Below are positions 1 to 64,000 of a stretch of DNA of 64,000 nt, piece after piece. Location of the stretch: contig NW_024704753.1 in NCBI RefSeq assembly GCF_018977255.1, forward strand, positions 4,960,001-5,024,000. Direction: 5' to 3'. Numbering within the stretch: the stretch's first letter is position 1; each line of letters starts with the position of its first letter. This stretch comes from Callorhinchus milii. Taxonomy: Eukaryota. The notes beneath the pieces are model-generated. The model did no database searches. It had not been told where the DNA came from and saw nothing but the letters and a program-made list of their open reading frames with translations. The position numbers and the translations under genes are program-made.

Positions 1-1865
1 ACAAAATGAATTCCAGAGTGAGGTAATTGTCAATGGAATTGTACTTTTATGGAAAAAGCAATATGACGTTTGTTTCAAAATAGAGTAAACAATCAGGGTA
101 TTTTGACACCTTCCTGTAGATAGTATCCTCAGACCACACTGTCACTTTTGAGAATTTATTTGTTTCACAGGTTTGGTCTTCAGGGTCCACACTGTCAGGA
201 TTTTCCATTTAATTCTATTACAGGCTCGATTTTATTACCGCAACAAACGGCAACAGAATATCGCCATCAGCACAGGCGATTATTTTTAAAAGAAAAGGAG
301 GGATGAGTTTATCAAATATATAGAATTGCTAGACTAATAAAAGTGGTGATTAGACTTAAGTGGTGTTTGTGTCTGTGTATCTTAAATAGGAATAATATGA
401 GAGCATAGATGTAGCCAATAACCAGCAGACTGACACATATGCACAGAGCCTCCCGTGTAGGATGGAGGGTGGTCTGATTTGGTTCTTGGTATTTCTTGTG
501 GATATTATGATGTAATTTCAAAACGACACAAATGGTTCTGACATTGACACCAGTCATTCACCCAAACGATACAAGCTGAAGCAGTGATGTAATGACCACG
601 TGTCAGGAATGACAGTAAGTGGGGCTGTGCTACTGGGACTGATGGTGTGCAGGAGACTGGGAGTTGGACAAACTTCTGGCAGACGTCAATGGGAATCGAG
701 ACTGGTGGCCTCTGAGTAAATGGAAGTCACAGGAACCAGGGGTTAAGAGGGGTTAGAAATTGTGACGGAGAATGTCAGAGTCCAAGGGGATTAGTAGTAA
801 ATGGATGATTCAAGCTGGGATGGATTGTAGATTGAGGGACAATGAAAGACTGGTGAGGACTGGGAACTACATGGCCTCAGAACTTGGTAGAAGAGGAAAA
901 GAGTTGAGAGGTGGAGATTGAGGCAGTGGAAGGTCTGCTTCTGACATTAATTAAGTTTGTTGGCCCCCAGCTTGAGCCACTTTAGTTTTCCTTGCAAGGT
1001 TTCCAGTGGCTTTTAGATGCAAGACTTTGTGTCAATTAGAGGAATTGTTAAACATAATTATAGCAACACAGAAGCCACAGCAGGAGATGGCTTTTGAGCT
1101 ATGTCCAAACACAGTACCAATTTCCATTGACCTAAGGCTGTGCTAATAATAAAGTAACTCTACATGGCATTCCTTTTGAAATCGAACTATCGATATTTAA
1201 GTTTATTCCACCTTGGAATCAAGCTAACGCCAAAGGATTCTCAAAGGAGAACAAGGAGGTATACTATACACCAAAATACCAGAGAAGACAGTAATGTCAT
1301 AATAATAATTAACGATGTATCATAGTTTCAATGTATAATTTATTAGTATATAAAATTATTTATATATATATATATACACACACATCAATGAGACACAATA
1401 GTAAACTTGAAAATTGTGCCCTCTATTAATAAGCAGTTAGCCCTAAATATCAGAATATAGACAGCTTCCAGTCAACATGTGTGAAGTTCTTGGATACTTC
1501 CTTCTGACGTGAAAGGTGCTATATAAATGTAAATTGTTGTACCATAAATCAACATATGCAGAGCACATTCAAAAGCCCAAAGTTAAACAATATTATTGGA
1601 CCTGACTATTCTTAAGTCATATCACTAGCTGAGTACTTAGTGAGTGACAAAATGACAAGTAAAATTAAATGTAGGCTTTGTTGGGTACTATGGAAGAATT
1701 GCAGCTTTTCCGTAATGAAAGGTTCAGGAAAAGATTATAACCACAACTTGTAGTGTACTGTAGTATTAATGTTGGTTCTAATTTCTGATTGAGAACACCG
1801 GGAGTTATTCTCCATTCACTAACTAGCCAATCTTTCGAAGTGGGCTGATAATGTGTTTTCCTATT

Positions 1866-2078
1866 AATAATAATAATAATCCTTGCATTTGATATAGCGT
1901 TATTCACGTCGGGAGGACGTCCCAAAGCGCTTCACAGAATATACTGTAAAGTGAATTGACTGTATATTTGTGGGCGAACGTGGCAGCCAATTGCACACAG
2001 CAATGTCCCACAAACAGTCATAGATTGAACATGACCAATTTTTTATTATTGTTTTTGGTTTTGGAGGGATTATTATTA
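1866..2078 (-). mobile_element. SINE 3' half (same family as 4816-5133)
   Basis: Reverse complement of the family body and (ATT)n tail. Confidence 0.88.
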
Positions 2079-3727
2079 TAAGGGCATATCAAAATATTTA
2101 CTACGGGGAGTGAATGGTGTCGAATGACCCTCATTGTAGTCAACTAATTGAATATTCTGTCACAACACCAGACTATTAACTGGACAATGTGTCAAGGAAT
2201 ATTGATGGGCAGCCCTCATCTATGCCAGGCATTAGGTAAAGTATATCTTGGTTATATCTTGAAGGGGGCTGATTCATTCAGGTGGTCTGGACATCGTCAA
2301 TCATTGCAATTCATCGCAGAATCTGAGACGCAGCAAAGCTACAGATGGATTTTCAGCATAAAACAGCAGAAGCATGGATAACATCAAGTCTGCTCCTTGC
2401 TGTAGGAGGGGAGCTAAGGGTTGATTTTCATGTCCAAAGCAGGGCTTACAGCTGTACTGTGCAAAGCGTTGTATGTCTGATTGGTCTTTTCAAAAAAAAA
2501 TTGGCTCAATTCCCCCCAATTGAGATTTTCCAAGCAGATTTACAGCTCAGAGAAGGCTACGAGCCAAGTTGTGAAGCACTTTCTGTTGAAAGATTCTCTG
2601 TGTAACTGTTTTCAGGAAAAGATGGGGTGTTGGCATAGGGAGGGAGCGTTTTATTACTTTTTCCAGTAGGTTCAGGAAATTCAAGCCTTGAGAGATGGCA
2701 GAAAAAGATTAATTACCAGGAGCCAGCCGTTACTGCCCAAGAGCTTGAAGGGGGTCTGACAACAATTAACCCCCAGCCTAATGCAACAGATTTAGGATAT
2801 TAAATATTTAGGTGCAGAGCACTGCAGCACAGATACGGTTTCTGAAATGTATTGGTGCATCGTTTAATTTGCTGTTGTCTGCTGTTGAATGCTGTGCTTT
2901 AGATGCTGCTGAGTTTGATCCAAATGAATGGATGCAGGAACCAGCTTTCAAAAGTGATGCTAAGTATCATTACTTATCTCTCTCAGTAATTACAGATAAC
3001 TTGGATAACCCTCAAAGAACACACTGTTCATTTCTGTTACTTTTGTGGCGTTTATTATTTGTCCATGGAGCTGCGTTTATTTATTTGACCACTTGCAAGC
3101 ATTTTATTGCAATGAATAATTTGCATCTACTGTAACTTACAAGCAGGATCCAAAGCAATAGTCGAGAAAATATATAGCCACTTTAGGTATGTGAGTGAGT
3201 CAGCCAGACAGCAAGTAGCGATTCCGATTTTATACAGGCAGGCTGCTTTGTCACAGCAAAATAGTGTAGAACAAATTTGCCTTTGAAGTCAGCGTTTGCT
3301 TCAACTGTATTCCGACCATGAAAATGTTGTCAGCAGGCAGGAAACTGGGAAATGAGCAGAGAATTCAATTACAGCTTTTGCTGGCAGTCGCTGTGGTTAT
3401 AATAGAGTTTTGTCTGAGCTGTTAGGTAGGACTGGATGGTGCAGGCAGGAGTGCCTCATTGGGGCTCTGCCACGAAAAGTCTTTGGCCTGCCTTCAAGCA
3501 ACATTGGGGCATGCTTTGGAGTCTGCCCAGGAAGTGCACTGAAAGGAGAGTTTGTTTAGAATCCGACTCTGCTTCTTTATATCTCCCTGTCCTTCGCATA
3601 GTGTGCGAAGCAAAGCTGATGTAACTGCAAGCTGAAAGGACTAACAATTTATTCAACCCAGCAATGAAAAACTGCTGAACTGACTTGAGCCGAGCTTTCT
3701 TTGGAAGAGGGAAAACAAAAAAAAATC

Positions 3728-3889
3728 ATGGCTTCAGCCTTCATGTGTGGAATGGAAGATCTGCTGTTCAGTGGCAGTCGCTTTGTATGGAACTTCACCA
3801 TCACAACTTTGAGGAGATGGTATAGTGAAAGAGTGAGGACTTGTCAACAAATGCTGAGGACTTGGTGTGGACTGCGTGACATTTATCAG
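3728..3889 (+). CDS. FRMD4B: FRMD4B coding exon 1 (MASAFMCGMEDLLFSGSRFVWNFTITTLRRWYSERVRTCQQMLRTWCGLRDIYQ)
   Basis: ATG at 3728 in ATCATGG context; 162 nt ending CAG|GTAAAA. The peptide matches the FRMD4B-specific N-terminus as I recall it (MASVFMCGVEDLLFSGSRFVWN...), which distinguishes it from FRMD4A. Confidence 0.95.
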
Positions 3890-4815
3890 GTAAAATAATA
3901 GCCTGCATTTTGCTGTGAATAATAAAAAGTAAGTATTTCAGTGTTTAACAGGACTTGCTCCCTGCCGCCACGTCGATTATTTAAAAAAAAAAGTTTTGGC
4001 TTTTTTTGCAGTTATTTGATCCAAATGTACATTTGCTTAGAGTTCAGTGTTATGCGGTATTCTGTGCTGCCTTTGCAACCAAATATTATTGAGCTGATTT
4101 AAGACGGGTACTTTGGTTTTACGTTTTTTAAAACATTAAAGGGTCGCCTAATTGAAATGCTGCAAAGGAACAATAAACACTCAGCGGTTACATAAATGTA
4201 CTATTATTTTCTTCAGTGAGGTGGAATCATTGAGGCAGAAAGACAGCATGCAGGAGACCTGCAAAGTACAGTATGACTTAATTACTTACTGACACCAGTT
4301 GAGTCACTTTGAGAGTCACTGTGACAATGTATACAGTAAGAGTAAATAGTCAGTTTAGTTTATAGTAACTTTAGTCAAAGCCACACTGTCTCAAAAAAGA
4401 CGCTTTTAAATCTGAATGGTCTTTGTTCAAAGTTCACAATGTTACGTTTAGCTAGTTTCAATTTGGGTGAATACGTAAGCTGATTGATCAAAAATGCTTT
4501 TGTCTCTACAGCGCAAGTAAAAAGTTCACTTAGGTTTAGTAAAGGCTAAGGATCAGGTTAACTTTCCCATTATTATCTTAGTATTGGGCATAAAGCAAGT
4601 ATATTAACCAACAGGTTATTGTAAAAGTTTTTTAAGATTAAATAAGACAAACAAATGCAAGGCAATGTAGAAATGTCTACTTTGATAGTGATTTGTAACA
4701 GATTAGGAAAGATGTAAACGTCGCCCTCTTAAGAGAGATCAATTAATTCACTGTAAACTCAGCACTGCATATTGCTAATGTTTACCTGCTACCTTTCCTA
4801 TGATGAGACTTTAAT

Positions 4816-5133
4816 GGAGTCCTGTAGCTCAGTGGTTAGAGCACTCGCTTTGCAAGTGAGAGACCTGAGTTCAATTCCAGGCAGAGGGCGAAACCTTGGG
4901 CAAGTTTCCTTACTCCACACACCTAATAATAATAATCCCTCCAAACCAAAAACAATAATAAATTGGTCATTTTCAATCTACGACTGTTTGTGGGACATTG
5001 CTGTGCGCAATTGGCTGCCGTGTTCGCCCACAAATATACAGTCAATTCACTTTACAGTGTGTTCTGTGAAGCGCTTTGGGACGTCCTCCCGACGTGAAAA
5101 GCGCTATATCAAATGCAAGGATTATTATTATTA
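4816..5133 (+). mobile_element. Full-length tRNA-derived SINE, young short variant
   Basis: Pol III A box TAGCTCAGTGG and B box GTTCAATTCC; TGC in the anticodon-like loop (tRNA-Ala-like); LINE-type 3' stem-loop and (ATT)n tail; near-identical to the copies at 40009 and 60796. Confidence 0.93.
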
Positions 5134-7409
5134 AACTGCACAGTGTTGCAGCATGACTGAGAAACCTACCGCTCTCACAAGCGAAGAAAAGACAATATCT
5201 CTACCCAGTTGCATTGCAAAGGTGTTCCCCATATTACTACTTCCCATTTGGTAACATTTGCAGTGATGTTTTGGAAAGTAATAGGAGAAGCGGCAGTAAA
5301 ATTCATTTCTTTCTAATCTACATACCACAAGGGAGGGGGAAGATAGGTTATTTCTCACCTTGTATCCTCTTTCCCCATTTGAAATAAAATGTAATCTGTA
5401 TACAATACTGTATTCTGATACCCAGGCTGATGTATTTAGTATTAAGCAATGAGGTTTTGCTAGTACTGTATTTGCAGGATTGTGACAGAAGACTGCTCAG
5501 GGATTATAGTATATAGAAACATGACAGAACAGAAGAGCTAAACACAACCCTCCTGCTGTTGAAATGATTTCTACATTACCACACAAAATCTAACTGATAA
5601 GACCACCTAGCACTTGGAAGCAATGCGCTCCAGTGTGAGTACAAGACTTGGATAACAGTGTGAAGCTCAGAATCCCTTCTGGACCATTCATGGATTTTTG
5701 TGAATGAGAAACATTTTTGATTAATAAATTAAAAGCTGCAGCTGTTGTAACTATTCCTACAAAGGGAGTTTATTATACATTACCCCCTGAAAGAAAGCAG
5801 AGCACAAAATAAGTTTGGAACACCAGTTCTTTTTGCACTAAGAAAACATATTAAAGTCCTGCCCAAGCTTTCACACTCAGAAAATATTATTTTGCCACAC
5901 TTGCACAGGAGTTTCCAAATACGCTCACTGCTCTATTTTGTCTTGATCCTTTGGAGAACAGTAACCCTATCTGAAGTTTTAACCATGTTAAATTCCTGTT
6001 TATTCAGAGGGATAAAATGTTAATTAGTTTTATATTGGCTGAGGTCAGCATTGGCAATGCAGTGGGCTTTTAAATTAAATCCACATTTTTTTTGGTGTGT
6101 GCCTGCATACATCAGGATCTGTCTATTGTCTTTGTTAATCCAACACGCACACTTGCCATGTGAAGCTCCCAGGCACACGTGCAACTCATTATCAGCCCTA
6201 CAGACAGACAGATTCCTTTGACGTGCAGTCTTGCTGTGTTAAACACAGCATGCAAGTTGGCCATTTGGCTTGTAAACTATTGGAGAACCAGCTGAAGCAA
6301 AGCCTCAGGCTCTTGGTGCCTGTTATGGCCACACTTTCACCCGCTTTTCTTCCATCACCCACCCTCCTTTTCTAAATCACCTTTTTTTCCTGGCCGCTGC
6401 AGATGTTTAACCTCGAAAAAGCAAATGTGCCAAATCCACACTGTTGCCTTGAAGATTGGACACCGAGTTCCTGGGCAGAAATAATACACCCAGCGCATTG
6501 GACGGCAACACTCATCTCTCTGTGTTGGATGCTTTCCCTCTAGAGTTTGCATGAAGCGAAGCTTTAGGAGAATGTACACCACCTCATGAAGCAACAGTCC
6601 CTTCTTGATTAAGCTTATAACTGGCGCCAAAGTCAGGGCTGCCTCCACTGCTGTATAAACATCTGTATTGTGCTTAAATGAGCACAATTGTTGAATTAAA
6701 TTCATTGCCAGCTAGCTATGGAGTTCAGAGTTCCTTTAGCATCACAGAACATCATCTGAAGGGTCAGATTCTCCCTTGTTGACTCAGAATGGGAGAAAAA
6801 TTCAACTGAAAGCAGCATTGCCATCTGTGTTTAATTAGCTTGTGTTGAAGAGCAAGTAAACATCTTTGATCCAAACTCCCTCATGCATCTGTAGCGACAG
6901 GACAGTGCACTGGTCTATGCTACAACCTCAAAAATATCTCATGCAATTTCTAAAACTTTCTTTTGGGCAGTATTGTAGAGCGAACACCAGAGGTCTGAAA
7001 TTCCTCACAGTCTTTTTAAGAATTTCTGATTTAAGCAGAGGTTAAGAGTTTTCCAAATTTCTGCGTTGTCTTTACATTCTAAGTTAAATGGTCTTGCGGC
7101 TAAAACCAACGGCAATTTCAAGCCTCTGGTTGCACTTTGCATTTCATCATATGTCCACCAAAGGCATTACACTCAGAGGGGGTTCGCAAAACACTGATAA
7201 TTCATATGTTTAAACCCTTTAAAAATGTAGACTCAAGGAGGAAGGTAAACATTTGCTCTCTGCTCAGTCTCTTGGCAGTGTTAACACAGCGATCATTGAT
7301 GTATGTCTCAGTCTCTTGCTCCATGGTATTCATAGGCTGCTTATTTTGTGGGTAGTTCAACAGCTGTTTTTACTCGGGTGACCACAGGCTTTGCTTTTAT
7401 ATAGGAATA

Positions 7410-7945
7410 TTGCACTGCGCTTTGGTTACCGCACCATTTTCACAATCTCCTCAGCTCTACCTTCCACAAACTCCAGATTATACAGAACTCTGCAGCTACA
7501 CTAGGCTCCGTGAGCCATCAGCATCACCCCAGCTTCACAGGCCCCTTATCCCCCTTCCCCAGCAGATCAACTTTAAGATCCTTGTCCTTGCCTTTAAATG
7601 CCTCAACAGCCTTACCACACCCCACCTCTGTGATCTCCTGTGATTCTACTCCCCACTCACTCCTTCCATCCACTCGGCTATTGCTGGCTTGCTTCGTGCC
7701 CCACCATTATCCAGCAAGCTTTCAATCACTTTGCTCCTACCCTCTGTAACTCCATTGTGAAATCTCTCTGGCATGCAACCTCCCTCTCCACTTTTAATAC
7801 TTTACCTAAAGATCTACTTCTTTGACTGTGCCTTTGGCCACCTACCCACTACCCCTCCCATCTCCCCCCTGTCTCCCTCTCAGTTTGGGATCCCATTCTG
7901 ACTTTGTAAAGCATTTTGAGATTTTCTACCTCAATAAAAGGTGTT
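7410..7945 (+). mobile_element. Degenerate L2-type LINE 3' fragment
   Basis: Remnant peptide PLPQQINFKILVLAFKCL; homologous to the copies at 17490 and 25770. Confidence 0.8.
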
Positions 7946-8407
7946 GAAATGTTTTGATATGGCTTTGTAAGTAGATATTTTCCCCCTAGACTTGACTAAC
8001 TACTAATTGAAGCTGTGTTCTAGTTGGTGTCAGATGTGAAATGGTGAATGATGCCAGGGAATTATAATATAAAGCTGGAAGCTATTATTCAAGTCATCTC
8101 ATGAGTAAACGGGGACAAGATGTTTCCATTTCAATAGACAGACAGTAGAAATCTAAGTCAGTATTGCTGTTCATATTTAAAATTATGGATCTAATTAGCC
8201 GACATGTTTTTCTTGTCTAAATACAGAGTTACAATATTTAAGCTCTATTATTGCAAGCTCTTTTGACATGCACAGTATCATGAAATCACAACTGAATCAT
8301 TAAAGTCTGGTGAGTAGATTCTCAGTACCAGCTAAAAGAATTTTCTATCTCGGGCTGATTTAAAGTTGGAAAATGGTTTAGCTGCTCAATTTTACAAATG
8401 GGAGGAG

Positions 8408-8600
8408 CTAGTTCAAGAAGGCAGAGTGGGTCATGGCATGGATGTCGGGTAGAAAGGATAATTGAGGGTCAAACAAGACGGCAAGGTTTCGGACTGACTT
8501 AGTAACGTGGAGTGTGCATCTGTGGATGATGATGCTGTCACCAAACTCATATTGGCCCCTGGGTAAGACGTAACTGCTCCAATGGATTTCTTTCCAGTTT
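8408..8600 (-). mobile_element. L2-type LINE reverse transcriptase fragment
   Basis: Peptide KSVRNLAVLFDPQLSFLPDI; homologous to 26060-26180. Confidence 0.75.
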
Positions 8601-11600
8601 TGACTCAAGTATTGTATTGGCACAAATAATTAATAGACACCATTCATATCATTGTTTGCACTTCAACCACGTTACCTAATTTCGTGCTCCTGGGATATGG
8701 ATTTCTTTGTGGGGGATGAGAGAATAAATGTGTTTCATTTCATCATCTTTCCCTATCTCTGGAATGGAGTCGACCACCTGAAAAGGAAGGCAGGCAATTA
8801 ACAAACAGGTGTATAACATTAGACAATTTACACCCTTTCTTCATGGTGAGGAAATCACTGAATACTCTACCTGAGTAGGATTCAGTGTTCATTTTAAACC
8901 ACTGTGAAGCTACTGTATTCATTCTTGCAACGATAATAGAAGATCATTACACAGAGACACTTGGCTCTTGTTTTATTAGAAGACAAGAAAAGTGGGGATT
9001 ATCAAGCAAACAAAATGCCATTATGAACCGTGCAATCCTTTAACATAGTTAAGTCCTGTGGTACCTATACAGCTGCAGGACTCAGCCATCACAGTGATTA
9101 AAATGTTGTAGCAATTCCTTAATTAGTTTGGGATTAGTCGCAGCATCCAGGTGGTTTAAAAGGCGATTAGTTCTGCAATATTCAGTTGTGAATCTGTGAG
9201 TGATTTAGCAACTCTCTTCATGACCATTAAACCTTTTATATAAAAAAAATGCTTTGCAACAGCGGGTTTTCTTCAGTGAAAATTCAGATATCCTAAAGGC
9301 AAAAGTAATCAGGTTAAAACCAAAAAATTCAAAACAAGGAGTAGTCCGATTTAAAAAGTCCCAACGTTTGTGCAGGGAGACGTAATTCGATGACACAACT
9401 CAAATTTTTGCAGCTACTTTTTCTTCTAATCCAGTTAAGGTCTAAATATAATTTGCAAAGACCCAACGTTTATTGGTTCTTTTTGCTGCTAATTCTACAC
9501 CAGAGTAAACCCAGTGGGAGACTGCTGTGACTTGAGTTCAGTGATGTGCATTAATGAAAATCTTCCCTTCCAGCTCTGAGTTTCACATCAGCGTTGCGAT
9601 TCCTATAGCTGTATCCTCGGCCTCTTAAAGATGCATAATGTTCCCTGTGGCTCTGCTATTTTAATGTCACTATTATTCCAAGCTTGTACCATGCAATTCA
9701 AAAGGAAAAACAGTGACCTTTTTTATTAAAAATAGGAGAGGATTTCAGTACATTAAAAATAAAACTAATGGGGAGCTGATACACATTTGTGACTTCAACA
9801 ATATATAAATACAACAATATTTACAATAATAATAATAATTATTATACTTTACAATAATATTCTGTGAAGCGCTTTGAGATGTCTCAACAACGTGATAAGG
9901 GGGGGGGTTGATGAACCACTTTTAAGCAAGGTTACAGCTTATCGAGTTGTATTGCAAATGTGACCCAACAATAAATAGGTGATAAATGGGAAAGCTCTGC
10001 CTTAAGGGCAGTGACTCGCAGAAGTCTTTTCTGCCCCACCCCCCACTTACTCTCCACATTGTTATAAATTAGTTATTTGTATCATTTCAGAAATTATTGC
10101 TTAGATGTCAAGAGCAGATAGGCCTTGCCTCTGTTACTCTGCCCCCCACACAGTCAACTTGCCAGCTGTTGACCACCATGAAGGTCCACCAATAATAAAA
10201 GGCTCTATTATTAATATAGAAGAAAAAAAAGAAAACCCAGAGGAGAAGGATGAATGGAGATGAAAATACAGTGCAGCCCTGTTATAATGTGTCTCTTTAT
10301 AGCATAGTTTAGTTATAATGTGGCTGGCGTGTTGACCCTGTTTACTATGCGTGTTTCCCATCCCCGGCCAGCTTGTCACCTAAAATGTCTGACTTTGGGC
10401 TGGTCGAGTTGCCAATGATATCATTCCTATTTGCTGGGCATGTGCTCTCCACTGTTATAAGCCAGGTTTCCTGCTCACTTCCCAATGACTCCATTTGAAA
10501 ATAAGCCAAGTGTATCCACAGGCGAGTTCAAAAGTAGGCTCAACCATGATAGCCCCCACCCACTACCATCCCTGTTGGGCAAATAGCCTGCTGTTTTTGA
10601 GTTAAACCCCCATCTTCAAATCCCACCTAAAGACCTTCCTTTTTGATCGTGCTTACGGTCACCTCCCTCTCCCCTTGGCTCGTTGTCAGACTCTGCCACT
10701 ATGAAGCGCCCCTGGTCGCTGTGAAAGGCGCTATATGAATGCAAGTTGTTGTTGTAATTGAAGAATAGTTTGGCCAGGGTACTATTGGGTGCTCGTGTGA
10801 TGGTTTTCCGGCAAATTATTGACACTTTAAGAAGAGGGGAAAAGGAGAGGGGGAGGGATTCAAAATTCGTAATGTGATCGATTCTAATTCAAGCACTAAA
10901 AGAAGTAAAATACAGATTTTATTTTCCACTAGAAAATACATGAAAGCTGCCTGTGATTTTATACCCCCAGCAAACGAAGCTCAAAAGATCTGTTCCGAGT
11001 TACTACCTGATCAATATGCTGCTTGTAGTTGTGCTAATGATATGTTCCTCTGGTTTCAATTGAGATCAAAGTAGCAGCAGTGTCTCATAAACCAGCAGAG
11101 AATGCAAAGTCCATGTAGTAAATCGTTAGGAAGTTTATATCAATTTAAACTTGTAAAAAGCAAGATTGGAATGTATTGGCAAACATACGATTAAATGAAG
11201 AAATCATGAACTTAACCACATTTTAAATGAGTAAATCCAAGTGCTGACTATTAAAGGAGATTTATTAGATGGAACATGAAAGATTCCAAACTCCTTGAAT
11301 CTTTCATTGTGCAAGCATACAAAATATAAAATTAAAAAAATATAAAAATAAAAAATACGTGGAAACGGGTACCTTCGCGGGTAACTTTTTGTGGCCTTTT
11401 AATAATTATTATTTTAGCATGGTTTCTAGTAATGCAGATTTTTTTTGTGACTTTTTGCTCCATCTCCCAGCCCCCTGGGATGTCTTTCTGACGTGAAGGG
11501 TGCTGTACGAGTGTAATTTGTTGTTTTTAATAAAAAAAATCTTCACCAGCCAACTCCATGACAAAAGCAGTTGCCAAACAAGAGGGTTGGATGGGGATTG

Positions 11601-14600
11601 GACCCTGGCATTTGTCCACGTGGCCTTCGAACAGGATAGCAGGAGAAATGTGGGAGCAACCTCCCAGTGTGGGAGGTCCTCAACATCACCTGGCACTTTC
11701 CCCAGATGAGTTGGCTGACGTCAAGGATTCTCTGTGTGGGGGAAATTGGGGGAGTGTATTTGTCTCTTCCTGTCGCACGCTCCTATTCTGAGCTGAAATT
11801 GGTTGAGTTAAAATCAGTCAAATTGCTGCAAGGATAAAAATGAAATTCATATAATCCCAAGCACTGGGACATTGTTTGGCGTAAAATTGGTTGCTGCGTT
11901 CGCTTACAAATCCATAGTCACTCACTCAACAATAAAACCTGTGGAGTGCTTTGAGAATTTTGACAACGTGACAAGGTGATATATCAAATGCGAGGATTAT
12001 TGTTGCTGTACCGGGATACAGAGGTGCACAGACAGATCAACAAAATAAAATGAATTTCTTCCACCAAGTTCGGGGGGTGCGGGAGACCCAGACTGCATTC
12101 AAGCAAACACATTTTTCATTTCACTCTGAGTTTTGGAACAATGACAATCATTGCCATTGCTAAAGGCTAAGCGTGTGGTGTACAGAAGATATTGCATTAG
12201 CTTTCATTGGGTGCTGAGCTGTGCCAACTCTTCTGATTTCTTCCTGGTTTATTCCATTATCTGAAGTGATGGAAATGACATACAAATAATTACTCATTGC
12301 AACATGCCAACTGCAGGGACCATATTATGTGTATTAATGGCAAATCTGGACTGAGGTCCAGTGAACAGTTAAGTAACACTATTATATAAACGTTTCAATA
12401 ATGACAACAGAAAGGTTTGTGACAACACAAAGCCAAAGCTAGTTTGGGAAAATCAAATTCCCTGGAGGTGAAATTAACCTTTCAGGGCCAAGCATTTGTT
12501 AGTCATTTACAAATGACAGCATATCTAATTGTCCAGCAACATGTTGACAGTTGTGGAATATATAATTGCGAATGAGAAAGTATTATTAGTATTCAATAGA
12601 ACAATGAACAGTGGAAAATGCAATAGACAGCAACTGAACTTGTTGGGGGGCGATTAATTGTTTGAATAGGATTGCCACATTACTTTTCAAATTATAACCT
12701 TGTGTAGTATGAAAAATGAGTAACGATCTTTGAGGGTACAAATCATCATGTAACTGTGTATTGCCATTTCTAATAAAGATTCCAGTTGCCATACACTTGT
12801 CATCATGGTTTTGTATATTGTTTATGAGACATGTACGACATCTTGTTGCATTGTTTCATCCCAGTATCGGTTGTTATAATATTCAAGTGGAAATCAGTTT
12901 CAGGAATGTACTTTACTATGTTGTACTTCGCCTGAATGTCATCCGTCACCTTTGGTTCCAGGAACATCGGAGCAAAAAGAGCAGAGGTCAATGGCATGAA
13001 TGATTACATTGTGTATTACTGAAATTCACCTCTGCTTTCTGGCTCACAACCGAGATGCAACAGACCTGCCATTACAACACTGAAATGATTGCATCAGGCA
13101 GTATCTTCACTTGTATCATAAACAACAGTACAAAATCTGCAAAATTGCATATGCAACAGGCCCAAAATACATGCAATAGACAAGCCTTCATTTTTCCTCA
13201 ATTTTCTTCTATCTTCTGAAGATATTTAGTGACACTGGTATTGCTCCACAGGTACTGGCAACCCTTTGATACCTTGTCTAAGTGTCAATTCTTCTTATTT
13301 GAGCCTAGACCCTGAGCAATGGCTTACTGTATGACTGTGAGGCATCATTTCAACCCTTATCTTGTCCTCATCTGTTGTGCACATGGACACTTACCAGTAG
13401 GGCCATCAGATAATGATCAGGAACCATGGTTCATTTCCTCAGCTCAGGGACACAGAGACATTGTTTTCCTTATGATTCTAGATACCATTAACATCCTCTG
13501 ATTGTAACAGTCTTGTAATATCTCAAACAGACACACAATCACTACACTTGACAGGAAAATCTTGTGAAGCGCTTTTAAACGTTTCAACAAAGTGATAAGG
13601 ATTATTTTACAATGCTCTTGGTATATTATTTTATTCATAGTATACCCTGTATTTAGATTTCGATGCTGGTTCATAAAGTGGACATCTTCGTGTCATCGTA
13701 CAAACATCATCTGAAAGGATGAACTTAAGAGTAAATCAAAAAATGCACATTTTGAATGGAATGGAAAAATGATTTTTTAAATGGAATAGTTTCAAAAATA
13801 AATCAACTCCATCTGTCTGGACTATGCAGAGATATCCTTTAATATTTGGCCTGAACACAGTAGTTCCTTTGTAAAAGACCACATCTCTAGGCTCTCCTCT
13901 ATCTCTGGTTCATCCCTCTGGTTCAGGTGCAAAATCCCCTTTGCGTGTTTTGTTGACAGTAATGTAACTTTTAGCATTGATTAATGATCAAACATCTGTG
14001 TAAAATATCTTCCAAAGGGAAAACTAATGGCAAATTTAACCTTTCATAAACTCCAAATTAAAGTAGTTAAACAAAATAATCTTAATGTTTCAGCAAAATA
14101 TCTGGGATAAAACGTTGTGCACATTATATTGTGCGTTCAGTATAAGAAGTTAAACTTCAACTTTACAGAATGTTTCAAGCAAGTTATGAAGCACTATTGC
14201 TGTAGGCAAACAATTCTTTTAGTAATGTTTAACACACTAAGTCTAGTGGAGCATTGAAAGGATTTCATTTTTCTTCATTGAAGTGGAAAAAAACCTCTCC
14301 ACGTTTGCAGAACAGATTGTTCTTACTGTGAATCTGCCAAACTTTCTGTAAATTCATTATCCCTTTTCCAGCTTGTAGCAACATTGATTCATATCTCTTC
14401 TGGGTATTTACAGGACGTAATGTATTAATATCGTGTACTTACATTCAGTAATTCGGGATTATTCCTTTCTTCACAATGGTTATTTTGTTCGGAGTGTGAT
14501 AAAATGGGTGAATCTGGATAGTTAAGCTGCTGCTGACTTCTGTCAAAGTACCGTTCAGTACTCACAGAGATCAGATCAATTGCCTAAATGCACTGGCAAA

Positions 14601-15232
14601 AGCTGAACAAAAGGGAGATAGAAAACACAAAAGTGCTGCCTTACAACCTGGGTTTGAATCAGCTGCTTTCTGTCATTTCCAACTAACATATGAAGTGGAT
14701 CCCAAAATATGAATAGAAGCCTTGCGTGCCAATATCAATGAGGTCTGGGGAACAATATGTAGCATTCAAAAGTCATGTTGGAAAATTAATTATATTCTGT
14801 TTAAATTTGTGTTGGACTTATTACTCCTTTGCATCTTGTCCTGAAGTTGTCTTGACTTTTTTTTCCTTCCACCTTGACATAGTTGCATGTGCACCAATAT
14901 CCTTCCTGTATCTTGTTCGAGTGACCATTAATTCATTGTGGCTTTTGATTTTCAGCATTTTAGACACCTCCTTCTCAACCTTATTTCTTCAGTGAAATCA
15001 GTTTATTTTGCAAACCTCTGTTTATAATCTCAATACTGCATGCATTATTTGAGATATTCATTTGGATTCTTGTTCCGTTCATGTTAAGACTTTCAGATAT
15101 GCAGGGACAGCAGGAACAAAAAATATGACTGGATAAGTTAGCACTCTTCAGCCAGAAAAGGCATGCCTCAGAGGGGACCTTTACAGGGGAATAGTGAAAT
15201 TACACCCACAAACAGTGCTCTTCAGATGCGTC

Positions 15233-15400
15233 ATAATAATAATAATAATCCTTGCATTTGATATAGCGCTTTAAACGTCTTCTAGACATCTTAAAGCGTG
15301 TGGAGTAAGGAAACTTGCCCAAGGTTTCGCCCTGCCTGGAATTGAACCCAGGTGCCTCGCTTGCAAGGCGAGTGCTCTCACCACTGAGCTACAGGACTCC
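15233..15400 (-). mobile_element. Internally deleted SINE (tRNA head joined directly to tail)
   Basis: Head with A/B boxes and the (ATT)n tail are present; the central body is missing. Confidence 0.85.
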
Positions 15401-16869
15401 ACATATATGATAGCAGGATGAAAAAGTGCAGATTCAGGATTATGGCGAGGATTTTTTAAGACAAAACACTGGGAAGTATTAAAAAGCTGGAATAAGTTAC
15501 CAGATAGAAGCCAGAACATGAGACTCAATCAAGAAACAACGTGATTCTCTTTGAGAAGATTATATGTTTAGTATCTGGAAGGATGAGATCAGGATGAAGG
15601 CCTTTCTTCCTCTGAATTTCTCTAGTAATCTTAAAGACAGTGAGATTATTTGTAAGTGGAATGCAACTGGCTACTCCTTAAAAATATAGACCTTGAAATC
15701 TTTATGGTGTCACTTCATTCCTTCTCACACGTCAGGCAGAACTTTCAGTTTTTATCTCATTGAAAACCCTCTGTGCAGTTATTCAACAACAATAACTTGC
15801 ATTTATATAATGCCTTCATGCAGGGTAGAGCGCTTCACCTGTCTCTGGAGATGTTCAGGAGGCAATAGGTGCAAATCGTAATAACTTGTTGGAAGTTTTC
15901 CTTTAAATATATTTTTCCTTGGAAATTATTAAAAGGATGAATGATCTGTTAGGTAAATAGACCTTCTTTGCTTCTCTTCACAGCATCCAATAGATGTTAG
16001 TGTTGTTGCCAGAGGGTTTTTTATGCGTCTGGTTACAGTGGCTATTTCCTCTCCTTTTGGTCAACAGCTTCCTGCCACGTTTTGTCAACTGGAATTAATT
16101 TTCAAGTATTGGTTCATAAGAGCCGACTCTTGATGTAGATCAACAAAATCTGTCCTTTAATTGAAAGCGTGTGGAGCCTGCCATGGATGACTCTTTCCAC
16201 CCACTCCAAAAACAAAATAATAGTTGGTTGGTCAATCTTTAAAGGTCAGAACATCACGATTTCTTGCTTTGTTCAGAATTTAAAAGCTTTAGGTCAACGT
16301 TTGTAAACTGATGCTATTTATCTAGATGTCATTATCACTTTAAAAGTCCATCAGAGTTGAGTCTCAACATTTCATACACACTCATGTATCCTATTTAACT
16401 AATTGGATACAGTCAGTATAATATTTCCATGAGAAGCTTCTTATTATATGTGCAAAGAGTTGTGTTTTTTCTTCCAAATACTGCTTTAAATCGTTTTGAA
16501 TACTAAAGTGGGGTGTTTGACATGGATAGTATGTTTCAATTGGGATAACTCTGAAATTTGCATATTAAAAGTCTAACATCTGAATAAATCAACAATTCCT
16601 GCCCGACTGACAGCTTCTGACAATTTGCCAGAAGTAGGAGGGAGCGCGCTGTAGGACTTTAATCTCATGCTACGAGAAGACTCTTTGCAAATAATTAACA
16701 TTCACTCATAATTTTTTCCAGTCGAATCGCAGAATGAGGTAGGAAATAGCCAGCTGCTTCTAATTATTTTAAATTCCAGTCTATATATTAGAAAAGAGCC
16801 TTTTTATATTGATGTTATCCTTTGGTTTAATTTAAGAGCAGTTTCCTCTCTCAGTAAGAGGCAAATGAA

Positions 16870-17066
16870 ATCAGGAAGCATGCTTTCACTCAAATGGTAG
16901 TGGAAATTAGGAATTCTCTCCGCCAAAAGGCTGTGGATGCTGGATCCGTTAAAATTTTCAAGGGATATGGACCAAAGGCTGGTAATTGAAGTTGAGGTAC
17001 AGTTCCCCCTCAATAGAATGGCAGAAAAGGCTTTAGGGGCTGAATGGCCTACATGTGTTCCTATGT
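16870..17066 (+). mobile_element. CR1-type LINE 3' fragment
   Basis: Homologous to 27660-27900 and 60085-60470; ends GGGGCTGAATGGCCTAC...CCTATGTT. Confidence 0.7.
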
Positions 17067-17489
17067 TAAGCGAGCAAATGTGCTTGGGTTCATTTTAATC
17101 TTACGATAATGCTATGTGTTGACCGTCTCTCCCAATGGCTCGGTGAGAAACACATACTGTCGGTTGTAATACTGACTACACAGACCAGGAAGATCGCAGG
17201 TGTGTGGATCTTAGACAGGTCAGCTTTTGGTGAAGGGTTACAATTGAGCTTAGTGCCCCAGTGCTCAGAAAGGAGGAGCAGAAAAACAATCAGCAAAGGT
17301 TCCTGTGCAAATTGGCTGCAGGATTCACCAATACAGTCACTGCACATTCTGTGAGCGCATTGACACATTTTAACTACATGATTAAGGTACAATATCAAAT
17401 GCAAGGATTATGATTATTAATCCATTGATTAATAATGATAACTCCAAAGTTTTATACTTCACATGGTATTTCTATTTAAGCTGAACGTT

Positions 17490-18305
17490 GACAAGATGGA
17501 AGTCATAGTCTTTGGCTCTCGTCAACGTATAAAATCTCACAGTTCTCACCTCCTCCACCTACCCGACCTCCCGCTAAAACTCTCCGAACCCGTACCAACC
17601 TAGGCGTTAGATTCGACACCCAATTGTCCTTCCTCCTCCACATCGGTCCCTCACCAGCACCGCCTTCTTCCACCTCCGACGGATCGCCCGTCTCCGCCAA
17701 TACCTCACTTCAAAAGCGGCTGAAACCCTACTCCATGCCTTTGTCACCTCTCGGCTGGACTACTCTAACGCCCTCCTCGCCGGTCTCCATCCACTACCAT
17801 CCATAAAATCCAGATCATTCAAACCTCTGCCGCCCGCATTCTCACCCGCACAAAACTCCGCTCCCCGATCACCCCAGTCCTTGCCAGACTGCACTGACTG
17901 CCTGTCCCAGAGAGGATCGACTTCAAGATCCTCACCCTTGTATTCAAATCCCTCCACTCCTCTGCACCCTCCCTACCTCTCTGATCTCTCTCCTCAAAAG
18001 AGTACCTGTTCCCTTCGTTCCTCTGGGTCTGGCCTCCTCCTCGTCCCCCGAGTCCTCCGTACCGCCCTCGGCGGCCGTGCCTTCAGCCATTATGCCCCAA
18101 GGCTCTGGAACTCCCTTCCTCACTCCCTTCGTCTCGCTCCATCTCTTCCTACTTTCAGGTCCCTACTGAAGACCTTTCTTTTCGACCGCACCTTTGGTCA
18201 CCTTCCTCCCCCTCCCCCTGGCTCGGCCCTGGGATCCGTTCCTGTGAAGCGCTCTGAGATGCCGTCCGGCGTGGAGGGCACTATATAAATCCAAGTTGTT
18301 GTTGT
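17490..18305 (+). mobile_element. 5'-truncated L2-type LINE (ORF2 C-terminus, frameshifted)
   Basis: Peptide GGRAFSHYAPRLWNSLP...FRSLLKTFLF and (GTT)n tail; CpG-rich and relatively well preserved. Confidence 0.9.
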
Positions 18306-18938
18306 TTAAGACACGTATTTCATTGATCCAGTAATACAGTAGTCACATTTTAATTTGGAAATTCTGGGAAGGGATATATCAGAAGGTTGTGTGACAACAT
18401 CAATAATAGTCATCAGTTCAAAATAAATAGAAGGAAATAGCATATGGTAACACACACAGACGTAGTGTGGGATGTAAACACAAGCTCGAATGAAAAATAG
18501 CTTGTCGTAATTTAAATGTCGGATGTGCTTCAATAATAGGGAAATTTCATCCTAAAAGACTTTAGGTTTTGAATTTGTGTTGCTTTGTTGTCTCCAGTAC
18601 CACAAATAAGTAGACCTTGGTTCCATCCATCTATCCATAAATAATGCACATGAATCAAAGATCATAGTTCAAAGCACAGAGAAATCAACAAGGAACAATG
18701 GCTCGATTGCCCAGGTGCAGAAAGACGAGAACTCTTCCACATACCTTGTCTAAATAATTTAGACTTGAAACCATGAAACATTTATACTAGAATAACATTT
18801 TAATTAATAATTTATTCACACAGGAAACCGATCTATTGTGTAGGTCTGTTTACAAGCCTGATGCAATCATTTGTAACATTTATTGTCGCGTTCGGTTCTA
18901 CTTTGCTGGTTTGTCTGATGTATATTTTTACCTTACAG

Positions 18939-19004
18939 ATGACGGAGGGCAGACACTGCCAAGTAAATCTCCTGGATGGCAGGAAACTAGAGCTATTGGT
19001 TCAG
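18939..19004 (+). CDS. FRMD4B: FRMD4B exon 2 (MTEGRHCQVNLLDGRKLELLVQ), start of FERM-N lobe
   Basis: ccttacAG acceptor, GTAAGA donor, 66 nt, phase 0/0. Confidence 0.96.
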
Positions 19005-19008
19005 GTAA

Positions 19009-19223
19009 GATCGCTTTTCCAGGGGTAATAATTCCTAAAAAAAAAATTGGTCATTCAATCCACAAGTGTTTGTGGGACATTGCTGTGCACAATTGGCTGC
19101 TGCGTTTTGCCCATGAAACACACTTTACAGTACTCAGTGCACTTTACAGTATATCCTGTGAAGTACTTTGAGACATCTCAAAGATGTGATAAAGCTCTAT
19201 ATCAAATGCAAGGATTATTATTA
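19009..19223 (+). mobile_element. 5'-truncated SINE abutting the exon 2 donor
   Basis: Begins GATCGCTTTTCC..GGGGTAATAAT as in the long SINE variant at 21028; ends in the ATT tail. Confidence 0.85.
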
Positions 19224-20341
19224 TGTCAATTCAGAAAAGCATCTGAATACGAGTCTGAAACTATTCTTCCATCGGTTCTAAATTTAATAAGTGAGAGTAT
19301 ATTCGATGTGTGTGTAGTATATATTGAAAATATATAGGCGCTATAAATGTGCTGGAATTATGATTAAATGAGATTCGATGACAACCATAGATAGAATAAG
19401 TGTCATTTGCAAACTAATTGCAACAACAACTTGCATTTATAAAGTGCCCCTCACGCAGGGTAGCGTCTCAGTGAGCTTGATTGCTCAATCAAGAAATGCA
19501 GGGAATGTATCTTGAACCTCATACAACTCTTTCTAAACCCAACTACCAAGCCTAGCATGGAGAGCAGGTGCATCAGAAACCTGCTTCTAGGCCTCTGCTT
19601 ATGCTTTTCTGAAATATTTGCTGGACCACGGAAGTGACTCAGGAGGATTCTCCCTCTGGTTTCCTCTCGCCCCAATCTCTGCTTAGCTGCTGGTGCTGCT
19701 GCACAGTGACATTTATAAGAATCGTTGATTCAACGAGCAAAGAACGGCAGACATGGAGCAACATCCCGCAGTAAATGGGTTTTGATTTAACTCGCTACCT
19801 CATCGTGCTGCTTGAGTCAAAGCGATCCTTTCCCTCATCCCCCACCTCAACTCCTCCACATGCTCACAGATTTGGGGGGTGGCCCATCTTTGAAAACAAA
19901 CAACACTTCACCACGTTACCAGATGCCTGTACTGGCATCAGACAGATCTGTGAAGAGCTGAGAGATTACACGGTTCCCTTGTGTGCTGCTCTGATGCAGC
20001 ATTAATTAGAGTTGCCACTGAAATAGGAGACGAAAAACAATGATCGCAAACAATATACAGTGGAATGAACAAAAAGGCGTACCAGAGGAAGTATCATTGT
20101 TTTTAAAGAGAACCCTTTCTGGAGGAAGGTTGATAGTGTACTCTTTGTAGAGATAATGTTGACTGTTATGGACAGCCTCTTATAATATGCAGCTGGAATG
20201 CAGCTTAGTCCCCACAATGTCAAATTGCTTCATTTTCCCCTCATATACACAAAGGTTCACCCGGCAGTGTAAATATTCATTTGTAAGAAAATGTTATTGA
20301 TTTGTGCAAATCGACTGACAATTTAATGGCTTTTTTTGTAG

Positions 20342-20436
20342 CCCAAGCTTTTGTCCCGGGAGCTGTTGGATCTGGTGGCCTCACACTTTAATCTCAAGGA
20401 GAAGGAATACTTTGGAATAACCTTCATTAATGACAC
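20342..20436 (+). CDS. FRMD4B: FRMD4B exon 3 (PKLLSRELLDLVASHFNLKEKEYFGITFINDT)
   Basis: tttttgtAG acceptor, GTAAGT donor, 95 nt, phase 0/2; FERM-N motif EKEYFG. Confidence 0.96.
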
Positions 20437-20584
20437 GTAAGTGAGACTTTCTCATGTCAGCATGTTTCGCCCACAAAATATACAATTATCCATTTTACAA
20501 AATAACAACAAATTACATTTGTATGATGCTTTTTGCATCGGGAGGACATCCCAAGGCGTTGGATAATCAGGGATTTGGACCCAA

Positions 20585-20790
20585 GCAACAACAACAACAA
20601 CAACAACAACAAAATTACATTTGTAAAGCGCCTTTCATGTCGGGAGGGGTTTGGGATCAGGAGAGGTGGAGGGCAGGGAAGGTAAGGTTAGGAGGGTGGC
20701 CTTGAGATGTGCCTTGAGGCAAGGGAGGGAGCAAGGCAAAGAGACTGTGGGATGGAGTTTCAAAGGCTGGGGGCAGAGAGGCTGAATATA
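20585..20790 (-). mobile_element. L2-type LINE 3' end with (CAA)n tail
   Basis: Reverse complement of the L2 3' end; (CAA)n microsatellite at about 20587-20612. Confidence 0.75.
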
Positions 20791-20879
20791 TTTACAATAT
20801 ATTCTGTGAAACGCTTTGAGGTGTCTCAATGATGTGATGATGTGTTATATCAAATCCAATTATCATTTTTATTATTATA

Positions 20880-21249
20880 TCCTGTAGCTCAGTGGTTAGA
20901 GCACTCGCCTCACAAGCGAGAGACTTGGGCTTGATACCTGGCAAGGCAAAACGTTGGGCAAGTTTCCTTACTCCACATGCCTGTTAACCTAACAGAAAGT
21001 AGGAACCTAGTTGTTAGTCGATTGGTGGATCGCTTTTCCGGGGGTAATAATCCCTTCTAAAAAATAATAAATTGGTTACTTCAATCCATGACTGTCTGTG
21101 AGACACTGCTGTACGCAATTGGCTGTCACGTTTCGCCCACAAAATATACAGTTAATTCACTTTATAGTATATTCTGTGAAGCACTTTGAGACATCTCAAA
21201 GACTTAATTAAGGTACTATATCAAATGCAAGGATTACTGTTATTATTAT
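20880..21249 (+). mobile_element. Full-length SINE, older long variant
   Basis: tRNA head, extra internal segment (GCCTGTTAACCTA...GGATCGCTTTTCC) and ATT tail. Confidence 0.9.
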
Positions 21250-24200
21250 GTACCGCTATACTTGAAATACAATACAACTTACATTTATGTAGCGCTTTTC
21301 ACGCTGGGAGGACGTCTCAAAGTGCTTTGCATAACTGTCCGGGCACCCAATAAAGCTCTAGCTATTTATAATGAGGGTTATTAGGATTTTATTGAGTAAA
21401 TTCAACTGCTGGAAATCTTTCAGCTTGAAACTTTATCCTGCCAAGCAAAAATCAATTTCTGTTCTACCAGGAATATTATAATCATTAAAATGAAATATTC
21501 TGAGCTTAGCCAGCAAATAAAACCCATCCAAGTACTGAATTACTTTGCACAGTTATCTGTGGCAAAGATTGAACATGAGATGACCTCTTTGTCACCTCAC
21601 TGGCAGATTGTTTCATCAGTAACGCTATACGTCTTATCAAATGTCAGAAATATAATGGCACAGCCAACCATTCGCAGAAACAGACTACCTTCTAATCTTA
21701 TCAACACTTCTCAGTAAGTATGGTCACATTTACGAAAGAATTCAGCTAAAAATAATCCTCGCTTTTGCTAGGAGGTCTAACGTCAAACTGTGCATCTCGT
21801 TGAACACAATGCGTAACTGGAGTGCCTGAGGTGTAACCATACTTCCAGCAATGCTGTCCCTGGCACCTGTACCTGTGCAGGTGTGACAACACAGTTAGAA
21901 CTCAGTTCCATATATATAAAACATGCATCATTCACATACACAAAGATTGGCGACGTGCATTTAGTTAAAATTAATTTAAAATAATAAGTTCATTTAAAAT
22001 AATGTGAATTAAAACCATTGTGATTTGTGAGCAGAGACAATACAAATAATTTCAAGTTAATACATTAATATGTTTGTGTATGGGGGGGGAAGAAGGGCAA
22101 AACAGTGAGCAACTGAGTTAAACTCAGCGCAGACTATTTACCAAACTTTGCAGGAATGAGTGCAGGAATGAGCTAGGGCATTAAATGTATCAGATTTTCA
22201 TTTAAATAGTTAGCCTTGTTTTATCAGTCAGATTAGGTGTACAGCTGCCACAAAAATACTTACACACCAAAATCACCAGCGTTGATCAAACATTTTCTGG
22301 CTGATACACTCGTATCCTCTGGGATAGGACTAACAGGACAGCGAGGCAAAAACACACACAATGAATGCACCGCGTGCAGAGCTCAATTCTAACTGTGTTG
22401 TTGTCACAGCTGGTCTGTGCATGGCCTGTACAGGTGGGCCGAGTTGGCAATAGAAATGCTCTCAGTTGTGTCAGTTACCAAGCAGAAGCAACGTTGATAG
22501 TCCACTAGAGGCTCCAATACAATGCAGTGTCAAACAGAGTCAGCCTTCTTGGCCACAGTGCTGTAATACAGTACAGTAAAATTCTATATTTGTCTGCATT
22601 AAGCTTGATTATTTTACTTGTACAATTATAAAGGCTCACACAAAGGAGTTACTCCTACACTCCTTTGCATGATGTTCTTCAAATGCTGGAAATGAGCATT
22701 GTTAAGGCATTTCCTCTACTCTACTGTAGTTTGCTGTCAACACCCTCTTTTATGTTGGGAGGGTTTGTTTCTTATTTTTAATGGGTTTGTACCATATGAG
22801 GTCACCTCAGTAGTAAATTTAACTTTGAACGATGTGTAGCACAGCAGGACTGTGAAGCAGGAATCATTAATTGAAAAGAATTGTAGAGACTTGGGAGGTG
22901 GGGAGGGAATCACCAGCTTGACATCTCCTGATGCCTCAAATTGAAATATTCTCTTGAAGACGTGCAAAATGCCACGTGCTGTAAGAGTGATTACTGTGGT
23001 GAAACACGGTCAACTTAACTACCGCTCTTCCGCCTCTCCAGTTGATGGCACACCCATCGATTTTCAGCCAGCTTTGAGCTTTGGCATTCACACCCAGGCA
23101 AAAGCATTAGCCCGGCAGTCTGACTCAGGCTTAGATCTGTGGTGGGCAGGTACCTAGTATTATAGCTGTGGGAGTTCTGGGAGCAGGTTGAATTGCACAC
23201 ACCCACTTCTAACTAGAGATTTGCAGATGTTGAGCAGAGGAGCTAAAACTAAGGAGAGTTTAAAAATGGAATTTACTGAATACCAGGATGCATTCAGCCA
23301 CACCTAAGTGGCTTTTACCCTGTATTAATGAAGGGCGGCATTCACCTTAGGCACAACTTGCTCTTAGCTAAGCCAATTCTCATTGGTTTTGAATCTCTCA
23401 TCCTTTGGACTTGTTCTCGTGATGCCATTAAAAACTATGCAAAGTCTGACCATGTCTGCATTGAATAATTCATCTATTGCTCTGCACGCATCATCCCTAA
23501 TTAAAGGATGTAAATAGCGTTTTTAGCAACTACCATCACAGGATAAAGGAGGGATAACAGTAGTATCTATCTGATCCACCTTGCCCTATGGCCTTACTGA
23601 AATTAAGTGTCTACAATTTCACAGCTCTGTGTTCTCATGCACGCTGGCAAAACAGGTCTGAACGTTGACAGGAGAGTGTGAAAATTAGCATGGTTCTTTA
23701 AATTCCTGTCTCCCCAAATCCCATCCAGATACTAAAAAGCCAAGAAACAGCTGCGAATGAGAGTGAAGGCACAGTGTACACGATCTCCTTGAACACTGAA
23801 TTCCTTGCATAAATCTATATGCATAAATTAAGCTTTCATTTTTAAAAAAACAAATGTTGGACATTTGGACACAGTTTCCAGTCAATTTTCTGTAGATTTT
23901 TTTGCAGTCTCTGTTTTTTGCCACTTTCAGGCATCAACAGTCTATTTTCATATCTTACTCTATTGACTTACATTTCATATTTCTTGTTTTCCCATATTGA
24001 TTTTCAAACAATAAACTTGGTGAAAGACCAATAAGTTAAAGCAATTTTTAAAGCAACCTGATTCAGTGAATCATTGCTTTGCTTCAGTTTCCTTTTCCTC
24101 TGACAACACAAAGGGTGGACTGAATCTCACACTGGGCATATTTAGTTTGGTATAACTTCCAAGGTACTAACAATAGCATTAGTGCTAAACCCTCCACTGG

Positions 24201-25769
24201 TAAGAAAGCAGCATTCACTCAGTTGAACCGTTATATTCAAGTGTGTATCTATCCTCTACTGGTTTCATTCTATCTCTGGGTCATTCATACATAATCAACT
24301 TGACTATTAATTGAATCCTTATTTTTAACACTATGGAATTATTTGGTCAAAACTTGCATTGCAGTATAGATTACATTTATACGTTGGTTGCATTAACAAT
24401 CAGCCGTTCAAAAACATTACAGAAAATCAACAAAACCTCAATGTGATCTTTCCTCCACCTGAATTCACAGCAATTTAAACTGGTTGAAATGAATACAAAC
24501 ACCACAATTGCCAGAGATTTGGGTGGAATGATTGCAATTATTTACGCCAGTTGAAGGCAAAATTGCATCTCAGTGCAACGATAATGAATACCTGCTAACC
24601 CACATTTATAGCTGCTGGAGACCGGTGTACTAAATTTTCACAGTGATTGTGATGTTATAAAGGAAGCCTGCTCCATTATGGGAAAGGTCTTTACTTCCAT
24701 TACAATCTGCTCTGTACGCTGGCACTGTTTATTTAAAGGACTTGCCCACTTTCTTGGGAACACCCTTTGTTTGGGTTGTGTTGATTTTGGCGAGGAATCC
24801 TGGGAGAAATCCCGGTTTACACGCTGGAAGGTAAAAGGTTATTCTGTGATTTCCTTGTGGACAAATCAGCAAATTTTCCGTTTCCAGTTGGTGAAAGGAT
24901 AGATTCCCACCACAGCTTTTTGGCATCATTGTTTATGGGCAGATGTGCAGCTGACGAGCATTCTCTTCCCAACTATACATTCTACCATTTTAATTCAAAA
25001 GAAATCAGGAACCCTTAGGGGGAAGAGTGATTCCTTTAGAATTAAATTGAGAGAAAATGAATGCAATGAATGAGTGATCTGTATTGACTGTCATTATCAT
25101 ATTTTCTATCAGGCTGGTGTATAAATTGTAATTATGAATGTAATTAGGGACCGGAGANGGGGGAATGCTTAGAAAAGTAATACATCAACCTGCAAGTTGC
25201 AAGAGATTATTGTAACAAAATAGAATTTGGCTTGAAAAGGTGACTTGTTTTTCTACGTGCAGTATTGTGGTTTCCACACGAAAGATAGTTACACACAGCC
25301 AATTCCTCTTCAATGAACAGATGTTCAAAGGTGCTTATAATTTATTCAATGTATCAAAAGTAATTCAACTATTTAAAATCAAACACAACCCTCATTTTAA
25401 ACCTCCCACCGAACGTTACTTTTTTTTAAAAAAAAGAAACTTCTACATTTAAATCTTTGAACAATGCAATGCTTTAATTTAATTTGAAGGAAGTATTCTT
25501 TCAGCAACATAATACAATTGAATAAACTGTCGTCTATCGAGAAAATCTTTGTGCTAATTTAAATGTCTGGCAGTCTTCCTGGTGTATCCTCTATAATGAG
25601 CTGACTGTTGGACAGCATTCTTTTGTTTGTGTGTGGATGTAGCTTTACATATGCATAGGCACTGGGCCAAAGAAATAGATCTAGGTCACTCAGAAAAGGA
25701 TTGTGGTCTCATGGTCAGTTTTTCTTCCCATTTTCCCCATAACTGAAGGTGTCTTATCCCCTCTAGCCC

Positions 25770-26840
25770 CTGCAACGTCTTGTGCGCTGGTCCTCAGGAC
25801 TCTGTCCTTGGTCCCCTCCTCTTCAATATCTATATGCTCCCTCTTGGTGACATCATCCGCAGACACGGGGGCAACTTCCACATGTATGCGGTTGACACCC
25901 AACTGTACCTCTCTGTCTCCATGACTCCAGGACCACTGCTGTTCTGACAGAATGTGTGTCAGACATCAAGTCCTGGATGAGAGCTAACTTTCTTCAACCA
26001 GACTGAGGCCCTCCTGATTGGCTTCCGTCAGCACCTCCACACCTCAGGTGCTGACTGCATCACCATTCATGGTTGCACACTCCATCTTGCTAAGCCAGTG
26101 CCGAACCTTGGCATCTTCTTTGACCCTTAACTATCCTTTCCACCACACATCCATGCCATGACTCGCTCTGCTTTCTCCCACCTCCGCGACATCGCCCGGC
26201 TCCGACACTGTCTCACACCGCAGGCCACCAAAACCCTCGTACACCCCTTCATAACATCCAGGCTTGACTATGCAAACTCCCTGCTTGTCGGCCTTCCCAA
26301 CTCCTCCCTCCATAGGCTGCAGATCACCCAGAACTCTGCAGCTCGTGTCCTCTCCCGCACCACGCTCCGTGACCCTATCACCCCCATCCTCTCCAAACTC
26401 CACTGGCTTTCCATCACACAGAGGATACATTTCAAGATCCTGGGCCTCACCTTCAGAACCTTCTATGGACTTGCTCCTCCATACCTCTGCAACCTCCTAA
26501 CCCCCTACCAAATTGCCCATTCCCTCCACTCAGCGGGCTCCTGTCTGCTTCACGTGCCCCGCCCACCCCACCATTGGCAGGCAGACTTTCAGCCACTCTG
26601 TCCCCACCCTCTGGAACTCCATCCGACAATCCCTCTGCCTCATTCCCTCCCTTACCTCCTTCAAGACCCATCTGAAGATCCTCCTCTTCGACCATGCCTT
26701 TGATCACTTTCCTTCCCCTCCTGCCCTTCACCCTCCCCGATCCTGACCCTCAGCTCGGGTCCGAAACACTGATTGTCCAGCACCTTGGGACGTCCTCTCG
26801 ACATGAAAAGTGCCATACAAATGTAAGTTTGTTGTTGTTG
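25770..26840 (+). mobile_element. 5'-truncated L2-type LINE with reverse transcriptase remnant
   Basis: Degenerate YADD-region (TATGCGGTTGACACCCAACTGTAC) and peptide ITSRLDYANSLLVGLP...QNSAARVL...LHWL; (GTT)n tail. Confidence 0.92.
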
Positions 26841-27659
26841 ATGTTATCTTCTTATTCCTCCCATGGTGTGCAGTTCCTGAGCACCCTATTGCCTAAGAGG
26901 ACACTGTTCATATAAAAACTTTGACGATCCATTTTGACCGGCTTGTGAACTGTAGGCAATTCTACACAGTCAAGCTGGATGCTGTACTCTCCTGATGGCC
27001 ACATAAGCACCTTCCAGCTGGGGTCTCTAGTTGCAGATTAAGAGCAGAAATCCTGTCTGATTATCTCCTCAACAACTGAGGCCAATTGTAGCACCGGAAC
27101 TGCAGCCTCTTTGGGATCAGCTATTTGATTTCAATCCAGGATTTGAATCTCCAACCTTGTGCTACACTTGGCCTCCACCCTAGTCTAGGCCATTGGGGGA
27201 GCTCACTCAGGAAAGATGTAATTCTCTAGCTGTAATGCTCTTTATCCAACTCGAGAGAAACTAGGAGATTAGGACCAGACTCTCATTCTCCTAGTTGCTG
27301 GCATGGTTATTTCACAGCAGTGAAAATAATGTGCCAATAGCTCTCACAGGCATTGCTCTGGCCACGTGCTGAATTGAGCCAGTGAATGTCTCAACAGCCG
27401 TCGCACCCGCAAGAACAATATGCCCACCAGGGGCAAAACGGATTCCCAAACACAGTCGCCATGGTAGCTAATAAACAGCTTCACTGTGCACATCAGCACG
27501 TTGATTAAAAACAAAACACATCCAAACAGTTTCTGGCCAACTTTTTCCACACTTCAGCAGTAACGTCAGAAAATGGCATTAGGACTTACACTTGTGAGTA
27601 AGACTTTCTAATTGAATTGCTCTGTGATCCGAAACCAGTGCAAGAGAGGATCAGCCAAA

Positions 27660-27900
27660 CGAAAGGTTTGTGGAAATCTGGAACTCTCTCCCCCAAAAAA
27701 CTGTGGATACTGGATTCATTCACATTTTCAAGACGGAGGTAGATAAATATTTGTTAAGTCAGGCTATTAAGAGATATTGGACAAGGGAGGGTAACTGGAC
27801 CTATAGAGGTATAGATCAACCATGATCTTATAAAATGAAGGAACAGGTTCGAGGGGCTGAATAGCTTACTCCTGTTTCTATCTCTATGTATCTATGAATT
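27660..27900 (+). mobile_element. CR1-type LINE 3' fragment
   Basis: Homologous to 60085-60470; short tandem (CTATG-like) tail. Confidence 0.75.
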
Positions 27901-28088
27901 GCTTTTCGTTGTCTTAAATGGTGGGGGCTTCTGGAAAACCCCTTTATCACCCGAAACAGTCAAGGAAATTTCCCCTTCAGGTCCCACTTCCCTGCTGAGG
28001 ATTTGCAGCATTCGCCGGTTTTATTTCAGCACCACATTATTCAGGGGCTTCGAATATTTACAACCTTTTATTTCTCCCCCTCCTGCAG

Positions 28089-28181
28089 AGGTCAGAGTAA
28101 CTGGCTGCAGCTTGATCGCAGAGTGCTGGATCATGATTTGCCTAAGAAAGCAGGACCGGTGACCTTATTCTTTTCGGTCAA
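28089..28181 (+). CDS. FRMD4B: FRMD4B exon 4 (GQSNWLQLDRRVLDHDLPKKAGPVTLFFSVK)
   Basis: tcctgcAG acceptor, GTGAGT donor, 93 nt, phase 2/2; visible in ORF 28003..28185. Confidence 0.96.
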
Positions 28182-28742
28182 GTGAGTATTTGCATAAAAG
28201 TGAACTCAACACAATGTGCAGGAATAAATTTCAAAGCAGGATGTGGCTCTAGTTTAAACTGTTTGGGCTTCCTCAAGCTGGGCTCGGTGTTTGCTGGAAA
28301 GACAGATGATTTAAATGGAGACTTGATGTGAGAGGAAACTATTTCAAGTCAAGGGAGAGTGAGTTGGGATGTGTTATTTTGGACATTAACTTCGCTACGA
28401 TATCTAAATGTTTTTTTTCAAACCATCAAGGACCAAGGTGGCTGACGCCTGCAGCTGGNAAAAAAAGACAAATTAAAAATTGATTTGAATGCAACAAGAA
28501 CATGTGCATTGGTTTTATAGTGCTGTTTTGCAATACTTTCTCATCTTCTCATCCTTGATGTCAACTTTGGGTAAAAAAAACTTATTGCACCTCAGAGCAG
28601 AAGCTGCTTTTAAAGAACTGAAGAATAGAAAATAAAAAGCATGTTATGTTTACCAATTTATTGGGCATTGCAATTTCTTCAGAAATTAAGTTAACACTCT
28701 AATGTTCTAACGTACACTCTTTTGTTTCTTTGTGTGCTGTAG

Positions 28743-28827
28743 GTTTTATATTGAGAGCATTTCATTTTTAAAGGACATTACCACTGTGGAATTATTCTTC
28801 CTCAACACCAAATCTGCCATTTCCAAG
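28743..28827 (+). CDS. FRMD4B: FRMD4B exon 5 (FYIESISFLKDITTVELFFLNTKSAISK)
   Basis: gctgtAG acceptor, GTAAAA donor, 85 nt, phase 2/0. Confidence 0.95.
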
Positions 28828-29979
28828 GTAAAACTCATTCACCGATACTTTATCATTGAAACAAACTGCTTTTATTTATAGCTGGGTTTTAGTTCCGCCT
28901 AATAATTTCACTATTTAACCATGACTGTAGAAACTGTACACTGCCCTGTACTTCACACTGTAGGTATCACACAACATTCCTTGGAAGGAATATTAAAAGA
29001 CCATAATGTAAACAATGGGACAAATAAAAATTCTGATTCAAATCTATTTATGTTGGAAATTACCGCAATGTGATTTAAGACACAGAGGCTCACCATGTAC
29101 TTGCACTGAGTCTGTAAGGCTGTTACAATTACACAGTGTGACGTACTATATAATCTCATCAGATCATAAATGGGTGTGGCACTGAGAGCATCACGTCATC
29201 GTCTATGACTGACAGATTCTGTCTCATACCTTCAAAACTGAATAGCTTGTGTCCTTTAGACACTCACATAGTAAATACCTTGCATTTATGAAGTAAGGTA
29301 AAAGAACGTCACAAAGTACTAGACACATTAATAGTAACAATCCTTACATTTGATATAGAGCCTTTCACCATGGGAAAATATCTTAAAGTACTTCACAGGA
29401 TAGTGCCTGTGTATTTGTTTCGTAGGCGAATGAATGCAGCCACTTTGTGCACAGCAGTGTCTCACAAACAGCCATATCAGTGAATAACTGATATTCTAAA
29501 TATGTGGTTATGCACATGGAACAGGGAAATGAGGGTTTGAAACATGATGACGAGAAGCACAGTTGAAGAGATTTTTGTAGTAGGTTATTGATGACAGAGA
29601 GGTAGCAAAAATTTCAGATAATGACTGATCCACAAAACTTTCAATCACATATATAGTATATATTTCCAGCATATATATAGTATATATTTTACGTCATTTT
29701 GTTCTCCTCTCCTGAATTAGCTTTATTTTTTTATTTCCTTCTTCCGAGGGCAGTAGCATGGTTGCCGGTTGCCCACCAGTACTTTGCCAGTGGTAGTTGT
29801 TCACACTTGAGCTTTGAAAGTAAGTTGACAGGCTAACCACAGGGGGGCGTCACAGCCAGGCTTGGTGCTGTCCTCACCTAAACTCTAGCTCCGAGCTAAA
29901 CTCTACCCTTGAGATCATTGAGGTCAATATGGTGCTCTAAGCGATATCTGTCTGAGGTCAGCTAACTCCCGTCCCATGG

Positions 29980-30320
29980 AGACCCGTAGCATAGTGATGA
30001 ACATGCTCACCTCACAAGCAAGAGGGCCCGGGTTTCATTCCTGGCTTCATTTCCTTCCTCCACATGCCTCTGTTTACCTAGTAGTAAGCAGGAACCTGGT
30101 TGTTAGTTGATTGGCGAATCGCTTTCCTGGGGTAATAATCCCACCCCCACTAAAAATTAATTTGGTCCTACAAAACATGATTGTTTGTGGGACACTGCTG
30201 TGCACATTTGGCTGTCGTTTTTTGCCCTCAAAATACACAGTCAATCCATTTTACAATATATTCTTGGAAGCACCTGGAGATAACGACGTGATAAGGTATT
30301 ACATCAAATGCAAGCATTAG
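29980..30320 (+). mobile_element. Diverged SINE, long variant
   Basis: Degenerate head, GCCTCTGTTTACCTAG segment and tail. Confidence 0.8.
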
Positions 30321-30819
30321 GTTCATTATCGACTCATCACAGAGTGGAATTTAAACCTGCAGCCTTTTGGCATGTACGATTTAGCGCTGTAACACACCTT
30401 TACTCGCTTATCATTGTAAGTATCAAAAAAAAACTTGAGTGCATTTCAAGCTACAGAGGTGTGGCTTTGTTTATCTGGAGATTCAATTTAATGCGGGCAA
30501 CTCTCCTTTCTCCATCGAGTCATGCTGGAGAATGCTGCCCTCCAGCATTGCTCCTAAGTGGACATTTTTCATGTGGGAGTGTGGCCAGGAAGTATCAGAA
30601 CGTTGGTCACACAGGGTGAGAAGGCATCATAGCCATATCCGGTCACCATCTGAATACCATACGTCGAAACACGAGAATGAAAAGGAAGAATCATCTTGCC
30701 ATGGGTTACAATCCCTGACTGAGGAATGCAGTTTAACAAGAAAAATAAATGTTGTACCAGTGATTTTAGAGCCCTAAGTGATGCATTCAATTTCCAATAC
30801 ACTTTCAGTGGTGCTTATG

Positions 30820-31095
30820 TATACTTTTACCAACAGGAATTTAAAGCTTGGATGTCATCCATGCTTCATAACATAACCCTCTTATAGTGAATGTTACTGA
30901 AATGAACAGAGAATAATGGATACTTGGAACGAACATAATTAAGGGCCTTGAGGCAGGTAACCTCAAATCCACAAGAGAAAATAGAAGGATAATGGAGGGA
31001 GTAAGGAGTGGATAAACACTCATGTGGAATATAAACACCGGCATAGACTAGTTGGGCAGGATGGCCTGTTTCCGTGCTGTACAATATATGTAAAT
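30820..31095 (+). mobile_element. CR1-type LINE 3' fragment
   Basis: Ends GGGCAGGATGGCCTGTTTCCGTGCTGTA followed by short tandem repeats. Confidence 0.6.
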
Positions 31096-34000
31096 CTATG
31101 TAAAATCTCAAGTGATTTAGAGAAATCATTCAAACCCAGAGAGGAGGTTGTGGCTGTAATTTTTTTAAAAAAGTAGGTAATTTGCAATTCTATAAATATT
31201 AAGGTTATTCTGGTTTTGATCATTTGTTCAGCTTGACTCCAGCTATCGATGAAGATGTCAGTGTCTTTCATCTCCTTGAAGCAGGACAACATTCATACAA
31301 GTGGTATGAATGTTAGTAAAACAACAACTTGCATTTATATAGCGCCCTTCATGCAGGGTAGCTTCCCGGAGGATATAAACAGGGTGAGGAAGCATCACAG
31401 CCCTATCCAATCACAGATGCTGACACCACAGTCGCCCAGGTGTTGTGGAATGGGGGAAATCTGTGCGGTGCACAGTCAATTTCATTCTGACAATACTGGT
31501 GACGGGGTAGACAAAAACCGTGCCAAGGGTTTCAACTCCAGTGTTTCTCCTCTCGAAAGCACCACCACCAACTTCCGTTTATGTAGTGCCCTTGAAGCAG
31601 GATTGCATCTTGGAACACTCAAGTGCAGATAGGTGAACCCAAAACTAATGTTGGATCCAGTTTCACAGGTGATAATTGTCCTGCAGCACCTTGCCAATCT
31701 TTTGACAAGCATGGATAGTGAATGGCATATTTTATAATAATAAATAATAAATAATCCTTGCATTTGATATAGGGCCTTATCATGTCTTCAAGACGTCTCA
31801 AAGTGCTTCACAAAATATACTGTAAAGTGAATTGACTATCTTTTGTGGGCAAACTCTATGGGGGGAAGGGAGAGAGAAAATCACAGCAGTCGTCACTTTC
31901 CTTCCATATGTGTAGACTATCCAGATGTTTCCCCACAAAGCAGTTGCTTGACTAATAGCCGTTGAGAAGCTAGAACTCAGATTTCTTGCATGTTTTATGC
32001 AAAGACATATTTCATGAAGTTCAGTGAGTTCAGGAACCCTCTCATACTATTTTGGAGAGGCACAGAGAGCAGACGGGTACTCTCTCACATAGAGGGAAGG
32101 AAATTCTGAGTTCTAGATATCCAGAGCTACACTTGAGCACCTTCTGGTGACCTACTTTAAATGGGCACTGATACAAGCCCAACAGCAGATCTCTCTGACC
32201 TTTCCTCAGCACTGCAAGTAGAACAAGATCACAATAGTTACAAAAAAGGTAGAATTAATCCGATATTAAGCCTTGTTAGTGGTAAATGCACTGTGCAATA
32301 GACCTTGACTTTGACTGCAGTTGGTTTTGCTTAGTGTTTTAGACAGCTATGCATTTTGTTAAAATGACTCGTAACGAACTTTGACTCTGACGTGTATTTG
32401 CTCATCTCCACCCTAATTCTGATTCATTAAGAAAACAAGAGCACAGAATGACAAGCACACTGCGGTGTAGTTTTCATGAACTCTTGCATGACCTGCTCCT
32501 CTTTTGCAATATTATATATAATGGCTTTGAAGAGCTACCAACACGTGAGCATCAATCATATTCAAGGCTTCGCTGCTGGAGAATTAATGATCATGTAATA
32601 CTTGCAATCCTACGCAGTTATGTTAATAAATCACAAGGTGGCATGGAAACAGTTTAGGTTTGGCAATTGAAAGGCTTTACTTTGAGGTTCCCATTTTGAA
32701 ACGAATAAGAGTATGAGCCAGAAAGCAGTTTGCCTTCTGCTGCTGCTTTTGTCCATATAAAAGTAATTGAAAACTACCGTTAAACCTGAACAGTAACATT
32801 AGCTTAAAAGTTGGACAAAATTCTTAAGACTAAAAATAATTGTGACATTCAGGCAATTTCCAAATTGAATACTCAACAGTGCATGCTTCTTTCCCACCTA
32901 AGTAGTACAGTCACTGTAATAATACCAAAAAAAGTTAAACAACAAAGGAATAGTTGGAGAATATCCAATGGAAAAAGTGAGGAGGTGTCTGGAATGAGTT
33001 AGCTACCCTGCAGATAACAAAATGGTGATAGTGACCATTTATGAGTGGGCAACATAAGTGTGGGATAGTGAGGGTGGAAATTCCTCCAGGGTCTAGATTT
33101 ACTCTTATCAATGCAACATTTCAGAGTGTGCAACATTTGGCAAATTCAATTTAACTTCAAGTTTTAAAAAGAACTTACAGAAAATCAGAGAGATGGTACT
33201 ATCCATTCTGCCAGTCTCCGTTGTGTTCAAGCTTATGGCTCAGAAATTCAGCCCTCCATAACCACCAATCTCTACCATAGATTTCCAGTTTTTATACATT
33301 CATAAAATTCTGCTTACCTTTGATTTATTTCCTTCACAGAATTCTCAATCACTTGCTGCAGGGACGATTAAAAACTGAGCATATACTTGTGCATTTAGAC
33401 TTGGTTTTCTGTAGTCTTCGGATAAACAACTGTGAAGTGAAAATAAAAATATTTTAAGGCCTCATTAAAATTACATGCATTATCGCTTTGCACGCAAAAG
33501 TCCTTTAGACATGCAAAATTTCTGACCATAAAATGTTATGAGTAGCTGCTAGCTAGGGATATTTCAGTGTAAATCAACACAAAAGGTCAAAGCACTTTTC
33601 AGAGCATTACAAAGCAGATCTCGTATCATTCTATGTACATCTGAGGTACAATATGCACTGTTTAATAATACATTGATTTTCCATTTCCCTTGACAAAAGT
33701 TAAACGCAATAGTTTCAGATTATGTTGGTGTCCATTTCAGAGGCAGTGCACGTTTCTAAACTGGGAATCGTTTGTAATAATAATAATAATCCTTGCATTT
33801 GTTATAGCGCCTTATCACGTCGTTGAGATATCTCAAAGCACTTCACGGGATTATAGCACTGGGAGAAGTTATTGACTTTTTTCCTGGTAGAAGTAACTGA
33901 GCATTTTAAACATGCAAAGTAAAATGGATTAATTTTGTGCTTCTATCAAAACCTTATCCATAGAGACAAAGAGAGAGAGCAAGAGAGAAAGAACACACTG

Positions 34001-34529
34001 TGGCACAAAGCACATTATGTACAATGTTATCAATTTGTAATTTTCAGGACTGACAGGTATTTTACTAAGGCTTTAAGCATAATAAAAATAGTTTTTTTGT
34101 TGAAAAAACTGAAGGGGTTTACTATTTATGCTGCCTATAGGAAGGAAATTTATGCTAAATTCAGTTTAATTTCAGGAACAAGACGAGTAAAGTTCAAATG
34201 CATATCTCACAGGTACTAAAATAGCTTATTACAATCCAAGACAAAACATCCACACAAAGGAGTGTATTTTAACAGAAAATTCTGTTCCATTGGTAAAGCT
34301 TTGTGGGTTGTATAAAGTCTGATTATTGCTCACTGAGACTGGCTTGAAACTTGCCTGAAACAAGGGAAGGCAGTGTTAAAATGCATATTTGACTTCCCTC
34401 AGAGGGCAAGCTTTGCAAGTCTTGACAAGGTCAACTGTGAAAGGGGGGGAGAGAAAATAGACAGCGGGATTTCTTTCTTGTACCTGTTAAAGCTGACGTC
34501 CTGATGGGATGACCAAAATTGGTCCTGAT

Positions 34530-34680
34530 AATTATTTAGATAATTATTTGGGGTGGACAAATTTGCAGGGCTATGGAGAGAGAGTGGGGGAGTGGGATTG
34601 AATTGGATAGCTCTTTTCAAAGAGTCACACAGGCACAATGGGCCGAATGGCCTCCTTCTATGATACTATGATTCTATGAT
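34530..34680 (+). mobile_element. CR1-type 3' end
   Basis: GGGCCGAATGGCCTCCTTCT followed by (CTATGATT)-like repeats. Confidence 0.7.
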
Positions 34681-35324
34681 TGATTGTACGCTTTGCCTTA
34701 GAGATGTCTGGTGTAGGTACCTTGTACTTTAATAAAATGTTGCCTCGTGGAAGCTAACTTTGTCTGAAGGAGAGGTCCCATTTGTTATGTTAACATAATG
34801 CATATACGTTTGGGATTTCAAAGTTTTTAATTTGATGGCTTTGTTTCATATTTTAATAACACAGCCTGTTGGTCTCATTAATATTTACAAGTCATTATCA
34901 TATCTGGGAAATGGGTAACCACGAGTAAAATCCGACCATGGATTTATTTTAGTGAAAGGAACAGAACCTCATGTAATCCAATATCTACACGGGTCCATTG
35001 GCAAGTTTTCTATTGAAAATTTCCGAAATCTCCAACCTTCCTATCCATTAATAAGTATCCGGGAAAAATGAGCTAATCATATTCTGTTTGCAGTCGAGTA
35101 AAGCATTGCAATCAGTTCTCATTGTAATGGCATATGTACAATATACCAGCTTGGTTCAGGTGGTGGCACTTTCGCTTCTGAATCGGAGGTTGTGGGCTCA
35201 AGCCCTAGTTTATCGCAGCGCTAGAGGAGCACTGCATGACAGAAGTGTAGTCTTTCAAATGAGACACATGTATATATTCACAGACTATATTGTAAAGTGG
35301 ATTGATATATAGTACATAGTTTTG

Positions 35325-35617
35325 GGCAAGTTTCCTTACTCCACACGCCTCTGTTTACCTAGCAGTGAGTAGGAACCCGGTCATTAGTCAATTGGTGGAT
35401 AACTTTTCCAAGGGTAATAATTCCTTCAAAAAAATAATCATAATTATAAATTGGTCATTCAATGCACGACTGATTTTAGGACACTGCAGTGCGCAATTGG
35501 CTGCTGCATTTCATCGACGAAATATACAATCAATTCACTACAGTATATTCTGTGAAACGCTTTGCGACGTCTCGAAAACGTGATAAAGCGCTATATCAAA
35601 TGCAAGGATTATTATTA
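35325..35617 (+). mobile_element. SINE, long variant lacking the head
   Basis: TTGGGCAAGTTTCCTTACTCCACACGCCTCTGTTTACCTAG through the ATT tail. Confidence 0.85.
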
Positions 35618-36127
35618 ATTATAATATTCATCCAGTGCTGCCAATAGTAAAAGCTTTGGTTTAACTGGAAACTTTCTGTGAATTATTAAGCTTACCCCAA
35701 AATATTTTCCTTCCTACACTTTTATTAATAGGGAGCACAGCTTCATTGTGTGCAAAGGTTTACTATATCTTTCAATGTGTATTACCTACATTTTTTTACA
35801 TTAAACCCCAGCTGCCACCCTTTCAACCAGCTACTTAATTAATCCAACTCTTTCTGGAATGCTATTGATCTTTCACATATTCACCTGGCTACATAGCTTG
35901 TTATCATTAGGAAATGTTTTAATGTGGCTTGAAGTGTTCTCCAAGTCTTGTGTAAATAGAGTGAACAGTGGGGGATCATGAAGTGCTGAGACAGTGCTCC
36001 TGTCTGACATGAGTCAGCTTCAGAACTTTGCTTCATTGATCTGCGGAGGCAGTGAGTGAAGTACAGGTATTTTCCCACAGGGAGGGAAAGCCAGACTGCT
36101 ATAAATCTCCTCCATGTGGTCATAGTG

Positions 36128-36450
36128 TGTCAACCTGGCGCAGTGGTAACACTCTTGCCTTTGAGTTCAAACCTCAAATCAGGAATTCGAATTGCATAGT
36201 CTAAGCTGACGCTCCAATGCAGTGCTGGGAGTATGTTGTGTTGTCGGAGATATTGTCCTTCAGATTATACTTGAAACCAAGATCCTGTCTACCTGTTCAG
36301 ATGGATCACATGACACTATTCGAAAAGAGAAGGGAGTTTCTCCCAGTATCCTGACCAACAACTACCCCAAATAAAATTGGTCATGAGCTTCCGTGGCTGT
36401 TTGTGGTACATTGCTGTGCGCAAATTGCCTGCCGTGTTTCCTGGCAGAAA
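36128..36450 (+). mobile_element. Old Deu-domain SINE relic (SacSINE1/AmnSINE-like)
   Basis: Degenerate tRNA head, then GCTGAC.CTCCA.TGCAGT.CTG..GAGT...CACTATTCGAA..GAG..GGGAGTT.CTCCC, matching the DeuSINE domain as recalled; related pieces at 35148-35265 (+) and 54120-54277 (-). Confidence 0.65.
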
Positions 36451-37039
36451 CACTTTTCTAACGTCTTTGTGTATTTAAAATGCTCCTAAAGTTGCATAAA
36501 AGGACTACTATACTCACAAGGTATTGAAAAATGGTTCTCTAAAGTGATGTACCCCCGATCCATTTGATGTATCTCATGAACATTACATATTGGGGGAAAA
36601 AATACAAATCATGAAGACAAATTACATTCCTTTCGTTTTGTAATATCTTGGCTTGAAAAGGGAGTGTTGTAACTGGTAACTGGCTGGCAGTTAATGAACC
36701 AAACATTGGGAAGAGGTCTAATACTTCAACTCCCTCACAATGTCTGGCTCAAATTTCAACCCCACCGTTTTTCCTGATTTGAGCATTAACACTCACTTAC
36801 CCAACAAAAGTATTGTATTTAACACAAAATAAAATGCGTGTGTGGCTAAAGGTTCAATGTTTATCACTATGTCTTTGTAACAACTTGATTTTTAAAATAA
36901 GTTCTTCAAGGCTTGATTCTTTGAGCTAATACGCAAGTGTAATAGCTGTTAGTGGAATCATTAATACTTCATTTGTGGTACCAACAATCTGACAATTAAC
37001 TTGTGTTTTTACAAAAAAAACTTCAACCTCACAAAGGCC

Positions 37040-38350
37040 ACTTCATATTTCATGCCACAGAATATACAGTCAATCCACTTTACATTATATTCTGTGAAGC
37101 ATTTTGAGACGTCTCAACAAAATGATAAACCACTATATCAAATGCAAAGATTATTATTATATTTTCAATTGCAAAGTGAACTTGATTTTCTGATAGAAAA
37201 TGGCACAATAATAGAGGTATTCCATTTATAGTAAATTAGAATAAAAATACATCCATAGATAAGATACATTAAGAGGCAGACTGTCAGGATTAATTTGTTT
37301 TTTGGTTGTTTAAAATGTATGCTTTTAAAATGATTTATTCACCTATGTTTCGCTCACAAAATATACAGTCAATTCACTTTACAGTATATTCTGTGAAGTG
37401 CTTTGAGACGTCTCGAAGATGTGATAAGGCGCTATATCAAACGCAAGAATTATTATTATTATAACTTGAGACCATAGGCTGCTCTCAAGATTCCAAATTA
37501 TACCGTGAAATCTGGGAATAAGCNTTTTTTTGGCTCTTGAGGAAGAAACATCTTTACTCAGCAGCTGTTATACTGAAGCAACAGCCAAGCTCATGAATCC
37601 CCTGATGTGCTGGATCGTAGAACAAACCAGTTTTACTGCTTTGCAGCCCAATCTAGCCATTGGTATTTCAACAGTATGCTTCTCCCACAAAAAAAATTAA
37701 ATCAGACCAGAAAGGAGGCAAAATTATTAAATTAATTTTTCAAACATCGAAAAGTAAAATAAAATGCATCTTATTTATTCCTTGTGGGTTCTTTATCAAC
37801 CTTACTCATGTTCATTACAAGACCCTGGTGGGCAGTTAATAATAATAATAATCCTTGCATTTTATATAGCACCTTATCACATCTTCGAGACGTCTCAAAG
37901 TGCTTCACAGAATATACTGTAAAGTGAATTGACTGTATATTTTGTGGACAAAACAGGGCAGCTAATTGCACACAGTGATAATAATGCATGCATTTGATAA
38001 TAGTATGTTTCATGTCAGCAAGACATCTCAAAGCGCTTTGCAGGATTTACTGTAAAACAACTATTTGTAGAACAATGCGGCGGCCAATTTGTGTATAAAA
38101 ATTAAGCAAACGTTTGTATATTTTAAGACAAAAATCTCCATTTGTAGGTGGGATGCATGGAATTCTCAGCTTGGTTTGGATACTCTTAATAATAACTTGT
38201 CACAACGCCTTGTCACATCTTCGAGACGCCTCAAAGCACTTCACAGAACACACTGCAAAGTGAAATGATTGTATATTTTGTGGGCAAAATGCGGCAGCCA
38301 ATTGCGCACAGCAGTGTCCCACAAACAGTCACGGATTGAGTGACCGAATT
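37040..38350. mobile_element. Cluster of SINE 3' fragments in both orientations (+ about 37055 and 37350; - about 37838 and 38190)
   Basis: Repeated family body/tail and its reverse complement. Confidence 0.85.
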
Positions 38351-38648
38351 ATTTTTTTTTAGCATGGTGATGGGTTTCTGCATCTGTTAAAGACACTAGG
38401 CTGACCAAAACCAAAATAAAAGGCATCCAGGAGGGGAAGGGAGGGTGAAGAGAGATGGAGATATTTTGGAAAGGAAACAATGTGTTCAAAAAAAGTAACC
38501 TTGTAAAATGTTTGTTTCCTTTTGGTTTCCCCTTCAAACTTCCTCGGGGTTTGATGTTGGGACGACAGCTCACCAAAACAGCAAAAAGATGAACAGTTGC
38601 CAATTGCTGTTACAGGGGCAGCAGAAAATGTAGATTGAAGATTAATTG

Positions 38649-38955
38649 GGAGTCCTGTAGCTCAGTGGTTAGAGCACTCGAGAGACCTGGGTTTGATTCC
38701 GGCAGTGGGCGAAACCGTGGGCAAGTTTCCTTACTCCACACACCTGATAATAATCCCCCGAGAAACAAAATACAAAAGAAATTGGTCACTGCAATCCGCG
38801 ACTGTCTGTGGGACGCTGCCGTGCGCAATTGGCTGCTGCATTTCGCCCACGAATATCCGGTCAATTCGCTTCACGGTGCATTCTGCGAAGCGCTTTGAGA
38901 CGTCTCGAAGACGTGAAGAGCGCTACATCGGATGCGAGGATTATGCTTATCATTA
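38649..38955 (+). mobile_element. SINE copy with GC-shifted sequence
   Basis: Colinear with the family but carries many A/T-to-G/C differences. Confidence 0.9.
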
Positions 38956-39147
38956 GGGGTTTAAATCCAAACTGGTAGCTGAGAGGGATTCGGTGGAGGG
39001 CGGCGGCGGCGGTGGTGGTGGTGGTGGTTGGGCGGAATAACTTACGACAAACTCGAGCACGTGCGTGTCGAGTCTGCGCGGAACGCAGCAGTTTGCAGAC
39101 TCCGGAGGCGAAGTATTTGGGTCGTTTCTTGCAAAAATATTATTAAC

Positions 39148-39490
39148 TCCCACACACACTCCCCTCCTCTCCCCCCCCCACACACACTCCCCTTCTCTCC
39201 TCCCCACCCCCCACACACTCCCCTTCTCTCCTCCCCCCACACACACTCCCCTTCTCTCCTCCCCACACACTCCCCTTCTCTCCTCTCCCCCCCCCACACA
39301 CTCCCCTTCTCTCCTCCCCCCCCCCACACACTCCCCTTTCTCTCTCCCCTCTCCCCTTCTCTCTCCCCTCTCCCCCTTCTCTCTCCCCTCTCCCCTTCCC
39401 TCTCCCCTTTCTCTCTCCCTCTTCACCCCTCTCTCTGGCTGCTCACCCCCCTCTCTTCACCCCCGCCCCCCCTACTATTAACCCCCCCCT
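39148..39490. repeat. Pyrimidine-rich minisatellite, unit about CACACACTCCCCTTCTCTCCT(C)n, grading into (CT/C)-rich sequence
   Basis: Direct tandem repeats; same unit as 43327-44390. Confidence 0.93.
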
Positions 39491-39772
39491 GAACACCGGC
39501 CCCTTTGAACCTTTTGTATTGCTGAAGAGTCGGTGCCCACACAATAACCACCCGCTGTGCCCAGTCTGTGCTCTGTGCCCATTCACTCGCTTCCCTATAA
39601 CTCTGTCTGTCTGTCTGTCTGTCTGTGTGTCTGAGGTTCCCACTGAATTAATATCTGAGAGCCACCGATTGCTTCACTTTGTGTTACAACCCATCCTGTT
39701 TTTTTTAAAAAAAAACACTTTCTGACCCTGCATTTGATTTTTCTCTCCCTCTCTCTCTCCCCCCCACCCCAG

Positions 39773-39795
39773 GAAGCTAAGGGAGATTACACCAG
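39773..39795 (+). CDS. FRMD4B: FRMD4B exon 7, 23-nt microexon (EAKGDYT-S); lies before exon 6 in this sequence
   Basis: Long polypyrimidine tract + ccccAG, then GAAGCTAAGGGAGATTACACCAG, then GTAAGA. Phase 0/2 exactly bridges exon 6 (...ILQ) and exon 8 (S-DESAR). Confidence 0.92.
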
Positions 39796-40008
39796 GTAAG
39801 AAATTACACACTGTTTAAATCTACAGCTCAAATGTTTTATGTGTGTATCGGTGCAGAACGTGGCAATTGCAAATTGGCTGCTGTATATGTTGCCAGGCCT
39901 TTTTTTTTAATGCAGCTTTGAAGTTTGCAACCTGGTTCTTGTCTCGGATCTGTGATCAGTTGTAAAATGAGGCGAGTTACACATCATGTTTTTATGTAAT
40001 TGTCTTCT

Positions 40009-40320
40009 GTCCTGTAGCTCAGTGGTTAGAGCACTCGCTTTGCAAGCGAGAGACCTGAGTTCAATTCCAGGCAGAGGGCGAAACCTTGGGCAAGTTTCCT
40101 TACTCCACACAGAGCCTAATAATAATCCCTCCAAAAACCCAAAACAATAATAAATTGGTCATTTTCAATCCACAACTGTTTGTGGGACATTGCTGTGCGC
40201 AATTGGCTGCCGCGTTCGCCCACAAATATACAGTCAATTCACTTTACAGTGTGTTCTGTGAAGCGCTTTGGGACGTCCTCCCGACGTGAAGAGCGCTATA
40301 TCAAATGCAAGGATTATTAT
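40009..40320 (+). mobile_element. Full-length SINE, young short variant
   Basis: Near-identical to the copies at 4816 and 60796. Confidence 0.93.
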
Positions 40321-42114
40321 CGTCTGTGTTCAGCTTGCTTCTCGTTTTATTTCTCTCTCTCTCATCAGAACTGTAACAATGTCATCCCCGAAAAGTAATG
40401 CAGAGTATTTAATGTACATATATTCTGCCCATAAAAGAAACATATATTTTGTTTATTAAAAAAGAAACCCCGAAAGGTAATGCACGCAGCAAAACGATCA
40501 AGTTCGTCAGCTGTTTGGTGTTTAAGGTCGATTTGCATTGCAGCTTTCTCTCACAGTACACTTGACCGTTCCTGCAATTACTAAGATTCCTGTGTGTGTG
40601 TGTGTGTGTGTGGAGGGGGGGGGGTTGTGGGTGTGTGTTTGCAACGGCTGGTTGAAGCTATATCTTGCTAAATGCCAATGTGTTTAGGAGGAAGGGGGGA
40701 AAGGAAGGGAGACACAGAAATCCTTTGGTTTAAGCTGTCAATACTCACATTTTATGGGTATTGCTGATTTATAAGTGTCTAAAAGCTACTGGCGAAGCGA
40801 TGGAGTGGCATTTAGAATAACTCAGCTGAATGCATGCCCTTTGTAAAGGTCACTAGTAACCTTCAGAATGAAAAGAGCTGATTTCTTGGGTTCCTCAAAA
40901 TGGTTTAAGTATTGTAATTACAGTAGTTTTAAACTGCTTTGCTTTATAGCATGTTTTTTATATAAAAAAAGACCATTATTGCCTTAATTGTACCCTGTTC
41001 ACTTCATCTTTTTTTTCTCAAAAGAAAAAAAGCTTCAGCAAATTATTTTTACGTTTTTAAATGCAACTCCTTCTAATGCTAGGGAGAACAAAAGTGTTTG
41101 AATTTATGTGTGTGTGTGTGTGTGGGAGAGGCTGTCTGTACACAAAGGGAGTGTTTATTTAAAGGTATCAGAAGTAAACTATTTTCGTAAGGATATCATT
41201 TCTTCTTTTTAAACGTTGTCATATCAAAAGCTTGTTTGGGAACTTGTTTGATTTGTTACCATTTGCATCTATTGCTTACAAAACAAATTGGACTAAGGCA
41301 AAAACATTATCCATGAGGAGTGTGCGTCAATCAATGTTTGTTTCAATCCATCCTAAACTAGTGTGTGCCTTTTTTATTAAAAAAAGTATAGTTTCACACA
41401 GAAGTTGTTGCACAATCAACATGTAAAATTGATAATCTGATATGATTTTTGAATATATGAATGACAATGTGTATTTACGTTAGTTAGCAACGGGAAGACA
41501 GTTCTCCTTAGTACAATAGCTGACACCTGATTTTATAAACTTGGCTGGGGTAAAGAGAACCATAGATTGTTGTAACGTAACCTAGTGCAAGTTAAGTCAT
41601 GATAGCTGATAGTCATTGTGAAGTTTATTATTACTGAATACATGAGAACATTCTGGGAAAATAGTTTATTTAAAAGTATCTTATGGACTGCAGAGACAGC
41701 ATATTTTGTAGCCTGTGACCCACTGAACTGGATTTAGATAAGATAACATGCATTTAAAATGTTTTTATTGAAATGCTTCTCATTGTCCTTAAATCTACTC
41801 GGAAATTCGAGATCCATGATACACTCATAAATTATCGAATTCTCTAAACAAAATTTTTGGGGCCCTTTGGTGTATAGTCATAAATGTTTAATAATCCTAA
41901 ACTCCTTAAGCACTTTATCTGGTTGACATTGTTTGTTTTATGAATGTGGTGACATTTCACAGAAATATCATTGAATTTTATCTTCTTTTATCTTCCCTTG
42001 CGAGGTACTTAACCAAAGTGTTGTGGATTCTTCTCATTGTGCTGACTGAGCAAATCGAAGTGCAGAGGCTTAGATTCACATTTCCTCTCTTTTCCTCCCC
42101 TTCCCCCATCTCCC

Positions 42115-42139
42115 NNNNNNNNNNNNNNNNNNNNNNNNN
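42115..42139. other. Assembly gap (25 N)
   Basis: Run of N; single Ns also at 25158, 28459 and 37524. Confidence 0.99.
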
Positions 42140-42469
42140 TAAGATGATTTAAAAGAGAGGTTTGAAGGGCAGGGAGTGGGTGGGTGTTTGGTGGCGTTGC
42201 ACTTACTCTGACACATTGATCCAACGCAGACTGAAGCAACAGCAGTGTGTGGTGGAGGAGGAGGAGGAGGAGAGGGAGGGAGGGAGGGAGGAAGGGCTTT
42301 TATTATCCATTTAAAAAAATAAAAGGGGAAAAAAAAGCTCTCGAGGTACCGCCTTCTTTTTTTTAAAAAAAAAGGCGAGTTTGGCGAAGAAGCCAAAGGA
42401 CGTGTGTCTGAGAGTAAGTCAGGAGCTGCAGTGAGGCTGGAGTTTGTGTCGCTTTGGGAGGTAGTCACC

Positions 42470-42970
42470 CCCTCTCTCTCTCTCTCTCTCCCCTCAGCAA
42501 TACTCTCCCTCTCTCTCCCCTCAGCAATACTCTCCCTCTCTCTCTCTCTCTCCTCAGCAATACTCTCCCTCCTCTCCTCCTCTCTCTCTCTCTCCTCAGC
42601 AATACTCTCCTCTCTCTCTCTCTCCTCAGCAATACTCTCCTCTCTCTCTCTCCCCTCAGCAATACTCTCCCTCTCTCTCTCTCCCCTCAGCAATACTCTC
42701 CCTCTCTCTCTCCCCTCAGCAATACTCTCCCTCTCTCCCCCTCTCTCCCCCTCTCTCTCCCCTCAGCAATACTCTCCCTCTCTCCCCCTCCCCTCAGCAA
42801 TACTCTCCCTCTCTCTCTCCCCTCAGCAATACTCTCCCTCTCCCCCTCTCTCCCTCCTCTCCCTCAGCAATACTCCTCCCCCCCCCACTCCCCCCCTCTC
42901 TCTCCCATCCTCACCCAGAGCTCCAGCAGCAGTGTGTGTGTGTGTGTTGTGTCTCTCTCTCTCTCTCTCT
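42470..42970. repeat. Minisatellite CTCAGCAATACTCTCC+(CT)n, followed by (GT)n and (CT)n, upstream of exon 6
   Basis: About a dozen copies of a constant core with variable CT spacers. Confidence 0.93.
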
Positions 42971-42997
42971 CATGGAGTTTCTCTGTCGCCTCCACAG

Positions 42998-43054
42998 GGC
43001 GACATTGAAGTGAGCAGCGAGACGGTGTTCGAGTTGGGCGCCTACATACTGCAG
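42998..43054 (+). CDS. FRMD4B: FRMD4B exon 6 (GDIEVSSETVFELGAYILQ)
   Basis: tccacAG acceptor, GTTGGT donor, 57 nt, phase 0/0; FERM-M segment; seen at the end of ORF 42404..43072. Confidence 0.94.
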
Positions 43055-43326
43055 GTTGGTCTTCGCATTTGATAGCAAGTCCTGTCCTGTGTGTGTACTA
43101 TATATATATATATGTGTGTGTGTTTATAATGTAATATAATATAGTGTTGTGTTTTGCTAATCTCCGCTGCAATGTGCAAAACCACCCGCTTTTGTTTGAA
43201 ACCAACCGAAGGAGATGAAACTTTCTCCTCTTGTTGCTGCGGTTTTCTTTTTGCTCGAATCCCCTCTCTCTCTCTCTCTCTCGTTCGCTGTCTTGACAGA
43301 GATGGCTATTTTTTTTTGCCTGCACT

Positions 43327-44390
43327 CCCCCCCACACACTCCCCCACACACTCCCCTTCTCTCCCCCACACACACTCCCCCTCCTCTCCCCCCCCACACA
43401 CTCCCCTCCTCTCTCTGTCCCCCCCCCACACACTCCCCTCCTCTCTCTGTCACCCCCCCACACACTCCCCTCTCTCCCCCCCACACACTCCCCTTCTCTC
43501 CTCTCCCCCCCACACACTCCCCTTCTCTCTCTCCCCCCACACACTCCCCTTCTCTCCTCCCCACACACTCCCCTTCTCTCCTCTCCCCCCCCACACACAC
43601 ACTCCCCTTCTCTCCTCCCCCACACTCCCCTCCTCTCCCCCCCCACACACTCCCCTTCTCTCCTCCCCACACACACTCCCCTTCTCTCCTCTCCCCCCCC
43701 CCACACACTCCCCTTCTCTCCTCTCCTCCCCCCCCACACACACTCCCCTTCTCTCCCCCCCCACACACTCCCTTCTCTCCTCTCCCCCCCCACACACTCC
43801 CTTCTCTCCTCTCCCCCCCACACACTCCCCTTCTCTCCCCCCCCACACACTCCCCTTCTCTCCCCCCCACACACTCCCCTTCTCTCCTCCCCACACACAC
43901 TCCCTTCTCCTCTCCCCCCCACACACTCCCCTTCTCTCCTCCCCCCCACACACTCCCTTCTCTCCCCCCACACACTCCCCTTCTCTCCTCTCCTCCCCTC
44001 CCACACACACTCCCTTCTCTCCTCTCCCCCCCCACACACTCCCCTTCTCTCCTCCCCCCCCACACACTCCCTTCTCTCCTCTCCCCCCCCACACACTCCC
44101 CTTCTCTCCTCCCCCCCACACACTCCCCTCCTCTCCCCCCCCCACACACTCCCCTTCTCTCCTCCCCCACACACACTCCCCCTCTCTCTCTCCCCCCACA
44201 CACTCCCCTTCCTCTCTCCCCCCCACACACTCCCCTTCTCTCCTCCCCCCACACACTCCCCTCCTCTCCTCCCCCCCACCACACACTCCCCTCCTCTCCC
44301 CCCCCCACACACTCCCCTCCTCTCCTCTCCCCCCCACACACTGCCCTTCTCTCCCCCCCACACACACTCCCCTTCTCTCTCCCCTCTCAC
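43327..44390. repeat. About 1 kb pyrimidine-rich minisatellite CACACACTCCCCTTCTCTCCT(C)n
   Basis: Tandem array, almost G-free on the + strand. Confidence 0.95.
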
Positions 44391-45154
44391 ACTTCTCTTC
44401 TCTCTGGTGGTAAATATAGGACATTTGTCTCTGTGCTTTTACAGATTGGTAGCCACATGAATGCACATGTTTCTATTCTTTTTGCTCTGCTATTAAGAGT
44501 TAGTGAGCTGTATGCATGCATGGTGGAAGAGAAAAGGTTTGGTGGGGGACTATACAAGAAAATCAGCTTGCAAAGCCGTCAATGTCTGTATATCAGCAGT
44601 GAGCAATAGTGGATTGAGCAGCTGACCATTTAGCAGTGAAATGTTATGTGATGTGATGAAACCTAAACCAGGATAGGGATGCAAATAAGCAATTTTTTTT
44701 CCCCCTCTTAAATGCTGACACACTTTACTTTTATTAAGATGTCATAAGTCCCGGGGTAAAAGCACATCATAGGATCATCGTTGTGTTGTCTGTGTGCGAT
44801 GTGACAGCACATCTTCCAGGTAATGCTGCTGCTAGTGTGAATTACTGCAGTGACGTGTGTTCATCCATTTTATAATGAGCCTTTTGTGTTGGTTCAGTGC
44901 CCAAGAGGATGTTGTCTCGAGAGGAAAACTGTAATACACCAGTGATTAGTTTCCTACATTTCAACCAAATATTGCACATTTACTACAAGAAATTCAGTGC
45001 AATACAATTTACATTTATACAGTACTTTTCCCATCAGGAGGAGTCCCAAAGCACAAATATCTATATTTATATGAGAAAGGATGAATGAATATGAACACTT
45101 ATCTCTGAATTAGTTGGTTTAGGAAACCCCAAAGTTTGAGAGACTCCTCACCTC

Positions 45155-45443
45155 GGGCAAGTTTCCTTTCTCCACACACCTAATAATAAACCCTCCAAAA
45201 TAAAACAATAATAAATTGGTCATTTTCAATCCACGACTATTTGTGGGACATTGCTGTGCGCAATTGGCTGCCGCGTTCGCCCACAAATATACAGTTAATT
45301 CACTTTACAGTGGAGCGCTTTGGGACGTCCTCCCGACGTGAAAAGCACTATATCAAATGCAAGGATTATTATTATTCTGTGAAGCACTTTGACATGTCGA
45401 GAAGATGTGAAAAGCGCTATATCAAATGCAAGGATTATTATTA
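45155..45443 (+). mobile_element. Headless SINE with two tandem 3' tails
   Basis: Tail ...GCAAGGATTATT occurs twice (ending about 45375 and 45443). Confidence 0.85.
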
Positions 45444-48400
45444 CATATTCTAAATAATCTGACAGTTTATCACATAGAATTGTACAAAATATACACTGCC
45501 AAAACAGCCCATTTGGCCCAACTAGTTTGTCCAGTGTTAATACTCTAATGAGCCCTCATACATTCAAATCACCTACTTTCCTATCTTCCCTCTCGTCTTT
45601 TCTACTTCATTCTATAATACATTTTCCAACAATATAGTAACAATGATACAGTCAATATTTGGCAACTATATCTGGAAATGGATCACGTGATGTCGTCAAC
45701 AATAGCAACGTATTAATGCAATTTGTAGTTATTGTGTTTCACACAGGAATGTTACGAACAAGTGCTTAAAAATAACTTCTACTGTAGTAGTACATTGCAT
45801 GGTTTACAATCGGTGATTTGGAAGCTGGGGAGGAGAAGAAAGAGCTCATTCTTAGTAGAGCATTCACAACATCAATGAATTCTGCCCTCGTTCAGTTAGT
45901 TGCAGCACAATCTAAATGGGTCGGACAGCATGTGGTGTAAAGACAACATTGATGCTGTTTGTAAATAGGTAAAGCTTGCGAGAAATTCTTTTTGAACACT
46001 GTTGGGCCATTTTAAAGCAAAGGTTTAGGTTTCTGTGTCAGTGCTGACCCCCTGGGATACTGTGTATGCAACGGGGATTTGCACTTTATCTCAGTTTGCA
46101 GGAAGCCCCCGTTGGTAGAGGTAGTTAGTTCCACATGTTCATCAAACGTTTGGTGACTGCTGAGCCAAGTATGATCATATTGGACAACTTATCACTGTTC
46201 TATTCAAAGTAGTTTGTTGCAGTTACTTCTAAGCTTGTATTTTTTTTAAAAAAGTGAAACCTATTCCTCAAGGATAGAGTTTTAAGAGATCTTTCCTGGA
46301 AACGTGCGATTACCGTGGGATTATGCAACGTCTAATTTGTATTTCTAGAGCACTGACCAGATCATTCAAACAGCAATGACATTAACTTTATAGAGCATGA
46401 TCACTTCTTTCTAAAAGTGGATTCATAGTTCATGGGTGTAGCAAAGCTGGAACTTTTTTTAAAAAGCAAAATGACAGACAGTACTGTACATGCAACGTGG
46501 TCACCTCGAGGTGGGAGAGTTTGAATGCAGCCAGAAAAAACAGAAATTGGTCAGAACATGAGCTTCAAGGAATGTTTCCATAAAGATCTAAGAGAATAAA
46601 CAAAGTCTTGTGCGTTGACAATTAAAAGTGACAGGCACATTTTTGAACATGTGAATGATAGTTAAAAATACCTTTTTGTCTTCTTTTAGACAGAAAGCAG
46701 CACTTAACTTTGGCATGAAATGTTTTAAATGCCATCCCACCCTCTCTCACTCTCTCTCTCTCTCTCTCAATGTTCAATGGGAAGTTCACATTGTGAACAT
46801 TGAACCACATAGCCCTAAAAGATCCCTGATTTAATACGTGGTCTGCAAAGTTTGTCTGTGGTCTCTGTGTTCTTGGATTGTGTGGGGGGGGGGGGGGGGG
46901 AGTGGAGAAAGAAATCAGTCAGGTTATAGCTCCTGTTCATATTCCAGTCATCTCTGCTGGCAATGCATGTGTTGCAGTTGTTGAGTGAGGACAGGGTCAG
47001 GCTCAGTTGTAATGACCTCCATGTCAAATAGTAATTTGATACCATGTCCAGGCTTGTATATGAAGAATGCCATTTGGGAGAGGTGCTGGAGAGCTGCTGT
47101 TGCCCATGGAACCGAACACCAGAGTGAATTGCTGAGAGTGGAAAGTGCAAGAAATAAGGAAGTCTCAAACCGATACAGTAGGGCTAGTTTTAGGCGTGTC
47201 TCTGTTTGTTCAGCTTGTGCAAGTTGTACCCAAATGATTTGTGTCCAGTTTTGAGTCAGCCTTAACAACAATAAGTTCCTTTAACGGGGCAGTGAATCAC
47301 TTAGTCATTATCATCTTGGGTATAGGTCCCGTGTCCAGTTAAAAGAAAAGTTCCTTTGGAAGTGGAAGTGCAGCAGAAGGGGTAATAGTTGCTAAGAGCC
47401 AGAATAGTTTCAATACGAAGTACTGTATATCAAGTTATTATTGTACTCTTTCTCCCACCCCCATGTAGTTTTGGAAGGCGAGTGGAGATTGTCAACTCAC
47501 TCACCATCAATTTATATAGAACTTTGCTTACGATTTTGCGAGGTGAGAAGTTGGGGGAAGTTTGTTTCCTCCTCTTGCGTGTTCTTGTTAACAAAAAGAT
47601 TCTGCCTATGAGCTTTCTCCTTGGCTTCAAAGAGCTGGTGTGTGGTATGAATGCCACATTTTCCCTCTTATAGATGAAATGACCCAGAGAAACCTTTGCC
47701 ATGTGCAACTATTTAGCAGTCAAATGAACACCACATGGTATAAAACCTGCTGAGCTGACACCTTTCCACACTTGGAGATCACTATGACGCAGAAGCACGC
47801 AGAGTTGGAAGACAGTGGGGAAATACCAGCGATAGAACTAGCAAGTGGCTGTGGAAGCCTTTTGCACTTATTTGGGCTGAGTTTAAAAACGGCAAAGCAA
47901 TTTTCGAAATCGCATGAGCAGCTGGGAAGATCTATTTTAAAAAAATGTGATTGTATAGAAAGGTGATGAGCATATCCTTAGGAATGTGTGGGAGATCTGT
48001 ATTTCTTTGCCCTCACCCTATCACAGTTTCATTGACAGCGTCAGCGTGTTTCTTGCCAAACCAGATTCAAAGCAACTTTGCTAACTATAATTCACCAGAG
48101 CATTCCCCAATAGTTGCATAATTCTTTCAAGCTCTCGGACTGCTACAGCGATTGTGATTTCAGAGTACAGTGGAATCTCGGTGTATGCGTTTGTTTGATA
48201 TCCATAAATTCAGAGCCTCAATAGTGAGGCATGCACACAGCTGGCCAGTTCGCTTCCTGCTCGCCAATTGGTTCCCATTGCAGAAAAAAAAAAGAAAAAC
48301 TATCTGACTTTCAGGTCGCTCCCAACATCCTTTCCTGTTTGTTGCACAAAGCAAGAAGTAACTCAGGAGGTGACTTTTTTTTAACAATAATAATCCTTGC

Positions 48401-50414
48401 ATTTGATATGGGGCCTTGTCGCGTCATTGAGATGTTTCAAAGCGTTTCAGGAAATATACTGTAAAGTGAATTGATTGTATACTTTGCGGGCAAAAACTGG
48501 AAGTCGGGCATTTTAGCGCGGAAATGAGCTGGCCATCTGTGCCCATGCGCAATGAATGGGTCCACGCTAGAACAATATTGAAGCCATATGTGTACTATAA
48601 AGAAGTGTGTTATAATGGGCCTGTACTGTACTTGATCATAAACACAAGCTTTTTTTTAACATTCCTTTCACTTCAAGACACGGTTGGAGCTTGTATATGA
48701 CGGGAAGGTCAATTTATTCATCCTATATATCATGTGATATTTCATAACGTCAAATTCAGTTCAAATAATTTGACATGGTTACTAAGTCATACTTAAAGCT
48801 GAAATGCCTTGCCCTTTACCTCTTTGCTAATGGCTACTTGTTCATATCTTCCAAGTCATACTGGTCCAATCCCAACTTATACTTTTTAACTGGCATTACA
48901 AATAATATTCAGGTGATCTACAGAGAAATATCGGTCTGATATTTGGCAATGTAAATGCAGTTTTTGCATTGTTTAAAAATGCTCTCCAGCCATAGGTGAA
49001 AGCAGAGTGACTGTATTCATGTTCGAACTTATCAAAGAATCATAAGAGTGTGTAGTTTATATGGAAACCAGGCACCATGAAACCATAAGTATTTCACTAA
49101 ATATTTTGACAATATTGGGAACTCCCTGAGGTCTTTATGCTGGTTTCTGTTTTCTCCAAAAGGGTTAAGCTTTCACTGCCTTTAACAATAAACCAATTAC
49201 TAATGGAGAGTACCTCTCTGAACAGTGAACTCGGCTGTCAGTTATCACTTATTTTGGGATTAAAAATGTAACTCATTTTGGATGCATCTTGCTCTGAAAA
49301 TTTACCCTGCACTATATGTCTTGACAGGATATGTGATCATAAATCTCACATCTAGCCTCTTCCTCATGTTATCAAGCTACTTTCAAACTGAAACGAAAGA
49401 CTTTTATTTGCTACAATGCATATTGACTTGGTATCAGTTGTGATATTGAGTTCTCTCACAACTGATCAGATAGAATAGCTTTACAATTACAATATAAAAT
49501 GACATTTGTATAGCGACTTTCACATCGTGAGGGCATCCCAAGACACTGGACAGTCAGGGATTTGGACCAAAGATACAGAGTTCCAGAGAGGCTGAAGGCC
49601 CACCCGCCAATGGTGGGCGTTCAATGAGTCCTCTAGGATTAGTTTATAAAAATAGAGGATCATTTTATTATTTCAATTTTTAAAAAATACATTAGGCTTT
49701 TAAAATGGAACAAAACATTCATGGTGTTATTGACCCAGAAAGCATCATAGCTTTTCTTGTCTGCCTGTATTTATTGTATTATTCTTCCTGTATTAGAAAA
49801 TAAGGAATTGATTAACCATTTATCTTTTCTTTTTAAATGTCCACTGAAATTATTCTCATCTCAAATAATTCAGCAAATTGCTGGAAAAATTGCACTAAAC
49901 TACATTTAAACAGATCAGCAAAAGCTTTGTTCGTAGATACAGACATGATTTTCATGGTTGACATGGTGTTTGAAAATTACAAATAAACTTTGGTGACATT
50001 TTGAAGCCTTCATTTCCTGGCTGCACAAAAGCCAGATGAGTGAAATTGAGCATTATTATTTGTATTGTTACATACTTCTTTTAATTCCTCCAAGAGAAAC
50101 TTGTGGGTTCTTCTCTCTCCTTCCGCATGCCAACCTCCTACCCTCCCCGTCTAAATTGCAAGAGAAAAGCTGAAAATTATGAAGCTTATCTCACTTCAAA
50201 ACTGAAGTTGCTCTTCTGCTCAGTTTTCATCCAATTTTAATTAAATCTGTACCTGCTTGGATGCACAAGAAGATCTACAAATTAACCTGTCATAACACCC
50301 AAAGCCTTGGTGTGTATGTGTGTTCTCGATACTGCAAAACCTGTGCAAGGAGCTCTATAACTTCTAGTTCACTGGCACCTGCAGAACATTAATGTATGTT
50401 TATGTACTTTCCAG

Positions 50415-50498
50415 TGACGAAAGTGCAAGAGATGATCTAAAGAAACTCCCAGCTCTTCCTACACAAACATTGCAGGAACACCCATCACTTGCATATTG
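50415..50498 (+). CDS. FRMD4B: FRMD4B exon 8 (DESARDDLKKLPALPTQTLQEHPSLAYC)
   Basis: tttccAG acceptor, GTAAGT donor, 84 nt, phase 2/2. Confidence 0.96.
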
Positions 50499-51469
50499 GT
50501 AAGTAACTCGGTCATAAAATCAGGTCGCCTCTGATCAAGTCACTTCTTGTGTACTGCACATGTGCAGAGGTGGTGGTGGACTAATGACCCAGAGGGCTGC
50601 CATTTTTAACACAGGATAAAAATGTGTAAACAAGGCAAGGTAGCCCAAATTTTTACAAAATTTACTTGAAGCTTCGCCAGTAAAATATTGAAAAATCAAG
50701 GTTTAAAAGAAAATCTTCTGTAATATACCCACTACATATATACTTGTCTCCGTGCCCATTTTGTGGATTAGGACAAAATGTATGTGGCACTAAATTAATA
50801 TATTGTGTGAATCACGTTTATATTTTTAAGCACACTACCTCCTCTGATGGCAGTGGTGGTAATAGCTCATCAGTTTGGTGAACAGGTTCAAGTAGAAATT
50901 CACAATATTGAGGCAACAGTGGGAACTAGAGGAACTAATTATTTCAGTGCAGTCAGGGATATCCAGGATCACCAAACTGAGCTGTGTTGAAAATGTGGCT
51001 GAGATTATGTTGGCTATTCTTTTAGGTTTTCCAATAGGATTTATCTGTAATGTGTACCTCCAAATAATTGCCTCTTGTCATTGCAGGGATCTAGATGCCT
51101 GCTTAAAATGGTTTCCTACACACCAAATATCCTGCTTTTGGATTAATTATTGAATACAAACAGTATCCTCTGTGTACTTGGTTAATCAGCAGTAAAGGGG
51201 GGTGGGGGGGAAGAGTTTTGTTTGGGAATAGTGGATGCAAATGGCAGATGAACACAGTTAAATTAAAGTGACATTGGGCTAGACAGAATTTTCTGCATGG
51301 CTGCGCAGAGCAACTGCTTTGCTTATCAGGCAGAGCAGATGAATTGCTTTCATTAAATTAACGGGAATTGTACAGATCGCACATGGTGAGTGCCTCTGTG
51401 GCAAAGAGTACTGTATTGATGTAAACTCTCCTGACGGTCTGGACTAAAATAATGCTTTCAACGTTGCAG

Positions 51470-51535
51470 TGAAGATCGAGTGATTGACCATTACAAAAAG
51501 CTGAAAGGTCTCACCAGAGGGCAAGCCATTGTCAA
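51470..51535 (+). CDS. FRMD4B: FRMD4B exon 9 (EDRVIDHYKKLKGLTRGQAIVN)
   Basis: ttgcAG acceptor, GTGAGT donor, 66 nt, phase 2/2. Confidence 0.95.
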
Positions 51536-52383
51536 GTGAGTATTATTTATTTTTCAGCTTAAAGGTTCTGCCCAATGCTGTACAATATGTATTGGGTAAC
51601 AATCGACTGGTTGAATAAATATTTCTACAAGTGAGTTAGCAGACTTGATAAGCATGAACAAAAGTGATTGCTCAAGGCTGGAAATTGACAAATTATGATG
51701 CACCACATTTTTTAGATTATAATTCTACATGAGGAGTTGACATACTAATTAGGCATTTTGTAGGAGCTGCCAAACAGAGCCCAATGGTTTCCTGAATGGG
51801 GGAGGGGATGTGAGGGGGAGGAAGGGGAAAGAAGGAGGGAATCTAGGAACAGGAGAAGGCCATTCAGCCCCTCGAGCCTGTATTCTATAAGATCGTGGCT
51901 GATATGTACCTCAACTCCAGTTATCCAATATCCCTTGTTCTCCTAAAAATGCTTCCACAAAGCAACAACAACTTGCATTTATATAGTTGGATAGCGATTA
52001 AGAGCAGTTAAAACAGTGGTTCCAGACCAACATTGGCAAAGACCTGAGTCAAGCTTCTGAATCTCTTAAAGCTTGTATTGTTATGATTTTGGAAATAGTC
52101 ATTACATTTTCTGTGGGAAAGTTATATTAATAATGGCACCACAAATCTATATTTACTTAACCCAGGGTGGATTAAGTGGATGCCCCAGATGTACCATGTG
52201 AATGTCAAATTCTCTGGATAAACCAATAATATACAGGGACATTTTTCTGATCATCCCTTTTTCAATATATGTTAAGTTGCACAGTAGTAAAGAATAAAAT
52301 TGTTTTACCAGTTTTAATTTGTCGCGTATGTATAAAGCAAAGAGTCTGAAGGTTATCTAACACTGATTATCTTTCCTTTGCAG

Positions 52384-52441
52384 TTATATGACTATTGTGG
52401 AAGCACTTCCTACCTATGGTGTTCATTACTATGGTGTAAAG
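52384..52441 (+). CDS. FRMD4B: FRMD4B exon 10 (YMTIVEALPTYGVHYYGVK)
   Basis: ctttgcAG acceptor, GTTAGT donor, 58 nt, phase 2/0; FERM signature LPTYGVHYY. Confidence 0.96.
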
Positions 52442-53398
52442 GTTAGTGATTAACTAGGTGAACTATATGCTGGGATGCCTTGCCTGCGATTTCTCATGTG
52501 TAGAGAGGTTCTGTTTTTATTGGAGCCTATTTTAAATTAATTTGTAACTTTTTATTCATGTCTAATCTCATGAATAAACCACTTGCTTTATTTTAAGTGC
52601 CTGAGGACAAAGGCTTGTATTGGGGGGGAGGAGGGGTCACAGTTCATAGCCTCAAACAATTTTCGCATATCTCCTAATGTTCATTCTTGACACACAAGTA
52701 TGGGCCAATGCATCAACTCAAATCCAATACTTTCCTTGATATTGATTGAACCCGGAAACGTGGAGGCCACCATCATGTTGCCATTCCACTTGGCCAAACT
52801 CAGATGAAGTAGCGTTGATCAGGAATTGCATCTCTGGTCTGCGTAACTCAGTACCACATCTTGCCATATATTTATTTATTCATTGCTATTAAAGATGAGC
52901 TCCTAAAATAGTAATTTCTTAAAGTGTGTTTGCGTATATCAATTTAAAATAGAATTTAGGAGACCAATCATGGCATTTTGATGGAATGAATTCTATTCTG
53001 AGAAAATGGATTTAGGCAGGTGGCCTGAACCGTATTATAAATATATTGTGGGCAGGCGGGGGCCTGTTGAGATTTTTGCAGTAGTTAAAATGTATAGTAA
53101 CTGCTGTAAGTTTGTGTTAACCCAAGAGTGCAGAGTCATCTTATTTAATTTATTTGGGCATTGTGGTATTTAAACCTTGCTGATTGACCCCAGGCCTCGA
53201 ACTTCATTCAGTTGGCCACTCAGATTATGTCATGATATTGCTGCCCTCTGAAAAGCATTGCCAATTTGTGTAAAGCATTTGGATGTCCACTGAACAGAAT
53301 GTGTTGTTGGTTCTTGAAGGTTGATGGAGACCACTGTTTAGCAAGCTGTTCGGAGCCATATTGGGTAACGTTAATCACCTGTCCCTTCTAATCTGCAG

Positions 53399-53485
53399 GA
53401 TAAACAAGGAATTCCCTGGTGGCTTGGAATTGGCTGCAAAGGAATTGGGCAATACGACTTTCATGATAAAGTCAAACCCAGGAAG
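53399..53485 (+). CDS. FRMD4B: FRMD4B exon 11 (DKQGIPWWLGIGCKGIGQYDFHDKVKPRK), FERM-C
   Basis: atctgcAG acceptor, GTAAAT donor, 87 nt, phase 0/0. Confidence 0.96.
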
Positions 53486-54569
53486 GTAAATAAACCATTT
53501 TAACTTTGAGCGCACACCATAGTTTCAGGCTGTTTGAGACAGAAATGTGGCCTGCAGGTGATTTGATGCAAAATGAATATAAAATGAATGTTTGAAAGGC
53601 TTGTCAGAGAATAGACATCAAAGGAAACACTGATGCTCCTCAGAAGTTTAAAGCAATTTATTTTTGTTTGTCATGTATACAGTATGATGAGGGCATTCTG
53701 TTATGAAACATCACAACAAATATTTATATGGATTTTGGCTCGCTCAGAGCATTAAACATGGAAACCCTTTGGACGTTTGTAAACATTCTTGTGGAAAACT
53801 ACAGAATACCCGAACATTTAAATATTATGAACTATTTTGTTTTTAAACAAACTTTGTGGCAGCTGTCCAAAGCCTTTATGTAAAATGTGTTTCAGCTTAA
53901 AAATTCTGAGCTATGCACTTCCATTTTGCAACAATAAATAATAGTGCTTTTATTGTAAAGCACTGGTTCTTGAAAAAGTCCCCCAATGTTAGAGCAGAGA
54001 GACTAATGCTGAGGGGGAGCTTTTAATAATAGTAATAATCCTTACATTTGATATAGAATCTGTATGTGGTGAAACATCTAAAAGCACTTTATGGATAACT
54101 GCTTGTAAAAGCTGTTTAGTTTTAATGTCTTGCCCAAAGGACGACACCTTCGATAATGCACTGGGGGGCTCACCCAGTACTGTACTGTATTGTCAGCCTG
54201 TATTATCAGTACAAGCGCCAACTGGGGCTTGAAACCACAACTCTCTGACTCAGAGGTAACCATCTGATCCAAGCTGATGACTATTCTAAGTAATGCATAG
54301 CTAAAAGAAATGTATTTTTCAAGCTGCTGCTATAAATAATTTACTGAAGGATCAAATAATGTATCTATAAATTCAATAAACATTTGTTTAGTTGTATCCC
54401 GACTTGGCTTTGAAGGAAAGTCCCGGTTAAGGTTAGCCTAAGAACAAATGTACTGTATTCCAAATTAAAATAATATGCAACACATGGTTGGTACCATTGC
54501 GGAAGATGCGCAATGAAACTATTTGCTTAGTGGCCATCACATTTTCAATAATTGCCTGTAAACTCTTTG

Positions 54570-55013
54570 TGGCTCCCCATTTCCCAGAGGATCGAATTCA
54601 AGATCCTCGTCCTCACTTTTAAGGCCATCCATGGCCTTGGCCTCTCCTACCTCTCTGACCTGCTGACTCCCTACCAACCTGCCCGTTCTCTCCGTTCAGC
54701 GGGCTACGGTCTGTTCCATGTCTCTTGCCCGACCCGCCCTACCATTGGTGGCCGGGCTTTCAGCCTCTCTGCCCCCACACCCTGGAACTCCATCCCACGG
54801 TCCCTTCACCTCGTTTTATCCCTTGCCCCCTCTAGGGCCCCCTTCTAGGTCGGTCTCAAGACCATTCTCTTCGATCCTGCCTTTGGTCGCTCTCTGCCTT
54901 CCCTCATCCCTAAACCACCCCTCCCCCATGCTCAGGCCCCGACACCTGACTGTTCAGCGCTTTGGGATGTCCTCCCGACGTGAAAGGCGTTTTTAAATGT
55001 AATGTTGTTGTTG
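54570..55013 (+). mobile_element. L2-type LINE 3' fragment
   Basis: Peptide WLPISQRIEFKILVLTFKAIHGL...IGGRAFS; (GTT)n tail. Confidence 0.9.
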
Positions 55014-56978
55014 TAGCAGCTCTCCTTAAGGTTCCATGCTGCGACTTTGATTTCTGCATAAATTTGATATTCCACTGGGTATACAGAGTAAGGCTGATAT
55101 TTCCTGAGATGTCACCTGCTGTACTATATTGATTTGGTTTGCCAGTATTGCACAATTCAGCAAAAAGTGTCGCTGCCTCTTTGATCCAGGAAACTGATTT
55201 ATTAATTCAGAGTCCCTGTTAGAATTGTAAGTAACATTTTGGTGCACCGACATTAATAGTGTAGAAACCAGTATGTTTTATAATTCACAACAGGTTTCTG
55301 TGAAGGTGTGTGTTCCTTTCAGAATCTACTGAACATGTTTTTGAAAAGAAAGTTAATATAGGTTGAATAAGGGTAACATGGATATGATATAACTGGTATT
55401 GTAATGTCACATATGATATAACAGATTTTCATTTATCATTTTACTCATAAGACATTTAATCTTATGTTGATATTTATAGCTTACGGTATCAATTCGGTTT
55501 AGCATTTTTGACTTCTGAAATACTGTTTTTATATTTTTAAATAAACCTCTTTGCATACCAACCCTGTTAAAGTTGTCCTTAATATTTTGATGCACTGTAT
55601 AAATGAAACAAGAACCAATATCTTTCTAATTCAGTGGGTCAATTTCTGAAGGGTACATTGTGCAGCAGCTCAATAGAGGGATGTGCTGCCTCATCTTTCA
55701 GATTGGTTTGCTTTACAGTAAACTGAAAGGATCTAACTGGCATTTGTTTAGGCTAAAGCATTAATTTACTGTACTAGCAAAGAGCTTTTCTATGGTTGGA
55801 AATGCGCCAAAGGGTGAAAATGTTCCCATTGGAAGGAAATTAGGACAAAGGAGTATATTAAATGCAGACACGGAAAGTCCACTAGTGTATACTATCCAGA
55901 ACCGCACAATCTTATAGATTTTTAAAAATTCTCAAGTCCTTGAAATGTGACTTTTCTACAGTATCTTCATTAATATAAGCCATTATGCAAAAACTGATCA
56001 CGAACAAGTCTAATGCTTTTACTGTATCAATCTGTGGACCTTATGCTCCACCACCATATGCTACCTTGACTAACTCCATATGCCTGTTTTGTGAGATCAT
56101 GGATGAACTCCCAACAATTCAGTCAGTTGAGGACAGAGGCTAAGCTCCTGTGAGCCTGTCTTGCGTTGTCACACAACGCTTGTGATCCAGAACCCAATAA
56201 TGGCAGAAAATGTTTAGGTAGGTTATTGTGCCATTCAGCCCAGCGCCGAATGTGTTTATATATTGAGGAATACTGCTGAGCTACATTTAAGTGTGCCACG
56301 TTTATTTTGCAACGTACTTCAGATCCTGATCAAACAGAACAAGCTCTGTTGTAGCCTGAGGCGGTTGCTGGAGTTCTGCCCTGTTCACTCTGTGGCGTGG
56401 AGATGCAATGTGGTGGCAGCATTAAAACAATAGTGCATGCAATTTCCAAGTTGTGATCTTTTAATTTTCTGGCCAAGAACCTTCAACAGGCTCTGGGTCA
56501 GGTCCATACAGTCCAGGAATGCAAAATTATTAATTATTTTTTCCTAATTTCTTGTAGAGATTGGACAATTGGAATAATTTCATTTTCCCATCAGTACTTT
56601 AAAGGAGTAATGGACTGTATGTTAAATTTTTATGCCGGCACTAACTGTTTTGAGATGTAGTCATATTAACTCAAATAGTTGTCTTAATTATTTATTAAAA
56701 GTGATATTATCGAAGTTTCAAATATCACTCGAGTTTAACCTTTGAACCATAATCGTTCAAAAATTTGCATAAAAGGAAACTGTGCCCTCTACTAGGAACC
56801 TTTGCTCACTCTTTATACTATCTGTATCTTGTGACTGTAAACAGTGTAAGGATTACATTATACTTTAGAAACACACTTTTGTTCATGCTAAACAAATAGT
56901 GATGATAATAATATTCCTTGAATTTGATATAGCACCTTATCATTTCTGAAGGACATCTCAAAGTGCTTTAGAGTTATT

Positions 56979-57341
56979 AATAATAATAATAATCTTTGCG
57001 TTTGATAGAGCACCTTATCAAGTCTTGAGACATTTCAAAGCACTTCACAGAATATACTGTAAAGGGAATTGACTGTATATTTTGTAGGTGAAACACAGAA
57101 GCCAATTGAGCGTAGCAGTGCTCCACAAACAGTCATGGATTGAGTGACCCAATTTTTTTTGAGGGATTGTTACTGCCGGAAAAGTGATCCGCCAGTCAAC
57201 TAACAACCGAGTTCCTACTTACTGCTAAGTAAACAGAGGCACGTGGAGCAAGGAAACTTGCCCAATGTTTCGCTACCGGGAATCAAACCCAGGTTTCTTG
57301 CTTATGAGGTGAGTGCTCTAACCACTGAGTTACAGGACGCC
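56979..57341 (-). mobile_element. Full-length SINE, long variant
   Basis: Reverse complement of head, long internal segment and tail; an extra tail fragment lies at 56903-56970. Confidence 0.9.
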
Positions 57342-58459
57342 TGTAGCTAAGTTCTTTTGGAGAAATGGATAGTTGTAATTGGAGTGACTTGCAACGCTAT
57401 TTAATCTTTATGGTTCCTAATTTGAAAAAACAAAGTGCGCAAAATTATATAGAAGGAACTGTGATGGGAGAAAAAGCATTATGGAAACAAACCCTTTTAA
57501 ATTATGTCTGGCATTTACTCCTTTCAATATGTATGATCCCAGCCCTGCCCCAGGCATTGAGTGGTAATATCTAATTTTTTTTCAGCAGCACATCTGTCAC
57601 TCATCTGTGGCGCTACCCAGGTGCTCCATCAATAGTTGATGATTGCGTGGTCTTTCATAAGCATATCTCAAGCTTGTGTTTGTAGGTCACTGTGTTGAAG
57701 TTGAGGTTGATTGGCTTTTCAGAACCGCTGTTGAGTAAAGCTGGTTTTACTGTACTGAACTGGCTATTTATACTTGTGATTGTTAAAGTGGGATGCCATT
57801 TGTTTTTGCGTGATAACAAAATGCATATTCACAGCTGGTGGCATCAGGGGAACCCAAAGTCCTTTGCCCTGAGACGTAAAAGTCTAGTTCTCGTGGAATC
57901 TAAATTGAGCAACTGTCTTCCTGTAATGATTCATTTATGTTGTTTCCGTTGTTTGGTGCTGACTGGAGTGTCAAATGAATACATTGTGTGTAACAAGGAG
58001 CCTGTATTAACTGTTACATTGTCTGGCTGCACAGTCTGCGGAGTATTCTGCGGTAGGTTTGTTGTCAATCTGAAACTGTAGACAGTAGATGGAATATGAT
58101 GCTATTATACAGGTAGCAATTTCAAGGTAGCGGCACAGTTTTGAACTCTTCTGAGAGTCGCTTGATAGGTAAGAACTATCTAAAGTTTTCATTCACAAGA
58201 TAGAAACACAGAGTTTTTCTATATCAACAGAACGAGAGCCCTGGTAACTGAGAACTGTGGCTTACCGCCCAGAAGCAGAACTAGATCAAATCCCGCTCTG
58301 TGCTGCTCCCAACTGAGGTGGCATGTGAGGTTAAATTGTCCTTGTCCTTTTTAGGGTTGGCGAGGTTAAAGTCGGCCAGGTTTCCTTGTTCTCATCTCTC
58401 TTTAGTATTCTGCACTGGTGGTGCACAACTAAATGGAAAAAAAAGTAAAGGGCAAAATA

Positions 58460-58664
58460 ATGCAGATGCTGGAAATCTGAAACAAAAACAGAAGTCGCTG
58501 GGAACGTGCAGCAGGTCAGGCAGCATCTATGGAGAGAGGAAAATGAGTCAACGCTTCAGGTCGATAACCTATCGTTTGATGAAGGGTTATCGACCAGAAG
58601 CGTTGACTCATTTTCTTCTTCCATGGATGCTGCCTGACCTAATGCACGTTCCCAGCAATTTCTG
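58460..58664. repeat. Long inverted-repeat (hairpin) element
   Basis: Arms of about 82 nt (58489-58570 and 58582-58664) are reverse complements with few mismatches. Confidence 0.88.
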
Positions 58665-58747
58665 GGGAAAAATAGTAGCTCAGCTGTGCGGCCCTCTGCT
58701 GTTTACTGGCTGGCCACAAGACTCACATGTGAGCAATAACCACTTAG

Positions 58748-58920
58748 TCATTTTCAATCTACGACTGTTTGTGGGACATTGCTGTGCGCAATTGGCTGCC
58801 GCGTTCGCCCACAAATATGCAGTCAATTCACTTTACAGTGTCTTCTGTGAAGCGCTTTGGGACGTCCTCCCGACGTGAAAAGCGCTATATCAAATGCAAG
58901 GATTATTATTATTATTATTA
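58748..58920 (+). mobile_element. SINE 3' half, young variant
   Basis: Near-identical to the 3' part of 4816-5133. Confidence 0.9.
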
Positions 58921-60084
58921 GATGGAGTGCCAGAGGGTACTCAGCATCAACACCCATAGCATTGAATCCTAGGACAGCAAGAGTCCAGATGTATACCAAC
59001 AGGAAAGAAAATTAGCAAAATAATTAAAACTGAGCAAATTGGGAGCAACAACAACAACAAGATTCCATTTATAGAGCGCCTTTCACGTCGGGAGGACGTC
59101 CCAAGGCGCTGGAATGTGATACAGAAAATATTTTGGGAAAATTCAGTGAAAATCGGGATTTGTTTCTGGAATATTCCCTTGATTTGCATATTACAATTGA
59201 ATGAAGCAAATTATTTTCTTTGTTCACTTGAGTTGGTCTCTAGAAGGCTGGTGATATTATTTGTCATGTTAACAATCTGGATTTCCTGTTTATTTTGGGT
59301 TCCGCGGTGCACAAGAAGCAATCTTTCCCCTTCACCAAACGTTTTCAAATAGAGATTTTTGTTTTCGTAACCAGGTTCGAGAAAGGAATTGTTTTCCCAC
59401 TAGCAATCATTTGGGGGAAAATGCCACAGTATGACCCACCGTAATGTTCATGCCTTGTATATATTTCCTGTTGCATTGTCCTTTACGGAAACTTATTATC
59501 CCAGTTTTCCTTTTAGCCAGGCCTATGACATCATGACCCCATCTGGCTCCCACGAGCAGATGAATTCCATTCAAATGAGTAACGTCTAGCTAGGTGTACA
59601 GTTAATATTAAAAGGGTAGTTAACTGCACATGATGTCTCAGGATAGTGTCCTTAATCACCTTTGCTCCAAAATAAATTGTTGTCAAACTATGCAGTGTGT
59701 ATCGGAGTGTTATGCCCATGAAATCTCACAGAGTTTAGATGAGATGGGACAACACACAGTGTTATTACTCTAGCTTTGCAAATGTTCCTTTGCACAATAA
59801 ATGTTTTTGGTTTAGTTGTTCACCTTACATTTAAATACAATGACTCCATTATCTCTCCATTCCTTTTATATAGCTGTTGTGCAATCTTGACGCCTTTTTT
59901 CACTACGTAATGTGTATTTAGCTTTTGACTTTTTACAAGCTCAAACAACTCTTTTCTAACCAGGTGTGAAGTTTCCCCATAAAATGAATAGCAGATTTAG
60001 ACTACAGGTTAGCTAGGATCCGTCTAGCACCTTCGCTCCTAGCTAAAGCTGGAATACACATGAATGAGGTGTGGTGAAGAAACT

Positions 60085-60470
60085 TGGTCTCTATTCCCTT
60101 GAGTTTAAAAGGTTGAGGGGGTGATCTGATTAAGGTTCTTAATGATAAGATGAATCGATAGGGTAAATAAAGTTAAACTACTTCCTCTGGTAGGAGAATT
60201 CGGAACAAGGGGGCTTAATCTTAAAATGAGAGCGAGGCCATTTAGGAGTGAAATTAGGAGGCAGTTTTTCACCCAAAGGGTAGTGGGAACTTTCTCCCCC
60301 AAAATGGTGTGGATGTATCCATTCACATCTTCAAGACGGAGGTGGATAGATAATTGTCGGCTCGGGGTATTAAGGGATACGGGGCAAGGGTGGGCAGTTG
60401 GACTTGAGATATCAGCCACGACCTTACAGAATGGCAGAACAGGCTTGAGGGGCTGAATGACTTACCCCTC
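60085..60470 (+). mobile_element. CR1-type LINE 3' fragment
   Basis: Remnants of the CR1 ORF2 C-terminus (YSLE..RLRG; RPFRSEIRRQFFTQRVV). Confidence 0.85.
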
Positions 60471-60795
60471 TTTCCATGAAAGGTACCAAATGGTGAGAAA
60501 TGACCGAGAGTGAAGATGTACCCTAACCCAGCCTCTGGTACCAAACCCGTGTGAGCAGGACATAGTTTCATATCCTTGCTGTCATCCGCACACATGTGAC
60601 ATTGCATATGAGGCATGACATAAGCGAGTTTATACTACTGGGAGCTGACCTGGACTAATCATTCTGGTTTAGATGAAAAGGGCAGCAGTAAAGAAGAAAA
60701 TGGTAGCTTTGTCAGCACCTTCACTTGGATGAGAGATGGCATTAGACAAATGATAGAGGAGTTAGTTGAATCCACTATTTAGAATTCAAAATTGT

Positions 60796-61111
60796 GGAGT
60801 CCTGTAGCTCAGTGGTTGAGCACTCGCTTTGCAAGCTAGAGACCTGAGTTCAATTCCAGGCAGGGCGAAACCTTGGGCAAGTTTCCTTACTCCACACAGA
60901 GCCTAATAATAATCCCTCCAAAACCAAAAACAATAATAAATTGGTCATTTTCAATCCACGACTGTTTGTGGGACATTGCTGTGCGCAATTGGCTGCCGCG
61001 TTCGCCCACAAATATACAGTCAATTCACTTTACAGTGTGTTCTGTGAAGCGCTTTGGGACGTCCTCCCGACGTGGAAAGCGCTATATCAAATGCAAGGAT
61101 TATTATTATTA
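60796..61111 (+). mobile_element. Full-length SINE, young short variant
   Basis: Near-identical to 40009-40320. Confidence 0.93.
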
Positions 61112-62598
61112 TAAATACTAAAAGATGCGGTTGACTTTATCAACCGAGACTAACATTTTTAAAAAAATAAGGAACATTGCAAGATTTTTCATAATCTATA
61201 AACGACAATGTTGTGCTTTTTTGGGGGCATTTATGAATCCATTGGTCCCAGTACTAGTTTCTAAGATTGTATCCAGCAGCAGTTTTGATTCAAGTATCGG
61301 GGGGGAGGGAAACTAGGTTGAAACTTCCTTAACCTTCCTGACAGAAAACACAGTCGACATATTTGCTCAGCTGCAAAGTGACTAGAAGAAACTAATAATT
61401 AAAGCTGGTATGCTGCCGCACATCTTGCAGAACCTGCTTGACAAGCGCTTTGGTTACAGACAGCTGACTTGAAATAACATCCCCTTTAAAGAGCCTCAAA
61501 TTGGTACTTTTTTTTACACACCACAGCATTTAATAAGGAAAGGAATTCCAATGTGACCTGGAGCACACTATTCAGTTCTGCTGAGCCAATCGTGTTCACA
61601 TTAAGCAGGTGTGGATACTGAAGCCTCCTCTTAAAAGCTTATTTTTTTGTTTGTGGGCCATGTTTTCAGATTAAAAAGTAAAATCCCTCAACTAAGTTGC
61701 TTTCCCCTTGTGTTTCATTCAACCTTGTTCCGCTGAAACGCAGGGCTGCTGGGAGTGAACTTTATTACTGTGAGTGATGTTGATAGCATGAGTAAACGGT
61801 GGGTGGAGTCAAAGTATGAATTGCCTGAAACTCACCTCGGGACAGGCTGAAGACTAGTATGAGAAGGGCTCTTAGGATCTTAACACAAGATGGAGCAGCT
61901 GACTCGAAAAAGCCGTGCTTTACTTCAGGCATTATAATGCTGGTGAGTTGACTTGAGAATGAAAATTAAAATGTTTGCTGATTTTTAGTTGTGGAGTTCA
62001 GTGTCAGTAGTGAGTTCGTATAGGGAACTAACACTGAGATCTGCTGCAGCAGAAACTGAAGCTTTTTTAATGATTGTTTTATCAGGTCAACTCCCCTTTC
62101 TTCTCCTCCCAATCCTTCTTCCTTCCTTTCCAAAAAGAATGCATCTTTTAGTTTCAGGGAAGATATGCTTCTGTAACTTGTTAATGACTCTCCTGCACAC
62201 AGCCCTGAACATTCTTTGCAGTCGTTTGTTAACACAGTTAAAACGACCAATTGATTCCGAGCTCACATTAATGACTAACCAGAGCAATGCCAGGAATTAC
62301 ACGGCATTATCTATTTTGGAGGTCATTTAGGGGGAAAAAAAGGAAGGTGCCAGTAAAAGGAAAAGGAAGTTATTGTAATATGCCTTACCTTTTACGGTAA
62401 CACCACTGATTTACTGAATGGACGCGTGTGGTCAGTTCTGTTTTGTGACTTTCAATTATTTTAGACACTGCATCTTTTCATTTTGTTTATTGTGTTGAGC
62501 CATAGTTGTTGTATTGTTGTGCTAACCACACATAGTTCCTTTTATTTGGCAGGGTTCTTCTGTGGTTTTACAATTAATAGCTATTTTTTCTTCATTAG

Positions 62599-62675
62599 AT
62601 TTTCCAGTGGAAGCAACTTGAAAATTTGTACTTTCGCGACAAGAAGTTTGCAGTTGAAGTGCACGATCCTCGCAG
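62599..62675 (+). CDS. FRMD4B: FRMD4B exon 12 (IFQWKQLENLYFRDKKFAVEVHDPR)
   Basis: ttcattAG acceptor, GTAAGA donor, 77 nt, phase 0/2; the gene continues beyond the window. Confidence 0.96.
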
Positions 62676-64000
62676 GTAAGATTTTTATCTCTCGTTTACT
62701 GCCCTGACTATGAAATGGCCTGTGTCTCTGTAGGCTAGAGTGTTTACGATCAACACGTTTGCAGAATCAACAAGTTTTAATGAATCTGTTCTCCCCCATG
62801 TCTGGATTTGCTAGTACTTATGTGCCATTCCAGAGCAGCTAGAATTTGGCAAATTATTAAATCCAGCCTTAATTTTTTGAAGACTTATTTTATGTCCAAG
62901 AACTACAGAAAACCAATTTCAAAGCATGGACTGAATTCATCAATTTGTCAAATTCTGTGCATGCTGAAATAGTGTAAATCTAGACCCAGATGGAATTTCT
63001 AACCAGTGATGATTTAATATAGCCATTAAATGTCGTTGGAAGTGTTTAGAAGTGATTTCAATAATAAATCAGACTCTTTGGATAAAGGCTGTTTAGAATA
63101 CATCTACATTTATAGAATGAAGTGAATTCTTGGTAGCTTTACTAGTAGTACACTTTTGCTGGTAAAAGTAATTATGGGTTTCAGAAGTATAAAAGCTATA
63201 TTAATAGTCATTGCTAACTTTGCACTCATTGAATCTGAGTTTAATTTTTCCAGTGCTTTTTAAGTGCACGTTTTTTTTAAAATAAAAATTTTGAAATCAT
63301 TATTGATTAATTAAATCAACATTCGGTGTGCAAGTTGTGCTGACATGCTACCTTGATGAGGTTCTCTGACAATGGTGAAACTAAGAATAACGTGAATTTT
63401 CAAATAAACTTTATTTTTATATTTGTGAAAATAGTAGCATCCCCTTTAGATATGCAGAAATTATTCTCAATTCAATTTTGCTGAATTTAAATTATTGGTG
63501 TCAACTCTTTAGTGGAGTCTGATGTTTCACACAGTGCAAGTTTTCCTGTAGTAACCTTGCATCTTTTTGTACAGTTTCACTGCACACTTCTCTGTCAAAG
63601 CAGCTGCAATCTGTTTTCTGCATTCCTTTTCCCTTGTCAGATTAGTTTCTGGAAAAAGTGGCATAACAAATGCATCAATTTTGCTGGCTTCTAGCCATTC
63701 TAAGCCTAATGTCTGAAGAAGTCAATATATTTCAGCAAGAAAATTTGGCTGTTCAGCCATCCATTGGAAAGGGGGGAAAGAAACAACTGAACAGATTTTT
63801 GTTAACCGTTTGTGTTCAGCACGCTTGATTTGTTGTGGTTGATGACCTGCAAGTAGGTAGAAGATTCTGCTAACATAAAATCTAATTGTAACATTGTAGA
63901 CACACTTGCCTTGAATAAGGTAATGGGGGCAGGGGGGAGACCCCAAACCATCTCAGGTGATTCTGCTAATACTTTAACAGCCACATTAAGGCTAATGTAA

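What the first reader, a model, noticed from the sequence alone, without database searches (positions are those of the whole stretch)
39148..44390. FRMD4B exons out of order: 5 - 7 - (gap) - 6 - 8
Seen: exon 7 (EAKGDYTS, 39773-39795) precedes exon 6 (GDIEV...ILQ, 42998-43054) on the same strand. Both have intact splice sites, and by eye I found no second exon 7 between 43055 and 50414. Known: FRMD4 proteins read ...ILQ-EAKGDY..., so exon 6 must precede exon 7. Linear splicing 5-7-6 gives AGG GCG ACA TTG AAG TGA (stop), and 5-6-8 frameshifts; only 5-7-8 stays in frame, losing 19 aa of the FERM-M lobe. Inference: the block is bracketed by two arrays of the same minisatellite and contains a 25-N gap, so contig mis-ordering is the likeliest cause. 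If real, it would be a minisatellite-associated rearrangement giving a deletion isoform or requiring non-linear splicing.
Basis: partly seen in the sequence, partly recalled or inferred. Interest (0 to 1): 0.7.

Follow-up and report, generated by a model that had tools for sequence, protein, structure and literature searches.

The report
Swapped exons are an assembly error
Two exons of the FRMD4B gene stand in the wrong order in this elephant-shark genome sequence, but sequence data from other samples join the DNA in the normal order, so this is an assembly error, likely made when software wrote the two sides of an unclosed gap the wrong way round.

Summary
In detail: exon 7 (39773-39795) precedes exon 6 (42998-43054), each is single-copy, and a 25-N gap lies between them. 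It is not biology. Contigs of public runs continue from the left gap edge (42114) straight into 44405 (4 of 4 runs, 2 studies). They reach the right gap edge (42140) straight from 39146 (2 of 4 runs; the other 2 give no cover). No contig bridges the gap. So block X (39147-42114, exon 7) and block Y (42140-44404, exon 6) are swapped, base-exactly, around the Ns. The true order is 5-6-7-8, and the two minisatellite arrays are most likely one array in intron 6, where the gap belongs. Four other public models of this species read 5-6-7-8. The model on a contig of this length replaces exon 7 with a 92-base intronic patch. Not seen directly: the junction inside the minisatellite, mRNA junctions, and reads of the assembled animal. 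Verdict: artefact.

The parts
28743..28827 (+). FRMD4B coding exon 5 (85 nt; numbered from the first coding exon of P0001)
39117..39146 (+). End of upstream block U; in other samples it is followed directly by 42140
   Evidence: loose end before 42140 in X6 and X11 equals these 30 bases
39147..42114 (+). Block X (2,968 bases): minisatellite tail, 3' part of intron 6, exon 7, 5' part of intron 7. Misplaced; belongs after block Y
39149..39363 (.). Short piece of the C/T-rich minisatellite; likely the 3' end of the single intron-6 array
   Evidence: single array inferred
39773..39795 (+). FRMD4B exon 7 (23 nt, AG/GT intact)
42115..42139 (.). 25-N gap; no contig bridges it, and its two edges join 44405 and 39146 instead
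42140..44404 (+). Block Y (2,265 bases): 3' part of intron 5, exon 6, 5' part of intron 6, long minisatellite. Belongs directly after 39146
42998..43054 (+). FRMD4B exon 6 (57 nt, AG/GT intact)
43327..44404 (.). Long minisatellite (unit about 27 bases, about 38 copies) and its C/T tail; the unresolved gap likely belongs at its end
   Evidence: position of the gap inferred
44405..44434 (+). Start of downstream block D; in other samples it follows 42114 directly
   Evidence: loose end behind 42114 in X6, X11, X4 and X5 equals these 30 bases
44445..44536 (+). 92-nt intronic stretch used by the public model P0121 in place of exon 7; likely a prediction patch, not a real exon
   Evidence: 5-6-patch-8-9 matches P0121 exactly; RNA support not tested
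50415..50498 (+). FRMD4B exon 8 (84 nt)

Best explanation
The exon order is an assembly error: two blocks that flank a 25-N gap are written in swapped order, likely by a gap-filling step that extended both sides into an unresolved minisatellite and pasted the two extensions the wrong way round. The real locus reads U (to 39146), Y (42140-44404, exon 6, minisatellite), X (39147-42114, minisatellite tail, exon 7), D (from 44405). Shown: the junctions U-Y and X-D. Inferred: the junction Y-X inside the array, ordinary 5-6-7-8 splicing to a full FERM domain, and the software cause. Corrected introns are 11,176 bases (intron 5), about 2.0 kb or somewhat less (intron 6) and 8,329 bases (intron 7).
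For:: the 30 loose letters behind 42114 equal window 44405-44434 in 4 of 4 runs (X6 and X11 of study P3; X4 and X5 of study P2). The 30 loose letters before 42140 equal 39117-39146 in 2 of 4 runs (X6, X11; X4 and X5 give no cover there). The joints table is empty; in 4 of 4 runs (X6, X7, X8, X11) the contig on the left edge runs on 780, 318, 780 and 781 letters, and the contig on the right edge has 146, 149, 196 and 148 letters upstream. Placed on the corrected order, 780-781 ends inside the SINE piece that starts at 45150, 146-149 ends at the GGC microsatellite at 38998-39001, and 196 ends at the SINE end near 38951: places where such contigs break. Both gap edges coincide to the base with the breakpoints, with nothing lost or gained, which is what pasting strings in the wrong order gives. 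P0001, P0122, P0123 and P0124 (this species) and 12 of 12 other cartilaginous-fish proteins (P0003-P0014) have exons 6 and 7 contiguous; overall 101 of 124 fetched proteins do. PBJelly treats 25 N as its minimal gap and calls a gap overfilled when both flanks are extended without joining (PMC3504050, passages; PMC6240028, passages).
Against: No read or contig across the minisatellite junction Y-X was seen. No run is known to come from the assembled animal, so a private allele is not formally excluded. The U-Y junction rests on one study. mRNA junctions were not observed in reads. Which program made the gap was not established, and searches found no paper describing swapped flanks. My written prediction of a 3-base overlap at the U-Y junction was wrong: the join has no overlap (note 3).
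Confidence: 0.97

Rival explanations
1. The assembled animal carries a real private allele in which blocks X and Y changed places. It would give a null message or an in-frame isoform without exon 6 (19 residues fewer in FERM-M).
For: The junctions 39146/39147 and 44404/44405 are gap-free in the assembly. No run known to be from that animal was laid. The 5-7-8 splice is open.
Against: The third junction of such a swap is exactly the 25-N gap, and both gap edges fall to the base on the breakpoints; an ordinary sequencing gap would not. None of the 6 samples laid shows a joint across the gap. In the normal allele the bases joined at the two breakpoints (39146 to 42140, 42114 to 44405) are not in the minisatellite, so there is no pair of repeats for unequal exchange.
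Confidence: 0.02
2. The order 5-7-6-8 is the species' real gene, and the normal message is made by non-linear or trans-splicing.
For: Only that public proteins read 6 then 7 while this assembly reads 7 then 6.
Against: Contigs of other samples give the normal genomic junctions, so message and genome agree. Exon-shuffled transcripts are described as mostly circular and non-coding (PMC4711006, start of abstract in a search listing). A search for FRMD4B with 'exon scrambling' found 0 papers.
Confidence: 0.003
3. A second exon 7 (or exon 6) exists in the right place and was collapsed or lost in the gap, so the visible copy is a stray duplicate.
For: Gaps can hide sequence, and the other 25-N gap found is flanked by a direct duplication.
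Against: The own-genome searches give one copy of each region. Both gap edges lead into sequence already in the window, so nothing unknown lies in this gap and one copy of each exon gives the whole gene.
Confidence: 0.007

Closest known systems
Overfilled gap of a long-read gap filler (PBJelly; PMC3504050 passages; PMC9635638 passages; PMC8848313 passages)
   Same: Exactly 25 N, which is PBJelly's minimal gap. Two kilobase-sized pieces that both end in the same repeat and were not merged.
   Different: The passages read describe extension without closure, false duplication and broken gaps, not an exchange of the two extensions. The program used for this genome was not established.
Vertebrate FRMD4B (FERM_N, FERM_M, FERM_C, CUPID; P0001, P0003-P0014, P0081)
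   Same: Window exons and a 262-residue downstream exon are 100% identical to proteins labelled C. milii FRMD4B. In the corrected order the exons encode the ordinary FERM-M lobe.
   Different: No biological difference found. Only the written order and the derived model P0121 differ.
Post-transcriptional exon shuffling (PMC4711006, search listing and start of abstract only)
   Same: Exon order in the protein disagrees with the reference DNA.
   Different: Here the reference is wrong; other samples show collinear DNA.

Membership tests
FRMD4B orthologue | FERM_N, FERM_M, FERM_C and CUPID domains | tested here: met
   All 4 pass their Pfam cut-offs in P0001, whose exons map to the window and the next 20 kb.
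FRMD4B orthologue | Best matches of a region outside the FERM domain are FRMD4B | tested here: met
   The top hits of the long 3' exon are labelled FRMD4B: 100% for this species, 77-83% for sharks and rays.
FRMD4B orthologue | Leiomodin-3 gene as downstream neighbour (neighbourhood recalled from memory) | tested here: inconclusive
   A Tropomodulin-domain exon lies in L004; the paralogue name was not tested.
Overfilled or mis-written gap-filler gap | Placeholder gap of 25 N that is not a measured distance | tested here: met
   25 N; its edges are not neighbours in other samples. Both runs longer than 1 N in 1.144 Mb fetched are 25 long.
Overfilled or mis-written gap-filler gap | Both extensions end in the same unresolved repeat | tested here: met
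   The end of Y and the start of X are the same minisatellite. Whether they truly overlap cannot be told from a tandem array.
Overfilled or mis-written gap-filler gap | Made by PBJelly or a similar program | not tested
   The assembly method was not established.
Minisatellite-mediated genomic rearrangement | Rearranged junctions present in reads | tested here: inconclusive
   The gap junction is absent and the normal junctions are present in the runs laid. The junctions 39146/39147 and 44404/44405 lay outside the stretches laid, and no run of the assembled animal was identified.
Minisatellite-mediated genomic rearrangement | Homologous repeats at both breakpoints of the normal allele | tested here: not met
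   39146 joins 42140 and 42114 joins 44405 with no array between them.
Post-transcriptional exon shuffling or trans-splicing | Transcript order differs from the true genomic order | tested here: not met
   The genomic junctions from contigs give 6 before 7, the same order as the proteins.

The most novel reading that the evidence does not exclude
The assembled elephant shark really carries an allele in which a 2.3-kb and a 3.0-kb block of FRMD4B changed places at a minisatellite, which puts exon 7 before exon 6 and allows only an exon-6-less, in-frame FERM-M variant.
Probability: 0.02. Interest if true: 0.3.

Novelty: not a real feature. Interest (0 to 1): 0.04.

Why it matters
Biologically it does not: the gene is most likely ordinary. 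It matters for curation. The error has likely already produced a wrong public protein (P0121, with a 30-residue intronic peptide where exon 7 belongs, inside FERM-M). Both 25-N gaps met in 1.144 Mb of this genome have a structural oddity beside them (one gap was reached by a lead, not at random), so other findings next to 25-N gaps in this genome should be checked against reads first. If the swap of flanks is a systematic fault of a gap filler, it would be worth a short technical note; that was not shown.

Tried and rejected
Pfam FERM_M search of the own genome: 29 matches, none in the window, because the exons are too short; it served only to place the window. First laying of reads: the SINE at 40009-40320 swamped the tables of joints and loose ends, so only the table of pieces was usable and the call was repeated on a SINE-free stretch. 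Run search: no holder is on record as RNA, so nothing follows on expression. X4 and X5 give no cover on 42140-42243, which is no evidence either way. Search for shorter proteins over the exon 5-9 region: 38 hits, best 77% identical, no transcript-derived protein of this species. One search used exon ends that were off by 1-2 bases for exons 4, 5, 8 and 9; its splice translations are superseded (its junction arithmetic stands). Literature on swapped flanks: one search gave 5 papers (one opened, 'swapped' unrelated), one search gave 11 (one opened, nothing on swaps), one search gave 0. Searches were seen as listings only and are not used. PMC7757076 passages only define overfilling. Survey of gaps: only 2 multi-N gaps in 1.144 Mb, too few to tell whether swaps are systematic. 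Idea of an alternative promoter split by the swap: CpG is high at 38956-39146 (observed/expected 1.39) but not at 42140-42470 (0.53), so it was dropped.

Full report
Verdict. The out-of-order exons are in the sequence as described, but they are an assembly error. Two blocks on either side of a 25-N gap are written in swapped order.

The gene. The window is G000:C12:4960001-5024000. A 262-residue exon 11 kb beyond the window (L002:1261-2046) is 100% identical to two proteins labelled Callorhinchus milii FRMD4B and 77-83% identical to FRMD4B of sharks and rays. P0001 carries FERM_N, FERM_M, FERM_C and CUPID. Its coding exons map to 3728, 18936, 20342, 28089, 28743 (exon 5), 42998 (exon 6), 39773 (exon 7), 50415 (exon 8), 51470, 52385, 53400 and 62600, all on +.

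The observation. Both exons have AG/GT ends and each region is single-copy in the assembly. The gap is 42115-42139; arrays of one minisatellite lie at 39149-39363 and 43327-44392. Splicing 5-7-6 stops at codon 41 and 5-6-8 at codon 48. Splicing 5-7-8 is open and 19 residues short, and 5-6-7-8-9 reproduces P0001 exactly.

Public models. P0001, P0122, P0123 and P0124 of this species read exon 6 then exon 7. P0121, recorded on a contig of the same length as C12, joins exon 5 to 6 and then uses window 44445-44536, a 92-base stretch of the same phase, in place of exon 7 (exact match). This is what a gene predictor does when the true exon is out of reach (inference). P0002 also lacks exon 7, so not every model is informative. 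Of 124 fetched proteins, 101 have exons 6 and 7 contiguous, 13 differ (partial starts or other peptides at the 23-base exon, among them P0002 and P0121) and 10 lack the region; all 12 shark and ray proteins are contiguous.

The decisive test. A run search gave 24 runs. Four runs of about 890 million contig letters each (X6, X7, X8, X11; four samples, one study; kind not on record, but they cover introns) were laid on 39457-42470. In 4 of 4, the contig that reaches 42114 runs on for 318-781 letters, and a different contig starts 146-196 letters before 42140. From these lengths I predicted that 42114 continues near 44400 and that 42140 follows the end of the upstream block (note 3). Laying X6, X11, X4 and X5 on 41600-42243 gave the letters. 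Behind 42114 stand the 30 bases of window 44405-44434 in 4 of 4 runs, from two studies. Before 42140 stand the 30 bases of 39117-39146 in X6 and X11; X4 and X5 have no cover there. No joint crosses the gap. X4 and X5 are only guessed to be RNA; as intron-covering contigs they reflect genomic order either way. My guess of a 3-base overlap was wrong: the join is flush. On the corrected order the contigs of 780-781, 146-149 and 196 extra letters end in a SINE piece, a GGC microsatellite and a SINE end, as short-read contigs should; the 318-letter one ends at 44722 with no obvious cause.

What is really there. U (to 39146), then Y (42140-44404: exon 6 and the long array), then X (39147-42114: array tail and exon 7), then D (from 44405). 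U-Y and X-D are shown. Intron 5 becomes 11,176 bases, intron 6 about 1,976 less any overlap, and intron 7 8,329.

How it likely arose. The unresolved point is the array. A gap filler extends the left contig into it (Y) and the right contig back into it (X), cannot merge them, and leaves a placeholder. PBJelly defines a gap as 25 or more N and calls such cases overfilled (PMC3504050, passages; PMC6240028, passages; PMC9635638, passages). The correct output would be U-Y-N25-X-D; the assembly has U-X-N25-Y-D, each block on the right strand. Reverse-complementing each piece without reversing their order would do this. That step is my inference: the program was not established, and searches found no description of it. 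Supplements were not read.

Rivals. A private allele of the assembled animal is not formally excluded, since no run is known to be from it. It would need the sequencing gap to fall exactly on its third junction with both edges base-exact, and the normal allele has no repeat pair at the breakpoints (2%). Non-linear splicing is unnecessary once genome and protein agree. A hidden second copy is ruled out as far as contigs go, because both gap edges lead into sequence already in the window.

Is it general? It is flanked by a direct duplication of at least 2.7 kb at 98.6% identity, the usual overfill pattern rather than a swap; it was not tested with reads. Two cases, one of them chosen, do not give a rate.

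Score. Not a real feature; interest 0.04. The useful result is the corrected order and the warning that P0121 is likely wrong in its FERM-M lobe.

Noticed in passing
window 44445-44536: The public model P0121 uses this intronic stretch in place of exon 7, which puts a 30-residue hydrophobic peptide into FERM-M; likely an annotation error caused by the swap.
   Followed up: partly
G000:C1:842924-842948 (L057:5424-5448): The only other 25-N gap met. It lies 4.5 kb from a Sprouty reading frame (C1:848455-847460, minus strand) and is flanked by a direct duplication of at least 2.7 kb at 98.6% (837501-840219 against 843498-846187); likely a false duplication.
   Followed up: partly
window 38956-39146: Small CpG-rich patch with a GGC/GGT microsatellite (CpG observed/expected 1.39 against 0.38 for the window), about 0.9 kb upstream of exon 6 in the corrected order; role unknown.
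   Followed up: partly
P0046, P0048, P0069, P0073, P0111, P0119: Several bird, turtle, rodent and paddlefish FRMD4B models also start or carry odd peptides at the 23-base exon 7. The two bird models P0046 and P0069 share a similar short N-terminus joined to exon 8, which may be a real alternative first exon.
   Followed up: no
window 41697, 41724, 41733, 41882, 42021: All four runs differ from the assembly at the same five places in block X: either a different haplotype in the assembled animal or unpolished bases.
   Followed up: no
window 42472-42906: A second C/T-rich minisatellite (unit about 30 bases) just upstream of exon 6.
   Followed up: no
window 4815-5133, 40009-40320, 60795-61111: Three young SINE copies, 96-97% alike, with many older pieces across the window.
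   Followed up: no
L004:1384-4371: The next gene downstream has a Tropomodulin-domain exon and a 519-codon open frame; the name leiomodin-3 is recalled, not tested.
   Followed up: partly
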